Source: a virus
DNA: 64,000 nt
Direction: 5' to 3' (one strand)
IMG/VR virus record: IMGVR_UViG_3300028133_000003
Span: 4,219-68,218 of that record
Shown here: in pieces, positions 1 to 64,000 of the stretch
How positions within the stretch are numbered: the stretch's first letter is position 1
Layout: every line of letters begins with the position of its first letter
Program-made: the position numbers and the translations under genes
Notes under the pieces: generated by a model
Databases searched by the model: none
What the model saw: the letters and a program-made list of their open reading frames with translations, nothing else
Told to the model about the DNA's origin: nothing

Positions 1-303
1 ACCAGGATTAGTATTTACGAAATATTGAAAACAGAACTTCCAATTCTCAGGAATAGAAGAAAGGTTTTTACTAGTTACAGATTTTATAAAATTAATAGGC
101 TTTTCATAATAAACCATTATAGTCCTATCAATTAAATTAATAGGCTTTTGGTTTCCACCTTTATAAAAAGTAATTCCTTCGCCGTCTTTTTTAAATGAAA
201 ATGAAGAACCTGATAGTTTTTCGGATACTACAAGATAGTCCTTAAAAAGATCTTCTATTAATTGTTGGCCTGCATCTTTATAAATTTGAGTTAACTCTTT
301 CAT
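1..303 (-). CDS. Partial (runs off the window) RNA-ligase-like nucleotidyltransferase-fold protein
   Basis: Not in the ORF track. Translated by hand from ATG at 303: MKELTQIYKDAGQQLIEDLFKDYLVVSEKLSGSSFSFKKDG... VSEKLSGSSFSF resembles ligase motif I (TEKxDGxNFS). A GAATATATA box lies upstream. Confidence 0.5.
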   Translation of the reverse strand, partial: MKELTQIYKDAGQQLIEDLFKDYLVVSEKLSGSSFSFKKDGEGITFYKGGNQKPINLIDRTIMVYYEKPINFIKSVTSKNLSSIPENWKFCFQYFVNTNPG

Positions 304-326
304 TTGCTTATTTTATATTGTCAATT

Positions 327-335
327 TATATATTC
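327..335 (-). promoter_or_regulatory. Putative late promoter box GAATATATA
   Basis: The same box recurs shortly upstream of many start codons; analogous to the T4 late TATAAATA box. Confidence 0.55.
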
Positions 336-354
336 TTTGATTAAATAGCTATAT

Positions 355-383
355 AAAAAAAGGATAGTATATACCTATCCTTT
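355..383 (-). terminator. Intrinsic terminator
   Basis: Minus strand AAAGGATAG-loop-CTATCCTTT followed by a T run, downstream of ORF 471..1742. Confidence 0.65.
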
Positions 384-470
384 ATCATACTCTGTACTAA
401 TCAGAGTATATACAAATACCGTAAATGTTATCTCTTAATACAGGTGAACTATATAAGTGTATCTTCTATT

Positions 471-1742
471 TTACCTACCGAACTTAATGATACCTAATAG
501 TTGATTAATTGCAGCAAATGTACCAGTAAGTTTATAAATCTTTCCCTTGTATTTAAATACTATTCCTTCAGTTGGAAATATAGATTCTATTCCACCAATT
601 CTATCAAGCCTTGCTAGTTCAGCTTCTACCTTTCTTACTTGGTCAGCACCACCAGTCTTTTTAATTTTACTTCCTGCTGTTTGTATTTGAGCTCTTAGTC
701 TTTGTGCTTCATCGGATGGATTAGCTGCTAAAAAGTCAGATGCATTTTTGAGAATCACAGATCCTAATTCTAAGAACAGATCTTCAAAAGGTCTAATGTT
801 TTCTTTATACTTTTTAGCAACATCTTCTTTGTCAAACTTTTTAACCATCGCAGCTTCTTTAGGTCCAATTTGTTTAGCAAGAGATCTCATATTTAAACTC
901 TTCTTATCGCCATACGCCCATCTCTTAAGTAAACCTTCTTTTACATCTTGAGATAATGCAGGGAATTGTTTATCAATTAATTCTCGCCACCACATTTCGT
1001 GATATTTAGCAACTTCATCACTATCAGTTAAACCATATCTTTTTTCTAAAGCGTTGACTTGATTTATAAATCTTTTCTTGTTTGTGGTAAAATCTAAATC
1101 TTTTTGTAATTTAATAACTCTAGGTGGAATTATTTTAAAAGTTTTACCAATATCTGATTGTACCTTTTTAAGTATATTTGCAATTTCTTTTGCAGGTTTA
1201 TTATTAGTACCTGTAATATTACCATTACCATCCGTTTCCTTTATACCATGAAATTGAATAACATCTGTATCATAATGGATAACATTAGGGTTTTGTGAAT
1301 AGATTAACTCCATGTTCATAAAGTCTTTTCCATTCTTAAAATATTTTTCTTGGTCAGCTGGAGAAAGAGCCATTAGCAACCTAGCTAAATCCTGTGCAGC
1401 AAATTGAAAAGTATCTTGTACTAATTTACTAGGATGCCCTTCAAATTTATTCTTAAATTCAGAAAGAGTCATTGGATTCTTTAACTCTGTTTTGTTTCTT
1501 GCAAATTTAACTTCACCGTCTTGGATAGTAGCAAATGCATTTTGGCCATCGGTCTTTTCAGTAGCATCTTCTTCAAAGTTTAATTCACCTCTAAGACCAG
1601 CATCTATCATTGCCTTAAAATCACCAAAGGTTAAATCTTTATCGTCAAATGGATGGGCCATGTGACCAGCGGCACCTCCTTCAAAAAGAAATGGCTGGCT
1701 TTTGTCGGCCAGCCATTGTTCAAACAATTTTATATGTTTCAT
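471..1742 (-). CDS. Ligase-like nucleotidyltransferase-fold protein with capsid-targeting-like N-terminus
   Basis: TEKTDGQN (motif I KxDG), ARNK, MELI, EGIVFK (motif IV), YKLTG (motif V-like). N-terminus MKHIKLFEQWL...FLFE|GG. Confidence 0.55.
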   Translation of the reverse strand: MKHIKLFEQWLADKSQPFLFEGGAAGHMAHPFDDKDLTFGDFKAMIDAGLRGELNFEEDATEKTDGQNAFATIQDGEVKFARNKTELKNPMTLSEFKNKFEGHPSKLVQDTFQFAAQDLARLLMALSPADQEKYFKNGKDFMNMELIYSQNPNVIHYDTDVIQFHGIKETDGNGNITGTNNKPAKEIANILKKVQSDIGKTFKIIPPRVIKLQKDLDFTTNKKRFINQVNALEKRYGLTDSDEVAKYHEMWWRELIDKQFPALSQDVKEGLLKRWAYGDKKSLNMRSLAKQIGPKEAAMVKKFDKEDVAKKYKENIRPFEDLFLELGSVILKNASDFLAANPSDEAQRLRAQIQTAGSKIKKTGGADQVRKVEAELARLDRIGGIESIFPTEGIVFKYKGKIYKLTGTFAAINQLLGIIKFGR

Positions 1743-1750
1743 GTTTATGT

Positions 1751-2185
1751 TTATTTAAGGTTTCCTCTAGAATCAACCGCAGCGTATGCATAACCATTTT
1801 CTCCATTAATATCTTGAAGTATAATTACTTTTACATCGCCTAGCATTCCTTTATAAGCAGCTGTGTATGGTGATGGATCCATTCCTTTCCCTCTATCATT
1901 ACCAAGAAGGTTGGAACCTTTCATTTGAGGTTCAATAACATCATACAGTTCATCATCATCATTAGTAGTTGAAACCATTCCCATATCAGAAATAGATCTT
2001 ACTCCTAAATATTTTAAAGCTGGTTGGTAATTTTTATTAATATCCGCTACTGTCATTCCATCAAGATCAATATTACCTGTAATATCTTTGAGGGAGTCAT
2101 AAGGACCGCCTTCAACCCATGATGGTAATTCAGCTTCATTTAAGTTTTCATTTACGAAATCCGCAAACTTTTTTATATTACTCAT
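1751..2185 (-). CDS. Hypothetical protein, putative head-internal protein
   Basis: N-terminus MSNIKKFADFVNENLNE resembles the T4 capsid-targeting sequence. Confidence 0.6.
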   Translation of the reverse strand: MSNIKKFADFVNENLNEAELPSWVEGGPYDSLKDITGNIDLDGMTVADINKNYQPALKYLGVRSISDMGMVSTTNDDDELYDVIEPQMKGSNLLGNDRGKGMDPSPYTAAYKGMLGDVKVIILQDINGENGYAYAAVDSRGNLK

Positions 2186-2196
2186 ATCTTTAGTTT

Positions 2197-2652
2197 TTAT
2201 TTGCTACTTTTTATAAAATCCTTTACCTCATCAATATCAGATTTAATTTTATCTAAGTCAGCTTGAGCTTCTTCTAACTCTTCTTCCTTTTCTTCTAATT
2301 GTTCTTTAGCCATTTCAGCCATGTCTTCATCACCATCAGAAATATCACTTTTTAAATCTGCTATCTCGGATCTAATATCTTTCATCTCATCAGCTTTTTC
2401 AGAATAGTCATCTTGAAGTTCTTTTAATTCAGCCTGAGCTTCTTTCATCTCATCAGATCCACTATCATCAGATCCACCTTTTAGTTGATCTTCTTTTGCT
2501 TTAACCTTTTTATACATAGGGTTGTCAGGATCTCCTAAAATTGTCTTAACAGTAACTTCTCTACCAGATTTAGGATTCTTAATCTTAGTGTTATAAAATT
2601 TATCTAAATCGGATTCTAATAAAAATTGCTCAAATAATTTAATATGTTTCAT
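2197..2652 (-). CDS. Acidic coiled-coil protein, putative head-internal protein
   Basis: MKHIKLFEQFLLE N-terminus, KNPKSGREV motif, C-terminal heptad-rich acidic helix. Confidence 0.6.
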   Translation of the reverse strand: MKHIKLFEQFLLESDLDKFYNTKIKNPKSGREVTVKTILGDPDNPMYKKVKAKEDQLKGGSDDSGSDEMKEAQAELKELQDDYSEKADEMKDIRSEIADLKSDISDGDEDMAEMAKEQLEEKEEELEEAQADLDKIKSDIDEVKDFIKSSK

Positions 2653-2677
2653 TTTCTTGTTTGTTTATTTATAATTA

Positions 2678-4216
2678 TTATGATCCCATAGTAGATTGTA
2701 AAGCTCCGACCATTGCGCCGTAATCTTCACCATACTTCTTAAGTAATCCTTCAGCAGTTTCAGTTGCTTTAGTTTCGTCAAAATCATCTCCGAATGCATC
2801 TTTTAGAATTGCCATTGCATATTCTTTAAATTCATCTGCAGATTTAATTTCTTTTTCAGTAATCTTAGCTTCTCCAACTAATGCTTCACCTTTTGCTTCA
2901 GGTTGTACTTTTACTTTACCCATATTCATTACATCACCAGCAATACCTGCGGCAGATTCAGAACCGTCTCCCATTTCTGCAGGAACTTCAGTAGCATCCT
3001 TAAGATCATCAGCTTCACCTTTTACTTCGGTTGTAATATTTTGATCTTTAGTAACTAATTCTTCTCCTTTTGATTCAGGTTGTACTTTTACTTTACCCAT
3101 ATCCATTATATCACCAGCAATACCAGCAGCGGTTTCAGAACCGTCGCCTTTTTCTGCAGGAATAGCAAGACCATCATCGCCTGCTTCTTCATCAGCAACC
3201 TCATCACCTGTAACTTTAGTAATTACTTCACCAACACCTTCTTCTACAGCTTCTTCTTCCTCAGCTTCTATTTCTTCTTCATCTACTTCTTCATCATTGT
3301 AAGATTCTGTTACAAAATTTGAAAAAGACATAATTCTTGATTCAGCTTTCTTTTCTTCTTCCTCATCATATTCAACATCTTTCTTTAATGCATCAATCTC
3401 GGAGTCATCAGATTTTACAGCTCCTTTATAATGGTCAGCCTTTTCTTTGTCATCTTCAGAATCAACTTTCTTATCACCTTTATCTTCTAGCTCATCACCT
3501 TCCTTTTCATCATCCATACCTTCAGCTTCATCATCTTCACCAATAGCATCCGCAGATGCAACAACAACAGAATAGTCTTCAGGCTCTTCAGCATCATCAG
3601 CATATTTCACGTTCTTATTTACAGTAACTTCCTTTTCTTTAATGAAATCCTCAAAAGCCATAATTCTTTTAGTAGCAGCTGGAGTTTCTTCTTCTTCAGC
3701 AGCAACATCAACGCCGTCATTATCTTCAACTTCATCAGCCTCAGCAGGAACCTCATCAGTAATTTCAGGATCATCAGATATCTTATCGCCTGCCTTGTCT
3801 TCCAAATCCTTAGGTTCTCCCTTAGCGGATACTTCAGCTTCAATATCATCAGATGCATCTTCTTCTACATCATCAGTTTCAGCAACTTCACCAGCGGCTC
3901 CAGTTTCTTTATCTTCTTCCTTTTCACCTTCATCACCTTCTAATGATTTAGGTTCTCCTTTTTTATTAACATCATCAGCTATATCCTCGGCTCTATCTTC
4001 TTCTAAATCTTCTTCAGATATATCTTGTTTTGGAGAAACATCTTTTAGTAAACCTTCTAATTTACTTAATAGATTTTTTTCTTTCTTTAATTCTTCTACA
4101 CTTTCGTAACCCATCTTTTTTACTAGATCCATTACGGCATCATGATTAGCGTCTACCGATTCATTAATTGAACCATCGGCTTTAGACATCATTGAAAACT
4201 TTTTAATTGGTTTCAT
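2678..4216 (-). CDS. Highly acidic repeat protein, putative prohead core/scaffold-like
   Basis: Very D/E-rich, with internal duplications and internal RIMAFEDFIKE and RIMSFSNFVTE motifs. Confidence 0.55.
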   Translation of the reverse strand: MKPIKKFSMMSKADGSINESVDANHDAVMDLVKKMGYESVEELKKEKNLLSKLEGLLKDVSPKQDISEEDLEEDRAEDIADDVNKKGEPKSLEGDEGEKEEDKETGAAGEVAETDDVEEDASDDIEAEVSAKGEPKDLEDKAGDKISDDPEITDEVPAEADEVEDNDGVDVAAEEEETPAATKRIMAFEDFIKEKEVTVNKNVKYADDAEEPEDYSVVVASADAIGEDDEAEGMDDEKEGDELEDKGDKKVDSEDDKEKADHYKGAVKSDDSEIDALKKDVEYDEEEEKKAESRIMSFSNFVTESYNDEEVDEEEIEAEEEEAVEEGVGEVITKVTGDEVADEEAGDDGLAIPAEKGDGSETAAGIAGDIMDMGKVKVQPESKGEELVTKDQNITTEVKGEADDLKDATEVPAEMGDGSESAAGIAGDVMNMGKVKVQPEAKGEALVGEAKITEKEIKSADEFKEYAMAILKDAFGDDFDETKATETAEGLLKKYGEDYGAMVGALQSTMGS

Positions 4217-4278
4217 TCTATTTTATCTTTTTTTGATTCTTTTTTTATATATCCATCTCTCATGAGAAAGATATTATA

Positions 4279-5781
4279 TTAGTATCTAACATTTTGTACC
4301 TCGAATGGAAATTTTTCTTCTTTATAAATTTTCCTTCTTTCCATACCATGCCTGTAAATATAATTTACCCAATCATGATCATCTACTTTATATCTAAAAT
4401 CATCAATAAAATCATATATCTTTACAACATCTTTGGCTTCATGTTTTCTTAGACCTCTACCAATTGATTGTCTAATAATTACTTCAGACTTAAATGATTC
4501 AGTAAAAAATATGTTATGTATATTTTTAATAGATATACCAGTTGAAAAAGTACCGTATGATGCTACAATAATAACATCATCATTCTTTTCCATTCTCTTT
4601 TTAAACTCCTCTCTAAAATCAGACTTAACAGAGCCATCTACATAATAAACCTTTTTGTCTGTTATTGTTCTAAGTTTTTTGTAGATCTTTTCACCGTATG
4701 CAATTTTATGAAATAATATTAAAGAATTAGATTTTGATTTTTTAATTACTTGACAAATAAAATCTAGTCTCTTTTCACTTTCATTAATAAAGTTCTGTTC
4801 TAAACTAAATAGCTTTTGTCTATCATACGGGTTTTTAGATAATGATGAGAATGCTTCTTTTTGTGCATCGGTTGCATATTCCATGTGGATCTGTAATACT
4901 TTACATTTTGCAATATGGCCTTCTTCTTGTAAATGAGCAGCCTTTACTTGTGTTACTAATGGGCCCATTGCCGACATTAAACTAAGTCTATTTACAGTCC
5001 CTCGTTTAGGAATAGTTCCACTTAAACCAAATCTATAATCACAGTGCCAGCATTTATCCATTATCTTCTGAATTGAATTTGCTTTTGCTTTATGAGTTTC
5101 ATCAACAAAGACTGCGTCAAATTGACTAAAATATTCTTCATCCTTTTTAGTTAAAGATTGATAAGTACCTATAACTATGTTAGAACTCTTTCGTAATTTT
5201 ACACCTGCATAAATCTGTTGAATCTTAATAGGTACTCTTCCTTTATTGTATTCTTCAAAATCTCCGCTTGCTTGAACTACTAAACTTACATTAGGTACAA
5301 TCATTAGGATTTTCTTTTTACCTAATTGCTCCATCATATAAGCAACCACCATAAAAGAAATTAAAGTTTTACCTGCAGACGTTGCTAATTCAGCCAAACA
5401 CCTTCTGTATTTTAAAATTTTGATTGCAGCATCAATCTGATAGTCTCTAGGTTTAATTTCAGAGTTGGCAAAAAATTCATCTGCCCATGTCTTAAAAGTT
5501 TCCTCATCTATTGAGGTATCAAAAATATCAGTAATTCCGTTTAGTGTAAATTGATAATCATACTCTTTGCATATATCAATCACTTCTTTCCATAAACCTG
5601 CTGGAATTTTATTTCTTTTAATAAATGAAATGTTACCATCCCATACCTTCTTCTTTACCAAAGGATGGAATCTCCACCCTTCTATTTTCTTAGTAAGGCT
5701 AGATTTTAATTGTTCATATTCCAATTCGGTACATGAATCAATTACTAAAAACTTTTTATTTTCTGAGAGAGATAGCTCCAT
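4279..5781 (-). CDS. uvsW: UvsW-like SF2 DNA helicase
   Basis: PRDYQ (Q motif), LATSAGKT (Walker A), DETH, GLSGT, STGISIKNIHNI, QSIGRGLR. Adjacent to UvsY, as in T4. Confidence 0.93.
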   Translation of the reverse strand: MELSLSENKKFLVIDSCTELEYEQLKSSLTKKIEGWRFHPLVKKKVWDGNISFIKRNKIPAGLWKEVIDICKEYDYQFTLNGITDIFDTSIDEETFKTWADEFFANSEIKPRDYQIDAAIKILKYRRCLAELATSAGKTLISFMVVAYMMEQLGKKKILMIVPNVSLVVQASGDFEEYNKGRVPIKIQQIYAGVKLRKSSNIVIGTYQSLTKKDEEYFSQFDAVFVDETHKAKANSIQKIMDKCWHCDYRFGLSGTIPKRGTVNRLSLMSAMGPLVTQVKAAHLQEEGHIAKCKVLQIHMEYATDAQKEAFSSLSKNPYDRQKLFSLEQNFINESEKRLDFICQVIKKSKSNSLILFHKIAYGEKIYKKLRTITDKKVYYVDGSVKSDFREEFKKRMEKNDDVIIVASYGTFSTGISIKNIHNIFFTESFKSEVIIRQSIGRGLRKHEAKDVVKIYDFIDDFRYKVDDHDWVNYIYRHGMERRKIYKEEKFPFEVQNVRY

Positions 5782-6230
5782 TAAAATTCTTTATCATCTA
5801 AGTTTATTCTGTTTCTTATTGCAAATGCCATGTTATCTAATGTCTTAATACATTCATAGTAATAATCTATATGAGACTGTAGCATGTCAATCTGAGTTTT
5901 TAAAGAAGACAGATCGGCTTTTATAAATTGATGCTTTTCGCCATTCGTTAGTTTAACATCGTAATTAATTGAATACTCTCGGTACTGATTCTTATAGTAC
6001 CTGTCCCAAGTAGCATTCCTTTTATATATTGTAGTTTTAAAATCAGTTACTTTATCTAATAAAATTTGCCTATATGATAACATTCTTACTTGACATTCAG
6101 CAAGTTCATTCATGCTTTTTAATTTAGAAACAAGATCTTTAATCTTTGTTTTCCAATCATCCCTATCTGAGCTTAATCTAATTTCTAATTGTTCGTTAGC
6201 TTCCTTTATTTGTGTATCATCAAATGCCAT
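5781..6230 (-). CDS. uvsY: UvsY-like recombination mediator
   Basis: 149-aa helical protein ending IKTLDNMAFAIRNRI, next to uvsW. Confidence 0.7.
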   Translation of the reverse strand: MAFDDTQIKEANEQLEIRLSSDRDDWKTKIKDLVSKLKSMNELAECQVRMLSYRQILLDKVTDFKTTIYKRNATWDRYYKNQYREYSINYDVKLTNGEKHQFIKADLSSLKTQIDMLQSHIDYYYECIKTLDNMAFAIRNRINLDDKEF

Positions 6231-6445
6231 TAAAATATTCCTTTATCGTTATTAATCTTTTTGTAACTTTTTACTTTTGGTTGAAATTTCTTTTTAGGTT
6301 GAGGTAACGAAAAGTTACTTTTTACACTATCAGTTTCAATCTTTTTAAACTTAGTAAATAATTTAAGCTTTTTCTTAGACGTTTCTAAGTCATTATAAAA
6401 ATCCTCGAACTGTTCAGCCACGAATTCATTATATTTTTTTATCAT
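6230..6445 (-). CDS. Small basic hypothetical protein with capsid-targeting-like N-terminus
   Basis: MIKKYNEFVAE, close to the T4 CTS MKTYQEFIAE. Confidence 0.55.
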   Translation of the reverse strand: MIKKYNEFVAEQFEDFYNDLETSKKKLKLFTKFKKIETDSVKSNFSLPQPKKKFQPKVKSYKKINNDKGIF

Positions 6446-7515
6446 AAGAAAATTAAATCTAAATGATTGTTTGTAAAATATTTATCCAACTCATTTAAAC
6501 AGCCAGTTCTATTTTTAAATTCATATTTAACTAGATCGTTTAAATCTTTTACCTTTTTCTTAGGTATACTAAAATCCTTTAAATATTTATCCCACATGAA
6601 AACCGTTTGCCCTTTCTTTAGCTTTTGGATCATTTTAGCTTTACCTTCATAATCATTATCAAACATATATCGCGCAGTTGGTATTTCATCAAAATCTAAT
6701 ATTTGTTTTTTAACACCGGTTAATCCTAATGTATTTGACATAAAGAAAGAATCTATAGGACCTTCAAATATTGTAAATGTTCTACCTAAATCAACGGTTA
6801 AGATACCGAATATCATTGAAATTTTATTTAAAGAATCAAGTTCATCTTCAGATACTTTTAGCGGTTTCTTTAACCTATCATATATTCTTTCTATATTCCA
6901 TGTTTTGTATTTAGGACCACCTGTATTTTCTAAAGCTCTAACCTGAAACCCTATTATCTTACCTTTCTTATTTAGATTAAAAACATATAATTCTTTTCTT
7001 CTTGGATCATAACCGAATTTTTCTGTTTTATGATGGAGCAACCTACTCTTAAGATATGGGTATGCTCTGTATGTTAAAGAGTTAATAGGATATACATTAA
7101 ACCCTAACGCAATTTCATCAAATGATAATGCTAATTTATTTGCAGTTTCAAATAAATGAAATTCTAAAGTTTCACCTAAAGAAAAGTTTTTTCGATTTTC
7201 TTTAATAAAATTAATTACATCTATACGGTCTTCGCCTTCGAAGTTTACATTATGATCTTTTAGAAATACATCTAAACTCTCATGAGCCGAACAATTGTAA
7301 CAGTGGAATTGTAAATTTTTCCAATAAAGATTACCTCTTTTCTTTCTTACTGAATCTGTTGAATCACCGCAATAAGGGCATGCAAAATTTAGCCTTTCCT
7401 TACTTTCTAGCATCCTCCTTTTTTCTGGGTGAGAATGATTAAGGTGAAGAACTCGGACCACCTTATCGATGATCCGAGCTTTCATTTCAGAAGATATTAA
7501 TACTTCTGTTCCCAT
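6442..7515 (-). CDS. gp61: T4 gp61-like DNA primase
   Basis: NFACPYCGDS...FHCYNC zinc ribbon; FEGPIDS and FDND TOPRIM motifs; KDLND. Confidence 0.9.
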   Translation of the reverse strand: MGTEVLISSEMKARIIDKVVRVLHLNHSHPEKRRMLESKERLNFACPYCGDSTDSVRKKRGNLYWKNLQFHCYNCSAHESLDVFLKDHNVNFEGEDRIDVINFIKENRKNFSLGETLEFHLFETANKLALSFDEIALGFNVYPINSLTYRAYPYLKSRLLHHKTEKFGYDPRRKELYVFNLNKKGKIIGFQVRALENTGGPKYKTWNIERIYDRLKKPLKVSEDELDSLNKISMIFGILTVDLGRTFTIFEGPIDSFFMSNTLGLTGVKKQILDFDEIPTARYMFDNDYEGKAKMIQKLKKGQTVFMWDKYLKDFSIPKKKVKDLNDLVKYEFKNRTGCLNELDKYFTNNHLDLIFL

Positions 7516-7519
7516 ATCA

Positions 7520-8443
7520 TTAAAGATCTAATCCATTAATGAAATCATCAAAATCATCTCCCTTAGAAGAATCTTCAGTTTTGGTTGCAGTAGCTGTTGT
7601 AGTTGGTGCAGAGGTTTCAGTTACCTTAGCAGCCGCAGCTTTAGTTGCAGCCGGCGCAGCCGGTGCTTGTCTTGCAGTAACAGTATCAATAGAAGTTCCA
7701 GGATTACTAAATTGAGATAGTACACCCATTACTTTATTTCTCTGTTCATCTGTCCATGGTCTGTAGTCAAAGTTTCCTAAGTCTGGTGCATCCTTAATAA
7801 AATCAAGAATTGCAGTTCTTCCTGCATCATCAGACGTTACATCTTCGCCGCCAATCGACATCGGAGATCTACTTCCTTGGAATTTACATGAATCATAATT
7901 TGGATAACCACCTTTCTTTGAAATTACCAATTCAAAATTCTTTCCTTCGAATGGATCGAATACTTGTGTTGGTTCATCAAATTGTGGATTTAACTCCTCA
8001 TCAATTTTAGTCTTGATCTTATAACCAAATTTCATTACTTTAATTTGACCTTCAAGATCTCTGTTTTGTGGATCTTTTACGATTTGTACTAATGCATAAA
8101 ATACTTCTCTACGCTTAAGTCCTTCTGACATCTTTTTGTCTACAGCAGATTCAGAGTTTCTAAGTTTAAAGAACATGTCCTGTACAGCACATTTGTCTCC
8201 AACCGTTGAAGGTGAGTCTGCGTAAAAGCCGTTGCCATCTCTGTCTTCTAACCAGTAGACATATTTACGAACGAAAGGTTTGCGTGGATTTTTTACATTA
8301 GGTAGAAACCTAATTAGTGAACGGTAAGTACCGTCTGAACCTTGATCAGGTTTTGGTGTGTAAAGATCGCTTGTTGTTTGCGGTCTGTCTCCAGTGTCTA
8401 GGTCCTTGACGCTAACACTGAAAATGTCGAATTCATTTGCCAT
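7520..8443 (-). CDS. gp32: T4 gp32-like single-stranded DNA-binding protein
   Basis: IRFLP, VKDP..EGQIKVMKFGYKI, FDPFEGKNF, NYDSCKF, acidic tail DDFDDFINGLDL. Confidence 0.9.
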   Translation of the reverse strand: MANEFDIFSVSVKDLDTGDRPQTTSDLYTPKPDQGSDGTYRSLIRFLPNVKNPRKPFVRKYVYWLEDRDGNGFYADSPSTVGDKCAVQDMFFKLRNSESAVDKKMSEGLKRREVFYALVQIVKDPQNRDLEGQIKVMKFGYKIKTKIDEELNPQFDEPTQVFDPFEGKNFELVISKKGGYPNYDSCKFQGSRSPMSIGGEDVTSDDAGRTAILDFIKDAPDLGNFDYRPWTDEQRNKVMGVLSQFSNPGTSIDTVTARQAPAAPAATKAAAAKVTETSAPTTTATATKTEDSSKGDDFDDFINGLDL

Positions 8444-8551
8444 TTTAATTGCCTTTTTATTTTACTTTGTTATTAATTGTGGATATAACGCAGCTCTGCC
8501 TATTTTTAATTTGCCCGGGTATTGCCAATATACTTTGCCTTGTTATATGCC
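8438..8551 (-). repeat. Seven GGCA motifs in the gp32 5' leader
   Basis: TGCC on the plus strand at 8438, 8450, 8497, 8512, 8523, 8536 and 8548. Confidence 0.75.
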
Positions 8552-8589
8552 TGTTTATAAGTAACCGAATAATATCAGTTCCTTTGTTT

Positions 8590-8618
8590 ATTATATATTC
8601 ATATCTCTATTTAGTTTC
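8590..8618 (-). promoter_or_regulatory. Promoter of gp32 (GAAAC-N18-TATAAT overlapping a GAATATATA box)
   Basis: Matches two recurrent promoter-like motifs in this window. Confidence 0.5.
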
Positions 8619-8636
8619 AGTCTAAATAGAACTTTT

Positions 8637-8903
8637 TTATTGCATAATAGCGGTTACATCGTTTTCTCTAATGCTGAATATAGTATCGCCATTATATTTA
8701 AACTCTGTACCTGCTAAATCATGAAATAGTACTCGTGATCCTACTTTATAATCTGAATCCTCTATGTCATTACCTACAGATATGATTGTACCTGAGTATG
8801 GTGGAGCATACTGACCTTCGGTTTTTGGTACATATATACTACCAATTTTTTCTGGTAGTTCATCTTTTTTAATAAATATTCTATTTTTTATTGCTTTTAT
8901 CAT
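8637..8903 (-). CDS. groES: Co-chaperonin GroES (Cpn10)
   Basis: IKAIKNRIFIK, GSIYVP, GTIISVG, KVGSRVLF, AGTEF, IRENDV. Confidence 0.9.
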   Translation of the reverse strand: MIKAIKNRIFIKKDELPEKIGSIYVPKTEGQYAPPYSGTIISVGNDIEDSDYKVGSRVLFHDLAGTEFKYNGDTIFSIRENDVTAIMQ

Positions 8904-9008
8904 AATATTCTGAAACTAAGTTATAATTGCTATATATAAAATATAACTAATTAAAGAAAGAGAAGTATGTAATTACTAGACTTAAAGTATTTAGTGGTTT
9001 TCTATGTA

Positions 9009-9683
9009 TTAAGTATTTAATGACCACCCTTTTTCTTTATTAGCATTTAATATGAAATATGAATCTACTAAGTCATCAATTGGTTTAGGGATCTTTTCTG
9101 TAAAGTCTTTACCTTGAGTCCATTTCCATAAATCTGTTTTCCTTAAATCTTTATCATTAAAAACGTCGTCTTGGAACGCCTTTACCATGTAATGTTTATT
9201 TGCATTACCTTTACCTGCTAATTTCTTAACATGGGAGGGTTGGTAAATTGAAATGTTTTCTACGCCCCAAGCATTAACAATTTCATTTCGTAAAAAGGTA
9301 TTATACTGAACAATGTCAATAAATGAGTTTCCTTTTGAACCATAAGAGAATCCTTCTAATGCAATCTTATGGTTTTGAGTACCAAATAAGGTTATTAAAA
9401 TATTTGAAATTAAATCAGCTATGTTTTGGCCGTCTGTGAGTTTTTCCCTTTCCCTAAGTAAAAAGTCTTTATCTTTTACTTGTCTATAATAAGGAAATCC
9501 TAATATTGATTTATCATCCATTAGTTCTTTATGGACCGAGAATGACTTTGGGATTTTTCTACCTTCTTCATCCCATATTCGATTACCGTAATTAAAGAAT
9601 GTAATAAACGTGTATTTGCCTTTGCTATCCTGAGTACATGTACCTGGACTATTAAGAGAAAAATCTATACCTGTGTAAATCAA
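9009..9683 (-). CDS. RuvC-like (RNase H fold) Holliday junction resolvase/nuclease
   Basis: GIDFSLNSPG, IALEGFSYGS, PSHVKKLAGKGNANK, DDLVDSYFI. Confidence 0.75.
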   Translation of the reverse strand: MIYTGIDFSLNSPGTCTQDSKGKYTFITFFNYGNRIWDEEGRKIPKSFSVHKELMDDKSILGFPYYRQVKDKDFLLREREKLTDGQNIADLISNILITLFGTQNHKIALEGFSYGSKGNSFIDIVQYNTFLRNEIVNAWGVENISIYQPSHVKKLAGKGNANKHYMVKAFQDDVFNDKDLRKTDLWKWTQGKDFTEKIPKPIDDLVDSYFILNANKEKGWSLNT

Positions 9684-9693
9684 TTATAATGAA

Positions 9694-10050
9694 TTAAAGC
9701 TTCTTACCTAGTACTGCTCCTAATGCAGCACCAATTAATCGACTGGTTAGTAAATCATACAAGGCACCTTTTTGAATACCTAATACTTTCGCGATAGCCT
9801 TTCCTACAGATTTACCTAAAGCAAATCCAGTAAGTCCACCTAAAACAGATCCTAATATACCTTCGTTAATTATTTCCTCCATAATAACCTCTAAGTCTTT
9901 TCCGTTATTGTGCTCCTCCATAATTCTATCAACTGCATTATCAATTGCAGTTTCTTGCTCCTCGGTTAAATCATAAGATTCATTTAATAGATTTTGTATA
10001 TCTATAGAATCATCATGATCTTCTGTAAGATAATCTTTGAATGTTTTCAT
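9694..10050 (-). CDS. Putative virion protein: acidic propeptide plus glycine-zipper membrane-active C-terminus
   Basis: MKTFKDYLTE N-terminus; IINE|GILGSVLGGLTGFALG...GAALGAVLG. Confidence 0.6.
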   Translation of the reverse strand: MKTFKDYLTEDHDDSIDIQNLLNESYDLTEEQETAIDNAVDRIMEEHNNGKDLEVIMEEIINEGILGSVLGGLTGFALGKSVGKAIAKVLGIQKGALYDLLTSRLIGAALGAVLGKKL

Positions 10051-10072
10051 TGCTTTTGTATTTGTTTATATA

Positions 10073-10627
10073 TTAGGTTAGATTAATTTTAGTTTCTAAA
10101 GCGTTGTATGTAAAATTAATATCAAAGGTTTGGAATTCTATCGTATTACTCGAGAAGTTTAAATCTAATGCACTAACCCCAGTCATTATCATATCTTTTA
10201 GTTGACAAGTTACAAAGATGTTACCTTCTCCATCTATCATTTGCAATCCTATACCTTCAGGCACAAACGGATCTTTACCACTCTGCTTATAATAAAAATC
10301 AAAAACTTCTACAGCCATCCAATAATTTACCCAACCGTCAAAAGCCTGCATAGTTACAGTTAATTGTTTATCAAATAATTCTTGTGTAGGTAAACTAGTT
10401 CTAAATCTTCTAGTATTTCCAGGAAAGTCATTTTGTGTAACTGGATCAAAACTAGGCCCAGGTAGATTCATTGATTGTATTCCATAATTAAAATAATCAA
10501 TAGGTTCTTTTATCATAGACCCAGGCATCCTATTTAAGTATGGTTTATACTTATCCGAAATTTCCTTAGGAATAAAGTTTCTAGGAAATTCAAATTTAAA
10601 TTGATTATTTCTTGCACTTAATATCAT
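10073..10627 (-). CDS. Tail tube terminator (T4 gp3-like, tail-tube fold)
   Basis: IQSMNLPG, LTVTM..W, LDLNFS...FDINFTY pattern of the gp3/gp19 family. Confidence 0.6.
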   Translation of the reverse strand: MILSARNNQFKFEFPRNFIPKEISDKYKPYLNRMPGSMIKEPIDYFNYGIQSMNLPGPSFDPVTQNDFPGNTRRFRTSLPTQELFDKQLTVTMQAFDGWVNYWMAVEVFDFYYKQSGKDPFVPEGIGLQMIDGEGNIFVTCQLKDMIMTGVSALDLNFSSNTIEFQTFDINFTYNALETKINLT

Positions 10628-10634
10628 ATCTTAA

Positions 10635-11639
10635 TTATCTTCTTCTAAATAGATTTCTTCTCTGACGACCTGCTAAATCTTTAATAGTTCTTATACTATC
10701 TATATCTTCTATTGGTCCTTGCCTTGTTGTAAATTCCTGGTTTAACTTGCTTGCCTGTTTAAAATACTTTTTAACCTTTTTATTGTTTGGCGCAGTTTTA
10801 GTCTTTTTAGTAATGGCTTGTATTTGTTGCCTTTTCTTTTTATTTTGCTCTGCTAATAATTGAGCATTCTTAGCTTCTTCTAATATAAGCTCGGATTGCG
10901 CATCACCTAACTGAGCCGAAAGCTCAGCTACCTGATCTGTTAGAGATAAATTTGAAGCCTCTAAAGCTTTTATTGTAGCAATTTGATCTTCATCTAAAGA
11001 TAGCATTTCGGCTAACTCTCTGTTGAGCCTTTCTATTTCGCTCTGTAGTTTTGCCAATTCTTTAGCATACTGTAAAGATATTCTTTTTAATTTAGCTGTC
11101 ATTGATTCTTCCGCAGCATCCTTTATTCCTAAAAATGTACCGGTGTATAAAACACTCTCATCACTAATACCATTTTCATCTACCATTCTCGTGGATATGT
11201 AAAAGTTATTGTTGTCTAAAGATAAAATCTTTTTAGAGCTTTCTTTATCAATTTTAAATAAAACCTGACCTTGTGAAAGATCAACTTCTTTTACCTTAGT
11301 CCAATTAGGAATTCTTATTTCATCGTTCTCTCCAATAAATACTAAATTTAATGTACCTACATTACTAAGGTCTATAGGTGTATCCGCTAAATCTCCATTT
11401 TGACCAGTCTCATCATATAAAGTAAAAATAATATAATCATCAAAAGGTGATATTCTTATTACACCATCGCCTTGTGGCAAAGGCTCAGCTGTAGGGTTTA
11501 AAGTTGTAAACTTAGTATAATATTCTTTCTCTTTTCGTGTTACTGATATTCCTGTGCTGATGCCTAATGGCGTAGCCGTTCTTCTAGGTCTATTAAAAAA
11601 AGATCTAGATTTACTTTCTGATTTATTCTCCTGTTCCAT
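10635..11639 (-). CDS. Hypothetical virion-module protein with C-terminal coiled coil
   Basis: 334-aa ORF overlapping the upstream gene; heptad-rich C-terminal half. Confidence 0.55.
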   Translation of the reverse strand: MEQENKSESKSRSFFNRPRRTATPLGISTGISVTRKEKEYYTKFTTLNPTAEPLPQGDGVIRISPFDDYIIFTLYDETGQNGDLADTPIDLSNVGTLNLVFIGENDEIRIPNWTKVKEVDLSQGQVLFKIDKESSKKILSLDNNNFYISTRMVDENGISDESVLYTGTFLGIKDAAEESMTAKLKRISLQYAKELAKLQSEIERLNRELAEMLSLDEDQIATIKALEASNLSLTDQVAELSAQLGDAQSELILEEAKNAQLLAEQNKKKRQQIQAITKKTKTAPNNKKVKKYFKQASKLNQEFTTRQGPIEDIDSIRTIKDLAGRQRRNLFRRR

Positions 11640-12990
11640 TGTCTGTTTCTGTTATTGTTTGTATTTTAGCTGGAGATATCGATGCCTTAACATTTAATCT
11701 ATCTCTAAAAGAAGTAACATATTTAGTTTTTACTACCAACTGCTCGACAATTTGATCTGATGTTTGCCCAGGCTTGTCTATATTTCCATTTGTTACAATT
11801 ATACTCGCGCCATCGTCAGGGGCTATCTTATTATATACATTTGCAACTGTTGGTACAACACCTAAATTTATTTTCATTAATCTTCTTCCGTATTTCTTAA
11901 CATCAAACGAAGTCAGTTTAGCTTGTTTAATTATTTGAGTATTATCACCACGATTATAAATTCTCAGTAAATAGTTAATTGAAAAAGATGCGGCAACTGC
12001 GCTATTTAAAATAATTGGTCTAAATAATATAGGATCATCAAAGTTAGTAGTTTGCGTAAATACCTGCGTACTTGTTTTAACAAACGAAGTGTTTATTTGT
12101 TCACTTACATTAATTTCATGAAAGACTACCCAAGATGAACCTAGGCTAGCCATAAAGTTAGAAAATGTAGATCCTGTAACTTCACCAGTTAATTCAAAAT
12201 AATCTCCACCGTCTGATTGAGTTACACTTGCATATAAGTTATCATAAATATCTCTATTAGGTAAAGTTACCGAATTAATTTCCTCAACATTGTAATAATC
12301 ATAACCGTTATCAATTATAGTTTCATATATACCTGTTGCCTTAAATGTTATAGTTGGAGTACTTAAGAATCCTTGCCCTTCGGTTAATTTAAATCCTAGA
12401 CCATTTGCAACAGCAGGATTAAAACTATTATTCATAAAATAAAGAGAAGGTATTCTCCACTCTATATATGATGCATATAAGTTATCATTAATAAGTACCG
12501 GGTCAGGATTAAATACTGGCGTATCATTCTTTAAAAAATTTATCGATGATAAGTTTAAAAGTAAACCATCCCTACGAGGAGCTAATGCTTCAAAAATAAT
12601 ACCGTCATATCCTGTGAATGAAAACCCTGAAATAAAATGTATTCTTATTTTATCATATTCAATGTTTAACTCTGGCGAGAATGTTTGCAATAAATTAGCA
12701 GAGTCAGTTAGCTTCGGGTCAAAATCATTATAAGGTACACCTATGTCAGTATCTAAATAAGCATATTGAGTCTTATTCTTACTTATAGAGGCAGCAGATA
12801 TATCTCGGTAATTACCCATTTCGCTTGAGACGTTTTCTGTGTTAAAAAGATAGCTGCCACCAGTATACTCATCTCTCATTATCTCTATTTGATGAGTTGC
12901 TGTGTTAAATTCGGTAGGATCTGATTGACTAGTGTATATGTACTCTAGCAATATTCCATCCGATAATTGTATAAACTTTGATGATTCCAT
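11623..12990 (-). CDS. Putative virion structural protein
   Basis: 455-aa beta-rich ORF in the structural module, with an AATAAATA box upstream. Confidence 0.5.
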   Translation of the reverse strand: MESSKFIQLSDGILLEYIYTSQSDPTEFNTATHQIEIMRDEYTGGSYLFNTENVSSEMGNYRDISAASISKNKTQYAYLDTDIGVPYNDFDPKLTDSANLLQTFSPELNIEYDKIRIHFISGFSFTGYDGIIFEALAPRRDGLLLNLSSINFLKNDTPVFNPDPVLINDNLYASYIEWRIPSLYFMNNSFNPAVANGLGFKLTEGQGFLSTPTITFKATGIYETIIDNGYDYYNVEEINSVTLPNRDIYDNLYASVTQSDGGDYFELTGEVTGSTFSNFMASLGSSWVVFHEINVSEQINTSFVKTSTQVFTQTTNFDDPILFRPIILNSAVAASFSINYLLRIYNRGDNTQIIKQAKLTSFDVKKYGRRLMKINLGVVPTVANVYNKIAPDDGASIIVTNGNIDKPGQTSDQIVEQLVVKTKYVTSFRDRLNVKASISPAKIQTITETDNGTGE

Positions 12991-13003
12991 TCTTTTTATT
13001 TAT

Positions 13004-13774
13004 TTACCACTGTAAAAATTTTGGTGTATAATTTAAACCTATTCCTACATAAGGCGCAAACCCATTACCGCTAAATCCCATTCCTAATTGTAATCCTAGC
13101 CCTAAGGTTTTTCTGTTTTGATATTGTAAACTTTTAAATGCATTACTATTCTGGTCAATTAAAATACCTTCGGCACTATTAAAAGTTGTACCAGGATAAT
13201 CAGTTAAAAGGTTTACAAATAATTCTTTAGTTATAACATCTCTTGTTAATGAAGCAGATAGAAATATGTTTTGTTTTAAATCAATATTAGCGCTTCCAAA
13301 ATTTAAAGTACTATCTAAAGTTTGGTAAGGTACAAAAACATTTATGTCTCTAAAACTTTTCCCCCATGTTTCTTTATCTGAAATTGTTAATGCAGAATTA
13401 AAATTATTAAAAAGTGTATCAACAATAGTCACAGGTACTTCTACGATAACTTCCTTTATTACCGTTTCTGTTTTAATAACCGTTACTGGCGGCTTTCCCT
13501 TTTCAAATTCTAATTTGCCTTCAATTTCTTCTAATGTTAAATTAAGGGCTCTTATTTCGGCAACTGCATTTCCATTTTTATCAATATAGTTTTCAAGTGT
13601 ATCTAAAGAAGCTTTCCAATTATTGCTAATCTTAGTGGCTTCACTCTTTGCTACTTCTGTTTGTTCACATTGCCTAAATAGTAAAATACATAACACTATA
13701 ATACCACCTAATAAAAACATTCTTGTATTTTTAGGATCGGTAATAATTGCAATTATGTTTCTTAATATTATCAT
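13004..13774 (-). CDS. Membrane-anchored coiled-coil protein (spanin-like candidate)
   Basis: N-terminal hydrophobic segment ending LLFRQC, then coiled coil, then C-terminal Gly/aromatic strands (APYVGIGLNY). Confidence 0.4.
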   Translation of the reverse strand: MIILRNIIAIITDPKNTRMFLLGGIIVLCILLFRQCEQTEVAKSEATKISNNWKASLDTLENYIDKNGNAVAEIRALNLTLEEIEGKLEFEKGKPPVTVIKTETVIKEVIVEVPVTIVDTLFNNFNSALTISDKETWGKSFRDINVFVPYQTLDSTLNFGSANIDLKQNIFLSASLTRDVITKELFVNLLTDYPGTTFNSAEGILIDQNSNAFKSLQYQNRKTLGLGLQLGMGFSGNGFAPYVGIGLNYTPKFLQW

Positions 13775-14013
13775 ATGCCTTCTTCATAGATTTTCATTAA
13801 CTTATATGGAGTAACATTGCTCTCTCCATATTTTTTAATTAAATCATCCATAAACTTTTTTTCTTTACCTTTCATAGAATCAAGTTCTTCAAAAAGACCA
13901 TCACGTTTTTCAGCTAAACTCTGTATACTCTTTTGCATAAGGTCTATCGAAGTTTCAATTTCTTTATACCTATCTACAAATCCTGCTAATTCTTTTCTTT
14001 CTTTTTTTGTCAT
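13771..14013 (-). CDS. Small coiled-coil hypothetical protein
   Basis: 80 aa, ATGA overlap with the next gene. Confidence 0.6.
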   Translation of the reverse strand: MTKKERKELAGFVDRYKEIETSIDLMQKSIQSLAEKRDGLFEELDSMKGKEKKFMDDLIKKYGESNVTPYKLMKIYEEGI

Positions 14014-14030
14014 TTTTCTAGTTTAAAATA

Positions 14031-16613
14031 TTAATAAATAAATGTATGTTGTTGTAATGTAACTCCTTTTACAACAAGACTACCAAGGTTATGAGCTCCT
14101 GCTACATTATTCCACCCTTTTTGTATAATCTTTCCACTCTGACTGCCATTACCACTATTATAAAAAGGGGTTGGTCCTTGGCCGCTAAACATAAATGTAA
14201 AAGTTTTCTGAGAGTGAGTAATTAGATAGTTGGCGCCTTGTTTTTCAATATCATCATCAGTTTCAACTTCAAGAACTCCTTGTTGAGCAGTATAATATGT
14301 TTGAGTGGTTCCAGTTCCTTCTTTCCAATATTGAGCAGATATAAAGGCTCGACCACCTTGATTAATGAAAGGATTAAATCCAGTTCCAGTTTGGGCACCT
14401 GGGACGTCGGATGCTCTAAACTCGGATGGTGCCCAATAAAGCTCAACTACAACAGTTTGACCATAAGCCATGAGCGAATTGTCAAAACTTAGTATAAATT
14501 CTGGGAAAAACACATTTTTACCACCATTTAATTTTGTAGACCAAAAATCATAAGTATTCGCATCTATTTCACTTGTGCTACCTATTTGAATTCTAATATA
14601 AGGTTTAGTAACTGGGATAATTACCGATATTGCAATAGGGCTTACATCTTGCCAATCTATAAAAGGATCATAATAATACTCTTGGATGTTATTCTCTCCG
14701 CCTAAAATTAATTTATTACTTATCTTAGTAACTTCTTTATCAACCCTAAACATTTCCGAAGCAGGATTCATATTATTACTTGCTCCAGTATCAAACTGTG
14801 TTGGTATCGTTTCCGTAGGCCCTTCATTTACAAATATCCCTACACTATCATCAACATTTGTAGCTTGATTATACTTAGGAATACCTATTACTACCTGCGA
14901 ATATTGACCATCATTAAATTGCTGAAATTGTGTAGTTGGAATTGTTAAATAATCACCATTGCTTGGGTCACCAAATTGTTGGACAACTCTGTTCTGATTA
15001 GAAAAATTCGTATTATACCGTTGATATACACTAGGATCAGTAATTTGAGGTGTACTATCGGTAATTGACCATGATTGATAACTAACAAACTCTGTGTGTG
15101 GTATGCTAACACCAGATTCAGCGTATTTAAGATTTATCCTAGGAACGATAGTCCCTGGGGCGATGTTAAGCTGACCTAATCTTATTTCGCCTCTACCTTG
15201 AATGTTAATATCTGAATTAACACCTTCTCCTTTTATATTAACTTCTGCACCATCTTGCCTAGCGCGTAAATCAACCTTATTTGGTAAAACATTAATTAAA
15301 GATGGAAGTGCTGGATTTACTCCGCCTTTACCGATCAAAGAGATACCTTGATTGGACAATACATTTACTTCTCCATTCACACCTATGTTTTCTATAGTTA
15401 TTATACCATCTTCTGACTGCAGAGCAATTGGACTAGCTCCACTGGCATTAGCTACTATATCAGTAGTTGATACCGTAAAGGCATTAGATCCTGCAGTCAT
15501 ACCGGCTTTAAAATTTGATCTTATCTTTAACTCATCATTTGATTGTATAACTATTTCACCTGCCTCGGCAAGAATCTTACCATCTAATACAGGGATTGAG
15601 CCAGGGACGGTTATATTTCCACCTACCTTTAAGTTTGCTTGTGCACCGGCACCAAGAACCTGTAAATCAAACTTAGCTTCTCCTGCACCATCTAACGGAG
15701 TAAAACTGTTTAATTCAATTTTAAAATCAGATGACCCAAATGAAGTATATGGATTTGTACCCATAGTACCACTAGTAAAGTTAAATCCTGTACCTGCTCT
15801 AAAATTTTGTCCTCTTTTGACCGTCTCATTAATAATTCCATAAGTATCAGCAATAGATAATGGAGAGGTTGATTGCTTAGGTACAGAAATAGCTAATATA
15901 TCATCAGGTAATAAACTAATATTACTAAGTAGTGATAATTGATCTTGTGTATAATTTTCAAAACCGTCACCACCCATAAATCTAATAGCCTGGGCCCCAC
16001 TATTTTTTTGGTGTACTAACATACTAGTATTTTCTGATGATAGTTGCCCAGCCATTACCGTAGATAATTGATATGCACCAGTTAAAGGTATGCCAGGGTA
16101 ATCTGCGTCATCAGGTCCAGCAATACCTACCGCGAATGTAGGAACACCTTCATTACTAGCATTAATAGTAGTATCAGTTGCTGGAATAAGAGAAGGGTAA
16201 GAAACATTTTTTGCAGCTGCTGAATAGTTACTTATCCCTGGTATTGGGGCATAACCAAACTGAGACAATCCTACCGAAGATCCAGTACTACCTTGTGGTC
16301 CTTGTAAATTTATTAAAGTGTTAACCCACGGTCCTCCTGGTTGATAAACCCAAACATCACCATTACTCTGCAAGTAATAATCATTTGCTAATGGTGTTAA
16401 TGTTGGTGGTGTTACAATAGGACTATCAGTCCCTTCGTACCATTCAGTACCTCTTTCCCCTCTCCCTCCAATAGGACCAGGTAAACCGGAAGGTCCTAGA
16501 GGTCCTATGGGACCACCACCATTCAATAATAGTTGATCAAAGTTAAAATTTATTTTATCAACTACTTGACTAACGGTATCAGAAGAAAGTAATTCTTGTA
16601 TGGTTAATGCCAT
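14031..16613 (-). CDS. Putative tail fibre/spike protein with short collagen-like segment
   Basis: N-terminal KINFNF motif, GPIGPLGPSGLPGPIGGRGERG, beta-rich body. Confidence 0.6.
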   Translation of the reverse strand: MALTIQELLSSDTVSQVVDKINFNFDQLLLNGGGPIGPLGPSGLPGPIGGRGERGTEWYEGTDSPIVTPPTLTPLANDYYLQSNGDVWVYQPGGPWVNTLINLQGPQGSTGSSVGLSQFGYAPIPGISNYSAAAKNVSYPSLIPATDTTINASNEGVPTFAVGIAGPDDADYPGIPLTGAYQLSTVMAGQLSSENTSMLVHQKNSGAQAIRFMGGDGFENYTQDQLSLLSNISLLPDDILAISVPKQSTSPLSIADTYGIINETVKRGQNFRAGTGFNFTSGTMGTNPYTSFGSSDFKIELNSFTPLDGAGEAKFDLQVLGAGAQANLKVGGNITVPGSIPVLDGKILAEAGEIVIQSNDELKIRSNFKAGMTAGSNAFTVSTTDIVANASGASPIALQSEDGIITIENIGVNGEVNVLSNQGISLIGKGGVNPALPSLINVLPNKVDLRARQDGAEVNIKGEGVNSDINIQGRGEIRLGQLNIAPGTIVPRINLKYAESGVSIPHTEFVSYQSWSITDSTPQITDPSVYQRYNTNFSNQNRVVQQFGDPSNGDYLTIPTTQFQQFNDGQYSQVVIGIPKYNQATNVDDSVGIFVNEGPTETIPTQFDTGASNNMNPASEMFRVDKEVTKISNKLILGGENNIQEYYYDPFIDWQDVSPIAISVIIPVTKPYIRIQIGSTSEIDANTYDFWSTKLNGGKNVFFPEFILSFDNSLMAYGQTVVVELYWAPSEFRASDVPGAQTGTGFNPFINQGGRAFISAQYWKEGTGTTQTYYTAQQGVLEVETDDDIEKQGANYLITHSQKTFTFMFSGQGPTPFYNSGNGSQSGKIIQKGWNNVAGAHNLGSLVVKGVTLQQHTFIY

Positions 16614-16620
16614 CGTATTT

Positions 16621-19600
16621 CTATTTTTTAATTATGGTAATACTAAAACCAAACGATTCAGTAAAACCACTCCTTTTGTTATATATTAGGCCGAGATCAA
16701 ATTGATTTGTATTTAATAATTTTGATCCTATTGCATCGTTAATACTTAAACCGCTTGATAATTTTTCAGAATTAGTTAGAGATGCTGTGTTAAAGTTGTT
16801 TAATGCTCTTTGCCTAGTTGCATTAACATAAAAATCAACATTAGATACTTTATAAAGCTGTAAAATATTTTGTTTAATATATCTTTCTACATCATCATCT
16901 AAAGTCTTAATATCACCAAAGCTAAATTCTGGTTTAATATACTTTTTAAATTGCTCTTTTATAGGTTCAAATAAAAATTCAATTAATCTTTTTTGAATAA
17001 AGAGATAAAATTTAATAGATGTTTTATTTTCAGTTTTCATAAATGTCCCATCTATTAAAGAAGGTTGCTTAATTGCATCCTTAATAAATTCAGGAGAATA
17101 TAAAAAAGTTTCAAGCTCTATTTGTTCTGGTACCTTTAAGTATTTAGATCCAAAGAATGATTTTCTTTCTGTCATTGCTTTTGTACCTATTATAGATTCA
17201 ATTAAAGATTTATCAATACTCTTCCTAAAATAAGCAGGTTCCCAGTTAGAAGAAAATGTATAAAAATCTCTACTAGCAATTCCTACCTCATTAATAAGTG
17301 GGTATAAGCTTAAGAATGCACTATCCCTAGAAAGTTCTAATACTGTTGATGGATCCTCCTCGTTTACTTTATGATAAAACAAATTCTTTATTATCCCAAA
17401 GTTGTCTACATCACTACTATTAAACTGAGTATTTGAATATCTACATAATTCCATTACCTTAAATTTATATAGCTCATCGGTTATAGATCCACCAGTAGAC
17501 CCAGTAACATTATCAAAATCAATTCCAATATAAGGATCTCTAAAATAAAAAATATCCAAGGCAGTAGGTTTATAGTACCCAGCATGTCTACCTATTGGAG
17601 TTACTCTAGGTTTTGTTTGTAGAGATAAATCATAACCGATAATATCAGTTAAATTAAATACGGTTGGTTTTGCAGGATCAGGTAATCTTCCAATATATAC
17701 AGATTTTAAAATGTCTTCTTGTGCTCTTAATTCTATTGAAAACGTTTGGGCCATATTACCATCAGAATCTAAAACCCTATTACCTTCTTTATCTATAGTT
17801 TCATAAATAATATCAGGCGCGCCTTGATTAACATTTTTTAATATAGTAGCAAAACCTACATCAGATAGTCTTGATGTGTATGTATTAAATCCACCATTTA
17901 CTGTAAAATAATCAGCAGCCTGTAAATCTATAATAGATGGTACAGAACCACCTGGTACAAATGGAACCCCATTGGCAGTAATAGTTTTTGCAAAAAATTG
18001 ATTATTAGATACAACTCTTACTATTCCACCTATTTCATAAACAACATTATTAATTTCAAAACTAACCGGATTAAAATTACCATTACTACCAATAGTTATA
18101 TCTCTTAAGAATCTAGGATTATTACCGTTAACATCATTTATACCTTGAACTAAATAAGCATTAACCGTAGGATTAAAACTAGTTCCAACAAATGATATTG
18201 CACCTTGTACTATACCTTCCTTGTAAAAATAATTACCTTCTTCTCCTGTGACTTCTGATTGTATCGGTTCACAACTGTTAAAAGATTGTGTATGAACTTT
18301 ATAATCACTTTCATATGAATACAAAGTAGTTCTATCAATACTTTGGTTGCCATCATTTATACATTCATTATCTAAAGTTAAAAAAACCATCATTACAACA
18401 GTCTTCCATTTATCATTCTTAATAAACTTAATCTCGGTCTCAGGTTTATTTGGTGCATTCGGCACAAGTATAGTAGAAAATCTATAATCATTAAATCTGC
18501 CATCATTAACATATTTTAATGACCTCGCATTAAAGTTAGGTTTTGTGGCTATATCAGCTTTAGGTTTTGCTACTATTCTAACACCTCTTAAAAATGCTTC
18601 AGCAAAATTCTTTTCATCACCACCACTGAATCTACCGTATCTTAACTGCCTATCTATTAAATTTATTATACCTCCGGTTGTAAACTTATCAACAATAAAA
18701 TAATCATTAAAATAATCTTTATTAATATCCTGGAATGTACCTGGGGTATACACAGTACCAGTTATAGGGTTGCTTTCTATTGTATCTGTTGGCGCTTTAT
18801 CTATATAACTCCACGAAGACTTAATTGCTTCGTTATTAAAATAATAAGGAAACTCACTTAAGTAGTACCATTCATGTGTAAATCCTGTGGCATCTTGGCC
18901 GATAGTCCATTTAGACGGTGCAAAGTTATTGGTACCAAATGATTCATTTACATTTAAACTATATGGTAAGTTTCTTACGTTCTTACCATCATTAATCCAT
19001 GACCACTTATTTATATAAGGAATTACTCTAGATGCGACTGCCTGTTGTTTTAAATAGTTTTCTTCTAACCTATCATATTCTGATTCAATAAAAGTATCAA
19101 AATCAACATCAGGATCTGCATTTTTTAATAAACCTATTAACTCAGAAAAACCGCCATCATCATAAAATCTTCTTATGTCAGGGTTTGCACTAACGTTAAC
19201 ATATTCACCATCTATTTCTTGGTTATAATGATCTACTTCATAATTAAGCTCCCCTAGTCTACTATACATAGTACTATAAAAGTCATAATCAAAATCTCTA
19301 ACAGGAAATATTGAAAATCTACCAAAAGAAGGTCTATAGTCAGAATATAAAGCAACCTGCCCACTATTAGTAACAGTTATCTGATTATCATTTAATGTTA
19401 TTATTACATATTCATCAATCTCATTATATCCTATGATATCACCAGTGCCATTTATAATAGGACTTTCTAAATATGGTACCCAATCACCGATAGTTGCCCA
19501 CCCATCATTAGATTGGACATAATTACCAGGAATGAATCTATCTTGATCCCCGTTTGCAACCTTAAGTAAAGAATTAGTAACATCATTACCCCCAACAAAA

Positions 19601-21255
19601 TATTTGTTAGAATCTAATAATGAAGTTTCTGGATAAGTTGTTATATTATTTACCTCTGTTGGATACTCTATATAATTAATTTTGAAATTAAGCCTGTTAA
19701 ATCTACTACCGCTAAATCTTGATTGAACATATACAGTATCATTATTATAAGAAGCCTCAAAGAATCTTTTTTCTATAGGTATTCCTTCATTAATTGCAGA
19801 AGTTAACGCTTTTGCTATTTCTTGGACAGTTCCGTTAGGGCAAAAGAACTGAAAGGTGTTTGATCCTGGTATAGGTGCCTCTATATTTGTAGCAGCTACT
19901 TCACCTACTAAATCAAAACCATCATAAAAAGTAATTTTTAAACCATTAGTTAATTCATTATTGATTTTAAATGAACTTATTGCTTTACCCTTTCTTTCTA
20001 TTATGCTTGCATTTGTAAATGTATCAGGTTCTTTAAAGCCAGTAAGAGTTGATATGTCAATTTTAGTATCAAAAAGTCTTATTTGGTTATTACCCCAAAT
20101 AGAACCTTTCTTAACAGTATGAAAATTGTTATTTTTATCTTTAACATAAAAAATAGACTCCACTTCATTTACTCTACTTGGCGTAGGTACTCCTGTGATA
20201 GCTGTTGTTTTTGCAGGATCAAGATACAATAAAACTCCACTAGTGTTAGTAATTTCAAAAGGTTTGTTTAATTGCTCAGATACTTCATTAATAGTAGTAA
20301 TGTTAGGCAATTGAGTTTTTTCGGTGTTTCTATAAAACCCTTCCCCTGATATATCAAATAAACCTTCCTCGACTTCATTTACGTATAAACCAAAATATCT
20401 ATTAATTGAATAAGGATCCGCACCTTCATCAGTAAATAAAAATTCCATATTAATTAAATTTGCTAATAGCACGTTATTACGCTGAAACCCTTCAGTAAAA
20501 AAGAATTCGTTTTCTATTATAGTGGCATCTTTAGCTATTATGTCATCATATGAAAAACTTCCTGATTGTGTAAAACCCCCTTTACGATAATTAATACCAT
20601 TCCATTGAATAGGTTCATCTCTCCTCCATGAAATATTAAGTGGGACCTCAGGAAATGATTCTTGGTTTCTATAATTTCTAATATAGGAACCTAGCAAGCT
20701 ATTATCAGTTAAATCAAAAGTTTTAATTGCAGTACAGTTTTCCAAAACATTTTTAGAAAATGCTTGTGAAGTTTGTGCATCTAGGTAATTTTCATTCTGT
20801 AATGTTTCATTTATATTATTTACAGCAGCAGGATTATCTATTCTAAATATAACAAAGTTACTTGGCATTTGTTCGTTTAGCCAAAGCGGTGCCAACATAC
20901 CTAGTTCTTCTGAATATGCGTTTGATGCAATTGATCTGGTACCTGCAGAGTAAAACATTTCAAACTGGTTTTGGTACTGTGAAAGGACAGAAACATCTTG
21001 GAATTCTTGAAAAACTTCATATGCCAGTTTTGGTGGGAACCTACCTCCTTGGAAAAATTTCCAAACGTCTCTATCATAGGTATCTTCCCCACTTATTTTA
21101 AATGCTTTAAATGTAGAAGAAGATAGCTCAGTATTTGCACTAAATGATTCTAGGTATAAATCTAAACCATTACTAACAAGTTTAACATTACCTGTTAATT
21201 TAGGGTTAGTCCTAACTATACTATAAGAAGCTTTATCGAAAAGTTTTTCGGTCAT
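16621..21255 (-). CDS. Large putative virion (baseplate/tail) protein, 1544 aa
   Basis: Long ORF in the structural module, with a GAATAAATA box at 21273..21281. Confidence 0.5.
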   Translation of the reverse strand: MTEKLFDKASYSIVRTNPKLTGNVKLVSNGLDLYLESFSANTELSSSTFKAFKISGEDTYDRDVWKFFQGGRFPPKLAYEVFQEFQDVSVLSQYQNQFEMFYSAGTRSIASNAYSEELGMLAPLWLNEQMPSNFVIFRIDNPAAVNNINETLQNENYLDAQTSQAFSKNVLENCTAIKTFDLTDNSLLGSYIRNYRNQESFPEVPLNISWRRDEPIQWNGINYRKGGFTQSGSFSYDDIIAKDATIIENEFFFTEGFQRNNVLLANLINMEFLFTDEGADPYSINRYFGLYVNEVEEGLFDISGEGFYRNTEKTQLPNITTINEVSEQLNKPFEITNTSGVLLYLDPAKTTAITGVPTPSRVNEVESIFYVKDKNNNFHTVKKGSIWGNNQIRLFDTKIDISTLTGFKEPDTFTNASIIERKGKAISSFKINNELTNGLKITFYDGFDLVGEVAATNIEAPIPGSNTFQFFCPNGTVQEIAKALTSAINEGIPIEKRFFEASYNNDTVYVQSRFSGSRFNRLNFKINYIEYPTEVNNITTYPETSLLDSNKYFVGGNDVTNSLLKVANGDQDRFIPGNYVQSNDGWATIGDWVPYLESPIINGTGDIIGYNEIDEYVIITLNDNQITVTNSGQVALYSDYRPSFGRFSIFPVRDFDYDFYSTMYSRLGELNYEVDHYNQEIDGEYVNVSANPDIRRFYDDGGFSELIGLLKNADPDVDFDTFIESEYDRLEENYLKQQAVASRVIPYINKWSWINDGKNVRNLPYSLNVNESFGTNNFAPSKWTIGQDATGFTHEWYYLSEFPYYFNNEAIKSSWSYIDKAPTDTIESNPITGTVYTPGTFQDINKDYFNDYFIVDKFTTGGIINLIDRQLRYGRFSGGDEKNFAEAFLRGVRIVAKPKADIATKPNFNARSLKYVNDGRFNDYRFSTILVPNAPNKPETEIKFIKNDKWKTVVMMVFLTLDNECINDGNQSIDRTTLYSYESDYKVHTQSFNSCEPIQSEVTGEEGNYFYKEGIVQGAISFVGTSFNPTVNAYLVQGINDVNGNNPRFLRDITIGSNGNFNPVSFEINNVVYEIGGIVRVVSNNQFFAKTITANGVPFVPGGSVPSIIDLQAADYFTVNGGFNTYTSRLSDVGFATILKNVNQGAPDIIYETIDKEGNRVLDSDGNMAQTFSIELRAQEDILKSVYIGRLPDPAKPTVFNLTDIIGYDLSLQTKPRVTPIGRHAGYYKPTALDIFYFRDPYIGIDFDNVTGSTGGSITDELYKFKVMELCRYSNTQFNSSDVDNFGIIKNLFYHKVNEEDPSTVLELSRDSAFLSLYPLINEVGIASRDFYTFSSNWEPAYFRKSIDKSLIESIIGTKAMTERKSFFGSKYLKVPEQIELETFLYSPEFIKDAIKQPSLIDGTFMKTENKTSIKFYLFIQKRLIEFLFEPIKEQFKKYIKPEFSFGDIKTLDDDVERYIKQNILQLYKVSNVDFYVNATRQRALNNFNTASLTNSEKLSSGLSINDAIGSKLLNTNQFDLGLIYNKRSGFTESFGFSITIIKK

Positions 21256-21317
21256 TTAATTTTCACTTTTTTTATTTATTCACCAAACGGTTAGTGAAAA
21301 TTAAAAATCAACAGTTA

Positions 21318-24300
21318 TCAAAGTACATTACCGTTAAAATTGTTGTCTTCGGTGAAAATGCCTTTAAACACACCTCGGTTAGACCCTGTTCCTCCGCCGC
21401 CTCTTACAATATCATTTACCCTGGTTGATGTAACCGAAGGGCTAAGCTTTGTTAGAACTTTTTCAAGATCATTAAGACTTTTTGTAACCGTCTTACTAGG
21501 TATTACATCTATATTCAGATTGTTAGTTCTATATTTTGCAAAAACTTCAATATCATATTGAAAAGGGTCAGCATTATTAGGCCATATATCAAATCCAATT
21601 TTTTTAGAATATGTTATATTTGTAGTTGCTCCACTGTTATCACCACCAATATTTCCTATACCACCATCAGCTCCACTTCCGGCCCCAAAATAATCAGTCA
21701 TCCTATATTGAAATACCATAGGAACATTAATCGAATTCTGTTGACCAAACTGTACTACGGTAGCCGATTGAGAAGAATCTCCGCCTACTTGAATACTTTG
21801 ATGATCATCAGTAGACATAAACAAATAAGATCCACAGCTTTCTTTACCTAGGGTATATTGGTCAAAAGTTTCAAAAGAATTTTTTACATTTCTACTATAT
21901 CCTGCGCCATCATTAACTACATTAGGATCTGCTGCGTCACTTAAAGGTGCAATTGCAGATATAGTAGGGCTAACTTGTAAAGTTTGACCAGTTGTAAAAG
22001 TTTGACCTGCAAATGTACCACTTATAGCTAACTCTCTTAACTGTATAGCGTTTTCATTTAAATAAATTGCTTGTTGTTTACCTAATAATTCAGTTGATGA
22101 TAAAGGGGAAAATTTAGATTGTCTAAACAAAATATTTGCAGTACCGTTTCCTGCCGTTGTGCAATCTATGTTACCGGATAAACCGTTTGGTAGCGTAGCA
22201 GTATCACCAGTCATTGATTCATAGGCTGATTTAAATGCAGCGTAGCTTCTAACCCACGGGTGAGTGATTTGAACTTCTAATGTATTATCCCCAAGTGATA
22301 ATGTATAATTACCTGCGGTAGTAGGATTACCAGATCCATCAAAACCTCCACCCCAAATAAATTCACCAGGATTAGAACTGGCAGTATCAGCATCTCTCCC
22401 ATAGAAATTCTCACAGGTATCTAAATTAAATGTATATTCATCTATAGGATTTATATAGCTATAAAAATTGTTCTCAGAAGAAACATCACTAAATCTACTA
22501 CTAATGTATTGGTTTTTATTTTGTGTTGATTGAAATGGTGCTAACGAAGTAACTTGGCCAAAATTATCCCTAGCATTAATAGTAGGATTAGTTAAAAGCA
22601 AAGGTGTTAAATCATATTTTCTTGTTGTATTATAATCAGCATCATCTGCCGTATATGTAGGTCTACTATTACTCTGATTTGTTGCGCTGTTATCTAGCCA
22701 TGAATATGTAGCAGGCAGTATAGTAGTACCGTTCAATGCCTCAGCAATAGCATATCCAGGATTCTCTGATTGTTTAACCATTCTTTCTCTATTACCGGCT
22801 ATCCTTGATACTAATCTTAATCCAGACTGTTCACTGTTTGCTAAGTTTATAAAGAATGTTTTAGATATAATAGCACCTCTAGGATCATCAAGATTAGTTA
22901 CTTCACTAGAATAAAAACCAGCAAATATTTTTGTAACCGAGTTTCTTTTTAGGTTAGTGACATTACCTTGATCATCTATTATTGTTACAACCAATTCTCC
23001 TTTAGCATTTGCAAGTATTTCAGCAAATAAATCTAATTGATTCTGCATCTGTGTTAACTTTGTAAACAAATCAATAGGTGTTTGATTTTCTGATAAAAAT
23101 CCTGATGCAATTACTGGACTAGAATGAGCAAAATAAGTTTCGTTTGCAGTAAAAGAACTACTTAGATGTTGTTGAACACCTAACTCGTTTAAATCCTCTT
23201 CTAGCGCAACCTTTGCTATGTCTTGTTGGTTTTGATTAATTATAGCTTCAGTAGCATTATCAGAACTAAGATCCGGTGGGAATGGTATTATGATAGCATC
23301 AGACCAATCACTTTCTAATGGATTACTTGGCCACCCAGCTTCACTAATAGATTTTACCTGAACCTCAACTTGCTCACCTTTTCTTAAAGGTACATCTAAT
23401 TGATTAATATTAACAGCGTCAGCATTATCAGTATTTATTGCAACCCACTCATATACACCAGTTAGTGGATTTTTTAATCTAGGTCTTAATGTACTTTCTA
23501 CAATATTATAATTTGAAAACGCCCCTTGGCTTTCACCACTACCATCAGTAAATTTAAATTGATCAACTGGGTTAGCAGCACCATCATTTGATAGATATCG
23601 GTATCTAACTTTAAATTTAACAATTGATTGAGCTCCCGTTGCTGGCGTTGACTTTTCTTTAGGCATCGCCCAAAACCCTCTTGCTCTATATTTAGGAGTT
23701 ATACTAGAAACTGAGTTATCTTTAGCTTTTGCATCTATTTCTTTAACAACCGATGCATATAATTCTGCCTGTGATGACCTTTCTGTAATCAATCCTTGTA
23801 AAGAGTTAATGTCAGCATCTCTCTCAACTTCGGTTTGATAATTAGTGGTTTGTATTTTTGTTCTACTTTGAATTATTGCTCCATCTAATTCCTTTAATGT
23901 AGCTTCAATAGTATTCTTTTGATTATTTAAATCGGTTAATTCTACAATTGATGGCGACTTACTAACTTGTGCATTAATAACTTTAACACCAAAATCACCA
24001 TCATTTAATACTGGTGCATCAGGAGTAACACCTTCTCTGGTAGTAGGTATCTTATCATCAGCAAAAGAAAGTAGCATTGCCCCAAAATCAATAGCACTTT
24101 GCTGGTAATATTCAGCTAATGTCTGTTCGGTTCCTGCTTCATTTACAGTTGTTAATGTATTTGTATAAAATGCACTACCTGGTGACCAATTCACTGAAGG
24201 TATTTTAGAATCTGGATCTATAGGTTTAACAAAGGTAACACATCTTTCATTAAATCCTACCGTTACATCAACTTGTACATTATCCTCTAGTGAAGAAGAA

Positions 24301-25223
24301 ATCTTTAATACATCAGCGCCTATTCGTATTGGATCTGAACCTTCTACTAATTCTAAGACAACTGAGTTAGTACTTGAATCAACCTTAATGATTCTATATT
24401 TAGTATTAATAGATTCTGAAATAACCTCTAAGCTATCACCTACCGCAAGCTGTATAGTGTCATCAAAATCAGCCTCTGAGTCAGTATAAAATAACTTATT
24501 TAGTTTATATTGTTTTCTTTGTGAAGTAACGTTAACACCGTTTATCTCCTCAGTAACCGTAGCATCTGATATTCTAAGTATACTAAAATCACCAGTATAT
24601 CTTTTTACTCTAGGTGGTAGATCAACTACAGCTTCATCTAATACATATGAAATATTTCTTTCAACGATTTGCTGTAGAAAATCATCATAGTTTATATCAG
24701 ATCGCCCAAGGTAATTATTGTTAAAAAAGTTTACCTTAGTTTGTGTATTGGTATTTAAAATAAATCTTTGGATAATAGAACGCTCAGTATCAATTGGTAC
24801 CTGCCCTGTTAAGTCAAATGAAATATAAAGTAATGGATTAATTAATTCTTCAAAAAACCAATTAGGCTTTATGTTAAAGTTTTCAACGGTATTAATAGAA
24901 TTTAAATCCTGTGCTTCTGTTGGTAATTTTGAAAGAACTAATTTTCTAAATGTACCATCGGATAATCTGATTGAACTGTTTGAACCATTTATATTGGTAA
25001 TGGTATCAATATTATTCTGTAGCCTATCTACCGAATTCTTTAAAAAACCAAAACTAGGAATGGTTACTCTTGAATTGGTACCATCATTATTCTGAATGTT
25101 TACTGTAACTGATTCATTACTAGAAGTTATGGCCTGATTAACTTTCTCAAAACTTTCTAATGAATTATTAAAAAGTCTAAGAAGCTCCGGAAGCATTGTC
25201 GATATTGAATTGTTTTCAGCCAT
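21318..25223 (-). CDS. Large putative virion protein, 1301 aa, with coiled-coil and Fn3-like segments
   Basis: Long ORF; EVQVKSISEAGW..ESDWS Fn3-like motif; structural context. Confidence 0.5.
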   Translation of the reverse strand: MAENNSISTMLPELLRLFNNSLESFEKVNQAITSSNESVTVNIQNNDGTNSRVTIPSFGFLKNSVDRLQNNIDTITNINGSNSSIRLSDGTFRKLVLSKLPTEAQDLNSINTVENFNIKPNWFFEELINPLLYISFDLTGQVPIDTERSIIQRFILNTNTQTKVNFFNNNYLGRSDINYDDFLQQIVERNISYVLDEAVVDLPPRVKRYTGDFSILRISDATVTEEINGVNVTSQRKQYKLNKLFYTDSEADFDDTIQLAVGDSLEVISESINTKYRIIKVDSSTNSVVLELVEGSDPIRIGADVLKISSSLEDNVQVDVTVGFNERCVTFVKPIDPDSKIPSVNWSPGSAFYTNTLTTVNEAGTEQTLAEYYQQSAIDFGAMLLSFADDKIPTTREGVTPDAPVLNDGDFGVKVINAQVSKSPSIVELTDLNNQKNTIEATLKELDGAIIQSRTKIQTTNYQTEVERDADINSLQGLITERSSQAELYASVVKEIDAKAKDNSVSSITPKYRARGFWAMPKEKSTPATGAQSIVKFKVRYRYLSNDGAANPVDQFKFTDGSGESQGAFSNYNIVESTLRPRLKNPLTGVYEWVAINTDNADAVNINQLDVPLRKGEQVEVQVKSISEAGWPSNPLESDWSDAIIIPFPPDLSSDNATEAIINQNQQDIAKVALEEDLNELGVQQHLSSSFTANETYFAHSSPVIASGFLSENQTPIDLFTKLTQMQNQLDLFAEILANAKGELVVTIIDDQGNVTNLKRNSVTKIFAGFYSSEVTNLDDPRGAIISKTFFINLANSEQSGLRLVSRIAGNRERMVKQSENPGYAIAEALNGTTILPATYSWLDNSATNQSNSRPTYTADDADYNTTRKYDLTPLLLTNPTINARDNFGQVTSLAPFQSTQNKNQYISSRFSDVSSENNFYSYINPIDEYTFNLDTCENFYGRDADTASSNPGEFIWGGGFDGSGNPTTAGNYTLSLGDNTLEVQITHPWVRSYAAFKSAYESMTGDTATLPNGLSGNIDCTTAGNGTANILFRQSKFSPLSSTELLGKQQAIYLNENAIQLRELAISGTFAGQTFTTGQTLQVSPTISAIAPLSDAADPNVVNDGAGYSRNVKNSFETFDQYTLGKESCGSYLFMSTDDHQSIQVGGDSSQSATVVQFGQQNSINVPMVFQYRMTDYFGAGSGADGGIGNIGGDNSGATTNITYSKKIGFDIWPNNADPFQYDIEVFAKYRTNNLNIDVIPSKTVTKSLNDLEKVLTKLSPSVTSTRVNDIVRGGGGTGSNRGVFKGIFTEDNNFNGNVL

Positions 25224-25248
25224 TTATTTTTATTCTTTCTTTTATTAT

Positions 25249-27378
25249 TTATTTAATCACGTCATACACAAAATCTAAAATACCTTCTTGTGTACATATA
25301 AATTCTATAATCGGTTTTTCTGAAATATCAGCATTAGTTATTACTCCCATTGATTGACCAAATAAACCATTATTTAATCTACCTGGTGCATCGGTCCATA
25401 CCCTAATATTTCTTGAACCTATATTCAGATTATTATTAAAGGTTAGTCTTAGTGTTTGTCCAGTTTTCCATTGTATAGTAGTATCATCTATATAAATATT
25501 TAAATCTCCACCTGCTTCATTGACAGTATCTAATCTTAACATGTTTGTGTAAGTTTGTAATTCTGTAAATACTTGAGGTACTGCCTGGTTTAAATTTAAT
25601 GGGTTAGTAGAATTAATTACAACCTCACTACTATTAAAAGGTATCATAAAATTATATTCCTGTGTAGCTAATGACACAGTAATAACATTAGGTACATTAG
25701 TATCTACTGTAATTCCAGTACCTTGTCTAACTACATCAGTATTATATTGTAAGGTAACAGGTACGTTCCCGTTTGCTAAACCTTGTATTTCATCTGAGTT
25801 TTTAGCAATTAGATCTAATAAAACTGTATCATTTGCAAAAGCTAAATTTGCATTATCTAATTGATCCTGTACACTTGTGATCTGAGCTTGTAATGAAGTT
25901 ACATCAGCTACATTAGTAATTTGGTTTTCTAAGTTTTGGACCTTTTGGTCTAAGCTAGAAATTTCTAATTGTTGTGTTTGGAATATTTTAGCTGATTCCT
26001 GTAGCTGTGCAGTCGCTTCACTGAAGAGCTGCATTGAAAATGTATTATAGTCATTAACGATTGTGTCGATGCCGGCCGTTCCTGGTGAAGCATCAAATCG
26101 TAAATTAATTTTAAATCCATAACTGTTTCCATTTTGCCCTGTGACTTTATTAGGTTTATATTTAGGGTATCTTTGAATGTAACCACCGTCTGTTGTTGGA
26201 GTAATATTATCTACTAATAATATTCCATAAAGGTTTGTTACAGTATTAGAGGTATTGCTTGTATCAACTAAATCATAATAAACTAATACTGCATTAAATT
26301 CAAATGTACTTGCCAAATCAGTTCCATTAAACTGAGGGATTGTAGATATAGTAGGATCTGTTATAATCTGTTCATAATCATTAGCATTAAAATCAACCGA
26401 AATACCATCCAACTGCGATCTAACATAAGCAGAGCCAGTAAAACCAGCAGGACTTCCATAATCAGCAGGATATTTTCTAATGTTTATACTTTCTGGGTTA
26501 GTAAATGTATTAGGTTCAGTAAAATAAGAATCTGTTGTAGTAGGAGGCGTTGGCTCATTCATCCAATTCGCATTAGGATCAGTATACCCTGCAGGCCCTG
26601 CACCTTGTAAAACCTGATCATAATCATAAAATGCCTTAAAGTCTAAACCTTGTGGGTGAACCGTTGATGCGTTTCTTCCGAGTATAAATTCAGAGTTAGG
26701 CCCGGTGCCTTGTATCTTTAAGCTTGGCTGATAATTATTATCTGAAATAGCATCAAACAAAATAGTTGGAGTACCACCTACTTCAGTTGGTACATTAATA
26801 TAAAGTTCTGTATATGCTTCACCTGCTTTATCTACATTATTTACAATATCAATATCGCCTACATATTTTACAACTCTGTTATATTGTTGTGTTGCTGTAT
26901 TAATAGAATCTTCTTCAACGAATAGTGGCTTAGCTACACCTGGATTTTTTTCTAATGCAGTTGCTTCACGAAACCTCATTGCACCAGTCTCTTTCATCCA
27001 TTTAAAAAATACTCTTTCTGCAACTGACCTTTGTATTGTGTTATCATAAGAGGCATCACTAATAATCATCTCCTCTATATTCAGCGCGTAATTCTGAAGA
27101 CTTTCGGTAAAGTTAACATTAGGATCTCCTTTTAAACCTCCACTGGCAATCATACCATCAATAGTATCAAATTGCATATAATTAGGTTCAGTGAGTGTAC
27201 CTGTAGTATTAGGATCTAATTTATCAAAGTCTGGTATATTTAAAAGCACAAACTTAGAAAAGACCAACTTAAGCTCATCATTGTTAAGGGTCTTTGATAG
27301 ATCTCTCGCAGAGGAAGAGAAGGTATAAAATGTACCTCCATCCGCTTGCGGTGTTTTAATTAAAGGCGTAGTTGCCAT
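25249..27378 (-). CDS. Putative virion structural protein, 709 aa
   Basis: Long ORF with a central coiled coil; structural context. Confidence 0.5.
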   Translation of the reverse strand: MATTPLIKTPQADGGTFYTFSSSARDLSKTLNNDELKLVFSKFVLLNIPDFDKLDPNTTGTLTEPNYMQFDTIDGMIASGGLKGDPNVNFTESLQNYALNIEEMIISDASYDNTIQRSVAERVFFKWMKETGAMRFREATALEKNPGVAKPLFVEEDSINTATQQYNRVVKYVGDIDIVNNVDKAGEAYTELYINVPTEVGGTPTILFDAISDNNYQPSLKIQGTGPNSEFILGRNASTVHPQGLDFKAFYDYDQVLQGAGPAGYTDPNANWMNEPTPPTTTDSYFTEPNTFTNPESINIRKYPADYGSPAGFTGSAYVRSQLDGISVDFNANDYEQIITDPTISTIPQFNGTDLASTFEFNAVLVYYDLVDTSNTSNTVTNLYGILLVDNITPTTDGGYIQRYPKYKPNKVTGQNGNSYGFKINLRFDASPGTAGIDTIVNDYNTFSMQLFSEATAQLQESAKIFQTQQLEISSLDQKVQNLENQITNVADVTSLQAQITSVQDQLDNANLAFANDTVLLDLIAKNSDEIQGLANGNVPVTLQYNTDVVRQGTGITVDTNVPNVITVSLATQEYNFMIPFNSSEVVINSTNPLNLNQAVPQVFTELQTYTNMLRLDTVNEAGGDLNIYIDDTTIQWKTGQTLRLTFNNNLNIGSRNIRVWTDAPGRLNNGLFGQSMGVITNADISEKPIIEFICTQEGILDFVYDVIK

Positions 27379-27396
27379 GTATCTTATTTCTTTTTA

Positions 27397-28035
27397 TTAA
27401 ACTATTGAATATCCAGTTCCACCTACTAAGAACCAAACACCATTTCCTAATCCATCATTAACACACAGTAAGTGAGCAGTCTGCCCTTGCGCATTTAACT
27501 CAATACTAGTACCACCTGGTAATACTAACGGAGTAACTGCACCGGATATACTTATAACACCAGTTTGTGCCTCAGAATAAACAAAGAATATTTCTTGACC
27601 TATTGAACCATCATTTAGTTGAATAGTTACTGGAGTGACGGTACTATTTCCAACCCTTTCCACTGTGTATGGTGGTATCGCTGTACTTGTACCAACTGTA
27701 ATTACTCCAGCTGTTGCAAAAACATCATCCAATGTTTGTGGGTCTATATCATTCCTAAATAAACCTCCGTTATTTAAACTTAGGTTTCCGCTCATTTCTA
27801 CATTAGTTAAAATATCAAATGTAGATGCATTAATGTCTAATAAGACTGTACTTAACCCTACTCTTAATGATTCTGTTTTTAAATCGTTAAGATTAGTGAT
27901 AGTACCAGCAGTAGGATTGATGTAAACCTCCATTGCATTAATTTCACTTGTCAAGATATTGAAGTTATCATTCAATACTAGTCTGGATCCTGATAAAGAA
28001 TCTGTTCCAAGAATTTCTGTTACGCTAATTGCCAT
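27397..28035 (-). CDS. Putative baseplate/fibre-associated protein
   Basis: N-terminus EILGTDSLSGSRLVLNDNF is similar to that of 14031..16613. Confidence 0.5.
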   Translation of the reverse strand: MAISVTEILGTDSLSGSRLVLNDNFNILTSEINAMEVYINPTAGTITNLNDLKTESLRVGLSTVLLDINASTFDILTNVEMSGNLSLNNGGLFRNDIDPQTLDDVFATAGVITVGTSTAIPPYTVERVGNSTVTPVTIQLNDGSIGQEIFFVYSEAQTGVISISGAVTPLVLPGGTSIELNAQGQTAHLLCVNDGLGNGVWFLVGGTGYSIV

Positions 28036-28042
28036 TTCTTTT

Positions 28043-31000
28043 CTATTTTATTACTAGGATATTTCTTCCCTTTTTATATTTATTCCCATTCGTATCTGTA
28101 AGTTCAAGTGTGATCTCGTATTTACCAGGCACCTTAAACAGATATGTTAAGTATTTACTCTCAAAATATATATCGGCCATGTTTGAGTTAGTTGTATTCT
28201 TAATAATCCATCTAGGCTCAGCCTTTCCTGGAATCTTACATTTATCATAAACAAACATTAACCAAGTCATTTTAGGTAATGTTTTTCCATTATTTATAAA
28301 CTTAGCTGTATTCCATGTTGCATTACTAGATTTACTTAAGCCTTTTCTATAAATTAAGCTAGGGCAATCATCACTGGTTGGCCACGGTGAACCTGTTCCA
28401 GTAGATGGACATACTCTATCGCCATTAGCATATACAATATCAATATATTTCCAATCGCCATGTACACCAAAATATCTACATACTGCTTGAATAAACTTTT
28501 GATTATATGTAGCATCATACACAACATTGTAAACATACTTGTTAATTATTCTATTTGTACTAACATTTAAACTAGCAGCAGCATCAGCTAATGTACTAAT
28601 GGTTGAATCAAAATAATGTTCTGCAGTAATACCATTTTCATCAATTATTTTTAGATAAGTATCTGGTGCAACTTCTTTAAACTGAAAGAATGCTGGAGTA
28701 TCACCGGTCGTACTAGTCATATCCCACCATAAATGATAAGTATCATTCCAACCGCCAACATCTAAATTATCCCATCTATAAGGTCCACTAAAACTAGCCT
28801 TACCATCATCCTGGTAATTTAATAGTTGAAAATCTGGAGAAGCACCTAATCCAAAATTATTAAGTATAGCATTAACTCTATCTAATGATTCATATAAACT
28901 TGGGGTCTCTTCATCCCATGTCATTACAGGTTCAATTGGTAAATTCCATAAAGATCCATAATCCTTCCATTTAAACTTACCCTCGCTTGACCATGTATAG
29001 TTTTCCTTTCTTGCTTGGTACCATCCTGAATATTCTACTTCTCTACTATCTACACAAATAAAATTAGTTTTAACATTAGACGAAATGTTATTAAATAGAT
29101 CGTATAGTTTCATTTCTACACTATATGTACCAACATACGGTAATATTATAGGTAATTTATTATACTGTGAGATTGGGCCTCTAAACACTTTAAAATATGC
29201 CGGTGAAATATCAGTTGCATCTTTATAAACCGTCCATTCTATTTCATCAAAATTACCTCTTTCAATTGCACCCCAAGTAAATAAAGTTTCACCAGGAAGT
29301 TGATTAAATAGTAATTGAGAATTAACTACAGATTCACAACCTACAACTAATCTATCCACATTTTGACCGAACAACCTAATAACAGCTCCGGTAACAACCG
29401 TCTCTTTAGTTATATCCCAAAATAGCCATGGGTCTGTAAATGATGTTTTTAATGCAATCAATTGATTATATAATGCATCTCTTACTTCAATATCAGTATC
29501 ACCAACCAAGGCAGTATATGTAGCTCCCGTATTACTAATTGGATCAGTGATGCTAAAAATATCACCAGGATTAACTCCTTGTGGATCAATGTCAAATGAA
29601 AAGAATTTATTTGCATCATCTAGTTGATTCCAAGTAGAGTCTATATTATTCCATGTAACATTAGAAAAAGAAGTATTTTCCAAAACTGTCATGGCACCTA
29701 CTGGTATACCCGGTTTATCTGGTAAATAATAAGATGACTCACCGTCAGGCCATGCACCAACTTTATTTTGGTTTGGGGCATATCTTGTAAAGTATGCTAA
29801 AAACGCATCACTTAGTCCTGCTATAGTAACATTAGATCCATCATAAGGGTAACCAAAGGGGCCATTAAGATCAGGTCCTATGGGTGATGGTGGAAAAATT
29901 GTACTGGCTGATATAGGCCCAGGGATTAAATTTCTACCTATTGCGTTAGCTGATGAAAGAGGAGCTATGTATGCGTTACAAAAATTTATTACAGCTTCAT
30001 CTACAATTGCTTCTGATGCTATACAAAATGATGTAAAGGATCGCAAGTCTTCCATGTATATACAATCATCAGTAGATAATTTAAAGCTTGCATCTATACC
30101 TGCAGTAATTTCCTTTTTGTCGTTTCTACTTAATGTATTAACAACTTCAAGTAATCCGAAAAAATCGGCTTCACCAGTAATATCTTTAATATGAGCGTTA
30201 AGTGGTAAAAATTCATTCTCTAGTTTTTTCTTTAAACCGAATAACTTAATAAGTATTTCTTCAATTGTAAAGTCATAATTCTCGGTAGTGATAGGTAAAT
30301 CTTCACTGTCAAATTTATCAGGTTCAATATTATTAATTCTATAAATTAAACTAAATAAACTAGTCTTTCTAAATTTCTTATTAGGTAAAGTTATTTTTTT
30401 ATCATTTAGCTGAACCGTTGGATCAAAAACATCGATGTTATTACTCTGAATGTATTTTCCAAACTGTGGAGAATTTGCATCAACATTTTTCCAAAACTCT
30501 CTTACCTTTAAAGTATCATAACCAAAAAATTTAATTGCATTTACTAAAGCCTTATATGAACCTATCCAAGGATATATGTTAGATCCTTCCAACATAATTT
30601 CCTTTCTCTTGATATTTACTTCAGCAAAATTAGGTAAAAGTTCTTTAATGTTTGTATCTCTAAATACACTACTATCAGATTCTAAAATATTATAACCCAT
30701 ATTCTGAGTCATAACCCTTAACCTTTCGTCTTCACCTAAAGTTTCACCCCAAACTAATATTCTAGCAATTACCTTATCAGTACAATCGTCTTTAATAAGT
30801 AAGGTTCTTTTAAATGTATTTTCTACTTCAGATCTTATCGCTAAATTAATTTGTAAAGCTTCAGATCTAATTTTATCTGTTACTGTATAACCTAAAGGAT
30901 CAACCGTTTCACTAGGATCTGAATCTAATGCAATATCTAATTCTGTTAAAATTTCTAAATCTGGTCCATCATCTTCTTGTACTAATGCACTTTGTGTACC

Positions 31001-31327
31001 TGTATTAAAATCCATATTAAACTGAAATAATAAAATCTCAGTAGGATCTGATGTCTCCCATTCAGCAATCCAATTACATACTCCGTTTGTAGATCCAGTA
31101 GTACCTGTTGAAACTTCAAGGCCATGAGGAAACCCAAACTGTTTTAAATTATTATTTTTATTTACAAACTCTTCAAGTATAAAAAGTTGACCTACTTCAA
31201 ATAAACCTATAGACACTTTAGGCAAGTACATAGTTCCTGACCATGAATCCGTTGATGAATCATAATCAAAATTAAGATACTTTCCGTTCTTATCAAAGAA
31301 ATTTAAATATTTCCAGTTATTAATCAT
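28043..31327 (-). CDS. Putative baseplate wedge protein (gp7-like position) with PKD/Ig-like segments
   Basis: Follows the gp6-like gene; GSYKALVNAIKFFGY; GTYSVEMKLYD and PGKYEITLELTD Ig/PKD motifs. Confidence 0.5.
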   Translation of the reverse strand: MINNWKYLNFFDKNGKYLNFDYDSSTDSWSGTMYLPKVSIGLFEVGQLFILEEFVNKNNNLKQFGFPHGLEVSTGTTGSTNGVCNWIAEWETSDPTEILLFQFNMDFNTGTQSALVQEDDGPDLEILTELDIALDSDPSETVDPLGYTVTDKIRSEALQINLAIRSEVENTFKRTLLIKDDCTDKVIARILVWGETLGEDERLRVMTQNMGYNILESDSSVFRDTNIKELLPNFAEVNIKRKEIMLEGSNIYPWIGSYKALVNAIKFFGYDTLKVREFWKNVDANSPQFGKYIQSNNIDVFDPTVQLNDKKITLPNKKFRKTSLFSLIYRINNIEPDKFDSEDLPITTENYDFTIEEILIKLFGLKKKLENEFLPLNAHIKDITGEADFFGLLEVVNTLSRNDKKEITAGIDASFKLSTDDCIYMEDLRSFTSFCIASEAIVDEAVINFCNAYIAPLSSANAIGRNLIPGPISASTIFPPSPIGPDLNGPFGYPYDGSNVTIAGLSDAFLAYFTRYAPNQNKVGAWPDGESSYYLPDKPGIPVGAMTVLENTSFSNVTWNNIDSTWNQLDDANKFFSFDIDPQGVNPGDIFSITDPISNTGATYTALVGDTDIEVRDALYNQLIALKTSFTDPWLFWDITKETVVTGAVIRLFGQNVDRLVVGCESVVNSQLLFNQLPGETLFTWGAIERGNFDEIEWTVYKDATDISPAYFKVFRGPISQYNKLPIILPYVGTYSVEMKLYDLFNNISSNVKTNFICVDSREVEYSGWYQARKENYTWSSEGKFKWKDYGSLWNLPIEPVMTWDEETPSLYESLDRVNAILNNFGLGASPDFQLLNYQDDGKASFSGPYRWDNLDVGGWNDTYHLWWDMTSTTGDTPAFFQFKEVAPDTYLKIIDENGITAEHYFDSTISTLADAAASLNVSTNRIINKYVYNVVYDATYNQKFIQAVCRYFGVHGDWKYIDIVYANGDRVCPSTGTGSPWPTSDDCPSLIYRKGLSKSSNATWNTAKFINNGKTLPKMTWLMFVYDKCKIPGKAEPRWIIKNTTNSNMADIYFESKYLTYLFKVPGKYEITLELTDTNGNKYKKGRNILVIK

Positions 31328-31328
31328 C

Positions 31329-31598
31329 TTAGTTTATTTTTTGATAATCTTTAGGTACCCCAAAGTTGTAATATATTCTAAGATACTTAACCTTATTAAT
31401 CCAAAATATCATTATAGGACCAAGATGATCTTCTATAAAGGCCCTAAGTCTTTCATTCCTAAACATATAATTAGAAAATGAATTTTTCATAAGGTTAGAA
31501 GCATAATCATTACCTTCATTCTTTAGTTCCCACCCTTCCTCGTAAGTAGCTTTATATACACTTGGCATTCCTTTTCTTCTTTCTGTAAACTTGTTCAT
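31329..31598 (-). CDS. Hypothetical protein (baseplate module)
   Basis: 89-aa ORF tightly packed between wedge genes. Confidence 0.55.
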   Translation of the reverse strand: MNKFTERRKGMPSVYKATYEEGWELKNEGNDYASNLMKNSFSNYMFRNERLRAFIEDHLGPIMIFWINKVKYLRIYYNFGVPKDYQKIN

Positions 31599-31599
31599 A

Positions 31600-33456
31600 T
31601 TACTTTCCCTTTATTGCTTTTAGTGCAGGATTATCTTGTAGTCTTCCTGTATTTGTACTTCTAGAATTACGTGATGTTGCAATAGTAGTTCCTCTAGTTC
31701 TCTTAAGATCATTAAACTTAGCTTGTTGAGTTTTATTGTAAAGATTATTAGGTATAGTTCCTTTGAAGAATATGTTAAGAGAACTTATACCTTGTTTATT
31801 AGGTATTTCTTCAAACTCGGTACCATTCCTATCTTCCCATCCACCTCTTATGATAGCTAAATCCTCAGGTCCAATAACTATATCACCAAAGCTATCTAAT
31901 CCTAACTGAGGATCTTCACCTTCTTTAATTTCTACCTTTTTAGTTTCAATCAATACTCTTTGATCTGTTATAGGATCTGTTCCATAAGTAGGTACTTCAT
32001 AAAAACCTTCTCTTATAGCTTTCTCGTTTTCTTCAGAGATAAAAAATACATTTACAGAATCTACACCATCAACATTTTCAATAATTGAAATTATATCTGA
32101 TCTAGGAATTCTATCTCTTCTATTTATATATGTAAAGTACGTACTTAATTGTTCTCTAACACTTGAATGAATTGCTTCTTTATCAAAACCTTCAACATAT
32201 CGTAGTATAATATTTAAAGCATATTTTTTAATTATAGGATCATTAATTCTAACCTCAGCTGTTATAATTTGCCTTCCACTTTTATTAAGTATTTCATAAA
32301 CCATTTCCTTTTCATCAGGATTTAAAGTAAACTCATCTTGTGGTACACTAAAGTAATCCTGGTCACTAGTTATTTTCTTAGCAACATCAGGTATTAAGAA
32401 AAGGTAAACTATATTATCATCATCTAAGTATTGGTCATCTTTAGTGTTATATGCATCTATAAAAGAAAAGTAATCATACTTACTTAAATAGTAAATGTAA
32501 TTATTAGGATTAGCTAAAACAAATGAATTACTTTGGTAAGGTGCAATTAATCTTGTAAACTGTGGATCTTCACTATCAGAACCGAACATAGGATTTCGTA
32601 CAATGTTTAATGATAGTACTTCATTAAGATCAACCTCATTACCTTGTGAGTCCGTTCCAGGATCTTTAAATTTAATATCTAAATTTTTGCCACCAATATT
32701 ACCAGCAGATCCTCTAGTCTTTACGTATGTTACTTTAATAATTGATCCTAATGCCGGTGGTTGGCCGAACTGATTATTACCAAAGAATATAGTTAACCCA
32801 CCATTAACACTAGTCTTAACCATGACAGCCTCTTCTCCATTATTCATATCATACAAGGAATTTGCATTCTTCCATAGCTTACCATCAACGTAGACATCCA
32901 CCATATATTGATCTGTTGGATCTTTTGTAGTTAAATTATAGCTTTGTAAAGGTTCTCCAGTTCCAGTAAATGTTTGATCTTCAATTTCTCCTTGTATTAA
33001 TTGAACATTAGAAAATGCCGTTGTGCTTTTTTCTAATCTTATATAATCACTATCAAACTTTATAAAATAACTTAAACTGTTTTGCCCTACTTCAAGAGCT
33101 ACATAATTTAGTATTTGTACAAAATCACCATCAACTGAAACAGCTGCAGAAGTGTTTAATCTTAATCCAATTATACCTTGTGCTGATATACCTCTAGTAG
33201 GATCATGGCCAGTTAATCTGGATAATCCATAAATAGATTCAATATTTCTAGCTCTACTAATGTTAAGTTCGGTGGCAACAGCTTCGATATAAAATAAAAT
33301 AAGTTCTCCTAAATTAGCAACCACGGTTAAAATTTGACCAAATGGAGATGCCGGTGTAAACACTTCACCTGCCTGATCATACTGTCGTTGTAAGTACTGA
33401 AATGCATCAAAGAATAACTCTGTTGCTTTTATTCTGGTTTTGCTAAAAAATGACAT
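31600..33456 (-). CDS. Baseplate wedge subunit (T4 gp6-like)
   Basis: ELNISRARNIESIYGLSRLTGHDP, IFFGNNQFGQPP, VTYVKTRGSAGN; follows a gp25-like gene. Confidence 0.8.
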   Translation of the reverse strand: MSFFSKTRIKATELFFDAFQYLQRQYDQAGEVFTPASPFGQILTVVANLGELILFYIEAVATELNISRARNIESIYGLSRLTGHDPTRGISAQGIIGLRLNTSAAVSVDGDFVQILNYVALEVGQNSLSYFIKFDSDYIRLEKSTTAFSNVQLIQGEIEDQTFTGTGEPLQSYNLTTKDPTDQYMVDVYVDGKLWKNANSLYDMNNGEEAVMVKTSVNGGLTIFFGNNQFGQPPALGSIIKVTYVKTRGSAGNIGGKNLDIKFKDPGTDSQGNEVDLNEVLSLNIVRNPMFGSDSEDPQFTRLIAPYQSNSFVLANPNNYIYYLSKYDYFSFIDAYNTKDDQYLDDDNIVYLFLIPDVAKKITSDQDYFSVPQDEFTLNPDEKEMVYEILNKSGRQIITAEVRINDPIIKKYALNIILRYVEGFDKEAIHSSVREQLSTYFTYINRRDRIPRSDIISIIENVDGVDSVNVFFISEENEKAIREGFYEVPTYGTDPITDQRVLIETKKVEIKEGEDPQLGLDSFGDIVIGPEDLAIIRGGWEDRNGTEFEEIPNKQGISSLNIFFKGTIPNNLYNKTQQAKFNDLKRTRGTTIATSRNSRSTNTGRLQDNPALKAIKGK

Positions 33457-33475
33457 TAACTATTTTATTTTTATT

Positions 33476-33841
33476 TTAAAATAAAGCCCCTATGACTCTT
33501 TCCTCATTTATGAAAATATCAACTAAACAACCGTTTCTTTCTACTGTGCTGTAAAATTGTACTCTCGTATCAACACCAAAAGCATTACTACTGCTGTTTA
33601 AACAATATGATTGAATCTGACTTGTAATTCTCTGTGCAATAACAGATTCATTTAAAACTAAAGAAAAGACAAGATCATCTAAGTTACATCCAATATTTGG
33701 AGCCCCTAGTACCTCACCTTGTCTAGTGAATAAACAATTTTCTATTTTAAGGATAAGTTGTTGCAACTGATCTGTTACTTCAATTACATCATCATTGTAC
33801 TTAGGTGCTTCTATGTCTCTACTGTATATTTCCTTTATCAT
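33476..33841 (-). CDS. Baseplate wedge subunit (gp25-like)
   Basis: IENCLFTRQGEVLGAPNIGCNL, the gp25/GPW family pattern. Confidence 0.8.
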   Translation of the reverse strand: MIKEIYSRDIEAPKYNDDVIEVTDQLQQLILKIENCLFTRQGEVLGAPNIGCNLDDLVFSLVLNESVIAQRITSQIQSYCLNSSSNAFGVDTRVQFYSTVERNGCLVDIFINEERVIGALF

Positions 33842-33898
33842 TGAGAATATTCTTTTATTATATATTCTCTACATTTTTTGTGGGTCTTAGATTATATT

Positions 33899-34765
33899 TT
33901 ATCCAGTGAAAAAGTAATCAACACCTTCATCTCCTTTTATTTCTTCCACTATGGCATCAACTTCCTCTCTACCTTCACCAGAGATTAAATCGTAATTAAT
34001 AGTAATATTACCTGGTAAGTTAAACTGAAATGTACCTACTATTCTAGCTAATTGAATTTTAGCCATACCGCAACAATATCTAATGAATGCTTCATCTTGA
34101 AAAAGATCACAGTCAGGTATAGTATTATAAACTTGGAAAATACATGCTCCATTTTTTGGTAGCTCACCCATAAATCTAAACTTCTTAGTTAACCTATTAT
34201 AGTTATATGATATTTGAGCCTGTAGAGCTTGCCTTGCATTATCAATAAACTTAGAATTAATTACATAATACATAAGCTCTTCAGAACCAATACCTGCACC
34301 ATATACATCAGAGTAAATAAATTTGTCTAATGAAAAATCAGGATCACCTGCTGAAAATGAATTATCGCCAAATCCACCATCTTCGCCAGAAAAACCATTT
34401 ATTTGAAATACATTATTAACTGCGTAAACCGTTGGGGGCATTTTTACAACCCCTCTAGGATTATTAACATCCTTCTCTGTTAATACATTAGGATTAGCTC
34501 CCGATGTTGAGCTATGGCTTATACCTTGTTTAAAGTCGTTTTCTTGCCAAGCAGATCTAGGTAATGCAATAAACATTTCCTCAACACTATCTTCATATAT
34601 TTTATAAAAGTAATCTTTTGCCCTACTAATAATATGAGCAAGTTCTTTCTTAGGTACTGTAAAAGGTATTTGGCAACCTACTGTGAGGTCATCATTTATC
34701 TCTTTAATAAGAGCATCCAAACATTCTTGGTTATCTGGGTTACACCAACTTTTATTCCTAGCCAT
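33899..34765 (-). CDS. Neck protein (T4 gp13-like)
   Basis: C-terminus FIRYCCGMAKIQLARI...LPGNITINYDLISGEGREE..FFTG parallels gp13. Confidence 0.75.
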   Translation of the reverse strand: MARNKSWCNPDNQECLDALIKEINDDLTVGCQIPFTVPKKELAHIISRAKDYFYKIYEDSVEEMFIALPRSAWQENDFKQGISHSSTSGANPNVLTEKDVNNPRGVVKMPPTVYAVNNVFQINGFSGEDGGFGDNSFSAGDPDFSLDKFIYSDVYGAGIGSEELMYYVINSKFIDNARQALQAQISYNYNRLTKKFRFMGELPKNGACIFQVYNTIPDCDLFQDEAFIRYCCGMAKIQLARIVGTFQFNLPGNITINYDLISGEGREEVDAIVEEIKGDEGVDYFFTG

Positions 34766-34769
34766 ATCT

Positions 34770-36068
34770 TTACTTAATTTTTTCTATTTCTATTACTTCA
34801 GTTTTATCGCCAAACTTAGCAAGAGGTGTTGCTCTACCTTGTCTAAATATACCTCCAATCATCTCACCACTAAATACACCTCTTTTACCAAATACATAAC
34901 TGTCTTCACAAATTACATTTTTGCTAACATATGATTCTTCTATTTTACAATCTTCTACTACGGTAGCACCAAATAAGTTAGATTCAAATACTGATGCATT
35001 CTTAAGGTCACATCCAAAGATATCACAATTAACTATATTTCCTTGAATAACTGAATCAACAATATCAACACCGCTTATTTCAAAACATCTCATTAGTTTA
35101 GCATCTTTAATTTGTATTCTTCCGGTATCACTATCATAATTAATTAAACCTTCATTCATATCAGCCCTAGTAATTAAATCAAAAATCTTTTCTCTAATTT
35201 TAGGGTAATACATTTCAACAATTTGATCATATGTTTTTAGATCAATCATTAAATGAACATTCGGAAATTTTTCTTTAAATGAAGAATAGGTTCGATAAGA
35301 TTCAACAACAGTTTTATGTTTTTCTAAAATCTTATCTAAAACTTTTAAGTCAGATTCATTGTATTGTGGATTAACCAAAGTTTCATACAATGAAGTAATA
35401 AAATGTTCGGTCATTGAAAGTATTGTAGAATACCTCTTTTCATAATCGGCACCACCAAGATACCTAAATTCAATATAACCTTTTTGTAACTTTTCAAAAT
35501 TAATGCCATAATACTTCTCTTTGACAAACATATAGTTTTTCCAAAGATTTTTTTCCGGGGAAGGTTGAGTCATACCACTTAAAGGTACAATAAACTTTAT
35601 AGATTTTGCATAAACAGAATCTCTTCTATTTGGAAAGGCTTCATATACTTTGTTTTCATCAAAGTTAAGTACAAATTTACCTACATCTAATTTAGACATA
35701 TTAACAATAGGTCCTAGTTTCTTTCCATCAAATGCAATGTTAACATGAATCGAGCATCTTTCATTAGTCTTACCGTTTTCTCTAATCCATTTTAATGTTT
35801 TAGCCATAACCAACTTAGCCTCAACAAAAGGTAGTGGGCCGGTTACTAGCTCAATCATTCCAGTACCACCAGAGTTATCCGGTTCTAGTTTAAAAATATC
35901 TTGAGTAGGAGTAAAATCGCTATGCGCCTTTTCCTCTACTCTAATTGTCTTGTTTAAAGTTTGTGCTAAGTTATCTTTAGTAGCATCAAGGTTTTCGTTT
36001 GAAAAGAATTCAAACTCAAAACCTATCTTTGAAGAATGTATAGCATTTAATTGTTCGTTAGAATACAT
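34770..36068 (-). CDS. Putative amidoligase (COOH-NH2 ligase, Amidoligase_2-like) with C-terminal beta-helix
   Basis: IGFEFEF, IELVTGPL, TNERCSIHVNI, KYYGINF, YIEFRYLGG. Confidence 0.75.
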   Translation of the reverse strand: MYSNEQLNAIHSSKIGFEFEFFSNENLDATKDNLAQTLNKTIRVEEKAHSDFTPTQDIFKLEPDNSGGTGMIELVTGPLPFVEAKLVMAKTLKWIRENGKTNERCSIHVNIAFDGKKLGPIVNMSKLDVGKFVLNFDENKVYEAFPNRRDSVYAKSIKFIVPLSGMTQPSPEKNLWKNYMFVKEKYYGINFEKLQKGYIEFRYLGGADYEKRYSTILSMTEHFITSLYETLVNPQYNESDLKVLDKILEKHKTVVESYRTYSSFKEKFPNVHLMIDLKTYDQIVEMYYPKIREKIFDLITRADMNEGLINYDSDTGRIQIKDAKLMRCFEISGVDIVDSVIQGNIVNCDIFGCDLKNASVFESNLFGATVVEDCKIEESYVSKNVICEDSYVFGKRGVFSGEMIGGIFRQGRATPLAKFGDKTEVIEIEKIK

Positions 36069-36110
36069 AGTTATCCTGATTTGTTTATATATTCCAAACC
36101 AGGATAGAGG

Positions 36111-37283
36111 TTATACTAAGTTCATAGTAATCTTGCGATCACTAACATTTACACTTCCAATTTTAATATTAACAATATCACCTTTGGTAAGCTCTGTATT
36201 TTTTAACTTTGTTTTATGAATAAGACCACTTATGCCTTTTTCTAATTCTACGAATGCACCATACTTAGTTACTTTTGTAACTTTACCTTCTGTAACCATC
36301 ATAGGTTTATATTTATCATCAGCACCATCCCATAAGTCAATCTTAGGACCTTCTTGGCTTAGGATAATTTTTCTATCTGATATGATTTCCTTTGTCCAGA
36401 AATTAATTTCATCTCCTGGTTTAATATTTCTATTATCAAATTCTTTTAATGTAGATTCATCTAATTCATTTTTAGGAATAAGACCAGTTAGAGATTCATT
36501 AAACTCAGCAAATATTCCAAACTTAGTTGTACCTGTTACAAACCCAGTGATATGTTCTTTAATATTTTCTCTAAGATTTTCTACTGCAGTAGGAATCATG
36601 GTTCTTAAATATTCTCTATGAGATACTACAATAGTTTGTTTTTCATTTGAATATGTAATAGGCATTACGATTAATTCTTTACCTACTATAGCTTCAAAAT
36701 TATGTAATTTATTTAGTCCTCCTAATGAACCTGGCATAAAGCATTGTACTCCACCAACTTCAACCCAATAACCGCCATGTATAAGTTCTTTTACTTTACC
36801 TTTAAATCCAATTCCTTTATCACCTATGGCATTGTAAATTTCATTACGCTTAACTTCATCCATTGCATCACTTATAGAAGCATAAAGAGTACCTTGTTTA
36901 TAACTCTTAACCTTTATATCAACAGACATTCCTACTTCTAATTGATCAACAATTTCTTTAGGTTCTTTTTCTAAATTACAAACTGCCGTATTCTTTTTTG
37001 AAATATCAACTAATGCTTCTATCTTAACTTCGATATCTTCACCGTCAACATTTCGTATTTCTTTTTTGATATATGCTATCTCGCCTTCAGTAATATAATT
37101 TGTACTTTCTTCAGATTTCTGTACCTTCTCAGCTTCTTCATCTGCCATATCATATAAAGCCATTGCTTCGGCTGCATACATTTCGGTGCTCATTAACTTA
37201 GTTCCTTTAGGTACTTTAACTTTAACTACTTTAGTGTCAAATGGATCATCACTTAATTGGATTGTGATTTCTTGTTCTGTCAT
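36111..37283 (-). CDS. rpsA: Ribosomal protein bS1-like (about 4 S1 domains)
   Basis: GKVKELIHGGYWVEVGGVQCFMPGS, IVVSHR, GFVTGTTKFGIFAEF..GLIP, GKVTKVTKYGAFVELEKGISGLIH. Confidence 0.85.
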   Translation of the reverse strand: MTEQEITIQLSDDPFDTKVVKVKVPKGTKLMSTEMYAAEAMALYDMADEEAEKVQKSEESTNYITEGEIAYIKKEIRNVDGEDIEVKIEALVDISKKNTAVCNLEKEPKEIVDQLEVGMSVDIKVKSYKQGTLYASISDAMDEVKRNEIYNAIGDKGIGFKGKVKELIHGGYWVEVGGVQCFMPGSLGGLNKLHNFEAIVGKELIVMPITYSNEKQTIVVSHREYLRTMIPTAVENLRENIKEHITGFVTGTTKFGIFAEFNESLTGLIPKNELDESTLKEFDNRNIKPGDEINFWTKEIISDRKIILSQEGPKIDLWDGADDKYKPMMVTEGKVTKVTKYGAFVELEKGISGLIHKTKLKNTELTKGDIVNIKIGSVNVSDRKITMNLV

Positions 37284-37371
37284 TATTTTTTTATTAAGAG
37301 TGTTATTATAGATTATATATTACTCGGTTTAGATTTAATTATTATACTTTTAAAAATGTAATAGTTTAAGA

Positions 37372-37650
37372 TTAGACTATAACTCCTGGACCAGTTGTGG
37401 CACCAGTTTGAGCAGCAGGGGAACCTGCGGTAGCAACAGGAATTCCAGGAACCACGGTTGCTGATTGAATATATGTAGTAATTGCCGGTCCAGCAACAGC
37501 AGCAAACGCAGCTGCACCTGCGGCAATCACAGTACCTTTATCATTTTGTTGAGTTCCTTCCGCTCCGGTAGAATATGAAGCCATGGCTTCCATCCCTGCG
37601 ACGAATGCAGCATCCATAGCTGCGGTAATTACTGGTGGTACTAAAGGCAT
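37372..37650 (-). CDS. Putative spike-tip protein (PAAR-like position)
   Basis: Small Ala/Gly/Thr-rich protein with GSPAAQTG, directly after the gp5-like gene. Confidence 0.45.
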   Translation of the reverse strand: MPLVPPVITAAMDAAFVAGMEAMASYSTGAEGTQQNDKGTVIAAGAAAFAAVAGPAITTYIQSATVVPGIPVATAGSPAAQTGATTGPGVIV

Positions 37651-37680
37651 AATTTATTGTTTTAATTTATAATTTATATA

Positions 37681-38595
37681 TCAGTCAGTTGTATTCTTAG
37701 CACTTAGTGCTGGTGCGGTAACTTTATTAGGCGGACTAGTAGGAGCACCTAAATTACCAATATGATAATGTGAATCAAATATTCCTGCAAAAGTATCTCC
37801 CTTTATAACGGCCTCGGCTGCTGCCTCACCTAATTTAATTCTTGGGGAGTTAATATGTGTTTCACCTGTTGCAGTTACCACTGCGTTAACACAATTAATA
37901 AGAGTATCTGTTGTAGCATTAATTACGGTATCAGCTCCACTATTAATTGTAAACTGAGCAGAATGAGTAAAGGTTATATTTCCATCATTAAGCATTACCA
38001 TAGAATCTCCATTAGCATTAATTATATGAACCGAGTTATCAGGTTTTACGTTAATTGTAGTTGGTCCTTCTGTAGTGGTATAATCCATCATCAGACCTTT
38101 TTCTTCTGTAAAGAAAACTTTAATATGCTCACCTTCTCTTTCGTTAGTAACCGCAGGATCTCCAGATTGTAAATCACCAGTTAGACCAAATGCCGTATCA
38201 TATATTAGTACATGTGAATTAGGGTAAGCGGCCTCTACCTCTGCCTTAGTCTCATCAGAAGGGTATAGTGACTCATGATATACTGGAGCATAATAATTAC
38301 CGTTATCAAAACTTACTCTTAATACAGTGCCTATTTTAGGGAATGAGAATGTTCCACTTCCTGTGTTACTTCCACCGGACGAAGCCACTGATGGTCTTGC
38401 CCAAGGTAATGATTCAGTTGGCATAATGTAAGCACTTGCCGGATCTTCAGGATCTGTTCTTTGATCCATCTTACCAAAGACCCTAACTTTACACCGTCCT
38501 TCAAAAATATCATCTGCATTATCTTCAACGATACCTATCCATTGCGTACCTTGTAAGTTATCATCCTTTAAATCTTTTGTTGTTAATTTTCCCAT
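37681..38595 (-). CDS. Baseplate central spike (gp5/VgrG-like OB fold plus beta-helix)
   Basis: WIGIVEDN.D...GRCKVRVFG, LPWARP, PKIGTVLRVSFDNGN, C-terminal FDSHYH. Confidence 0.85.
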   Translation of the reverse strand: MGKLTTKDLKDDNLQGTQWIGIVEDNADDIFEGRCKVRVFGKMDQRTDPEDPASAYIMPTESLPWARPSVASSGGSNTGSGTFSFPKIGTVLRVSFDNGNYYAPVYHESLYPSDETKAEVEAAYPNSHVLIYDTAFGLTGDLQSGDPAVTNEREGEHIKVFFTEEKGLMMDYTTTEGPTTINVKPDNSVHIINANGDSMVMLNDGNITFTHSAQFTINSGADTVINATTDTLINCVNAVVTATGETHINSPRIKLGEAAAEAVIKGDTFAGIFDSHYHIGNLGAPTSPPNKVTAPALSAKNTTD

Positions 38596-38600
38596 TATTA

Positions 38601-40007
38601 TTATTGATCAAAAATGTTAGTACTTGTGAATCCTCCACCTGGGCCTGATGGCCCACTACCAAATATATTTTCTGCACCGCTTAAGTCATCTCCGCTAGCA
38701 GAAGGTATCTGGCCAGAGAAAATGTTATCATCTATCGATTGATTTATACCTTGGGCAGCTTGCCCAGTTAATGCTTGTATAGCCGCACCGTTTAAAGATT
38801 GAATTAAAGATTGTGGATTGCTAATTGCACCAATCAATTGATTTCTTAAACCAAATACATTTCCAAATGCTAAGCCTTGTGTAAATGCATTAATTCTACT
38901 CTGGGCAAAATTAGTAGCTCCTTTTATAAGATTATCCTTAAGGCCAGTTAACTTACCTTCTATCTGATCCATTATTTGGTCTTTATCCCAAACCTTATTC
39001 TGTAAATTAAGTTTACCATTAATACCACTCGGTTGTAATCTACCCGTGTCTTTTAATGTAGAGTCATATCCTGCAAACTGAGACTCCATCTCTATTGCCC
39101 CATATCCCCATTTCATAGATGATATTGCAAATTCAGTACCACCTCCACTAACATTTGTTACCGATTTAAACACTTCACTGGACGCAGTAGGATCAAACGT
39201 ACAATCACTGAATCTAAAAGTTAATCTAGAAGTATTATTATTTACAAATTTTGTTAAATCATTTTCTGGTGAATTAGCATTCCCTGCAGTTGCAGCCTTT
39301 CTTACACTATGAAATTTTCTAATTTCTAATACATCAATATCAACATTAAAAAATCTCAAATTAGACGGTAAAATATTTCTTCTGTATTTTACATCGTAAC
39401 AGGCCATTTTATATAAGTTAAATAATGCAGTCATTTTTAAATCTATAGCTTCTAATAAACCTATAACAATACCTTCACCTTCAGCTGAGCCTGCAAAAGG
39501 ATCTGTCATATCCATTGTTTTATTATATGCCTCAATCAAGCCTTCAATTGTCTGAAAGTAATAAGGCCTTTCACGCTGAACTTGTAAAATCCCTTGGCAA
39601 AACGCTCTTAAGTAATTAGCTCGCGTAACTTCACCTATCGTTTCTAAATAACCAACTGCAGTTTCACCAGCAGGATGAGAGCTCACGCTATTAGATAGCT
39701 CAGTTTGATCTTCCGCGTTATTACCAGGTGATGGTGCTATAGCACCACCAGTATCGCCAACGGTAGCTCCATTAAATAGTGGGCTCATTATATCAAATCT
39801 AATATTAAATCCTAAATAAGTAGGGTCATCTAATGTAGTAACACCATTACTTCCACCGGATGAATTAGTAGAAGGTGTAACAAATGTTTTTGCAAAATCA
39901 TATGCAGTCGGAAACTGTCCTGTTAAATTACCTAACTTATCTGCACTCAAATAATTAAGAGGTGTACCTGCTGGATCAAGAGGATTATATAATTCAATTT
40001 TAGGCAT
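38601..40007 (-). CDS. Putative tail-tube initiator/baseplate protein (gp48/gp54-like)
   Basis: Position between hub and spike; GAATAAATA box at 40021..40029. The family call is tentative. Confidence 0.4.
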   Translation of the reverse strand: MPKIELYNPLDPAGTPLNYLSADKLGNLTGQFPTAYDFAKTFVTPSTNSSGGSNGVTTLDDPTYLGFNIRFDIMSPLFNGATVGDTGGAIAPSPGNNAEDQTELSNSVSSHPAGETAVGYLETIGEVTRANYLRAFCQGILQVQRERPYYFQTIEGLIEAYNKTMDMTDPFAGSAEGEGIVIGLLEAIDLKMTALFNLYKMACYDVKYRRNILPSNLRFFNVDIDVLEIRKFHSVRKAATAGNANSPENDLTKFVNNNTSRLTFRFSDCTFDPTASSEVFKSVTNVSGGGTEFAISSMKWGYGAIEMESQFAGYDSTLKDTGRLQPSGINGKLNLQNKVWDKDQIMDQIEGKLTGLKDNLIKGATNFAQSRINAFTQGLAFGNVFGLRNQLIGAISNPQSLIQSLNGAAIQALTGQAAQGINQSIDDNIFSGQIPSASGDDLSGAENIFGSGPSGPGGGFTSTNIFDQ

Positions 40008-40030
40008 ATAGAATTTATTTTATTTATTCA

Positions 40031-41527
40031 TTATGTAGAAGGTACTACTTCTCTTCTACGTAAATGTAATCTCTGTTTTAATCCGGCGCCACCAGGTTGC
40101 GGACCTTTAGTTAAAAAATATTCCATCCCTGTTATAACATAAAAACCAGAAAGATATTCATTAATAACCCCAAATTGATTGTCAACATCACTACCTGCAT
40201 TATCTGGGGTTTCTGCTCGACGAACTGAATCATTAGGTGCATTCTCATCATTCTCAGGTGCAGTTAAAACACCCTTTACCATCTGAGCAGTTTCCATCAT
40301 ATGACAATAAATTCTACTATATCTTAATATAGCAGGATTAACCGTATCTAATTCTATAGTCATACCTAATTTATTGATCTCTGCAAGATTTTGAAAATTT
40401 TGTATAGATGCATAATAATAATTATCATGTACATTATCACCTTGTGTTCCTAGGAATTTAAATTTAACCTGTTCGTTTCTAGGTCCTTCTACTTCACCAT
40501 TAATAGTTCTACCTTTTGTAACTGGTATCATTCCTTCTGTGTCGTTAGTTAAAGGATCAACAAATTCACTTATAAATTCTTTTGCATTTAAATCCCAATA
40601 TTGAGTATATCTTTTGTAGCCATTATTTTTACTAATCCTACCACTGTTGTTAACCTGTTGATATTTAGATATGTATCTGGCAGTACCTTGAAAATCTAAT
40701 TGGTTACTTAGCATATTAGGAAATGTGGTTTCACTATCTTCTTCATCTCCACTTCCCATAGTGTCCATTGCATTTTGTTGAAACATTTGGCTAGTTTCTA
40801 AATCGTCTTCTTGTCCGAAAAATTTATTAGCATCAACAAATGTTAAATAATAGTAAGGATCAATATATGCAGTAAAAAATGAGTCATCACTTAAATATGA
40901 ATTTGATGTTATATCTTCTATAAATTTTTGAGCAGTGTCATATGGGTTTGTCCAAATTTGCTGATCTGCAGTATCTTCAACATTAGATGCATATCCTAAT
41001 TTTAATTCTTCTGCTATTGCTTGTAAAGAATTCCAACTTGTATTATCCTGAAATTGTACCTTTTCCGTAAATAGGTTTGGGACATGCATTCTACCTTCAA
41101 CCATTAATTCTGGTGATGTATCCGTTGCACCCCCACCACCAAGAGGTGTTATTTTTTCAACAGTAAAATCAATTCTTATCGGCTTAAATGTAGTTTCATT
41201 ACCTTGTGATCTAATATACAATTGAATAATATCCCCATCCTTTGGGAAAAATCTTGCAGTAAACATTCCATCTCTATCAAAAAAACTAAATCTACATGTT
41301 GGATAAAAACCTGTACAATTTAATTGGAACATTTCCAATCTATCACCTTGTACTTCATAGGAGTTAACTCTTATTAGAGGTATCATTGTAGAAAACTTAC
41401 TAGGCTTTTCCTTCATAGTAACACCATCAGAATTTTCGGTACCACTTTCTACGTCAGCCATTTCTAATTCATCAAGTTCAATACTAGGTTCTATTACTGT
41501 TAAAATATTTCTTTCTACTGCTGACAT
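40031..41527 (-). CDS. Baseplate hub protein (gp27-like)
   Basis: FFPKDGDIIQLYIR; C-terminal YLSGFYVITGMEY...LRRRE typical of hub proteins. Confidence 0.6.
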   Translation of the reverse strand: MSAVERNILTVIEPSIELDELEMADVESGTENSDGVTMKEKPSKFSTMIPLIRVNSYEVQGDRLEMFQLNCTGFYPTCRFSFFDRDGMFTARFFPKDGDIIQLYIRSQGNETTFKPIRIDFTVEKITPLGGGGATDTSPELMVEGRMHVPNLFTEKVQFQDNTSWNSLQAIAEELKLGYASNVEDTADQQIWTNPYDTAQKFIEDITSNSYLSDDSFFTAYIDPYYYLTFVDANKFFGQEDDLETSQMFQQNAMDTMGSGDEEDSETTFPNMLSNQLDFQGTARYISKYQQVNNSGRISKNNGYKRYTQYWDLNAKEFISEFVDPLTNDTEGMIPVTKGRTINGEVEGPRNEQVKFKFLGTQGDNVHDNYYYASIQNFQNLAEINKLGMTIELDTVNPAILRYSRIYCHMMETAQMVKGVLTAPENDENAPNDSVRRAETPDNAGSDVDNQFGVINEYLSGFYVITGMEYFLTKGPQPGGAGLKQRLHLRRREVVPST

Positions 41528-41528
41528 G

Positions 41529-42071
41529 TTAATTTGATTGTTTAGTAGTTCTACTTGGCAAGTTAGTTCCTAATTGAATTTTACCACCGCTATATGTTTT
41601 AGCTTCTTGTCCTGGTTGTAGCATATTAGGTGGCATTGGTTGCTTTACACCATTTTCACTGCTCTTGGCTTTTTCTATTAACCTTTGCATTCTTGCTTGA
41701 TCCTTTTCACTCTGTCTACCAGTATCAACATAAGCCTCTTGTGTTGCATTAGGTCTTGATGCAGGATTAGGTCTTTTGTAAACTAAATCTTTTCTACTTA
41801 AATTTGGGATAACTAAAATATCACCTTCACTAACAGTAAAAGGGTTAAATATATTGTTAACCACACATATAGCATCTATGAACTCCCCACTTCCAAAATA
41901 AAGATTAGATATTTTATCAATCCTACCAATCTGATCAGGCTGAACATAATGTAAAGCTCTCACGCCTAAATCGGAATCATAAACAAATGAAGGTGCGGTA
42001 AGATCCCAATAACCTTCACCAGTTTCATCTATGATTAATCTATTTTTTAATGTTAATGATTTTATTTCCAT
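41529..42071 (-). CDS. Baseplate wedge protein with LysM-like domain (gp53-like)
   Basis: HYVQPDQIGRIDKISNLYFGS...VNNIFNPFTVSEGDILVIP. Confidence 0.75.
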   Translation of the reverse strand: MEIKSLTLKNRLIIDETGEGYWDLTAPSFVYDSDLGVRALHYVQPDQIGRIDKISNLYFGSGEFIDAICVVNNIFNPFTVSEGDILVIPNLSRKDLVYKRPNPASRPNATQEAYVDTGRQSEKDQARMQRLIEKAKSSENGVKQPMPPNMLQPGQEAKTYSGGKIQLGTNLPSRTTKQSN

Positions 42072-42085
42072 TTCCTATTAATTTA

Positions 42086-43873
42086 TTATGAGTCAATAGT
42101 CATACTAACTAAATTAGAAATATATTCCGCTGTGTCAGTAGTTGATTGTTTATTAACGTTACTAATTTGATCATTCTTTGCAGCTCCACCAGGAGTACCT
42201 TGTGTGGCTTGTGTATTTGTTTTTCCAGCCTTAACAGAACCATAGGTAGCAACATCTAATCCTGCTAGATTTAAAATATCTGCCTCACCTTTAGCCGATG
42301 CATAAATTCTACCACGACCTGCATTAAACATATTTTCTATATCACCTTTGTCTCTAGGTTTACCATGTTTAAGATCTATTTCAAATTTAACCTCCATTGG
42401 AAAATCATCATAACCTAAACCATTACCTAAAGTCATTACCGAATTATCACAATACATATTACCCATCGTTACAATAGGATTAAGTGGATTACCAATGGTA
42501 ACATGCCAATCACCAGTAGGTTCAGCACTTATTAAAGCTTTAGATGCCTGTGTACCGGAAACCGCTCCAACGTTCTCACTTAAAAAACCACCTAACATAT
42601 TACCTAGCATTGTCTTACCAACCTTAAGTAATCCTTCAATTCCGTTTTCTAAATTAAATTCACCAGTTCCTCCACCAAACACATTCTTAAATCCAGTTTC
42701 AACATCGGTAACTACACTTCCTATATAACCACTGAAGTCACCTTGTTTCAATTTATTAATATCTCCAAATTGACTAGCAACAGCTCCAGCACTACCATAG
42801 TATCTTTGACCTCCTCCGAAGAATTGACCATTATTATAAGTCATGGTTAACATATTACTTATAATATCAATCATAGCAATTTTAGGATTAACATAACTTA
42901 AAGATTTAAGTTCATATTCAAAATTTAATTTCATGTCCTGGCTAAAACTCATACCACGATCTCTAACCTGAGTTTGGTTAATAACATTAACAGGTCCTAT
43001 TACAAAGTTGGCATACGTAGTACCTAGCTTATCACCAGTAGACATATTTTGTGCTGCAAACTTTTGTCTTGAACTGATTCCTTTAAATGCATCAGCAGTT
43101 GCTCTACCAACACCACCTATCTTAGAATAAAATGGCTGAGATGTATATCCACCATCGCCACTACTAATACTTTCCATTTCAGATTTAACTTCCTTATAAT
43201 TTAAGCCATAAGAAAACTTAAGTAAATCATCTAATTTATTTCCAGCCTTTTCACCCATGTAAGTAATAGCAGTAACACCTGCAGTTTGAGTAGCATCTAC
43301 ATCACTAGCAGCTCTCGGTGTTTTAGGATCCTTTCCTGCAACATCCATTTTTAAATCAAAAATGTTATCATTAACTGGTGTTGGAAATCTTCTCAATGTT
43401 ATTAAGTGATTAACAGGAATTTGTTTATAGTATTTACAATATAAAAAATCTTGGGCAGAGTAGCCTATTCTTGCATAGTTGTCATTAAAGTATTCAATTA
43501 TTTTACCAATAGAAACTTGCTTGGAATTTGTACCGCCCATTGCAGGATTATTTGGAGAATCACGAAATCCGTTAAAAACATCGCCACCCGTTAACCCGCC
43601 ATACATTCCTCTAAAATTAAACAGAGCATATTTATTAAATATAGATCTAGGGATAGGTGCATCCATACCTACAGCAACACCGAATTGATCAGCAACAGAC
43701 TTTTGAGAATAAAATGATTGAGCATATAAAGTTTCAACACCATGAGCAAACCCAGTAGATTCTCCACCAAAAACACCTAACCTTTCTGCTGTTGATGAAT
43801 TGGGGTTGGGTGCAGTATTATCATTTACACTGCTGTTACTTCCTATTGTTGTTTGATCTAATCCGCCTGGCAT
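42086..43873 (-). CDS. Putative baseplate/tail structural protein, 595 aa
   Basis: First gene of the baseplate operon, after a GAATATATA box at 43893..43901. Confidence 0.45.
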   Translation of the reverse strand: MPGGLDQTTIGSNSSVNDNTAPNPNSSTAERLGVFGGESTGFAHGVETLYAQSFYSQKSVADQFGVAVGMDAPIPRSIFNKYALFNFRGMYGGLTGGDVFNGFRDSPNNPAMGGTNSKQVSIGKIIEYFNDNYARIGYSAQDFLYCKYYKQIPVNHLITLRRFPTPVNDNIFDLKMDVAGKDPKTPRAASDVDATQTAGVTAITYMGEKAGNKLDDLLKFSYGLNYKEVKSEMESISSGDGGYTSQPFYSKIGGVGRATADAFKGISSRQKFAAQNMSTGDKLGTTYANFVIGPVNVINQTQVRDRGMSFSQDMKLNFEYELKSLSYVNPKIAMIDIISNMLTMTYNNGQFFGGGQRYYGSAGAVASQFGDINKLKQGDFSGYIGSVVTDVETGFKNVFGGGTGEFNLENGIEGLLKVGKTMLGNMLGGFLSENVGAVSGTQASKALISAEPTGDWHVTIGNPLNPIVTMGNMYCDNSVMTLGNGLGYDDFPMEVKFEIDLKHGKPRDKGDIENMFNAGRGRIYASAKGEADILNLAGLDVATYGSVKAGKTNTQATQGTPGGAAKNDQISNVNKQSTTDTAEYISNLVSMTIDS

Positions 43874-43899
43874 ATAAGTAGTCTATTTTTAGTATATAT

Positions 43900-44463
43900 T
43901 CAGCTTAAGCTGTTGAGATACTTGTCAATGTCAATATCTCCCTTTTGGAATTTATCTACCCAGCCTTTTTTAAACCTAATATTAAACTCCTGTGAGCTAT
44001 CAGTAGAAAGAGAACCTTTAAAAAATGGTCTTGATGATATATCTCTTATTTCTTTTAGGTTTTTTGATATTATATAAAACTGAACTTTTTCAAATAAACC
44101 CCGTAGATCATTTTTTGTTTTCTTGCACATAACAGATTCTACAATTACATACAATCGTTCTCTATCACTTTCATCAAATCTGCTTTCTAATGATTTTACA
44201 TTTTTAAAGTCTTCTTTTTTAATAGGCATTTTTCTAGCTCTATTATTAAATTCATACTTAAAGTTCATATCAAAAAAATGAGACTTAAGATATTTCATAT
44301 TATCATACATTTTAATAATACGAATTTGGTAAAGAGGGTTAATAGGATCCCATTGCGTATCTACAATAAGCCCTTTTACTGGCAATAAAACATTAGGCCT
44401 ACTAAAAGATGATAGTAGGCAATATACGGTTTGTCCTTTAGTAAATATTCTGTGTGCTTTCAT
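43900..44463 (-). CDS. Hypothetical protein
   Basis: 187-aa ORF in an overlapping gene chain. Confidence 0.6.
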   Translation of the reverse strand: MKAHRIFTKGQTVYCLLSSFSRPNVLLPVKGLIVDTQWDPINPLYQIRIIKMYDNMKYLKSHFFDMNFKYEFNNRARKMPIKKEDFKNVKSLESRFDESDRERLYVIVESVMCKKTKNDLRGLFEKVQFYIISKNLKEIRDISSRPFFKGSLSTDSSQEFNIRFKKGWVDKFQKGDIDIDKYLNSLS

Positions 44464-44849
44464 TCAAACTCTACAACGTTTTCAAATAGTCTAGCAGTAC
44501 CGTTTACATTAATGTCAGGAGAATGATATATGTTATATTGAAATTCTTTATCGGATAAGGATTCTACATATTTTTTAATTCCTTCAACCGTAGGTTCATT
44601 TAAATTACCTAATACATAGAATATAGATGTTGTTGTACTTCTGTCCAAAATGGTTTGGAGCTGTTTCATGAGATAAGACGATACTACAGCATCAGACGGC
44701 TCAAATTGATAAAAGTCATTTTTAGTTAACTTGTTAAAAATATCCATGTAATTAATACATTCAATATTTCTAGGCACGTTCCCTAAGAATGCCTTTACTC
44801 TTACCGCATCTTTAGAATATATGAAATTAAATTCTATGTTTGTTTCCAT
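44460..44849 (-). CDS. Hypothetical protein
   Basis: 129-aa ORF in an overlapping gene chain. Confidence 0.6.
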   Translation of the reverse strand: METNIEFNFIYSKDAVRVKAFLGNVPRNIECINYMDIFNKLTKNDFYQFEPSDAVVSSYLMKQLQTILDRSTTTSIFYVLGNLNEPTVEGIKKYVESLSDKEFQYNIYHSPDINVNGTARLFENVVEFE

Positions 44850-45163
44850 TCAGTTAATAAATCGATCTCTGCCTGGAGCTCTTTTATTTTGCTTTCTATT
44901 TCCTTCTTATTAGGTTCATAGTGTGTACCCCATTCCTTTCCAATTTTTAGTACATCTTTTTCAAATTTATTACCGCACTCTAATCCGAGATCTTCACAAA
45001 GCTCCCAAAAGAATTTCATAATATATTCAAATTTATTTCTATGGTCATCATTGGATTCAAATACATCTGTTGAAGTCCACTGCTCTTTACCACCTCCATG
45101 ATTATCATCAATCACTCTTTTGATTACACCATTTCTTGCAGGTTCTAAAACAATCTTAATCAT
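44834..45163 (-). CDS. Hypothetical protein
   Basis: 109-aa ORF in an overlapping gene chain. Confidence 0.6.
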   Translation of the reverse strand: MIKIVLEPARNGVIKRVIDDNHGGGKEQWTSTDVFESNDDHRNKFEYIMKFFWELCEDLGLECGNKFEKDVLKIGKEWGTHYEPNKKEIESKIKELQAEIDLLTEWKQT

Positions 45164-45530
45164 TAAGTCTCTTATTTAAAGATTCTCTTGCATCTTTCAT
45201 TAATTGTCTAGCTTCCTTTTTATCAGCCTTCCAAGTTTCTTTATCTTTTACACTTAAGATTGCATTGGCTTCTCTTAGCATTTTAATTTCAGTTTCATTA
45301 TACCCAACTTCTTTCCATGCTATTATTTGCCTTTCTTCAATACTTTCTAGTCTTTCAGCTATCCCTTTCTCAACTGCATCAGTAGTAGCTGCATGTAATT
45401 CTTTACCTCTTTGTAAATTTTCTCTGGTCACCTCCATCCACTTATGGAATGGTAATTTACTTTTTGCTTTTAGAAGTCCTTGGTACTTCATCGCTAATCT
45501 TCTCTGTCTTCTATTTGGTGCTTGTGTCAT
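45156..45530 (-). CDS. Basic helical hypothetical protein
   Basis: 124 aa with an N-terminal NRRQRR motif. Confidence 0.6.
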   Translation of the reverse strand: MTQAPNRRQRRLAMKYQGLLKAKSKLPFHKWMEVTRENLQRGKELHAATTDAVEKGIAERLESIEERQIIAWKEVGYNETEIKMLREANAILSVKDKETWKADKKEARQLMKDARESLNKRLND

Positions 45531-45566
45531 ATGATTAATTTTATTATATATTATACCTTAAATTGC

Positions 45567-46058
45567 TTAGTCTATTTTATACCTAGACTTAATTAATTCT
45601 TTAATGCTATCAAAAAGGCTATCTAAAATTAAGTCTTCTGATATTTGATTTTTAATAAAAGATTCTAATTCATCATTTACTTCTTCACTATCAAATGAAG
45701 AACTTATAATTTCATATATGGCTTTTTTAGGAACTTCTATCGGAAAGGTAAGATTCAGTTTTACTTTATCATTCTTTTTCTGTTTATCAAAAAGAGTTCT
45801 TATTGGGGATGAGGTTTCTTTTTTAGGTGGTAATTTTTCTTTATATACCTCGGCTGCTTTTGTTAATGCCGGTGTAGGCGGATTAAAATCTAAAGGTTCA
45901 CCGTTTAGCGGTTCTAAAAATTCACTAAGTAAATTTGTTGCTATCCTACCACCACCTTCAAAAGTAGTCCATTCACCTTCAGTACCTTTAATAGTTTCAA
46001 CTGAACCAAACTTATCGCCTTTAATCCACTGTAGTCTTTCTTGTTCTATACTTTCCAT
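45567..46058 (-). CDS. Hypothetical protein
   Basis: 163-aa ORF preceded by TAAAC-N17-TATAAT (46079..46106). Confidence 0.6.
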   Translation of the reverse strand: MESIEQERLQWIKGDKFGSVETIKGTEGEWTTFEGGGRIATNLLSEFLEPLNGEPLDFNPPTPALTKAAEVYKEKLPPKKETSSPIRTLFDKQKKNDKVKLNLTFPIEVPKKAIYEIISSSFDSEEVNDELESFIKNQISEDLILDSLFDSIKELIKSRYKID

Positions 46059-46110
46059 ACTTTTATCCCTTTATAGTTATTATACTCTGAAAAAGAAATT
46101 TGTTTACGGA

Positions 46111-49100
46111 TTACTCTTCCTTTGGAACTTTGAATATTCCCCATGAACATTTAAGTTCTGCGTATACAGGTGTACCATCATCACTGGCAGTAGTTGGGAG
46201 ACCACTAAAGCCAATAATTAACCTTTCTGTAATTGCATCAACGGCTACCCCAGATTTAAAGACAAAATCAAAACATAAATCAGCAACTGCATTTTCCTTG
46301 GTTCCTAATGCGTAAATATTAAATAGGGACGATTCTTTCGCATCATCTAATGCTTTAGGTATTTTATCCCCAGCAGTATCACTTGTACATGGTAAGCTCC
46401 ATACCGCGCCCCATACTGAACCGTTCTGCGCCCAGTTCAAACCGGTTTGTAGATTCTTTGCCGCAAATGAAACTCTAAGTACAAGGGCATCATCAATATT
46501 AATATCTTCTTGTAAAACAATACCCATTGAAGTAATATCATACGTGCTATACGCATTCCCCCCAAACTTAATTATCGCAGGATCCTGCCCTTTAGCACCG
46601 GTCCAATTTGACGATGACCAGCCAGCAGACTTAGCAGCTGTACTAAAAGAATGCCCTATAATAAAGTTAGAGTTGGTCTGATCCAATGGATTAAATGTTG
46701 GTAACCCATCTCCTATAAACATTGAACTTTCTGCAATTTTTTCAGGTAATCCTGTGTCAAAAGTTCCTTCTAAACCTTGTACACCTTGTAAACCTTGTAC
46801 ACCTTGTAACCCTTGTAATCCTGTAGTTCCTTGTAAACCTTGTGTTCCTTGAGTTCCTTGTAAACCTTGTGTTCCTTGTAAACCATCGGTTCCTTGTGTT
46901 CCTTGTAATCCTGTAGTTCCTTGTAATCCTGTAGTTCCTTGTAAACCTTGTAAACCTTGAGTTCCTTGTAAACCTTGTAATCCTGTAGTTCCTTGTAAAC
47001 CTTGTGTTCCTTGAGTTCCTTGTAAACCTTGTGTTCCTGTAGTTCCTTGTAAACCTGTAGTTCCTTGTAAACCTTGTAAACCTTGTAATCCTGTAGTTCC
47101 TTGTAAACCTTGTAAACCTTGAGTTCCTTGTAAACCTTGTAATCCTGTAGTTCCTTGTAAACCTTGTAAACCTTGGGTTCCTTGTAAACCTAATCCGTCA
47201 TTTCCTTGTAAACCTTGTAAACCTTGAGTTCCTTGTAAACCATTACCGACAACTTTAGTTAATGAAAAAGATACATTATTCATTGTTATAGTAGATGTAG
47301 ATACATTATCAGTTTTAAATCTAACATCTATCACATCACCAGCGGCAAATGTTTCTAAACCGTTTATTGAAAAAGATCCACTTGTATTATTAGCAAACGC
47401 TCTACTTGTTTCTGTTTGTGCAATAATAACACCATTCTTAAATACTCCTACTGTTATTTCACGATTAGCACCAGATGTAATAGTATAGATACCACTCATT
47501 TTATAAACTCCGCCTTCACCTGCATCAATAACTAAAGTATCACCCTGTGCACCTCCACCAGACGAGACATATGACATTTGGCTTATTTCACCTACTGCTG
47601 AAGTATCCCAGCCATTAAAAACATTATTCCATCCTGCTATTGGGGTAGAACTTAATTCATACATTTCACCGTATGCAATAGATCCACTTATCACACCAGG
47701 TTGACCAGTAGTACCTTGTGTTCCTTGCGTCCCAGTACCAGTAGTACCTTGTAAACCTGTAGTTCCTTGTAAACCTAATCCTGTTGTTCCTTGTGTCCCA
47801 ATACCGGTAGTACCTTGTAAACCAATAGTTCCTTGTAAGCCTTGTGTTCCTTGTAAACCTGTAGTTCCTTGTAAACCAATAGTTCCTTGTAAGCCTTGTG
47901 TTCCTTGTAAACCTGTAGTTCCTTGTAAACCTAATCCTGTTATACCTTGTGTTCCTTGTGAACCTAATCCTTGTATTCCTTGTGTTCCTTGAGTTCCAAT
48001 ACCGGTGGTACCTTGTGTTCCTTGAGTTCCTTGTAAACCTAATCCTGTTGCACCTTGAGTTCCTGCTTGACCGGTAACTACAAACGATACTAAAACATCC
48101 TCGTCCATAGTGAACGGTGAATTTTCGGTAGAAGCAACTGGCTGTACGTCTAATTCCCACCAATCAGTTTGATCTTGTAATCCGTCAATTTGCCAAAGAA
48201 TAAATTCGCTAGGATCTGCTTTAGCTGATATTCTAACGTGTCCTTTTATAATAGCCGGGTTAGATGCAATAGTTAATAAAAAGTTTGATATATCGATACC
48301 AGTTACACCAAAGTCATGTATTGACATAATAGTAGCAGTATTCTGAGTTGCATTATTTACAGCAACATAACTAAATCCTGGATTCTGAACCGAGGTAGAT
48401 GTATTAAATTCATAATCAAATGTTGCTCCGCCAAACCCACCATCAGTACCAGAAGTACCTTGTGTACCACCTAAGCCTTGTGTACCTTGGGCTCCCTGTG
48501 CACCAGAACCTGTAGTACCTTGAACACCGAAACCTTGGGTTCCTTGAATTCCAAATTGCCCAGAAATTCCTTGTGTTCCTAATAAACCTTGAACACCTTG
48601 GACACCTTGTAAACCAAATCCGTCATTTCCTTGAACACCTTGTGTTCCTAATAAACCTTGAACACCTTGGACACCTTGTAAACCAAATCCGTCATTTCCT
48701 TGAGTTCCTTGTAAGCCTTGTGTTCCAGTTGTACCTTGTGCTCCAGATAGACCTGCAGATGAAGGTGCTATTGATTGCCAAATAGTACCATTATATTGTA
48801 ATATGTCAGATGATGAAGCACTACCGGATGAAACGTCAGATAACATATCCAATGTTGGTGCCCCACTATTCAGTGTTGCTAAATCAACATTTCCTGAATC
48901 AAAGTTATAATTAATATTCTTATTAGCAGTGTCAGTAGCAACACTTAAGGCATTACCTAATGCTACATCTGAATTGGATGAACTAAAACCTCTAAACTCT
49001 AAAGTAGTTCCATTCATTCCACCAAAAACGTTTTGTCCACCTATACCTATATTAGTACCTTGGTTTATTTCTCCACCGGCAGATGTATTAATAAGTTTAA

Positions 49101-49563
49101 CGGCATTAACTGTGGTATCATATTGTAATTGGACGCCATCTCCTGCAATTAATCTAAAGGTATCATTTGCTATTGTAGAATTTAATAATACATCATTAGC
49201 AGCTCCTAGGCTAGGTGTGACTCCAGTATAATTAACAATAATCTTACCATAACTATTTGATGCTCCTACTGTAACATCTCCGGTTCCAATACCACCAATG
49301 ACATCCCATTCACTAGTTACAAATGTACCTTGTGTAGTTCTTTTATTTGCTCTCCACCAAACTAAAGTTTCTGTTACTATACTAGTACTTCCGGTAGGAT
49401 CAGTTACTTCTACTGGGTGATATATGATATGCCCTGTGTTATATGTTCTATTGTCTACCCAAGGGTTAGCTACCGCTTTAAAGTTTTCATCTACCTCACC
49501 ATTAAAAAGTTCTCTTTTAACTTCATTTCTATAGATGATGTATTCTGTCAGATTGAATGCCAT
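46111..49563 (-). CDS. Collagen-like tail fibre/whisker protein
   Basis: Three Gly-X-Y blocks (GTQ/GLQ/GTT) separated by globular domains; GAATAAATA box at 49581..49589. Confidence 0.8.
46766..47241. repeat. 9-bp-unit coding tandem repeat (collagen block 3)
   Basis: Units such as ccttgtaaa, ccttgagtt and cctgtagtt encode GLQ, GTQ and GTT. Confidence 0.85.
47700..48070. repeat. 9-bp-unit coding tandem repeat (collagen block 2)
   Basis: Same 9-bp units as block 3. Confidence 0.8.
48444..48745. repeat. 9-bp-unit coding tandem repeat (collagen block 1)
   Basis: Same 9-bp units, including a duplicated [20 protein letters not shown] segment. Confidence 0.8.
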
Positions 49564-49583
49564 TTATACTAGTCTTTTTTTAT

Positions 49584-50165
49584 TTATTCAGGAGGTTCAT
49601 TAATAATGTTAACATCATCATACGGAAATTCAGATGTGTCACGTTGTGCAATAAAAGCTTCTCTTAGTTGGTTTAGATACCATGTTCCTTCAGACCATCC
49701 AGGTATAGCATAACACGGTGAATAAATCCCTGAAGTATATATCCTATTAATCTCACTCCAATAACCTTTATAATCATTGACTGATTTATTTATGAATTCT
49801 ATTTGTCTATTAACTAACACTGACCTTTGTGCATTTCTTTGTATATCAAAAGAAGACCCCGAAGTTAATTTAAAGTCACCAGTTAGATCTGATGCCCTGT
49901 ACTCTGTAACAAATTCATATAAAGAACTACCTCCTAAAAACAATTGTATACTTGCTAAGTCGCCTACATAGCATGGATCAAATGGTACATAATTAGTTTG
50001 ATAAAATAATTCCATTTCAGCAACACTATTAAAATCAGTGTACTCTGATTTACCTGCAGCCTGATCATAAAATCCTATTCGGATTTTAGTCACATCTATT
50101 TTATACTTTTTAAGATAAGTAAAAAAGTCAAGGGATAGTTTAAATGTTAGAGCTTCGACGACCAA
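49584..50165 (-). CDS. Hypothetical late protein
   Basis: 193-aa ORF (TTG start) after a GAATATATA box at 50185..50193. Confidence 0.55.
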   Translation of the reverse strand: MVVEALTFKLSLDFFTYLKKYKIDVTKIRIGFYDQAAGKSEYTDFNSVAEMELFYQTNYVPFDPCYVGDLASIQLFLGGSSLYEFVTEYRASDLTGDFKLTSGSSFDIQRNAQRSVLVNRQIEFINKSVNDYKGYWSEINRIYTSGIYSPCYAIPGWSEGTWYLNQLREAFIAQRDTSEFPYDDVNIINEPPE

Positions 50166-50191
50166 GAGGTTATACTATTTTTTGTATATAT

Positions 50192-50665
50192 TCAGCTCTT
50201 TATTGTGTGGTAGTCATTTAATAGGTTAGAAATTTTACCGTGTGTCACATTACATTCATTAAAAATCTGAAGATGTTCAGTATCTCTGTAGTCTTGTATC
50301 CAATAAACATGCTTAAAACCAGCATTAACTAAAATTTTAGTACACATTTTACAAGGTGATAGAGTTAGAAGTATTATGTAATTTTGTGGATCGTATTCTT
50401 GGAACTTGGCAATCATATTTACCTCAGCATGAATAAAGCCACTTTCTCCTGGTGTTAAAGAATCTTCTTCAGTTCCAGTATCATTATTAGTTTCAGCTCC
50501 GCTGTAAGAACCATTATAACCAAAACTTGCTATTTTACTAAAATCCTTTTTTAAAGCCATACACCCAACCTTAGTAGTAGAAGAATTTGAAAGATCTCTA
50601 ATACTTAATAAAATATTAGTGAATGCTTTTAGTTTTATTTGAAGTCGCTGAAGTTTGGGATCCAT
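50192..50665 (-). CDS. dCMP/cytidine deaminase family protein
   Basis: KVGC, FGYNG, HAEVN and SPCKMC zinc-deaminase motifs. Confidence 0.9.
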   Translation of the reverse strand: MDPKLQRLQIKLKAFTNILLSIRDLSNSSTTKVGCMALKKDFSKIASFGYNGSYSGAETNNDTGTEEDSLTPGESGFIHAEVNMIAKFQEYDPQNYIILLTLSPCKMCTKILVNAGFKHVYWIQDYRDTEHLQIFNECNVTHGKISNLLNDYHTIKS

Positions 50666-51225
50666 TTTTGTTTAATTAAAGTAGCTTTCATTTTTACCTC
50701 AGACAAATCTTTGTTAAGACTGTTTGCAATTCTTATGTTTTCTTTATCGTCATCAAAGAATTTAAAATTTCTAAATCCCATTTGAACAAATTTCATAAAG
50801 GCATCCTTTTTCTTTTGTGCAGTAGAGCCAGTGAATCCTAAGTTAGGATCATTGATTGCGAATATAAAATCAGGATTAACATCTACACCGTTATGCATTA
50901 GAAAATCATAAATAAGTTTTGAGTCATCTCTCGCAGTAATAATTCCAACTGCAGTACCTTTTGCAATTGTTCTTTTAAGTATTTTGAAAACCCAGTCAAT
51001 TATTTTACCAGCCTTAAGAATTTCTAAATCTCTAAAGTCATTAAAATCAAACTCATCATGCGGCTTGGTTTTAAATGTATTAAATTCCTGTGGAGTAAGA
51101 TCAATTTCATATCCTGTTTTTGGATTAAAAACTTTAATTTTACTTTTGGTTACAATTAAAGTATCATCAACATCAAAGACAGTTATATCTTTCCCCCACT
51201 TTCTATACTTCTCAAATAAATCCAT
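50635..51225 (-). CDS. HAD-superfamily phosphatase-like protein
   Basis: VFDVDDTL (DxD), IITAR, FFDDD. Confidence 0.75.
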   Translation of the reverse strand: MDLFEKYRKWGKDITVFDVDDTLIVTKSKIKVFNPKTGYEIDLTPQEFNTFKTKPHDEFDFNDFRDLEILKAGKIIDWVFKILKRTIAKGTAVGIITARDDSKLIYDFLMHNGVDVNPDFIFAINDPNLGFTGSTAQKKKDAFMKFVQMGFRNFKFFDDDKENIRIANSLNKDLSEVKMKATLIKQKWIPNFSDFK

Positions 51226-51284
51226 ACAATATATATCAGTTAATTTCTTTTACTTTACTACAGGTGAGATATGGAACGGGTACA

Positions 51285-52607
51285 TTAACAATTTCTCCCA
51301 TTCTCATATATATGTTTTACTACCGGAAACCTTAATGAATATCCACCGTTTTGATTTTGGCTTTCTTCAAAATATTGAACAGTTACAGTTTTACCGATTA
51401 GTTCATTATGATTGTTGAGGTAGTGTTCTCTTTGTTCTTTAGAAAATCCAGATCCTACACTTACACGGTTACCTTTATGTTCAATAATAATATTACTTAA
51501 ACCTTCCTTTTCAACTTGTTTTCCATTTTCTGTCCATCGCATTGTACCGTTCATACATTCTAGGATTGTATATTCAGCATCATGGAATTTTTTAACCTTT
51601 AGAAGATTATGGCTTCTTTTACCTTCATAGCCGATATTCTTTCTAACCATGATTCCTTCAAATCCAGCATCTTCGGCTTCTTTTGCCATCTCAGTAAATT
51701 GTTCCTCTGTGGTTAGTTGATCCTGTGGTAAGAATTCTAACATAGAAGAGTTAATTCCTTCTGGTAAAATATCATAACCATTCTTAAGTCTTTCAGTAAG
51801 CGGTGTAGTTCCAGTCTTATTATCAAATTCATCTAAAGTTAAATAATCAAATACAAAGAATTTAGGATTTTCAATTTGATGGTCCTTCTTTCTGATTTGT
51901 TTCATAATTCCTTGGAAGTCTTCATTACCATCTTTATCTACCATACAGATTTCTCCATCTAAAATAAAGTCTCCACCTATTTTAGAAATTTCATTTTCTA
52001 AATTACCTAAGGTTGTAAATTCTTTACCGTTCCTTGAAAAGAATGTTACAGTATTCATTTCTTTTCTACAGATACATCTTACACCATCCAATTTTCTGGA
52101 TCCGTACCATTCTCCACTTTGAAAATCCACTCTCTTAGGATTATATGCATTTGCTAAAGCGACCTTAAAGGTTGGAATTAAATCTGGGTGGATTGCCTTA
52201 TTAATAGAAGTAGTACCACATCCCATATTAAGGTCTCGGTTTAGCATATAGTAAATAATATCTTCCCATTGCTTATTCTCTAGGACGAATCTATTTACAT
52301 TTGCAATTGCCGTATGACCGGTACATACCCTATTTCTTAAATCATCCAATAAGGTAAAGATACTACCGTATGTATTTGGGTGACCTAGTAAATCTGAATT
52401 CTTTTTGCAATTCCTAGGAGTTACATTATATTTGAAATAAGGATTGTAAGTATAGAAGAAAACTTTCTGTAAGAATTCTCTATCAGAATTTTCAACAGAG
52501 TTATCAGCATACTTTTTAAGAGTTGCAATTTTATGATTCCCTGATGAGGAAGAGCGCATTTCATCCAAGAAGGATTGTAGATAAGTAAGGTTTGTGTATT
52601 CAGTCAT
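51285..52607 (-). CDS. lig: ATP-dependent DNA ligase
   Basis: SRKLDGVRC, FSRNGK, LDGEI, FVFD, EGIMVR, LLKVKK, VGSGFS, SLRFP. Confidence 0.93.
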   Translation of the reverse strand: MTEYTNLTYLQSFLDEMRSSSSGNHKIATLKKYADNSVENSDREFLQKVFFYTYNPYFKYNVTPRNCKKNSDLLGHPNTYGSIFTLLDDLRNRVCTGHTAIANVNRFVLENKQWEDIIYYMLNRDLNMGCGTTSINKAIHPDLIPTFKVALANAYNPKRVDFQSGEWYGSRKLDGVRCICRKEMNTVTFFSRNGKEFTTLGNLENEISKIGGDFILDGEICMVDKDGNEDFQGIMKQIRKKDHQIENPKFFVFDYLTLDEFDNKTGTTPLTERLKNGYDILPEGINSSMLEFLPQDQLTTEEQFTEMAKEAEDAGFEGIMVRKNIGYEGKRSHNLLKVKKFHDAEYTILECMNGTMRWTENGKQVEKEGLSNIIIEHKGNRVSVGSGFSKEQREHYLNNHNELIGKTVTVQYFEESQNQNGGYSLRFPVVKHIYENGRNC

Positions 52608-52630
52608 ATTCCGTTTATTTAATTATATTA

Positions 52631-52661
52631 TAAATATAATCAATTTAATTGGGAATTGAAA
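52631..52661 (-). promoter_or_regulatory. Putative early promoter TTTCA-N17-TTATATTTA
   Basis: Identical spacing at 58180..58210 and 62625..62655; resembles the Bacteroidota -33/-7 consensus. Confidence 0.55.
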
Positions 52662-52690
52662 ATTTTTCTAGGACTTTTTTCTAAAAGTTA

Positions 52691-52942
52691 TTAACAATTT
52701 TTTATTCTGTCCTGTATAGATTTTAACTTTGCACATTTTTCAAAATCTTCTTTTTCTTCAAAGTGTAGCATTATCTTACTTAAGCTTTTAATTTTATGCT
52801 TTGCTGTTTTCTCATCATAGTGAAGTACTTGATCAGGAAACATTATTATTGTGTTATAACATAGGTTCATATATTGATCCCAACTAGTATTTTCTAATTG
52901 GTCTAGTAATGACCTCATAAATTCATCATTATCAAATTCCAT
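52691..52942 (-). CDS. Small protein with UvrB/C-like motif
   Basis: FEEKEDFEKCAKLKSI. Confidence 0.6.
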   Translation of the reverse strand: MEFDNDEFMRSLLDQLENTSWDQYMNLCYNTIIMFPDQVLHYDEKTAKHKIKSLSKIMLHFEEKEDFEKCAKLKSIQDRIKNC

Positions 52943-53765
52943 TTTCTAAGTCTTTCATTTTCTTAATTAGTAATTCTTGTTCATCACTTAATTCACTTGG
53001 CAAGTTAACTAATATATTTATAAAAAAATCTCCATACATACTTGGATTGTTATAAGCAGGAAACCCTTTACCTTTTATTCTTAGCATAGTACCATTCTTA
53101 ACACATTTCGGTATAGTGTAAGTTATAGTTTTATCAAATACCGTCGCCTCACCCTTACCGCCTAATAATGCATCATATAAATCTATATGCTTTATCGTAT
53201 GCAACCCTTTTTGGTCTAAATAAAAATTAGGATCATCTTGTATAAGTACTGTTAATACAAGATCTCCGTTTTGATCTTCTGTCATTCCTCTCTGCCCTAG
53301 TCCTTTAAGTCTCATTCTCTGACCAGGCTTTACTCCAGCTTTAATGTCTACACTAACAACTTTTGTCCCAACTCTAATTTCTTTACTGCATCCATAATAA
53401 GCTTGCTCTAATGTTATGTAAACTTGTGCAGTTATATTTCCACCCTTTGTACTAAAGCCATGTCTTCCACTAAATCCACCAAAGCTAGGATTACCAAAGC
53501 CACCTCCACCATTCCTTATAAAATCTTCAAAGATATCATCCATAGATCCACCAAATGGATTGCTGCCTCTTTGATCGTATTGTGCCTTCTTATTAGGATC
53601 ACCTAGAGTTTCATATGCATCAGCTATTTCTTTAAATCTTTCCTCGTTACCTGAAGATTTATCTGGATGGTATTCTTTTGCTAATTTTCTATAAGCCTTT
53701 TTAATCTCAACGTCAGTAGAGTTTTTATCTACACCTAGTATGTTGTAGGGATCTTTCATTTCCAA
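52932..53765 (-). CDS. dnaJ: DnaJ/CbpA-type co-chaperone (no zinc finger)
   Basis: J domain with HPD, G/F-rich linker, C-terminal LRIKGKG and GDL. The true start is probably MKDPY (53759). Confidence 0.93.
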   Translation of the reverse strand: MEMKDPYNILGVDKNSTDVEIKKAYRKLAKEYHPDKSSGNEERFKEIADAYETLGDPNKKAQYDQRGSNPFGGSMDDIFEDFIRNGGGGFGNPSFGGFSGRHGFSTKGGNITAQVYITLEQAYYGCSKEIRVGTKVVSVDIKAGVKPGQRMRLKGLGQRGMTEDQNGDLVLTVLIQDDPNFYLDQKGLHTIKHIDLYDALLGGKGEATVFDKTITYTIPKCVKNGTMLRIKGKGFPAYNNPSMYGDFFINILVNLPSELSDEQELLIKKMKDLENGI

Positions 53766-54100
53766 AATAACTGTATACCTATAAGACTACAAGCTAGGCA
53801 TAATGATACTATTGTTTTTGTAGTAATTCCTTCATCTAGAAAATACCAAGTTAAAAAAGTAAATGAAATAATACCTGATCCGAATGCAATAAATCTACCT
53901 GGCCACAAAAGACCATCATAATACTCCACTATAAAGCGCGTACCATAAATTAAAATATAACTTATTACAGTTCCGAATGTTAGGGATACTATAAAAGGAT
54001 TCTTTTTAAACCAAGGCCATACAAATTGACCGTTTGTTTGAAACCATATTGCCGATTGTCCTAAGAAGAACAATAAAAATGCTAAAATTAACTTATTCAT
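53756..54100 (-). CDS. Small multi-pass membrane protein (DMT/SMR-like)
   Basis: 114 aa with about four hydrophobic helices. Confidence 0.6.
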   Translation of the reverse strand: MNKLILAFLLFFLGQSAIWFQTNGQFVWPWFKKNPFIVSLTFGTVISYILIYGTRFIVEYYDGLLWPGRFIAFGSGIISFTFLTWYFLDEGITTKTIVSLCLACSLIGIQLFWK

Positions 54101-54359
54101 TTATATAATATTTATAACCCATTCTAACCATGTGATCCATGTGATGTTCCATTTGCTTTGCTGTTATCCATACTGAAGGTTCAATAATTACCTTACCGTC
54201 TTCTCTCTTATCGTATGCTTTATTAAGAAACCATTTTTCTCGTTTTGATTCCCACCAAAACCAGACCTTTTGCCATGATCTAGGTTTTTTCATATAAACT
54301 TTATTGCCTTTATCCATGTGAGCAATAAATTGTTTATATGTAATGTCTTTATCTGCCAT
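54093..54359 (-). CDS. Hypothetical Trp-rich protein
   Basis: 88-aa ORF in an overlapping gene chain. Confidence 0.6.
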   Translation of the reverse strand: MADKDITYKQFIAHMDKGNKVYMKKPRSWQKVWFWWESKREKWFLNKAYDKREDGKVIIEPSVWITAKQMEHHMDHMVRMGYKYYINE

Positions 54360-54537
54360 TCTGGTTTGCTTCTTTTATTGCAATTCTATGTAGCTTTTCT
54401 TCTAGTGCAAATTTCTTTTCATCTAATTTGTTTGCTATTTCTAGTTGATTAGCAATTCTCTCTAGTACCGATGTTAGTTTTGGAATGTCTTTTTCCAATA
54501 ATTTACGACCCATACCTGTTCTTAAAAATTCTGACAT
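54349..54537 (-). CDS. Hypothetical protein
   Basis: 62 aa, EFLRTGMGRK motif, coiled coil. Confidence 0.6.
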   Translation of the reverse strand: MSEFLRTGMGRKLLEKDIPKLTSVLERIANQLEIANKLDEKKFALEEKLHRIAIKEANQNGR

Positions 54538-54582
54538 AATAAGTTGTTTATTTTTATATGCAAAAATGCGACTTAGTTTTAT

Positions 54583-54591
54583 GAATATATA
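54583..54591 (+). promoter_or_regulatory. Late-type promoter box GAATATATA driving the plus-strand island
   Basis: The box switches strand together with the genes, which supports function. Confidence 0.6.
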
Positions 54592-54608
54592 ATCAAAATA
54601 ACAATATT

Positions 54609-55112
54609 ATGAAAAAGGTACCTTTATTTGAAGATTTTGTCCCTGCTGGCTTTGCCGCAAATAATGCAGCTCAATTTTCTCTTGGTGGAGTTAACAACAC
54701 CGAAACAGGATATAACATGGATGCAATAGTTGGGCCAGTTGAACAATGCTCAAACCATGTAGCTGAACAAGCTAACAGTTACGAATCAAATGATAATGCT
54801 GAGCATACCGCAGAAGCATACATTAAAGAGGCTAAGAAACATATTAATGATAAGATAGACGAAGCATGCGAAAGCTATTCTGCTATGTCTGAATCTACTC
54901 TTAATGAAGGAACTGATATTAGTTCTTGGAATCAAGCCGGTATTAAAGGCGATGCTAATGCACAGATAACTACCTTTGTCGGACCTAAGGATATTGAAGA
55001 TTTTGGCCTAGGTAGAAAATGTATGCAAATAAACATAGGAAGAAATTACGTTCAATTAAATCCTGCTGATATTGTAGAATTAAAGGACCTCCTTAAAAAC
55101 TATAAAGTATAA
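54609..55112 (+). CDS. Putative head-internal protein
   Basis: MKKVPLFEDFV N-terminus; TLNE|G candidate cleavage site. Confidence 0.65.
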   Translation: MKKVPLFEDFVPAGFAANNAAQFSLGGVNNTETGYNMDAIVGPVEQCSNHVAEQANSYESNDNAEHTAEAYIKEAKKHINDKIDEACESYSAMSESTLNEGTDISSWNQAGIKGDANAQITTFVGPKDIEDFGLGRKCMQINIGRNYVQLNPADIVELKDLLKNYKV

Positions 55113-55113
55113 T

Positions 55114-55359
55114 ATGATACCTAAATTTGAAAACTATTTAAATGAAGCTTCTGATTATGAATTTAATCCTAATGAAGCAGCGAGAAGATTAAAGGATAGA
55201 GAAAAAGAAAACATCCAAAGGTATAGGGCTGCACAAGAGCGTGGTGATAATTATGCCGTTGAGTTATATGAACTAAAAATCAAAATGGATAAAATTGACC
55301 TTGAAGGGTTAAAGGTACAAACCGCAATTCACCAACTTAAACAAAAGAATGGAAAGTAA
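55114..55359 (+). CDS. Putative head-internal protein
   Basis: MIPKFENYLNE N-terminus. Confidence 0.65.
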   Translation: MIPKFENYLNEASDYEFNPNEAARRLKDREKENIQRYRAAQERGDNYAVELYELKIKMDKIDLEGLKVQTAIHQLKQKNGK

Positions 55360-55679
55360 TGATAGGTAAGTTTGATGAATTCTTAAATGAAAAAAACTTT
55401 ATGGTAGCAACAGCTGATACTGCTGTTAAATATAGACTATCACACATGCCTATGTCAGGTTATATTGTAGCAATGGCAGCAAGCGGTAAAGAATTAGATA
55501 AAGAAATAAAATCAGGATTTTCTAAAACTGCAATTGCTAAAGATATAGAAGATATGTTAAATGATCAATTAAAAAAGTATAGACAGTTTATTACTGTAAG
55601 TGTTGATAATACTTATAAAGGGGCAGGTTATGCATTTACGATTGACATGGATGAATTACTAAAAACATTAAACAGATAA
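55359..55679 (+). CDS. Putative head-internal protein
   Basis: MIGKFDEFLNE N-terminus. Confidence 0.65.
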   Translation: MIGKFDEFLNEKNFMVATADTAVKYRLSHMPMSGYIVAMAASGKELDKEIKSGFSKTAIAKDIEDMLNDQLKKYRQFITVSVDNTYKGAGYAFTIDMDELLKTLNR

Positions 55680-55897
55680 TGGAAAATAACCAAGAAAGGG
55701 CAGACTTAAGTAAAATCCGCCACTATAAAGGAACAGTAAAAGATTTTAAAAATTACTGGGATGAAATGGCTGGAACTGAAACTAATGCATTTGGTACTCC
55801 AGAATATCAAGGTTTTAATAATGTACACCCTACTCGCGGTGAAGGTGATAGTGAACATTGGAAAACATCAAATGTAACTAAAAGTAAACAAAAATAA
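55679..55897 (+). CDS. Small hypothetical protein
   Basis: Translationally coupled; internal VKDFKNYWDE motif. Confidence 0.6.
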   Translation: MENNQERADLSKIRHYKGTVKDFKNYWDEMAGTETNAFGTPEYQGFNNVHPTRGEGDSEHWKTSNVTKSKQK

Positions 55898-55907
55898 ATA
55901 ATTTAAA

Positions 55908-56174
55908 ATGAAAAAACATATACCACTATTCGAAGACTTCAATTTAAATGAAGGAAGAACCACAGATGGTTTAAGTAAAGATGGAATGAAAATCTTTTTG
56001 GATTTACAAGATCTTGTAGGATTTGAAAAAGGTGATACTATTACAAATTACAATAAGATTGATCCAGCTATAAAAGATCATAAGCTATATAAAAAGATAT
56101 CCCCTAGAGATATGAGAATCTTAGGTAATGCATTAGGTAACTTAATGAGGATAGCAATTAGAATGGAGAGATAA
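55908..56174 (+). CDS. Putative head-internal protein
   Basis: MKKHIPLFEDFNLNE|G N-terminus. Confidence 0.65.
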   Translation: MKKHIPLFEDFNLNEGRTTDGLSKDGMKIFLDLQDLVGFEKGDTITNYNKIDPAIKDHKLYKKISPRDMRILGNALGNLMRIAIRMER

Positions 56175-56191
56175 TTTCTATTTACATACAA

Positions 56192-56226
56192 ACTAAAAAA
56201 GACCACTCTATGAGTGGCTTTTTAGT
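56192..56226. terminator. Bidirectional intrinsic terminator
   Basis: A-run, CCACTC-TAT-GAGTGG hairpin and T-run between convergent genes. Confidence 0.8.
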
Positions 56227-56236
56227 CTTATAGCTT

Positions 56237-56833
56237 TTATTGTAATTCAATGAACCCATTAGCAACTGACCAGGGTTCTTCAGCCCAAAGGTTAATTGCA
56301 ATAGCGCCTCTTCTCCCTTCAGTTACAGGTGACACACAGTGTGCGACATCACCAGGATTAAATATTACTAATCGGTTAGGTTTAGTTTTTATTACCTCTG
56401 GTGATTTATCTTCGCCATCAGTATAAATCAAAAGATCACCACCAGTAAATTCAAATCCCTCTGGGTAATATACACAACCTAAAACCGGCTTAAGAGGTAT
56501 ACCATCATAATCTTTGTTTTCTTTTCGATAAGCAACATCATCGTCAAAATGCATTTCTAAATTATCTTTAAAAACTACATCATCTTCATGGTTGCCTGTA
56601 GCTTCTTGTATACCAGTCCAATATTCAAAACCATCTAATTCTAGATTTATTCTTAAAGGAAGTTTTTCATTGAAGATGTAATTTGCTAATTCTTGTTTAA
56701 TATTACATGGCTCTTTATCCCACCAACCCTTCCAATACTTATATACTCCTGGGTCATCAAAAAATGTTTTGTCATTTTTTATTTTATCTAATAAAGTTTG
56801 GTCTTTTATAAAATCGTCAAATACAGCTATCAT
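56237..56833 (-). CDS. 2OG-Fe(II) oxygenase
   Basis: HFDDD (HxD), GGDL, PNRLVIF, HCVSPV, R..IAINLW. Confidence 0.85.
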   Translation of the reverse strand: MIAVFDDFIKDQTLLDKIKNDKTFFDDPGVYKYWKGWWDKEPCNIKQELANYIFNEKLPLRINLELDGFEYWTGIQEATGNHEDDVVFKDNLEMHFDDDVAYRKENKDYDGIPLKPVLGCVYYPEGFEFTGGDLLIYTDGEDKSPEVIKTKPNRLVIFNPGDVAHCVSPVTEGRRGAIAINLWAEEPWSVANGFIELQ

Positions 56834-56836
56834 AAT

Positions 56837-57409
56837 TTATTTAAATAATTTTTCAAGGTCATTTTTCTTAATTACTTGTTTAAGCATCTTAACATAGTTT
56901 TTTGCTTCTGCGTAACTCGCTCCTAAATATTCAAAGTATTCATCTTCTGAATCTAACTTACTTAAGTACCTACATTGGTAAAATGCATAGTCATATACTG
57001 ATTCTCTCCAATGATTATAATATGCATGGTTTCTATTTGTGCCTTCTGCTGTTGTAATTCTACGCCTGGCCTGTTTCATACCGAAGAGGTTATGATTCTC
57101 TAGAAAGATATCACTTTTCCAATGCCCAGTTTCTAATATAGATTGTGCCATGACTATATGTGGGTAATCTACATTAAGATCTGTTAACATTGACACTAAC
57201 TTAGTTTGTGAAAAGGTATCTACTTCAGCAATAAAAATCTGTGTTTCACCTTCTTGTAAATTTTCAATGATTACTTCCTTTGCAGTGTTTCTACCAAATA
57301 AAAAACCAACTAAGGAAACCGCCATTAAAATTCCTAAGCAATATAGAACCCATGTTCTAATGCATATTTTGTTGTAGAGTAATAAATTCTTATCGTATTT
57401 AAAAAACAT
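56837..57409 (-). CDS. GH73 glucosaminidase-domain peptidoglycan hydrolase with N-terminal membrane segment
   Basis: AQSILETG, NHNLFGMK, YAE...Y; hydrophobic residues about 17-38. Confidence 0.8.
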   Translation of the reverse strand: MFFKYDKNLLLYNKICIRTWVLYCLGILMAVSLVGFLFGRNTAKEVIIENLQEGETQIFIAEVDTFSQTKLVSMLTDLNVDYPHIVMAQSILETGHWKSDIFLENHNLFGMKQARRRITTAEGTNRNHAYYNHWRESVYDYAFYQCRYLSKLDSEDEYFEYLGASYAEAKNYVKMLKQVIKKNDLEKLFK

Positions 57410-57418
57410 ATATTAAAT

Positions 57419-57511
57419 TTAAGTTAAACAAAATAACATTAAAGAAAAATACCCTAATGCTATAATTAGAAAAATATCTATTGATTCTAATTCGGTTAAA
57501 AATCTTTTCAT
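57419..57511 (-). CDS. 30-aa single-pass membrane microprotein
   Basis: Translated by hand: MKRFLTELESIDIFLIIALGYFSLMLFCLT. ATGA overlap with pspC. Confidence 0.55.
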   Translation of the reverse strand: MKRFLTELESIDIFLIIALGYFSLMLFCLT

Positions 57512-57678
57512 AATTCTTTAGATAAAAACATCCATAGTACTATGTATACCCAGAATGCTGCAGGTATAAAAAATAGAAATCCAACCCTCCATAAAATAGA
57601 AGGCAATCCTGACCAATTTCCTAACCCTTGGCATACGCCGCCGATATATCCATTTCCTCTGTGTAGTTTATTTGTCAT
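57508..57678 (-). CDS. pspC: PspC-domain membrane protein (56 aa, below the ORF-track cutoff)
   Basis: Translated by hand: MTNKLHRGNGYIGGVCQGLGNWSGLPSILWRVGFLFFIPAAFWVYIVLWMFLSKEL. Matches the PspC pattern KL.R...I.GVC.GL and Y..LW. Confidence 0.8.
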   Translation of the reverse strand: MTNKLHRGNGYIGGVCQGLGNWSGLPSILWRVGFLFFIPAAFWVYIVLWMFLSKEL

Positions 57679-57688
57679 AGGTTTATTT

Positions 57689-58159
57689 TTAAAAGTTACC
57701 GTCAGCTACTTGGAAACAGCTGATTCCATTATTTCTCCACATCTGAACTACCTTATCTCTATCGTCAAATACACATAGTATATCATCAGTGTTTGGAAAT
57801 AAATCGTCAAGCCATTTCTTTTTTAACACATCATCTTTCATCCATTTAAAACCACCACCAGTTGGTCGCATCTTTAAAATGTCAAATGGAATATCAAGAT
57901 CGTTTAACCAATCTTTCGTTGCGTCTTTAGTAGCTTTAGATCTTCCACTAAAAATTACAATTCTATGACCAGCATTTTTGAGAGTTTGGGCCATGAGTAT
58001 TACTGGCCAATTAGGCTTGTCTAATTTAATGTTTGCAGGATCAAAGAATTTATCCCAATCCATATTACCGTTATCTTTTGTGGAGATTGCTCGCCTATCA
58101 TCGATTAGTGCAAGTGTTCCATCCAAATCAAAGATTACTGTTTTCTTTCTATTGCTCAT
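57689..58159 (-). CDS. HAD phosphatase resembling the 3'-phosphatase domain of T4 PNKP (PseT)
   Basis: IFDLDGTLA, FSGR, LKMRP, VFDDRDKVVQMWR..GISCFQVADGNF. Confidence 0.85.
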   Translation of the reverse strand: MSNRKKTVIFDLDGTLALIDDRRAISTKDNGNMDWDKFFDPANIKLDKPNWPVILMAQTLKNAGHRIVIFSGRSKATKDATKDWLNDLDIPFDILKMRPTGGGFKWMKDDVLKKKWLDDLFPNTDDILCVFDDRDKVVQMWRNNGISCFQVADGNF

Positions 58160-58179
58160 ATTTATTTATTTTTATAATT

Positions 58180-58210
58180 TAAATATAACAAGAAAACAAT
58201 AAATCTGAAA
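58180..58210 (-). promoter_or_regulatory. Putative early promoter TTTCA-N17-TTATATTTA
   Basis: Recurrent motif with fixed spacing. Confidence 0.55.
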
Positions 58211-58215
58211 GAATA

Positions 58216-58416
58216 CTACAGATCTTTTTGTTCTTTATCTCTAAGACTTTGTATATAGGTGGCTTTAATCTTTTGGGCCCTTTTCTTTACTGAAGGTTTT
58301 ACAAATTCTTTACCTTCCTTAATCTTTCTAACTTGTTTAGTTTTCTTTAGCTTTTGCTTATATCTTTTAAGCATCTTATCTATAGAATCCCTTTCGTTCT
58401 TTTTAATTATTATCAT
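58216..58416 (-). CDS. rpsU: Ribosomal protein bS21
   Basis: SIDKMLKRYKQK, EFVKPSVKKR, KATYIQ (Flavobacterium-like C-terminus with Tyr54). Confidence 0.9.
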   Translation of the reverse strand: MIIIKKNERDSIDKMLKRYKQKLKKTKQVRKIKEGKEFVKPSVKKRAQKIKATYIQSLRDKEQKDL

Positions 58417-58431
58417 GCCTTATATATTTTG

Positions 58432-58504
58432 TTGTGCCGCAGGGGATCGAACCCCGACTCTTCGGTACCAAAAACCGACGTGTTGCCAATTACACCACAG
58501 CACA
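58432..58504 (-). tRNA. tRNA-Gln(UUG)
   Basis: Acceptor TGTGCTG/CGGCACA, anticodon stem TCGGT/ACCGA with loop TTTTGGT, T-loop TTCGATC. CCA not encoded. Confidence 0.92.
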
Positions 58505-58514
58505 GGGTAATTGC

Positions 58515-58859
58515 TTACCTATTTTCATTTACTATTAACCTAGCAATAGTACCTTCCAATTGTTCTAATCTTTTATTAATATGATTATCATATTTGTCAA
58601 ATCTTGAATCAATCATTTTACCAAGCTCATTAGATTCTTGCCTGAATTCATTATCAAGTCTCTCAATTTCATCCTCACAGTGGGAATGCAATTTTTCTAA
58701 CTCATCAGAAAAATCATCAGCAGTATCGCCAATGTAATCTTCGATGTCATCTTTAAAAATTTCAATTTCTGAAATTCTACGCCAAACCTTAACCATACCA
58801 AAAATCCCTAAAGTAATAAGAACCGATAATACACCTAAAGTATAATAAAATATTTCCAT
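58515..58859 (-). CDS. Membrane-anchored acidic coiled-coil protein
   Basis: Likely start is MEIFYY at 58859, downstream of TAAAC-N17-TATAAT (58903..58930). N-terminal TM helix. Confidence 0.6.
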   Translation of the reverse strand: MEIFYYTLGVLSVLITLGIFGMVKVWRRISEIEIFKDDIEDYIGDTADDFSDELEKLHSHCEDEIERLDNEFRQESNELGKMIDSRFDKYDNHINKRLEQLEGTIARLIVNENR

Positions 58860-58935
58860 TTGTTGTTTGTTTTTACAAAATAAAGTTAAATCCTTATTTA
58901 TTATTATATACCTAAATGATAAATTGTTTAAGCAC

Positions 58936-58967
58936 AAAAAAACCCTAGGGTTTAAATCCTAAGGTTT
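58936..58967 (-). terminator. Intrinsic terminator
   Basis: Minus strand AAACCTTAGG-loop-CCTAGGGTTT followed by a T run. Confidence 0.7.
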
Positions 58968-58993
58968 GAAGTCATGTAAATTTGTTTCAGATA

Positions 58994-59482
58994 TTACACC
59001 GTTGCCCCAAGAGTAGGTAAATATACCCTTCCTTTATATACTAATGTACCTGATTGTAAATAATAATTGTCCGGTAAAATAGAACCTTCCATGATAGTAC
59101 AGTTATCTTCTATAGTTACACCATTACCAATTTCTGCATCTAAATCAATAACGCAGTTTGAACCAATATAAACCTGATTGCCTAAAGTGACACCTGGTCT
59201 AATTAATGTACTAGGACCTACAGTTAAGCCTGAACCAACCGTCACATCATTTAAATTGTTATCACCTTCAAAAAGAGTGGCAAAAGTTAATCCACTTAAT
59301 TCATTGTTTGCAATAGAAATTCTACTATCTCCGTTTTCTACTGCAATAATCCAATCGTTAGTAGGTGCAGTTTGATAATTAGTTTCATTATATTCAGTAT
59401 ACTCGCTAGGATCTAATAAGGAAGTTATTTTTCTCTCCCATGCATTATTACCAGTAGCAATACTTACAAATACGTTTAGCAT
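58994..59482 (-). CDS. Left-handed beta-helix (hexapeptide repeat) protein, PglD/NeuD-like, paralog 1
   Basis: VGSGLTVGPSTLIRPGVTLGNQVYIGSNCVIDLDAEIGNGV. Confidence 0.75.
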   Translation of the reverse strand: MLNVFVSIATGNNAWERKITSLLDPSEYTEYNETNYQTAPTNDWIIAVENGDSRISIANNELSGLTFATLFEGDNNLNDVTVGSGLTVGPSTLIRPGVTLGNQVYIGSNCVIDLDAEIGNGVTIEDNCTIMEGSILPDNYYLQSGTLVYKGRVYLPTLGATV

Positions 59483-59499
59483 AATATAATTATTTTATT

Positions 59500-59952
59500 T
59501 TAATCATTATCAATTTGAACAACCGAGCCTGATGGTATAATAGTATTGGTAGGAATTGTTACACCTTCATTAATAGTTACGTTATCTCCAATGGTTACTC
59601 CATCACCTATATTACAATTGTTATCAATAATAGTCCCGGCCCCAATATAAACTTGGTCACCTATAACACTCCCGGGTCTAATTAATGAACAGCAGCCAAC
59701 GATTAAACCTTCACCCACACTCACACCATTTAGGTTATTACATCCTTTAAAAAATGTATGTATAATAGACTCCTTTAATTCTGTGTCCATTATAGATAAT
59801 CGGTCATCGCCAGATTCTAAGGCAATAACCCATTCGTTTTTAGCCGGTGCCTGGTCATAATTAGATTCATTAAATAAGGCATATGTACCTGGTTCTAATA
59901 ATGAGGTAATTTTAGTATACCAATCTCCTTCTTTGTAATATATGTTTAGCAT
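59500..59952 (-). CDS. Left-handed beta-helix (hexapeptide repeat) protein, paralog 2
   Basis: VGEGLIVGCCSLIRPGSVIGDQVYIGAGTIIDNNCNIGDGV; collinear with paralog 1. Confidence 0.75.
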   Translation of the reverse strand: MLNIYYKEGDWYTKITSLLEPGTYALFNESNYDQAPAKNEWVIALESGDDRLSIMDTELKESIIHTFFKGCNNLNGVSVGEGLIVGCCSLIRPGSVIGDQVYIGAGTIIDNNCNIGDGVTIGDNVTINEGVTIPTNTIIPSGSVVQIDND

Positions 59953-59975
59953 AACTAAGTTATTTGTTTATATAT

Positions 59976-60482
59976 TTAATTAGTGTAAGTTACATCTATA
60001 TCGCCTGCCGTAGTATCAGTTACCCAATAAGGTGGCGATGCAGTAACGCTCTGTAAGTATATACCTAGCTTTTCACGGTTTGTATTTACGACTATGTTAT
60101 TCAGCTCTTCTATTTCTTCCTCAGTAAAATCTTCTAACATATTATTCATTACCATATCTAATGCATGATCCTCATCAAACTCTTCTGGAACTGTATGACC
60201 TTTATATCTACCCATACCTGCATTTGGTGGTTCATGGCGATCTACATAAGGATCATGTTTAGGTTTTTCCTTAACATATAATAAACTAGTGCCTACCAAC
60301 TCAGCAGTTAAATGCCCATCTACATAGATTTCTTTTACTGCATTGTATGGAAGTGATTCCGGAATTAATTCTTGGTATAAGTCTGATTGTGCTGAGATGA
60401 TTTTTGCCACATACGCTTTAGTGTATTTAACATCATACTCTGAAACTTTACCGTTTAGTGTAATTGTTTTTACTTTTGACAT
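59976..60482 (-). CDS. Hypothetical protein
   Basis: 168-aa ORF. Confidence 0.6.
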   Translation of the reverse strand: MSKVKTITLNGKVSEYDVKYTKAYVAKIISAQSDLYQELIPESLPYNAVKEIYVDGHLTAELVGTSLLYVKEKPKHDPYVDRHEPPNAGMGRYKGHTVPEEFDEDHALDMVMNNMLEDFTEEEIEELNNIVVNTNREKLGIYLQSVTASPPYWVTDTTAGDIDVTYTN

Positions 60483-60506
60483 TAGGTTTAGATTGTAATA
60501 AAAAAA

Positions 60507-60934
60507 GGGAAGACGATGCGAAAGGATTTGAGAATACCTTTATTAACGAAAGCTGCTTTATAATAGACTACCACTCTTTGGACTGCCGTCCTATTACTTA
60601 ATTAAACCGGCCGAGGCTTAATCATCGTAATTGATTATCATAATCTTCAAGTGTACCTTACGCCACATACTCTTTGCGTTGTTCAGTCATCAACCAGGGT
60701 TCAGCGGTATGCTTACCTGGAAGTCTTTGCAAAATCTCTGTTAGATTTTAATGCGTTAAACCTAATGCTTTGGTGATTAACCAATTCTGAATTTCTCATT
60801 TGAGATATCAGTGAACCATCGTTCTAGCTTAGTGCCTTATTCCCTTTTGCTCAGGAATTTTTCAGCAACGCATCTACACATAATTGGAATAATCATTTAG
60901 GAGCTACCTAAAGTTTTCCGTTCTGTGCCTTCCC
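60507..60934 (-). ncRNA. Candidate large structured non-coding RNA (428 nt), family unrecognised
   Basis: 5' GGGAAGGC pairs with 3' GUCUUCCC, followed by U7. Many internal helices, upstream promoter motif, no ORF of 60 aa or more. Confidence 0.7.
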
Positions 60935-60972
60935 ATAATTTTAAAGAACTTATTAATTCGTTTGAATTTATT

Positions 60973-61000
60973 ATTATATACTTAGTTTAAAAATAGTTTC
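60973..61000 (-). promoter_or_regulatory. Promoter GAAAC-N17-TATAAT upstream of the candidate ncRNA
   Basis: The same motif and spacing occur at 46079..46106, 58903..58930 and 63859..63886. Confidence 0.6.
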
Positions 61001-61082
61001 ATCTTGATCCTAAAAACATTAAAGTAAAAAATCCAACTACTATAATGATATTAATTATTGTATAAATTCTTTCTTCTTTCAT
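60999..61082 (-). CDS. 27-aa membrane microprotein
   Basis: Translated by hand: MKEERIYTIINIIIVVGFFTLMFLGSR. ATGA overlap with the upstream gene. Confidence 0.45.
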   Translation of the reverse strand: MKEERIYTIINIIIVVGFFTLMFLGSR

Positions 61083-61573
61083 TTCTCGGTTGTATTGATT
61101 ATCCCTCCTATGATCTTGGTATCTGCTAGGTGATCAAATTTACCGTAAGTATTAATTACATAACCAGTTTCAACAGGTGAAAAGGATTGAATACATAGCC
61201 CGTCAAACTCATCGCTAAAAAAGTTACCTAAGTCCATGTGTTCATTTAAGCAAGGTCCACCGCTTGGATCTACCATACTAATCCATGGATTTGATTTTAC
61301 CAGGTTTTGGTATTGTTTTCCAATAACACTAGGTCCTACATATCGATCGTTTTCATCATACACAGATTCATGAATTGCTTCTTTGAAATCTTCAATATGC
61401 ATTGGTGTAATTCCTATACTTGAACTATCTTTGCAATAATTCTGATATGCTAATTTATAGTCATTAGAACTTCCAATTCTACAGTGTTTGAAATTACCTT
61501 CCCATAGAACCGAACCATCTTCTTGTTTTGTGAATGTAAATACATCACCATATCTATTTTTATATTCTATCAT
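61079..61573 (-). CDS. Hypothetical phage protein
   Basis: 164 aa; KNRYGD...MVDPSGGP motifs. Confidence 0.65.
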   Translation of the reverse strand: MIEYKNRYGDVFTFTKQEDGSVLWEGNFKHCRIGSSNDYKLAYQNYCKDSSSIGITPMHIEDFKEAIHESVYDENDRYVGPSVIGKQYQNLVKSNPWISMVDPSGGPCLNEHMDLGNFFSDEFDGLCIQSFSPVETGYVINTYGKFDHLADTKIIGGIINTTEK

Positions 61574-61592
61574 ATCTTTATTTTTATAAGGG

Positions 61593-61666
61593 TGAACCAG
61601 ACAGGATTCGAACCTGTGACCGTCTGCTTAGAAGGCAGATGCTCTATCCAACTGAGCTACTGGTTC
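61593..61666 (-). tRNA. tRNA-Arg(UCU)
   Basis: GAACCAG/CTGGTTC acceptor, GCTC/GAGC D-stem, TCTGC-CTTCTAA-GCAGA anticodon arm, ACAGG-TTCGAAT-CCTGT T-arm. Confidence 0.95.
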
Positions 61667-61669
61667 GGG

Positions 61670-61760
61670 TAAGAGAGGTTTCGGGTCTTTCGGGGTTACT
61701 ACGATATAGAGGTTAACCCTTACCTTTTTCTATATCATTGTAGCTTCACTACCTCTCTTA
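61670..61760 (-). ncRNA. Candidate 91-nt structured RNA element directly 5' of tRNA-Arg
   Basis: Perfect 10-bp closing stem TAAGAGAGGT/ACCTCTCTTA, inner helices, possible GGGTTA/TAACCC pseudoknot. Confidence 0.5.
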
Positions 61761-61985
61761 ATCTAATTCTCCGTTACTCCATGTTTCATAAACTATTGCC
61801 ATAATACCTTCATCAGTATCAGCCTCTTCCCAACCAGTAACTTCATTCCAAACAAAGAACTCTGTGCTCTTTGGAGTTTCGGCAATTCTTACTGATAAGT
61901 TTTCACCATTTACATCAAGATCATATTCATTAGTAGTTGCCCACCATACTTCGTCTTTGCCTTTTACATTAACAGTATTTTCCAT
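61758..61985 (-). CDS. Small acidic hypothetical protein
   Basis: 75-aa ORF. Confidence 0.6.
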   Translation of the reverse strand: MENTVNVKGKDEVWWATTNEYDLDVNGENLSVRIAETPKSTEFFVWNEVTGWEEADTDEGIMAIVYETWSNGELD

Positions 61986-61987
61986 GA

Positions 61988-62257
61988 TTAAATCTTTTTA
62001 AGAGTTTCATTAGTTAAACTAACAGTCTTGTCATAATACCTTTCACCACAGATTGCATTCTTATATTGCTCGGCCCAGTCTGGTCGAATTGAATAACCGT
62101 TTGCATTAGTTCCAATAACTCTACCTTTTTCTAATTTGTCTCTGAACACCGGAAGTACTTCCCCATTTCGGTCAGTTTTTCCTTCAGGGTGTGGTACACA
62201 TGCCATTGGTCTGATCCACGAAACTTTGTCTCCTACTTTTAATTCTACTTTTGTCAT
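61988..62257 (-). CDS. Hypothetical protein (SH3/KOW-like)
   Basis: LKVGDKVSW...GRVIG. Confidence 0.55.
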   Translation of the reverse strand: MTKVELKVGDKVSWIRPMACVPHPEGKTDRNGEVLPVFRDKLEKGRVIGTNANGYSIRPDWAEQYKNAICGERYYDKTVSLTNETLKKI

Positions 62258-62278
62258 TTTTGTTTATTTAAAGATTAG

Positions 62279-62364
62279 TACCGCTGGGCGGATTCGAACC
62301 GCCACGAACATTACTGTTCAAAGGATTTTAAGTCCTTCGTGTCTACCAGTTTCACCACAGCGGC
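62279..62364 (-). tRNA. tRNA-Leu(UAA)
   Basis: GCCGCTG/CAGCGGT acceptor, AAGGA-CTTAAAA-TCCTT anticodon arm, long variable arm, GGCGG-TTCGAAT-CCGCC T-arm. Confidence 0.95.
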
Positions 62365-62371
62365 ATTCGGT

Positions 62372-62602
62372 TTACTTTTTCTTTTTGCTGTTAGGTGTTG
62401 TTGGTTTTGCATTAAACATAAGTGAAAATAAAATGTTTAATCCAAATGCTTGCCAGAATCCAATTGGATTAACCGAGCTTACAGCAGGTACTAAACATTC
62501 ATTCCAAAGCCATTGTGTAGGCCATGCAGTTAGTAATGCCAATACGATAGCCCCTAGTATAAGTAAAAAGGCGAATGCGAATGGTGCAGTAATATTTTTC
62601 AT
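62372..62602 (-). CDS. Small two-helix membrane protein
   Basis: WLWNE..P...IGFWQAFGL motif and two hydrophobic segments. Confidence 0.65.
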   Translation of the reverse strand: MKNITAPFAFAFLLILGAIVLALLTAWPTQWLWNECLVPAVSSVNPIGFWQAFGLNILFSLMFNAKPTTPNSKKKK

Positions 62603-62624
62603 ATTTGTTATATTGTTTATAGTA

Positions 62625-62655
62625 TAATTATAACAGGTTGTAATAGGTTCTGAAA
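62625..62655 (-). promoter_or_regulatory. Putative early promoter TTTCA-N17-TTATAATTA
   Basis: Recurrent motif with fixed spacing. Confidence 0.5.
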
Positions 62656-62672
62656 GTGTTTACTAAAACTTT

Positions 62673-62855
62673 TTATTCATCATCATCATACATACCCCAA
62701 ATAAACATAACCAAAAAGAAAGGCCATATAAAAAACCACAATAACCGCTCAGAGTTTTTAGGAGGTTCCATATCTAATCTATCAAAGAGTATATCAAAAC
62801 ATAACCCACACACTACACCTATTCCAATATAAATAAGTAGCCAATTAGTTAGCAT
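62673..62855 (-). CDS. Small membrane protein
   Basis: 60 aa with two hydrophobic segments and IWP. Confidence 0.6.
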   Translation of the reverse strand: MLTNWLLIYIGIGVVCGLCFDILFDRLDMEPPKNSERLLWFFIWPFFLVMFIWGMYDDDE

Positions 62856-63126
62856 TGATTAATTCTTTAATTTGTTTATCTTCTACCATTCCAATCTTTT
62901 TACCTTTAATCTCCCCATCTTCAAAATAGATAAGAGTAGGAATACTTCTAATACCGTATTCTTTAGCAAGATCTGATTCTTCATCTACATTACAAAAGAT
63001 AACTTCTATATCTGGATTGTCAGTAGCAAATTTCTCTAATTTAGGTTTCATTACTTTACACGGTCCACACCATGATGCCCAAAAGTCTACTAATACTTTA
63101 GGTCCTTTTAAATCTTCTTTTGTCAT
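62845..63126 (-). CDS. trxA: Thioredoxin
   Basis: VLVDFWASWCGPCK, NVDE, GIRSIPTL. Confidence 0.95.
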   Translation of the reverse strand: MTKEDLKGPKVLVDFWASWCGPCKVMKPKLEKFATDNPDIEVIFCNVDEESDLAKEYGIRSIPTLIYFEDGEIKGKKIGMVEDKQIKELINAN

Positions 63127-63146
63127 AATAAGTTTTTGTTTATTTT

Positions 63147-63452
63147 TTATACTGGTGGATCAAGACGTACATTAGTATACATATCATTACCTAGTATGTG
63201 ATTAAGTGTAGGAGCCGGGATTCCTATTCCTACATAAGGCTCAAGTTTTCCCATAGCTTCAGTAATGTCCCTAGCTATAATATTGATTTGCTTTTGAGTT
63301 CCATTGTCTAAATAGTCACATTCATAGATGAGGTGATCTTTAATCTTAGAAGTTTCAATTACTTCAATACTTAGAACTATAGTTTGCCTTTCAATATTGT
63401 TTAACGAATTTATCAAATCGTTTTTCTTTCGTAGGTATTTTTTCTTGAGCAT
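63147..63452 (-). CDS. Hypothetical protein
   Basis: 101-aa ORF. Confidence 0.55.
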   Translation of the reverse strand: MLKKKYLRKKNDLINSLNNIERQTIVLSIEVIETSKIKDHLIYECDYLDNGTQKQINIIARDITEAMGKLEPYVGIGIPAPTLNHILGNDMYTNVRLDPPV

Positions 63453-63455
63453 ATA

Positions 63456-63665
63456 TTATTTACTTTTTTGTTTTTTAGCTGGTGGAAACCTACCTTGGTT
63501 ACCTATACCGTCTCCGTCCATATTATCTACTTGACCATGCCTAGCATAGTATCCTGGATAATTCTCTTCTTTATTTTTCCTTGAATTATAAAATATATTC
63601 CAAATTAAAAAATACACATAAGCTGAGAATATACAAAACCCAACTATAAACATTGCTAAACTCAT
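63456..63665 (-). CDS. Small membrane-anchored protein
   Basis: N-terminal TM helix; DNMDGDGIGNQGRF. Confidence 0.6.
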   Translation of the reverse strand: MSLAMFIVGFCIFSAYVYFLIWNIFYNSRKNKEENYPGYYARHGQVDNMDGDGIGNQGRFPPAKKQKSK

Positions 63666-63841
63666 GTTGTGCGTCTTTGTCTAATTGCTATCGCAAAGAG
63701 GAGGATAGTCCCTGGCCAGTGTGCTGAGTACTGAGCTTCTTCGGTATGTCCTAATAAACCTAAACCTACAGAATAGATTAAGCATATGAATGCAAAGATT
63801 ACTGGATACCAGCTTTGAAAGAATTTTTTAAATGTGTTCAT
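63662..63841 (-). CDS. 59-aa membrane protein (below the ORF-track cutoff)
   Basis: Translated by hand: MNTFKNFFQSWYPVIFAFICLIYSVGLGLLGHTEEAQYSAHWPGTILLFAIAIRQRRTT. ATGA overlap, promoter motif upstream. Confidence 0.65.
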   Translation of the reverse strand: MNTFKKFFQSWYPVIFAFICLIYSVGLGLLGHTEEAQYSAHWPGTILLFAIAIRQRRTT

Positions 63842-63889
63842 AAGAATTGTTATTTATTATTATATTGCAAATATGTATTTTGTTTACGG

Positions 63890-63966
63890 TCGGCCGAGAG
63901 AGACTTGAACTCTCATGTAACCAATTACTCTTTCTACAAGGTATAAGCTTGAGGAGATACCGGCCG
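63890..63966 (-). tRNA. Atypical tRNA-like gene with UAU (Ile) anticodon and rearranged D-arm
   Basis: Acceptor CGGCCGG/TCGGCCG+ACC, T-arm GAGAG-TTCAAGT-CTCTC, CAAG-CTTATAC-CTTG anticodon arm. No D-arm in the normal position. Confidence 0.65.
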
Positions 63967-64000
63967 ATGCTTTAGTTAACCTATAGCGGTTACTATAACA

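Follow-up and report, generated by a model that had tools for sequence, protein, structure and literature searches.

Large multi-stem RNAs associated with phages are known from ROOL and GOLLD, which often lie beside tRNA genes and form RNA-only multimers. Transcripts of the glycine riboswitch type carry tandem aptamers, two homologous domains of one chain that are in mutual contact. The described RNA closest to the one considered here is manA (Rfam RF01745), an element of marine phages of ~190 nt. Its parts are, in this order, a CUGAAnAA loop, a hairpin, the motif UAAGG, a four-way junction that bears three hairpins, the stem H4, a GGUA...AAUCC hairpin at the end and an outer stem, and it is positioned in 5' UTRs, those of genes for sugars, nucleotides, chaperones or photosynthesis. 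Cryo-EM is reported to show manA RNAs as decamers, octamers and a 60-mer cage, assembled in vitro via kissing loops (preprint 10.64898/2026.07.01.735769). In the portion of that preprint available, the oligomers are pentamer-based and the RNAs are single-domain, and the words 'tandem' and 'in vivo' are absent from its text. A further relative occurs in a non-cyanophage marine phage, the Pelagibacter phage HTVC008M (KC465899, 5037-5223). It too falls below the Rfam threshold for manA (25.9 bits), has by eye its own TTGACA-N17-TATAAT, lies directly upstream of a gene for an ssDNA-binding protein and overlaps an annotated hypothetical CDS.

The RNA described here has the same order of elements as manA and also comes from a marine phage. 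It is much larger, ~430 nt with two domains per chain, and the phage that carries it is jumbo-phage-like by protein matches rather than a T4-like cyanophage. Furthermore, it has tRNA genes around it in place of the sugar, purine or photosynthesis genes that manA precedes.

The locus

The DNA analysed, referred to below as the window, is a stretch of 64,000 nucleotides (positions 4,219 to 68,218 of IMG/VR record IMGVR_UViG_3300028133_000003), and all coordinates are those of the window unless another record is named. An ORF scan of both strands confirmed an earlier claim that the RNA occupies the largest ORF-free gap: 60499-61078 is the longest stretch of the window without an ORF of at least 50 aa. 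On the minus strand, the gap is preceded by a 164-aa ORF (61079-61573) and followed by a 168-aa ORF (59976-60482) whose ATG lies 18 nt past the U-tract that ends the RNA; neither has a family match. The 168-aa ORF forms a downstream operon with two hexapeptide-repeat proteins, weakly like sugar-nucleotide enzymes. A tRNA-Arg (61591-61666) and a tRNA-Leu (62278-62364) precede the 164-aa ORF. ARAGORN found three tRNAs only and no tmRNA, and neither it nor the family models gave any match to tmRNA or RNase P, whose signatures the first-pass annotation had likewise noted to be lacking. The same annotation had compared the RNA with GOLLD and ROOL. The tRNA-adjacent setting is indeed shared, but neither family matches at its gathering score, nor at E up to 10 on the locus, and the RNA here is shorter than either, with a fold that is a repeated manA-type unit. 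Adjacency hints at a functional tie of the RNA to translation genes (bS21, tRNAs).

A conserved structured RNA

Homologues were sought by way of the flanking proteins, where the RNA was present in 21 of the 28 loci fetched, and by scanning viral contigs for a 17-mer (17 loci, including a chance match) and metagenome contigs for a 21-mer (48 loci). The 21-mer was absent from the prokaryote genome contigs scanned, and none of 50,697 phage records matched the locus in blastn. The set comprises 37 full-length homologues from viral and marine metagenome contigs, 30 of them distinct, with 61-99% identity to the window. The element recurs in marine viral contigs and in metatranscriptomes from 20 runs and 15 studies. 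In most pairs the RNA is at least as conserved as the flanking coding sequences, as in homologue L003 (99.1% identity in the RNA versus 82.9% and 89.2% in its flanks).

The RNA body extends along the minus strand from 60934 to 60507, that is, from the 5' to the 3' strand of a closing stem, P1. The model contains 121 pairs. Over the 30 distinct rows, 98.6% of 3611 cells are paired and 45 of the 121 pairs show compensatory change, much of it from about six clades, so that independent events are far fewer than cells. None of 500 shuffles reaches 45 compensatory pairs, and slid controls give 3-7. Only 93.1% of cells would be paired on the plus strand, and the 208 G-U cells set the minus strand as that of the RNA. 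The single-sequence fold energy is modestly below that of shuffles (z = -2.37); the evidence for structure is comparative. That 60507-60934 is a real structured RNA appears virtually certain. Two readings without an RNA gene, an element that acts at the DNA level and a gene for a small protein, each folding by chance, could call upon the small z value and upon the ORFs of 20-47 aa that are present on both strands of the region. A conserved short ORF had been named at the outset as something that could explain the region, but none was found across the homologues, and the short ORFs shift in place and length between relatives. With 45 compensatory pairs, G-U pairs that suit one strand only and RNA-library contigs covering the region, the absence of an RNA gene is scarcely credible.

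The ends of the RNA pair as first read: P1 is formed by GGGAAG (60934-60929) and CUUCCC (60512-60507), six pairs of which two are compensatory and 98.3% of cells are paired, and it is followed immediately by seven U residues (60506-60500). An 8-bp version of P1, GGGAAGGC/GUCUUCCC, is possible in the window but was rejected; RNAalifold favours P1a, and two rows have a change of U to A opposite G. P1a (GCACA/UGUGU) belongs to a 5' arm (60928-60876) together with P1b, which is capped by an apical loop UAGCU. The length of this arm varies among relatives, being shorter by ~24 nt in L058 and L084, while L044 has a shorter hairpin in its place.

Inside the arm, P2 pairs GAUGCG (60874-60869) with CGCAUC (60520-60515). 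It has six pairs, two of them compensatory, is paired in 100% of cells and shows G-C to G-U changes in nine rows. This stem closes both domains jointly, at the site of the manA outer stem. It replaces a long-range helix UGCGUUG/CAACGCA proposed from inspection of the window, in which none of six pairs is compensatory and one pair is broken in 13 of 30 rows; the 5' strand of that helix partners CGCAUC instead. Several other helices that had been read by eye were supported by covariation, namely UUUAGG/CCUAAA, CUG..CUC-AAAU-GAG..CAG, CCAGG/CCUGG, AUUAAGCC/GGUUUAAU, GGAC-GGCA-GUCC and AAAGG/CCUUU, but UUAGGUUUAA/UUAAAAUCUAA and AAUAGG/UCUAUU had to be discarded as their bases belong to covarying helices. 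Pseudoknots that would pair the 3' strand with loops of hairpins (GAUG, AUGAU, GUGGU) were looked for by eye; their registers differ between the window and L044, and no claim is made for them.

Two manA-like domains

P2 encloses two consecutive domains, each of which resembles manA. Domain 1 (60868-60693) combines a CUGAAAAA-hairpin-UAAGG element with a four-way junction that bears three hairpins, an inner hairpin on H4 and an H5 hairpin (60720-60694). Domain 2 (60692-60521) is more diverged and is built around an invariant 45-nt core, CUGAACAA-hairpin-UAAGG, followed by a four-way junction with three hairpins (60653-60572), the conserved single-stranded stretch UAAAGCAGCU and, at 60541-60521, an H5 hairpin. 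The long hairpin of domain 2 is tipped by the apical loop UCGGCC (60614-60609), which contains the palindrome GGCC and is unchanged in all 30 distinct rows, though the stem beneath it differs in L044. The two domains occur together in every member found, including those from a search by the domain 1 motif.

No family reaches its gathering score in the Rfam scan of the region, but manA is the top one of 4227 families for both halves. Domain 1 gives 25.3 bits (E 3e-4, 60886-60689) and domain 2 gives 16.0 bits (E 0.039), each over the full model. The diverged homologue L044 scores higher, with 32.9 and 29.8 bits for domains 1 and 2 (E 9e-9 and 8e-8 per record), again over the full model, and all these scores fall well short of the 55.2 bits set as the gathering score for manA. 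With the same model, the true manA of cyanophage P-SSM2 reaches 181.6 bits.

In the reverse direction, a model built from domain 1 only (R1) has the manA of P-SSM2 as its best outside match in 90 kb (14.6 bits, E 0.007) and the manA-like element of HTVC008M as its second (11.5 bits, E 0.067); domain 2 was not found in this search. R1 also matches part of the window at 48782-48841 (13.7 bits), which was taken as noise. The corresponding model of domain 2 (R2) has no outside match better than E 0.5, with the manA of P-SSM2 missing at E up to 5, and it scores 9.6 bits on domain 1 (E 0.59). Aligned directly, domains 1 and 2 do no better than shuffles (z 1.3 and 0.6). PTm1, PAU, pT24 and LR756500, distant relatives among the jumbo phages, gave no match to the Rfam manA model, in a search that carries little weight since its control was likewise unmatched. 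A first look at that search missed the window's own record as well, though cmscan finds domain 1 there.

The likeness extends to individual elements. The CUGAAnAA-hairpin-UAAGG element, closed by two pairs, aligns in both domains with high posterior probability to the manA model, and its closing pair covaries, from G-C to A-U in L044. A four-way junction bearing three hairpins recurs in each domain, and its closing stems and arms covary. The terminal GGUA...AAUCC hairpin is closely matched in domain 2 and partially in domain 1, its stems covarying too. One exception is the outer stem that each domain would have in manA; here one stem, P2, encloses both. A local 4-bp alternative outer stem for domain 2 occurs in window-type sequence only.

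The first-pass annotation had suggested that this might be a new class of RNA. Convergence of short motifs upon a similar arrangement of stems could in principle produce sub-threshold matches, and scores of 16-33 bits against 181.6 for a true member, the failure of the domain 2 model to find manA, and an outer stem and H4 stem built unlike those of manA can all be cited in favour of an unrelated class. Against this, the two halves share manA as their best family, with full-length alignments in two diverged members; the 5' half passes the reciprocal search; and the unpaired motifs CUGAAnAA, UAAGG and GGUA..AAUCC fall at the same model positions. An origin unrelated to manA consequently seems quite improbable. 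Domain 1 is very probably a relative of manA. The likening of the 3' half to manA draws on its having the same order of elements and manA as its best Rfam match, and it is reasonably likely to be a diverged copy.

Probable pairing between the domains

The manner in which the two domains are joined differs from single-domain manA. Two helices, SW_A and SW_B, appear to connect them. In SW_A, UUAAC (60759-60755) pairs with GUUAA (60547-60543); four of the five pairs are compensatory and 90.7% of cells are paired in register, compared with 10-67% when the register is shifted. This helix was proposed by hand, and an A-A mismatch persists in 10 of 30 rows. RNAalifold, run on the 30 rows, predicts P1, P2, SW_B and all local helices and misses SW_A alone. 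In SW_B, AGACU (60726-60722) pairs with AGUCU (60569-60565) in 100% of cells, with a single compensatory event, in L044. Local H4 stems were rejected, having none of four pairs compensatory or just 68% of cells paired; SW_A and SW_B fit better. Domain 2 is without the inner hairpin on H4.

SW_A and SW_B are probably genuine cross-domain helices. The strands that would form the H4 stem within a manA unit pair between domains here, which means that the units meet through their H4 elements and that the fold is nested and pseudo-symmetric. This pairing, the shared outer stem and the additional 5' arm of variable length set the RNA apart from manA, and from the element of HTVC008M, which has a single domain and a local outer stem. 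The presence of two contacting domains in one transcript recalls the glycine riboswitch, but no ligand, alternative-pairing expression platform or conserved regulated gene was found here.

Transcription and the choice between a free RNA and a leader

An own promoter had been read upstream of the RNA, and its TATAAT box (60978-60973) is kept in 36 of 37 homologues, mostly at -44/-45. Together with ATGAAA (61002-60997) and an 18-nt spacer, it makes up a promoter-like site at 61002-60973 on the minus strand that matches the consensus at 10 of 12 positions. Promoter-like sites are not enriched across the region (30 found, 30.6 expected). Just beyond the -10 box, a leader hairpin AAUUC-AAAC-GAAUU of five pairs (60968-60955) lies where the primary transcript is likely to have its 5' end. 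One of its pairs is U-A in four of eight sequences and C-G in the other four; the hairpin is different and longer in L058 and L084 and missing in L049 and L056. At the other end lies the terminator-like U-tract (60506-60500). Of the 37 homologues, 34 have a run of at least five U after P1, and L004, L058 and L084 do not. The stem that precedes it spans ~420 nt instead of forming a short hairpin, and a simple terminator scan makes no call.

Contigs from RNA libraries of two studies cover the RNA alone (X3, 60492-60949; X9, 60552-60966), the latter ending ~7 nt past the -10 box, and another (X4, 59994-60927) bridges the RNA and the 168-aa ORF, with the proviso that contigs cannot show transcript ends and that RNA libraries may contain DNA. 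Run X1 gave no contig over the RNA, which carries no weight as a filter may conceal records. Taken as a whole, the initial description of a multi-domain structured phage RNA in a tRNA region, transcribed from its own promoter and ending in a U-tract, is backed by covariation and conservation and weakly by the metatranscriptome contigs.

We consider it an evenly balanced proposition that this is a stand-alone phage RNA of about 430-470 nt in which two manA-type domains are fused head to tail. Its own sigma-70-like promoter would drive the RNA from a start near 60966, closure of P1 beside the U-tract would end or trim the transcript, and the product would work as a free RNA without switching one given downstream gene. 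The same-strand neighbour downstream varies among relatives, being the 168-aa ORF, a tRNA-Gly 4 nt on (L065, L071), a tRNA-Gln ~100 nt on (L108), a mini-tmRNA (L044) or unrelated DNA. A gene-like layout, changing neighbours and contigs confined to the RNA argue that at least this branch of the family acts as a free RNA, and we lean towards a stand-alone function over gene-specific cis-regulation.

The alternative is a cis-acting leader, a riboswitch or attenuator of the downstream operon, in which a ligand or factor decides between P1 closure with termination and read-through, and in which two aptamer-like domains could give a cooperative response. This would agree with the filing of manA as cis-regulatory and with its proposal as a riboswitch candidate in 5' UTRs (Weinberg et al. 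2010, PMC2864571). The gap of only 18 nt between U-tract and ATG holds no promoter, which together with the bridging contig X4 fits a 5' leader. The manA of P-SSM2 has a similar layout, with a sigma-70-like promoter directly upstream, the RNA, a U-run past the closing stem and an ORF 16 nt on, and the hexapeptide-repeat ORFs downstream of the window RNA loosely recall the sugar genes linked to manA. As regards the 5'-UTR associations of manA, the window has an uncharacterised ORF with those hexapeptide-repeat proteins after the RNA, and other relatives have tRNA-type genes. Against a leader, the downstream neighbour is not conserved, and homologues L025 and L026 retain the same pair of ORFs without the RNA. 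No mutually exclusive pairing of the kind that an expression platform would need was found, and the stem that would act as terminator is the one that closes the entire fold. RNA-only contigs come from two studies, and manA itself is without a known ligand. We regard a leader as unlikely.

Assembly and implications

If the RNA acts on its own, its likeliest mode of action would be architectural. The reported loop-loop self-assembly of manA in vitro is the reason for proposing that the fused dimer is a pre-formed two-domain building block, and the invariant apical loops UCGGCC and UAGCU are candidate contacts that may serve in loop-loop interactions. By this analogy, oligomeric assembly in vivo is conceivable but doubtful. 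The full picture that the analogy would suggest, a natural covalent manA dimer that is highly expressed by jumbo phages beside their tRNA genes and assembles via its invariant loops into an RNA-only oligomer or shell in the infected cell, is a speculative one and rather improbable as a whole.

Two aspects of the RNA look new. One is the presence of two manA-like domains in one chain with shared closing stems and two cross-domain helices; the other is the gene-like layout, a conserved TATAAT at the start and a closing stem with a U-tract at the end, within a tRNA cluster and with varying downstream neighbours. A literature search on the manA RNA, motif or riboswitch found no tandem form, supplementary instance lists and figures lying outside its coverage.

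The manA RNA became a riboswitch candidate in 2010 and has stayed an orphan, and in the portion of the preprint available its cages, formed in vitro, come without a biological setting. The present locus adds a diverged manA branch outside the cyanophages that the Rfam threshold misses. Its fused two-domain form, with helices that cross between the domains, is a test case for how manA units dock, and it offers structural biologists a new natural construct and annotators a model with which this recurrent element can be recognised in marine viral sequences and metatranscriptomes. Were the architectural reading true, one of the symmetry interfaces in the manA cages formed in vitro would be made permanent by the fusion, and the manA family overall would be architectural rather than a riboswitch.

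Genomic setting and homologues

The source IMG/VR record (68,218 bases) is 25% complete by CheckV, and one structural-region protein of the window shares 28–30% identity with jumbo phages (Sphingomonas phage PAU, Tenacibaculum phages PTm1, PTm5 and pT24, and huge uncultured phages). The RNA (60507–60934) is placed on the minus strand between two ORFs without a family match, one of 164 aa (61079–61573) and, downstream, one of 168 aa (59976–60482). The stretch 60499–61078 is, as the first-pass annotation had held, the largest in the window free of ORFs of at least 50 aa, both strands counted. Nearby genes for tRNA-Leu, tRNA-Arg and tRNA-Gln are all that ARAGORN reports in the window. A bS21 gene (58216–58416, minus strand; a 66-aa ORF matching PF01165 at 31.9 bits against a cut-off of 27) adjoins tRNA-Gln and a polynucleotide-kinase-type phosphatase domain protein (57689–58159). 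Beyond the RNA and its downstream ORF of 168 aa lies an adjacent paralogous pair of hexapeptide-repeat (left-handed beta-helix) proteins (58994–59482 and 59500–59952, minus strand), weakly resembling the C-terminal domains of sugar-nucleotide enzymes.

Searches with the two flanking proteins reached 28 viral loci, of which 21 carry the RNA. In two more distant relatives (L025, 624–1537; L026, 4490–5403) ORFs of 101 and 169 aa take its place between homologues of the flanking ORFs, so that the RNA acts as a replaceable cassette; loci L016 and L029 carry different genes at this position. A 17-mer taken where conservation is highest matched 17 viral contigs, among them a diverged member of the family (L044) and a chance match (L040). 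A 21-mer scan reached 48 metagenome contigs; the 85 loci with the 21-mer reduce to 48 unique segments, 36 of them full length, which with the window make 37 sequences at 61–99% identity to it. The 21-mer was absent from the prokaryote genome contigs searched. A motif scan with domain 1 (60693–60868) returned the same contigs and one new member, L108, likewise two-domain. For most pairs the RNA equals or exceeds the flanking coding sequences in conservation: between locus L003 and the window it is 99.1% identical, against 82.9% and 89.2% for the flanks. The exception is L002, where RNA and flanks are all at about 90%. No short ORF that might explain the region is kept in place or length among the relatives.

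Secondary structure

The ends of the RNA do pair on the minus strand, GGGAAG (60934–60929) with CUUCCC (60512–60507), forming the outermost stem P1, and seven U residues follow directly. The promoter motif claimed upstream is present as TATAAT at 60978–60973 with ATGAAA 18 nt upstream, but promoter-like sites in the region are no commoner than in shuffles, and the single-sequence fold energy reaches only z = −2.37, so that one sequence proves little.

The alignment of the 37 homologues (30 distinct rows), with a structure model written by position numbers, is more informative. Pairing holds in 98.6% of 3611 cells, and at 45 of 121 pairs both partners have changed, bearing out the expected covariation; because the variation comes mostly from about six clades, the number of independent events is much smaller than that of cells. 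None of 500 shuffles matched the model on any measure, and slid partners gave 3–7 pairs with both-sided changes and 33–47% pairing. The 208 G-U cells fit the minus strand only, with 98.6% paired there versus 93.1% on the plus strand. Unaided, RNAalifold (30 rows) predicted the same helices except SW_A, a cross-domain helix. Several helices read by eye in the first-pass annotation were confirmed by covariation. Its long-range UGCGUUG/CAACGCA was not: none of six pairs is compensatory and one is broken in 13 of 30 rows. The 5′ strand, on the UGCGUUG side, has its partner instead in CGCAUC, close to the 3′ end, and the two form P2 (60869–60874 with 60515–60520; 100% paired, two compensatory pairs). 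A small leader hairpin ahead of the RNA also covaries.

Two apical loops bear palindromes, UCGGCC (60609–60614, minus strand; invariant in 30/30 rows) and UAGCU (60903–60907, minus strand; 29/30), and are candidate sites for loop-loop contact, intra- or intermolecular.

Relationship to manA

Rfam gives no match at gathering score, and the annotation had proposed a possible new class. That proposal is not supported here, as both halves have manA (RF01745) as top family, below threshold. Under E-value thresholds, manA aligned end to end with 60689–60886 (25.3 bits, E 3e-4), and the 3′ half searched alone gave manA first at 16.0 bits (E 0.039). A whole-record search of L044 matched both halves, at 32.9 and 29.8 bits with one hairpin shared by both matches, the latter in the 3′ half. 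The elements follow one order in each half: CUGAAnAA, a hairpin and UAAGG, then a four-way junction with three hairpins, then an H4 region, then a GGUA...AAUCC hairpin.

The scores all fall well short of 55.2 bits, the manA threshold; the true manA of P-SSM2, which lies between regA and a purL-like gene, reaches 181.6. A covariance model of domain 1 alone found P-SSM2 manA as its best outside match in 90 kb (14.6 bits, E 0.007), followed among full-length outside matches by a manA-like element of Pelagibacter phage HTVC008M (11.5 bits, E 0.067); it did not detect domain 2 (60521–60692). The domain 2 model gave nothing under E 0.5 outside its own family, and plain alignment of the two domains was not significant. 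Given these negatives and sub-threshold scores, domain 1 is regarded as distantly related to manA, and domain 2 only as a probable, more diverged copy.

A single outer stem, P2, with P1 beyond, encloses both domains. Typical manA has a local H4 stem, whereas in the two-domain RNA the H4 strands pair across domains. Local H4 stems fared poorly, with no compensatory change at four pairs in domain 1 and 68% pairing in domain 2. SW_B joins the 3′ H4 strand of domain 1 to the 5′ H4 strand of domain 2 (60722–60726 with 60565–60569); it is predicted by RNAalifold and 100% paired, with one compensatory event. SW_A, a helix proposed by hand, joins the other two H4 strands, the 5′ one of domain 1 and the 3′ one of domain 2 (60755–60759 with 60543–60547); four of its five pairs are compensatory and 90.7% of cells are paired in register against 10–67% when shifted, with an A-A mismatch persisting in 10 rows. 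On this model the fold is nested, an outer manA-like unit leading by H4, via a four-way junction, into an inner unit.

Gene layout and expression

The upstream TATAAT is kept in 36 of 37 sequences and a run of at least five U after P1 in 34. The reading with most support is a stand-alone RNA gene of the manA type, with two domains, in jumbo-like marine phages. Its main rival is a cis-regulatory leader of the downstream gene, because the ATG of the 168-aa ORF lies only 18 nt beyond the U-tract and a contig from RNA run X4 (59994–60927) bridges RNA and ORF. Against regulation of one gene, some relatives exist without the RNA and the downstream neighbour varies: tRNA-Gly after 4 nt in L065 and L071, tRNA-Gln after about 100 nt in L108, a tmRNA-like gene after ten nt in L044 and other DNA in L058 and L084.

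In the last two the 5′ arm is also shortened, the leader hairpin is different and longer, and P1 is not followed by a U-run; the 3′ end of their RNA must arise by another route. The L044 tmRNA-like gene (4806–4922, plus strand; 117 nt) scores 54.9 bits with Rfam tmRNA against a threshold of 47 and is not called by ARAGORN. It has tRNA-like ends only, 43 nt standing in for the mRNA and pseudoknot section, which takes up about 300 positions of the model, and by eye the third acceptor-stem pair is G-U.

The RNA stretch occurs in 20 sequencing runs from 15 studies, 13 of them recorded as RNA. Coverage was compared in four RNA runs over 2.5 kb, using contigs, which are blind to transcript ends and level and may derive from DNA in the libraries. 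Contigs from X3 (60492–60949) and X9 (60552–60966) leave the flanking ORFs little covered or uncovered; with that from X4, they are weak evidence, compatible with termination and read-through alike.

The gene-like layout may be general for phage manA RNAs, since P-SSM2 manA (AY939844, about 142800–143050) has TTGACA-N17-TATAAT directly upstream and a U-run soon after its outer stem. The HTVC008M element (KC465899, 5037–5223, plus strand; single-domain, 25.9 bits, sub-threshold) has TTGACA-N17-TATAAT just upstream and directly precedes a ssDNA-binding protein gene. It overlaps an annotated 56-aa hypothetical CDS (4993–5163), which may be a mis-call.

Implications

In 2010 manA was described as a candidate riboswitch, known from marine metagenomes and from T4-like cyanophages, where it occupies 5′ UTRs of genes for sugar and nucleotide metabolism, chaperones and photosynthesis (PMC2864571), an account repeated in a cyanophage genome paper. 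In vitro oligomers of manA, among them decamers, octamers and a 60-mer cage, built from pentamers via kissing loops, are reported in a preprint (10.64898/2026.07.01.735769), whose text mentions neither tandem forms nor function in cells. A literature search of main texts found no description of tandem manA. By analogy with the manA cages of that preprint, and given its own palindrome-bearing loops UCGGCC and UAGCU, the two-domain RNA of these phages may have an architectural or assembly role.

What the first reader, a model, noticed from the sequence alone, without database searches (positions are those of the whole stretch)
63890..63966. tRNA(UAU)-like RNA with the D-arm apparently moved to the 3' side of the anticodon arm
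Seen (minus strand): CGGCCGG-UAUCUCCU-CAAG[CUUAUAC]CUUG-UAGAAAGA-GUAA[UUGG]UUAC-AU-GAGAG[UUCAAGU]CUCUC-UCGGCCG-ACC. The acceptor, T-arm and 7-nt anticodon loop (U33, UAU, A37) are intact. Only 8 nt separate the acceptor from the anticodon stem, and these can extend that stem (UCU/AGA, CU/AG). A hairpin with a D-loop-like GG sits where the variable arm would be. Known: bacteria normally read AUA with lysidine-modified tRNA-Ile(CAU), and UAU anticodons are rare. Inference: a topologically rearranged tRNA or tRNA mimic, either a TilS-independent AUA reader for an AT-rich genome or a decoy for anticodon nucleases.
Basis: partly seen in the sequence, partly recalled or inferred. Interest (0 to 1): 0.7.

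Follow-up and report, generated by a model that had tools for sequence, protein, structure and literature searches.

The report
Rewired isoleucine transfer RNA in phages
This marine phage carries a gene for an isoleucine transfer RNA whose inner parts are joined in a different order from every textbook tRNA; hundreds of phages carry such isoleucine or arginine versions, and standard gene finders miss them.

Summary
It is not a decayed tRNA. ARAGORN and Rfam miss almost all of them.

A 3-bp helix, CUC (63956-63954) with GAG (63930-63928), encloses the anticodon arm and is paired in every aligned sequence. A canonical D-loop follows it (U-A14-R15-Y-Y-G18-G19-N20-A21). R15 covaries with the base before the T stem, like the Levitt pair. 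The simplest reading is a tRNA whose D/anticodon domain is circularly permuted while the L-shaped core is kept.

Only Ile (UAU, GAU, CAU) and Arg (ACG, UCU, CCU, UCG, CCG) anticodons occur. Ile members have A73 and U20; Arg members have A/G/U73, A20 and C35. These match the bacterial identity sets.

The genes sit in phage tRNA arrays and mostly supply an anticodon that the canonical neighbours lack. Here UAU fits AUA, which is 41% of Ile codons. Cultured Streptomyces, Rhodococcus, Microbacterium and Bacteroides phages carry members. Charging and expression are not shown.

The parts
63890..63966 (-). Whole non-canonical tRNA-Ile(UAU) gene, positions 1-73 (77 nt). CC follows at 63889-63888, then G, so CCA is not fully encoded.
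   Evidence: Sequence read. Covariance model R2 scores it 96.7 bits, E 1e-24. Not called by ARAGORN or Rfam.
63960..63966 (-). Acceptor stem 5' strand, CGGCCGG. It pairs with 63897-63891.
   Evidence: All 7 pairs covary in 146 sequences and 96.1% of cells are paired.
63957..63959 (-). Connector U8-A9-U. The last U lies opposite U at 63927 and is taken as the 22.13 mismatch.
   Evidence: T8 and A9 are invariant and T10 is >=90% conserved in alignment A1, where the search pattern did not fix them. The canonical numbering is my inference.
63954..63956 (-). 5' strand (CUC) of the 3-bp helix that encloses the anticodon arm. Taken as the equivalent of D-stem positions 23-25.
   Evidence: 100% paired in 80, 146 and 79 sequences. 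Pair 11:39 is CG120/AU22/UA4 and pair 12:38 is CG76/UA59/AU5/GC5/UG1. It ranks among the top mutual-information pairs and is predicted by RNAalifold.
63952..63953 (-). C-U, taken as position 26 and U27 of a U27.U43 mismatch.
   Evidence: C14 is invariant and T15 is >=90% conserved where unconstrained. Their role is inferred.
63937..63951 (-). Anticodon arm: stem CAAG/CUUG (4 Watson-Crick pairs) and loop CUUAUAC. The anticodon UAU lies at 63945-63943.
   Evidence: All 4 stem pairs covary. Loop positions C32, U33, A35, U36 and A37 are invariant in A1, where the pattern left them free.
63931..63936 (-). Linker U-A-GAAA between the anticodon stem and the 3' strand of the enclosing helix.
   Evidence: With this stretch left free in the search, 113 of 114 members have GAAAG and 1 has GGAAG. 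Its structural role is unknown.
63928..63930 (-). 3' strand (GAG) of the enclosing helix. Taken as the equivalent of D-stem positions 10-12.
   Evidence: Same covariation as for 63954-63956.
63918..63927 (-). Relocated D-loop, U-A-A-U-U-G-G-U-U-A, read as U13 A14 A15 Y16 Y17 G18 G19 U20 U A21.
   Evidence: UA..GG is kept in all unconstrained sequences. Position 20 is U in Ile members and A in 72 of 73 Arg members that have GG. It is not a hairpin.
63915..63917 (-). Linker C-A-U. The U is taken as Y48 of a Levitt-type pair with A15 (63925).
   Evidence: R15/Y48 covariation: AU51, GC22, GU2, other 3 in 78 sequences that were not selected on these columns; AU118, GC22, GU2, other 4 in A2.
63898..63914 (-). 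T arm: GAGAG [UUCAAGU] CUCUC.
   Evidence: The stem covaries and 97.5% of cells are paired. The T-loop is U-U-C-R-A-N-Y in nearly all members.
63890..63897 (-). Acceptor stem 3' strand UCGGCCG plus discriminator A73 (63890).
   Evidence: A73 is present in 161 of 161 unique Ile-type members.
62278..62364 (-). Canonical tRNA-Leu(UAA), same strand. Part of the same loose tRNA cluster.
   Evidence: ARAGORN; Rfam 58.4 bits.
61591..61666 (-). Canonical tRNA-Arg(UCU), same strand.
   Evidence: ARAGORN; Rfam 75.8 bits.
58431..58504 (-). Canonical tRNA-Gln(UUG), same strand.
   Evidence: ARAGORN; Rfam 60.9 bits.

Best explanation
The locus encodes a working tRNA-Ile(UAU) of a previously unrecognised architecture.

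Architecture. The acceptor stem, T arm and anticodon loop are standard. The D/anticodon domain is circularly permuted. The chain runs acceptor 5' strand, U8 A9, then the strand that normally forms the 3' half of the D stem (CUC), C26, the anticodon arm, a U-N-GAAA linker, the strand that normally forms the 5' half of the D stem (GAG), a normal D-loop (A14 R15 .. G18 G19 U20 .. A21), a C-A-Y48 linker, the T arm and the acceptor 3' strand.

Inferred 3D fold. The 3-bp D-like helix stacks on the anticodon stem. Ten stacked layers result, as in a normal tRNA: 4 pairs, U.U, the C26 layer, 3 pairs and U.U. The relocated D-loop still docks on the T-loop through G18/G19 and pairs R15 with Y48. The molecule should therefore still be L-shaped. 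The three new chain junctions (9 to 22, 44/45 to 10, 21 to 46-48) join residues that are already neighbours in the canonical tRNA core.

Inferred life cycle. The RNA is transcribed with the neighbouring genes and cut by RNase P and a 3' nuclease. It is completed by the CCA-adding enzyme, because only CC is encoded. Host IleRS charges it through A73, A35, U36, A37 and U20. It is then used to read AUA, which this 32%-GC phage uses for 41% of its isoleucines.

Shown: the sequence family, the secondary structure, the 15:48 covariation, the restriction of anticodons to Ile and Arg, the identity-element match, and the location in tRNA arrays.

Inferred: the 3D fold, processing, charging and decoding.
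For: (1) Family size. They gave 161 unique Ile-type sequences and 79 unique Arg-type sequences.

(2) Helix 11-13/37-39. It is 100% paired, with compensatory changes, in 80, 146 and 79 sequences. Its two variable columns were Ns in the search patterns. The Arg set shows 13 complementary helix types, and 79 of 80 tail-filtered hits pair 3/3 without any prior filter on this helix.

(3) Independent structure tests. Mutual information on 150 gapless sequences ranks as its top 17 pairs exactly the acceptor, anticodon-stem and T-stem pairs plus 12:38, 11:39 and 42:52, and nothing else. RNAalifold predicts the same structure.

(4) Tertiary signature. R15:Y48 is AU51, GC22, GU2 and other 3 in 78 sequences not selected on these columns. 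UA..GG and the T-loop UUCRA are kept.

(5) Anticodons. With the anticodon free, 129 of 129 true pattern-1 hits are NAU: 91 UAU, 34 GAU and 4 CAU. With position 35 set to 'not A', 79 of 79 structured hits are Arg: ACG 51, UCU 17, CCU 6, UCG 4, CCG 1. With A35 and non-U36, a complete scan gave 49 hits of which 0 are structured.

(6) Identity elements. Ile members have A73 in 161 of 161 and U20 in >=90%. Arg members have discriminator G44, A28, U8, A20 in 72 of 73 with GG, and C35 in 79 of 79. Table 1 of PMC9976931 (passages seen) lists for bacteria: Ile, A73, U20, A35, U36, A37; Arg, A/G73, U73, A20, C35, U/G36.

(7) Context. 74 of 161 unique Ile-type members have a same-strand canonical tRNA within 20 nt, and 94 within 100 nt.

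(8) Complementarity. In the 43 loci with >=10 canonical tRNAs, UAU-member loci have canonical Ile gat in 9, tat in 1 and none in 8. GAU-member loci have tat in 6, gat in 1, both in 1 and none in 14. Two loci (L237, L161) carry both member types and no canonical Ile. For Arg members, the same canonical anticodon is in the locus for 1 of 79, another Arg anticodon for 30, and none for 48.

(9) This window. AUA is 419 of 1025 Ile codons. The three canonical tRNAs match UUA (62% of Leu), AGA (74% of Arg) and CAA (79% of Gln).
Against: No direct evidence of a mature RNA, of CCA addition or of aminoacylation. Metatranscriptome contigs cover the locus, but they cannot show ends, and DNA carry-over is not excluded.

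Some phages are redundant. Streptomyces phage Mildred21 has canonical tRNA-Ile(gat) and tRNA-Ile(tat) as well as a GAU member. L177, L042 and L167 also duplicate an anticodon.

Anticodon choice does not follow locus GC as codon compensation predicts. UAU loci have median GC 0.363 and GAU loci 0.331.

Several E. coli Ile identity elements are not conserved. C4-G69 occurs in 74 of 146, and 12:23 is U-A in only 22 of 146. C29-G41 is absent from the window's copy.

The Ile type rarely starts with G1-C72 (13 of 161). It carries a conserved U.U at 27:43 and frequent 6:67 mismatches (27 of 146).

The 3D model and the canonical numbering are inferences. No RNA 3D tool was available.
Confidence: 0.75

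Rival explanations
1. A tRNA mimic or decoy that is not used on the ribosome. It would soak up, or be resistant bait for, a host factor that acts on tRNA-Ile or tRNA-Arg, such as an anticodon nuclease, a modification enzyme or a synthetase. Alternatively it would bind a phage protein.
For: The fold is non-canonical. Some phages already have a canonical tRNA with the same anticodon. Mildred21 also encodes a Ro-like protein, an RNA ligase and a polynucleotide kinase, which are hallmarks of tRNA damage and repair conflicts. Anticodon type does not track GC.
Against: Two different amino-acid identities each keep their own synthetase determinants: A73/U20 against A/G/U73, A20 and C35. All elements needed for EF-Tu and the ribosome are kept: a 7/5 acceptor/T branch, the T-loop and the elbow GG. 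Members mostly fill the anticodon that the array lacks. Five different Arg anticodons and three NAU anticodons are hard to explain by one nuclease target.
Confidence: 0.15
2. A tRNA-like processing signal ('punctuation'). RNase P and RNase Z would recognise it to cut polycistronic phage transcripts, and it would have no decoding role.
For: It lies 46 nt upstream of the next ORF. In the relative L020 it begins 9 nt after an ORF's stop codon. U at -1 occurs in 92 of 161 members. Only the acceptor/T domain is needed for such cleavage (recalled).
Against: A processing signal needs neither a conserved anticodon loop restricted to Ile and Arg anticodons, nor position-20 identity bases, nor an invariant A73. 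Many members sit inside dense tRNA arrays, where canonical tRNAs already provide cleavage sites.
Confidence: 0.06
3. A decayed or rearranged tRNA pseudogene with no function.
For: ARAGORN and Rfam do not call it. The single-sequence folding energy is unremarkable.
Against: There are hundreds of homologues in unrelated phages with compensatory changes in every helix and an invariant core.
Confidence: 0.01
4. One reading: no D stem, an anticodon stem extended by UCU/AGA and CU/AG, and a GUAA[UUGG]UUAC hairpin in the variable-arm position acting as a displaced D arm.
For: These pairs can be drawn on the window's own sequence.
Against: On 80 homologues, pair 39:50 is broken in 13, 41:48 in 38, 12:36 in 35 and 15:32 in 34, with zero compensatory changes. 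Neither mutual information nor RNAalifold supports any of these pairs.
Confidence: 0.02

Closest known systems
Canonical bacterial and phage elongator tRNA-Ile (Rfam RF00005), for example the ordinary tRNA-Ile(UAU) of Kehishuvirus 'tikkala' at L003:535-609
   Same: 7-bp acceptor stem, 5-bp T stem with a UUCRA T-loop, 7-nt anticodon loop with U33 and A37, A73, the G18G19 motif, R15:Y48 covariation, about 77 nt in length, location in tRNA arrays.
   Different: There is no D hairpin between positions 9 and 26. The D-like helix is formed by strands on either side of the anticodon arm, and the D-loop lies 3' of that arm. A nearly invariant GAAA linker is present. RF00005 reaches its gathering score (29 bits) for only 1 of 10 members tested (32.8 bits), against 42-72 bits for canonical neighbours. 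The window's copy gives no hit.
D-arm-lacking mitochondrial tRNAs (mammalian mt tRNA-Ser(AGY), nematode and mite mt tRNAs; review PMC7609411, passages seen)
   Same: No D hairpin on the 5' side. A short connector joins the acceptor stem to an extended anticodon helix.
   Different: Those RNAs are shortened and have lost the D-loop, and the review describes them as flexible. Loss of the D-loop/T-loop elbow contacts is recalled. Here the RNA is full length, and the D-loop, the GG, the T-loop and the 15:48 pair are all retained. These RNAs occur in phages, not organelles.
Circularly permuted tRNA genes of the red alga Cyanidioschyzon merolae (PMC3978253 and PMC3728597, abstracts seen in the listing)
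   Same: Permutation of tRNA segments relative to the textbook order.
   Different: In the alga the whole gene is permuted (3' half before 5' half), and RNA processing restores a canonical mature tRNA. Here the 5' and 3' acceptor strands are in the normal order. Only the inner D/anticodon domain is permuted, so the mature RNA must keep the new topology.
allo-tRNAs and (8/4), (9/3) tRNAs of bacteria and phages (PMC5389517, abstract and passages seen)
   Same: Non-canonical tRNAs found in bacteria and their phages through metagenome mining. UAU is among the predominant anticodons there.
   Different: Those keep the cloverleaf order and change stem lengths (8/4 or 9/3 acceptor/T, long V-arm). Here the acceptor/T branch is 7/5 and the order of elements is changed.
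tRNA mimics: the YrlA (Y RNA-like) tRNA-like module, the tmRNA tRNA-like domain, viral tRNA-like structures
   Same: They share an acceptor/T-arm module with tRNA, and some occur in phages.
   Different: No Rfam match for the window's copy. Only a chance-level Plastid-ycf2 hit appears on the opposite strand (22.5 bits against a threshold of 65.7). Unlike those mimics, this RNA has a complete anticodon arm with amino-acid-specific anticodons.

Membership tests
tRNA (functional class: aminoacylated adaptor) | 7-bp acceptor stem with a single-stranded discriminator and a 3' CCA | tested here: met
   All 7 pairs covary. A73 is present in 161 of 161 and C74 in 158 of 161. CCA is not fully encoded in the window (ACCG), so it would have to be added after transcription.
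tRNA (functional class: aminoacylated adaptor) | T arm with a 5-bp stem and a T-Psi-C-R-A loop | tested here: met
   The stem covaries. The loop is UUCRANY in nearly all members.
tRNA (functional class: aminoacylated adaptor) | Anticodon arm with a 7-nt loop, U33 and a purine at 37 | tested here: met
   C32, U33, A35, U36 and A37 are invariant where unconstrained. The stem has 4 covarying Watson-Crick pairs plus a conserved U.U.
tRNA (functional class: aminoacylated adaptor) | Elbow and core tertiary contacts (G18G19 with the T-loop, R15:Y48, U8:A14) | tested here: inconclusive
   The sequence signatures are present, and 15:48 covaries. The contacts themselves need structure probing or a solved structure.
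tRNA (functional class: aminoacylated adaptor) | Aminoacylation and use on the ribosome | not testable with these tools
   Only indirect support: the identity-element match and anticodon complementarity.
Canonical cloverleaf tRNA (Rfam RF00005, ARAGORN model) | D hairpin (stem-loop) located between positions 9 and 26, 5' of the anticodon arm | tested here: not met
   Only 8 nt separate the acceptor stem from the anticodon stem. The D-like helix spans the anticodon arm.
Canonical cloverleaf tRNA (Rfam RF00005, ARAGORN model) | Detection above threshold by the family model | tested here: not met
   The window's copy gives no RF00005 hit even at E<=10. 1 of 10 members reaches the gathering score. 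ARAGORN overlaps 1 of 130 Ile-type members (a spurious Leu call) and 0 of 79 Arg-type members.
D-armless mitochondrial-type tRNA | Loss of the D-loop and of the conserved elbow nucleotides, with a shortened RNA | tested here: not met
   The D-loop with GG and the canonical T-loop are retained, and the length is 77 nt.
Circularly permuted tRNA gene (Cyanidioschyzon type) | The 3' half is encoded upstream of the 5' half, so the acceptor strands are swapped in the gene | tested here: not met
   The acceptor 5' strand is at the 5' end and the 3' strand plus discriminator is at the 3' end.
allo-tRNA / (8/4) or (9/3) tRNA | 12-bp acceptor branch split 8/4 or 9/3 | tested here: not met
   The split is 7/5 throughout the alignments.
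Bacterial tRNA-Ile identity set (PMC9976931 Table 1) | A73; A35, U36, A37; U20 | tested here: met
   A73 in 161 of 161. A35, U36 and A37 are invariant. U20 is >=90% conserved.
Bacterial tRNA-Ile identity set (PMC9976931 Table 1) | C4-G69, U12-A23, C29-G41 | tested here: not met
   4:69 is C-G in 74 of 146. 12:23 is U-A in 22 of 146. 29:41 (columns 17:29) is C-G in 10 of 146. The window's copy has C4-G69 but G12-C23 and A29-U41. The numbering is my mapping.

The most novel reading that the evidence does not exclude
Phages have evolved and spread a second, topologically distinct solution to the tRNA fold. It is a tRNA with a circularly permuted D/anticodon domain that host IleRS or ArgRS still charges and the ribosome still uses.

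In this reading it is retained because the rewired D region makes it invisible to host enzymes that read the canonical D arm, such as tRNA-targeting defence nucleases, or to the phage's own host-tRNA-depleting nucleases. It is restricted to Ile and Arg because these two class Ia synthetases rely on the anticodon, the discriminator and D-loop position 20, not on the D-stem backbone.
Probability: 0.3. Interest if true: 0.95.

Novelty: new variant of a known kind. Interest (0 to 1): 0.88.

Why it matters
The cloverleaf order of tRNA elements is treated as universal outside animal mitochondria. [quoted passage not shown] A widespread natural tRNA with a different internal wiring would matter in four ways.

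(1) It would show that the L-shape can be reached by another chain path.

(2) It would give synthetases, EF-Tu, RNase P, the CCA-adding enzyme and the ribosome a natural test substrate.

(3) It would offer ready-made candidates for orthogonal tRNAs.

(4) It would mean that tRNA counts and codon-compensation analyses of phage genomes systematically miss or misname Ile and Arg tRNAs. In cultured Streptomyces phages the members are unannotated, or labelled 'tRNA-Leu', 'tRNA-Phe(gaa)' or 'tRNA-OTHER', or lie under an ORF annotation.

Members occur in cultured phages of Streptomyces, Rhodococcus, Microbacterium and Bacteroides, so the claim is directly testable at the bench.

Tried and rejected
Single-sequence folding: z = -1.41, not informative.

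Rfam at E<=10: only a chance-level Plastid-ycf2 hit on the opposite strand. That family also hits the antisense of ordinary tRNAs.

blastn with the window's own 79 nt: only 3 true homologues, the rest being T-arm matches to ordinary tRNAs. Pattern scans and a covariance model were needed.

Covariance model R1 was built with a structure string shifted by one column. This was my slip. I discarded it and used R2.

Conserved neighbouring protein: 1443 ORFs within 5 kb of members in 157 loci were clustered by blastp. No partner is shared across lineages, and the largest cluster appears to be ORFs lying over tRNA arrays, judging from one example's position.

Anticodon against locus GC: the trend is opposite to the codon-compensation prediction.

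Other amino-acid identities: a complete scan for A35/non-U36 anticodons gave 49 hits, none structured. A free-anticodon structural regex over all held loci gave only TAT, GAT and CAT. The patterns fix TAT..CT....CT, T.GAAA and TA, so variants lacking these would be missed.

Expression: the 2.5-kb stretch is held by 20 runs from 20 studies (one may be the source). All are marine or seawater, and 6 are RNA libraries. Contigs of 4 RNA runs cover the locus; one 169-nt contig spans 63821-63989 with no difference. Contigs cannot show ends, strand or level, and DNA carry-over is possible, so this is not evidence of a mature RNA.

Earlier findings of this scan: nothing by sequence or by words.

Literature: 8 full-text searches and passages of PMC7609411, PMC5389517 and PMC9976931 gave no description of this architecture.

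Cellular origin. The pattern-1 scan of 185,579 species genomes gave 32 loci. 16 are Collinsella chance hits, 4 are other chance hits, and 12 are true members. Model R2 found no member in 150 other genomes of the phylum of G001. The statement is 'not found in those searched', not 'absent'.
Full report
OBSERVATION. It finds nothing at this locus. Rfam agrees at gathering thresholds. At E<=10 on 1 kb it still reports no tRNA hit, only a 22.5-bit Plastid-ycf2 match on the opposite strand. Folding the single sequence is unremarkable: z = -1.41, and 19 of 200 shuffles fold as well. The window is the 3' part of a 68,218-base IMG/VR virus record estimated to be 25% complete. The contig ends 34 bases beyond the RNA.

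A LARGE FAMILY, NOT A DECAYED COPY. Sensitive blastn found three look-alikes in a 462-kb uncultured phage and two crAss-like phages. All have the same odd layout, and none is called by ARAGORN.

Pattern 1 covers the linker and the GG stretch and leaves two Ns in the helix. In 185,579 species genomes it gave 32 loci. The other 20 are chance hits.

Pattern 2 covers only the 5' half and also hit the limit with 119 stretches. Together these scans gave 161 unique Ile-type sequences.

A covariance model built on 146 of them (R2) scores the window's copy at 96.7 bits. Ordinary tRNAs score at most 34 bits.

SECONDARY STRUCTURE. Two of the 82 available were dropped: L128, a Collinsella chance hit, and L133, which has a 1-nt gap in the T-loop.

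In my model the three bases after U8-A9-U (columns 11-13; CUC here) pair with the three bases after the GAAA linker (columns 37-39; GAG here). All 80 sequences are paired. Pair 11:39 is CG67, AU9, UA4. Pair 12:38 is UA45, CG29, GC4, AU2. Both variable columns were Ns in the search pattern.

Pair 39:50 is broken in 13 sequences, 41:48 in 38, 12:36 in 35 and 15:32 in 34, with no compensatory change.

An unbiased mutual-information scan of 150 gapless sequences returns as its top 17 pairs exactly the acceptor, anticodon-stem and T-stem pairs plus 12:38, 11:39 and 42:52, and nothing else. RNAalifold predicts the same structure on 146 sequences, and the pair counts hold there.

TERTIARY SIGNATURE AND THE PERMUTATION READING. 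Once the GG stretch was left free (pattern 2), it varies as U-A-R-Y-N-G-G-(N1-3)-R-C-A-Y. This is the consensus of a normal D-loop (A14 R15 .. G18 G19 .. A21; textbook knowledge, recalled).

Its third base covaries with the last base before the T stem: A-U 51, G-C 22, G.U 2, other 3 in 78 sequences not selected on these columns. This isolated pair behaves like the Levitt pair R15:Y48.

With the linker left free (pattern 3), 113 of 114 members have GAAAG and one has GGAAG.

Read in canonical numbering (my inference), the chain is 1-7, U8, A9, [22]23-25, C26, 27-43, N44, G45-AAA, 10-12, U13, A14-A21, C-A-Y48, 49-65, 66-72, A73. In other words, the D/anticodon domain is circularly permuted.

The stack from the anticodon loop to the top of the D-like helix has ten layers, as in a normal tRNA: 4 pairs, U.U, the C26 layer, 3 pairs and U.U. 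The three new junctions join residues that are neighbours in the canonical core through the 9-12-23, 10-25-45, 26-44, 8-14-21 and 15-48 contacts (recalled from yeast tRNA-Phe).

A duplication of the 10-48 segment followed by loss of its outer parts would produce exactly this order, including two variable-loop-like linkers. This origin is speculation.

ONLY TWO AMINO-ACID IDENTITIES, EACH WITH ITS OWN DETERMINANTS. Pattern 1 did not constrain the anticodon. Even so, all 129 true hits are NAU: UAU 91, GAU 34, CAU 4. The 130th entry is the Collinsella chance hit.

Running R2 on Streptomyces phage Mildred21 revealed two further loci with the same layout but Arg anticodons. One carries UCG and scores 71.3 bits; the record calls it 'tRNA-Phe(gaa)'. 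The other carries ACG, scores 67.4 bits and is unannotated. A weaker UCU candidate is annotated 'tRNA-OTHER'.

Among 80 unique hits with a good acceptor/T-arm tail, 79 have 3 of 3 helix pairs. All 79 carry Arg anticodons: ACG 51, UCU 17, CCU 6, UCG 4, CCG 1. The one failure, L268, was dropped.

In these 79 sequences all three helix pairs covary, including 13:37 (CG72, GC4, UA2, AU1), and 100% are paired.

A complete scan for A35/non-U36 anticodons (Leu, Val, Phe and others) gave 49 hits, none structured. This also calibrates the chance level.

The base after GG (position 20) is A in 72 of 73 Arg members that have GG, and U in >=90% of Ile members. The discriminator is A in 161 of 161 Ile members, and G44, A28, U8 in Arg members. 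C35 is present in 79 of 79 Arg members although the pattern allowed C, G or T.

These features match the bacterial identity sets in Table 1 of Giege and Eriani 2023 (PMC9976931; passages seen). For Arg the table lists A/G73, U73, A20, C35 and U/G36. For Ile it lists A73, U20, A35, U36 and A37. Other E. coli Ile elements (C4-G69, U12-A23, C29-G41) are not conserved.

CONTEXT. 74 of 161 unique Ile-type members have a same-strand canonical tRNA within 20 nt, and 94 within 100 nt. For example, L008 packs the member between tRNA-His and tRNA-Cys with spacers of a few bases.

In the 43 loci with >=10 canonical tRNAs, members mostly supply the Ile anticodon that the canonical genes lack. UAU-member loci have canonical gat in 9, tat in 1 and none in 8. 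GAU-member loci have tat in 6, gat in 1, both in 1 and none in 14. L237 and L161 carry both member types and no canonical Ile. L130 has 20 canonical tRNAs, none of them Ile.

For Arg members, a canonical Arg tRNA with the same anticodon is in the locus for 1 of 79, one with another Arg anticodon for 30, and none for 48.

In this window AUA is 419 of 1025 Ile codons. The three canonical tRNAs match UUA (62% of Leu), AGA (74% of Arg) and CAA (79% of Gln).

Results against this reading are as follows. Mildred21 has canonical Ile-gat and Ile-tat as well as a GAU member. Anticodon type does not follow locus GC in the expected direction. No protein gene is consistently adjacent.

DISTRIBUTION. Cultured carriers of the Ile type are 78 Streptomyces phage records, described in genome announcements as cluster BE. 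Examples are Mildred21, Jay2Jay and EGole. Mildred21 and EGole score 94-97 bits with R2. Further Ile-type carriers are Rhodococcus phage Peregrin (78.6 bits), Kehishuvirus 'tikkala' (host Bacteroides cellulosilyticus), the crAss-like phage cr130_1 and bajarodcaudo virus 1.

The Arg type occurs in Streptomyces phages and in Microbacterium phages such as Zooman and A3Wally.

R2 found no member in 150 other genomes of the phylum of G001, the Saprospiraceae MAG that holds L130. The family therefore looks phage-borne, but cellular genomes were only sampled.

In the deposited records the members are almost always unannotated. Exceptions are 'tRNA-Leu (UUA)' in EGole, 'tRNA-Phe(gaa)' and 'tRNA-OTHER' in Mildred21, and ORF annotations laid over the Arg type in some phages. 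RF00005 reaches its threshold for 1 of 10 members tested.

EXPRESSION. The surrounding 2.5 kb is held by 20 marine or seawater runs from 20 studies, one of which may be the source. 6 are RNA libraries. Contigs from four RNA libraries cover the locus, but they cannot show ends, strand or level, and they do not exclude DNA. Expression and processing therefore remain unshown.

MECHANISM AND RIVALS. The best-supported reading is a bona fide tRNA-Ile(UAU) with a permuted core that reads AUA for an AT-rich phage (confidence 0.75). The structural part is close to certain. Charging and decoding are inferred from identity elements, anticodon restriction and array context.

A non-decoding mimic or decoy (0.15) is disfavoured by the two identity-specific determinant sets and by the anticodon complementarity, but it is not excluded.

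Why phages keep this topology is open. One untested idea is escape from enzymes that read the canonical D arm. Mildred21 also encodes an RNA ligase, a polynucleotide kinase, a Ro-like protein and a CCA-adding enzyme.

COMPARISON AND NOVELTY. The RNA works like a tRNA but fails the defining cloverleaf feature of a D hairpin 5' of the anticodon arm. It differs from D-armless mitochondrial tRNAs because the D-loop and elbow are kept. It differs from algal permuted tRNA genes because the mature RNA must stay permuted. It differs from allo-tRNAs because the acceptor/T branch is 7/5.

Eight full-text searches and three papers read in part gave no description of it. Supplements and subscription journals were not visible. 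I rate it a new variant of a known kind, of high interest.

CAVEATS. Columns fixed by a pattern were judged only in sets where they were free. Sequences are related, so cell counts overstate the number of independent events. However, the many different pair types (up to 4 per pair, and 13 helix variants) cannot come from a single event. The canonical numbering and the 3D picture are inferences.

Noticed in passing
L260 (Streptomyces phage Mildred21, NC_042008.1): 26380-26456, 37926-37998, 38559-38687: Three features are annotated 'tRNA-OTHER'. The first has a CUUCUAA loop (Arg UCU) and a weak match to the permuted-core model (31.4 bits). It may be a diverged member or yet another odd tRNA.
   Followed up: partly
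L260: 20770-22422, 39530-40630, 41173-42078, 36088-36354, 13168-13689: The same phage encodes a Ro-like RNA-binding protein, an RNA ligase, a polynucleotide kinase, a tmRNA and a tRNA nucleotidyltransferase. The Ile-type member starts directly downstream of the nucleotidyltransferase gene. This looks like a tRNA repair and quality-control toolkit.
   Followed up: no
L008:1894-1969 and L079:5009-5079: ARAGORN reports 'tRNA-???' genes with a 4-letter (cctt) or 2-letter (ca) anticodon inside phage tRNA arrays. They may be tRNAs with 8-nt or 6-nt anticodon loops.
   Followed up: no
window 62845-63126 (-) and L261:90-356 (Rhodococcus phage Peregrin): A thioredoxin-like ORF with the motif WCGPC lies about 760 nt downstream of the window's member. 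Peregrin also has an annotated thioredoxin about 1.1 kb upstream of its member. This may be coincidence.
   Followed up: no
L287:839-917 and 1398-1476: Two almost identical Arg(ACG) permuted-core members lie about 560 nt apart in one viral contig, which suggests a recent duplication. L079, L134, L161, L237, L269 and L339 also carry two members each.
   Followed up: partly
L079:4089-4167 and 4761-4839; L081, L123, L173, L198: CAU-anticodon members (7 unique). They could be tRNA-Ile2 (a lysidine-type AUA reader) or a Met tRNA. L079 has no canonical tRNA-Met among its 12 tRNAs.
   Followed up: no
L032:392-473: A tRNA-Sec-like hit (RF01852) at 39.2 bits, below the gathering score of 47, in a viral contig next to an Ile-type member.
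   Followed up: no
many loci: The Rfam family Plastid-ycf2 (RF04354) gives sub-threshold hits on the antisense strand of ordinary tRNAs. The model appears to contain the reverse complement of a plastid tRNA gene, so such hits are artefacts.
   Followed up: partly
window 4279-5781, 6442-7515, 51285-52607 (all -): PHROG matches to DNA helicase, DNA primase and ATP-dependent DNA ligase. 5 of the 10 long ORFs tested match no PHROG family. GC is about 32% throughout. This is a poorly characterised large marine phage.
   Followed up: partly
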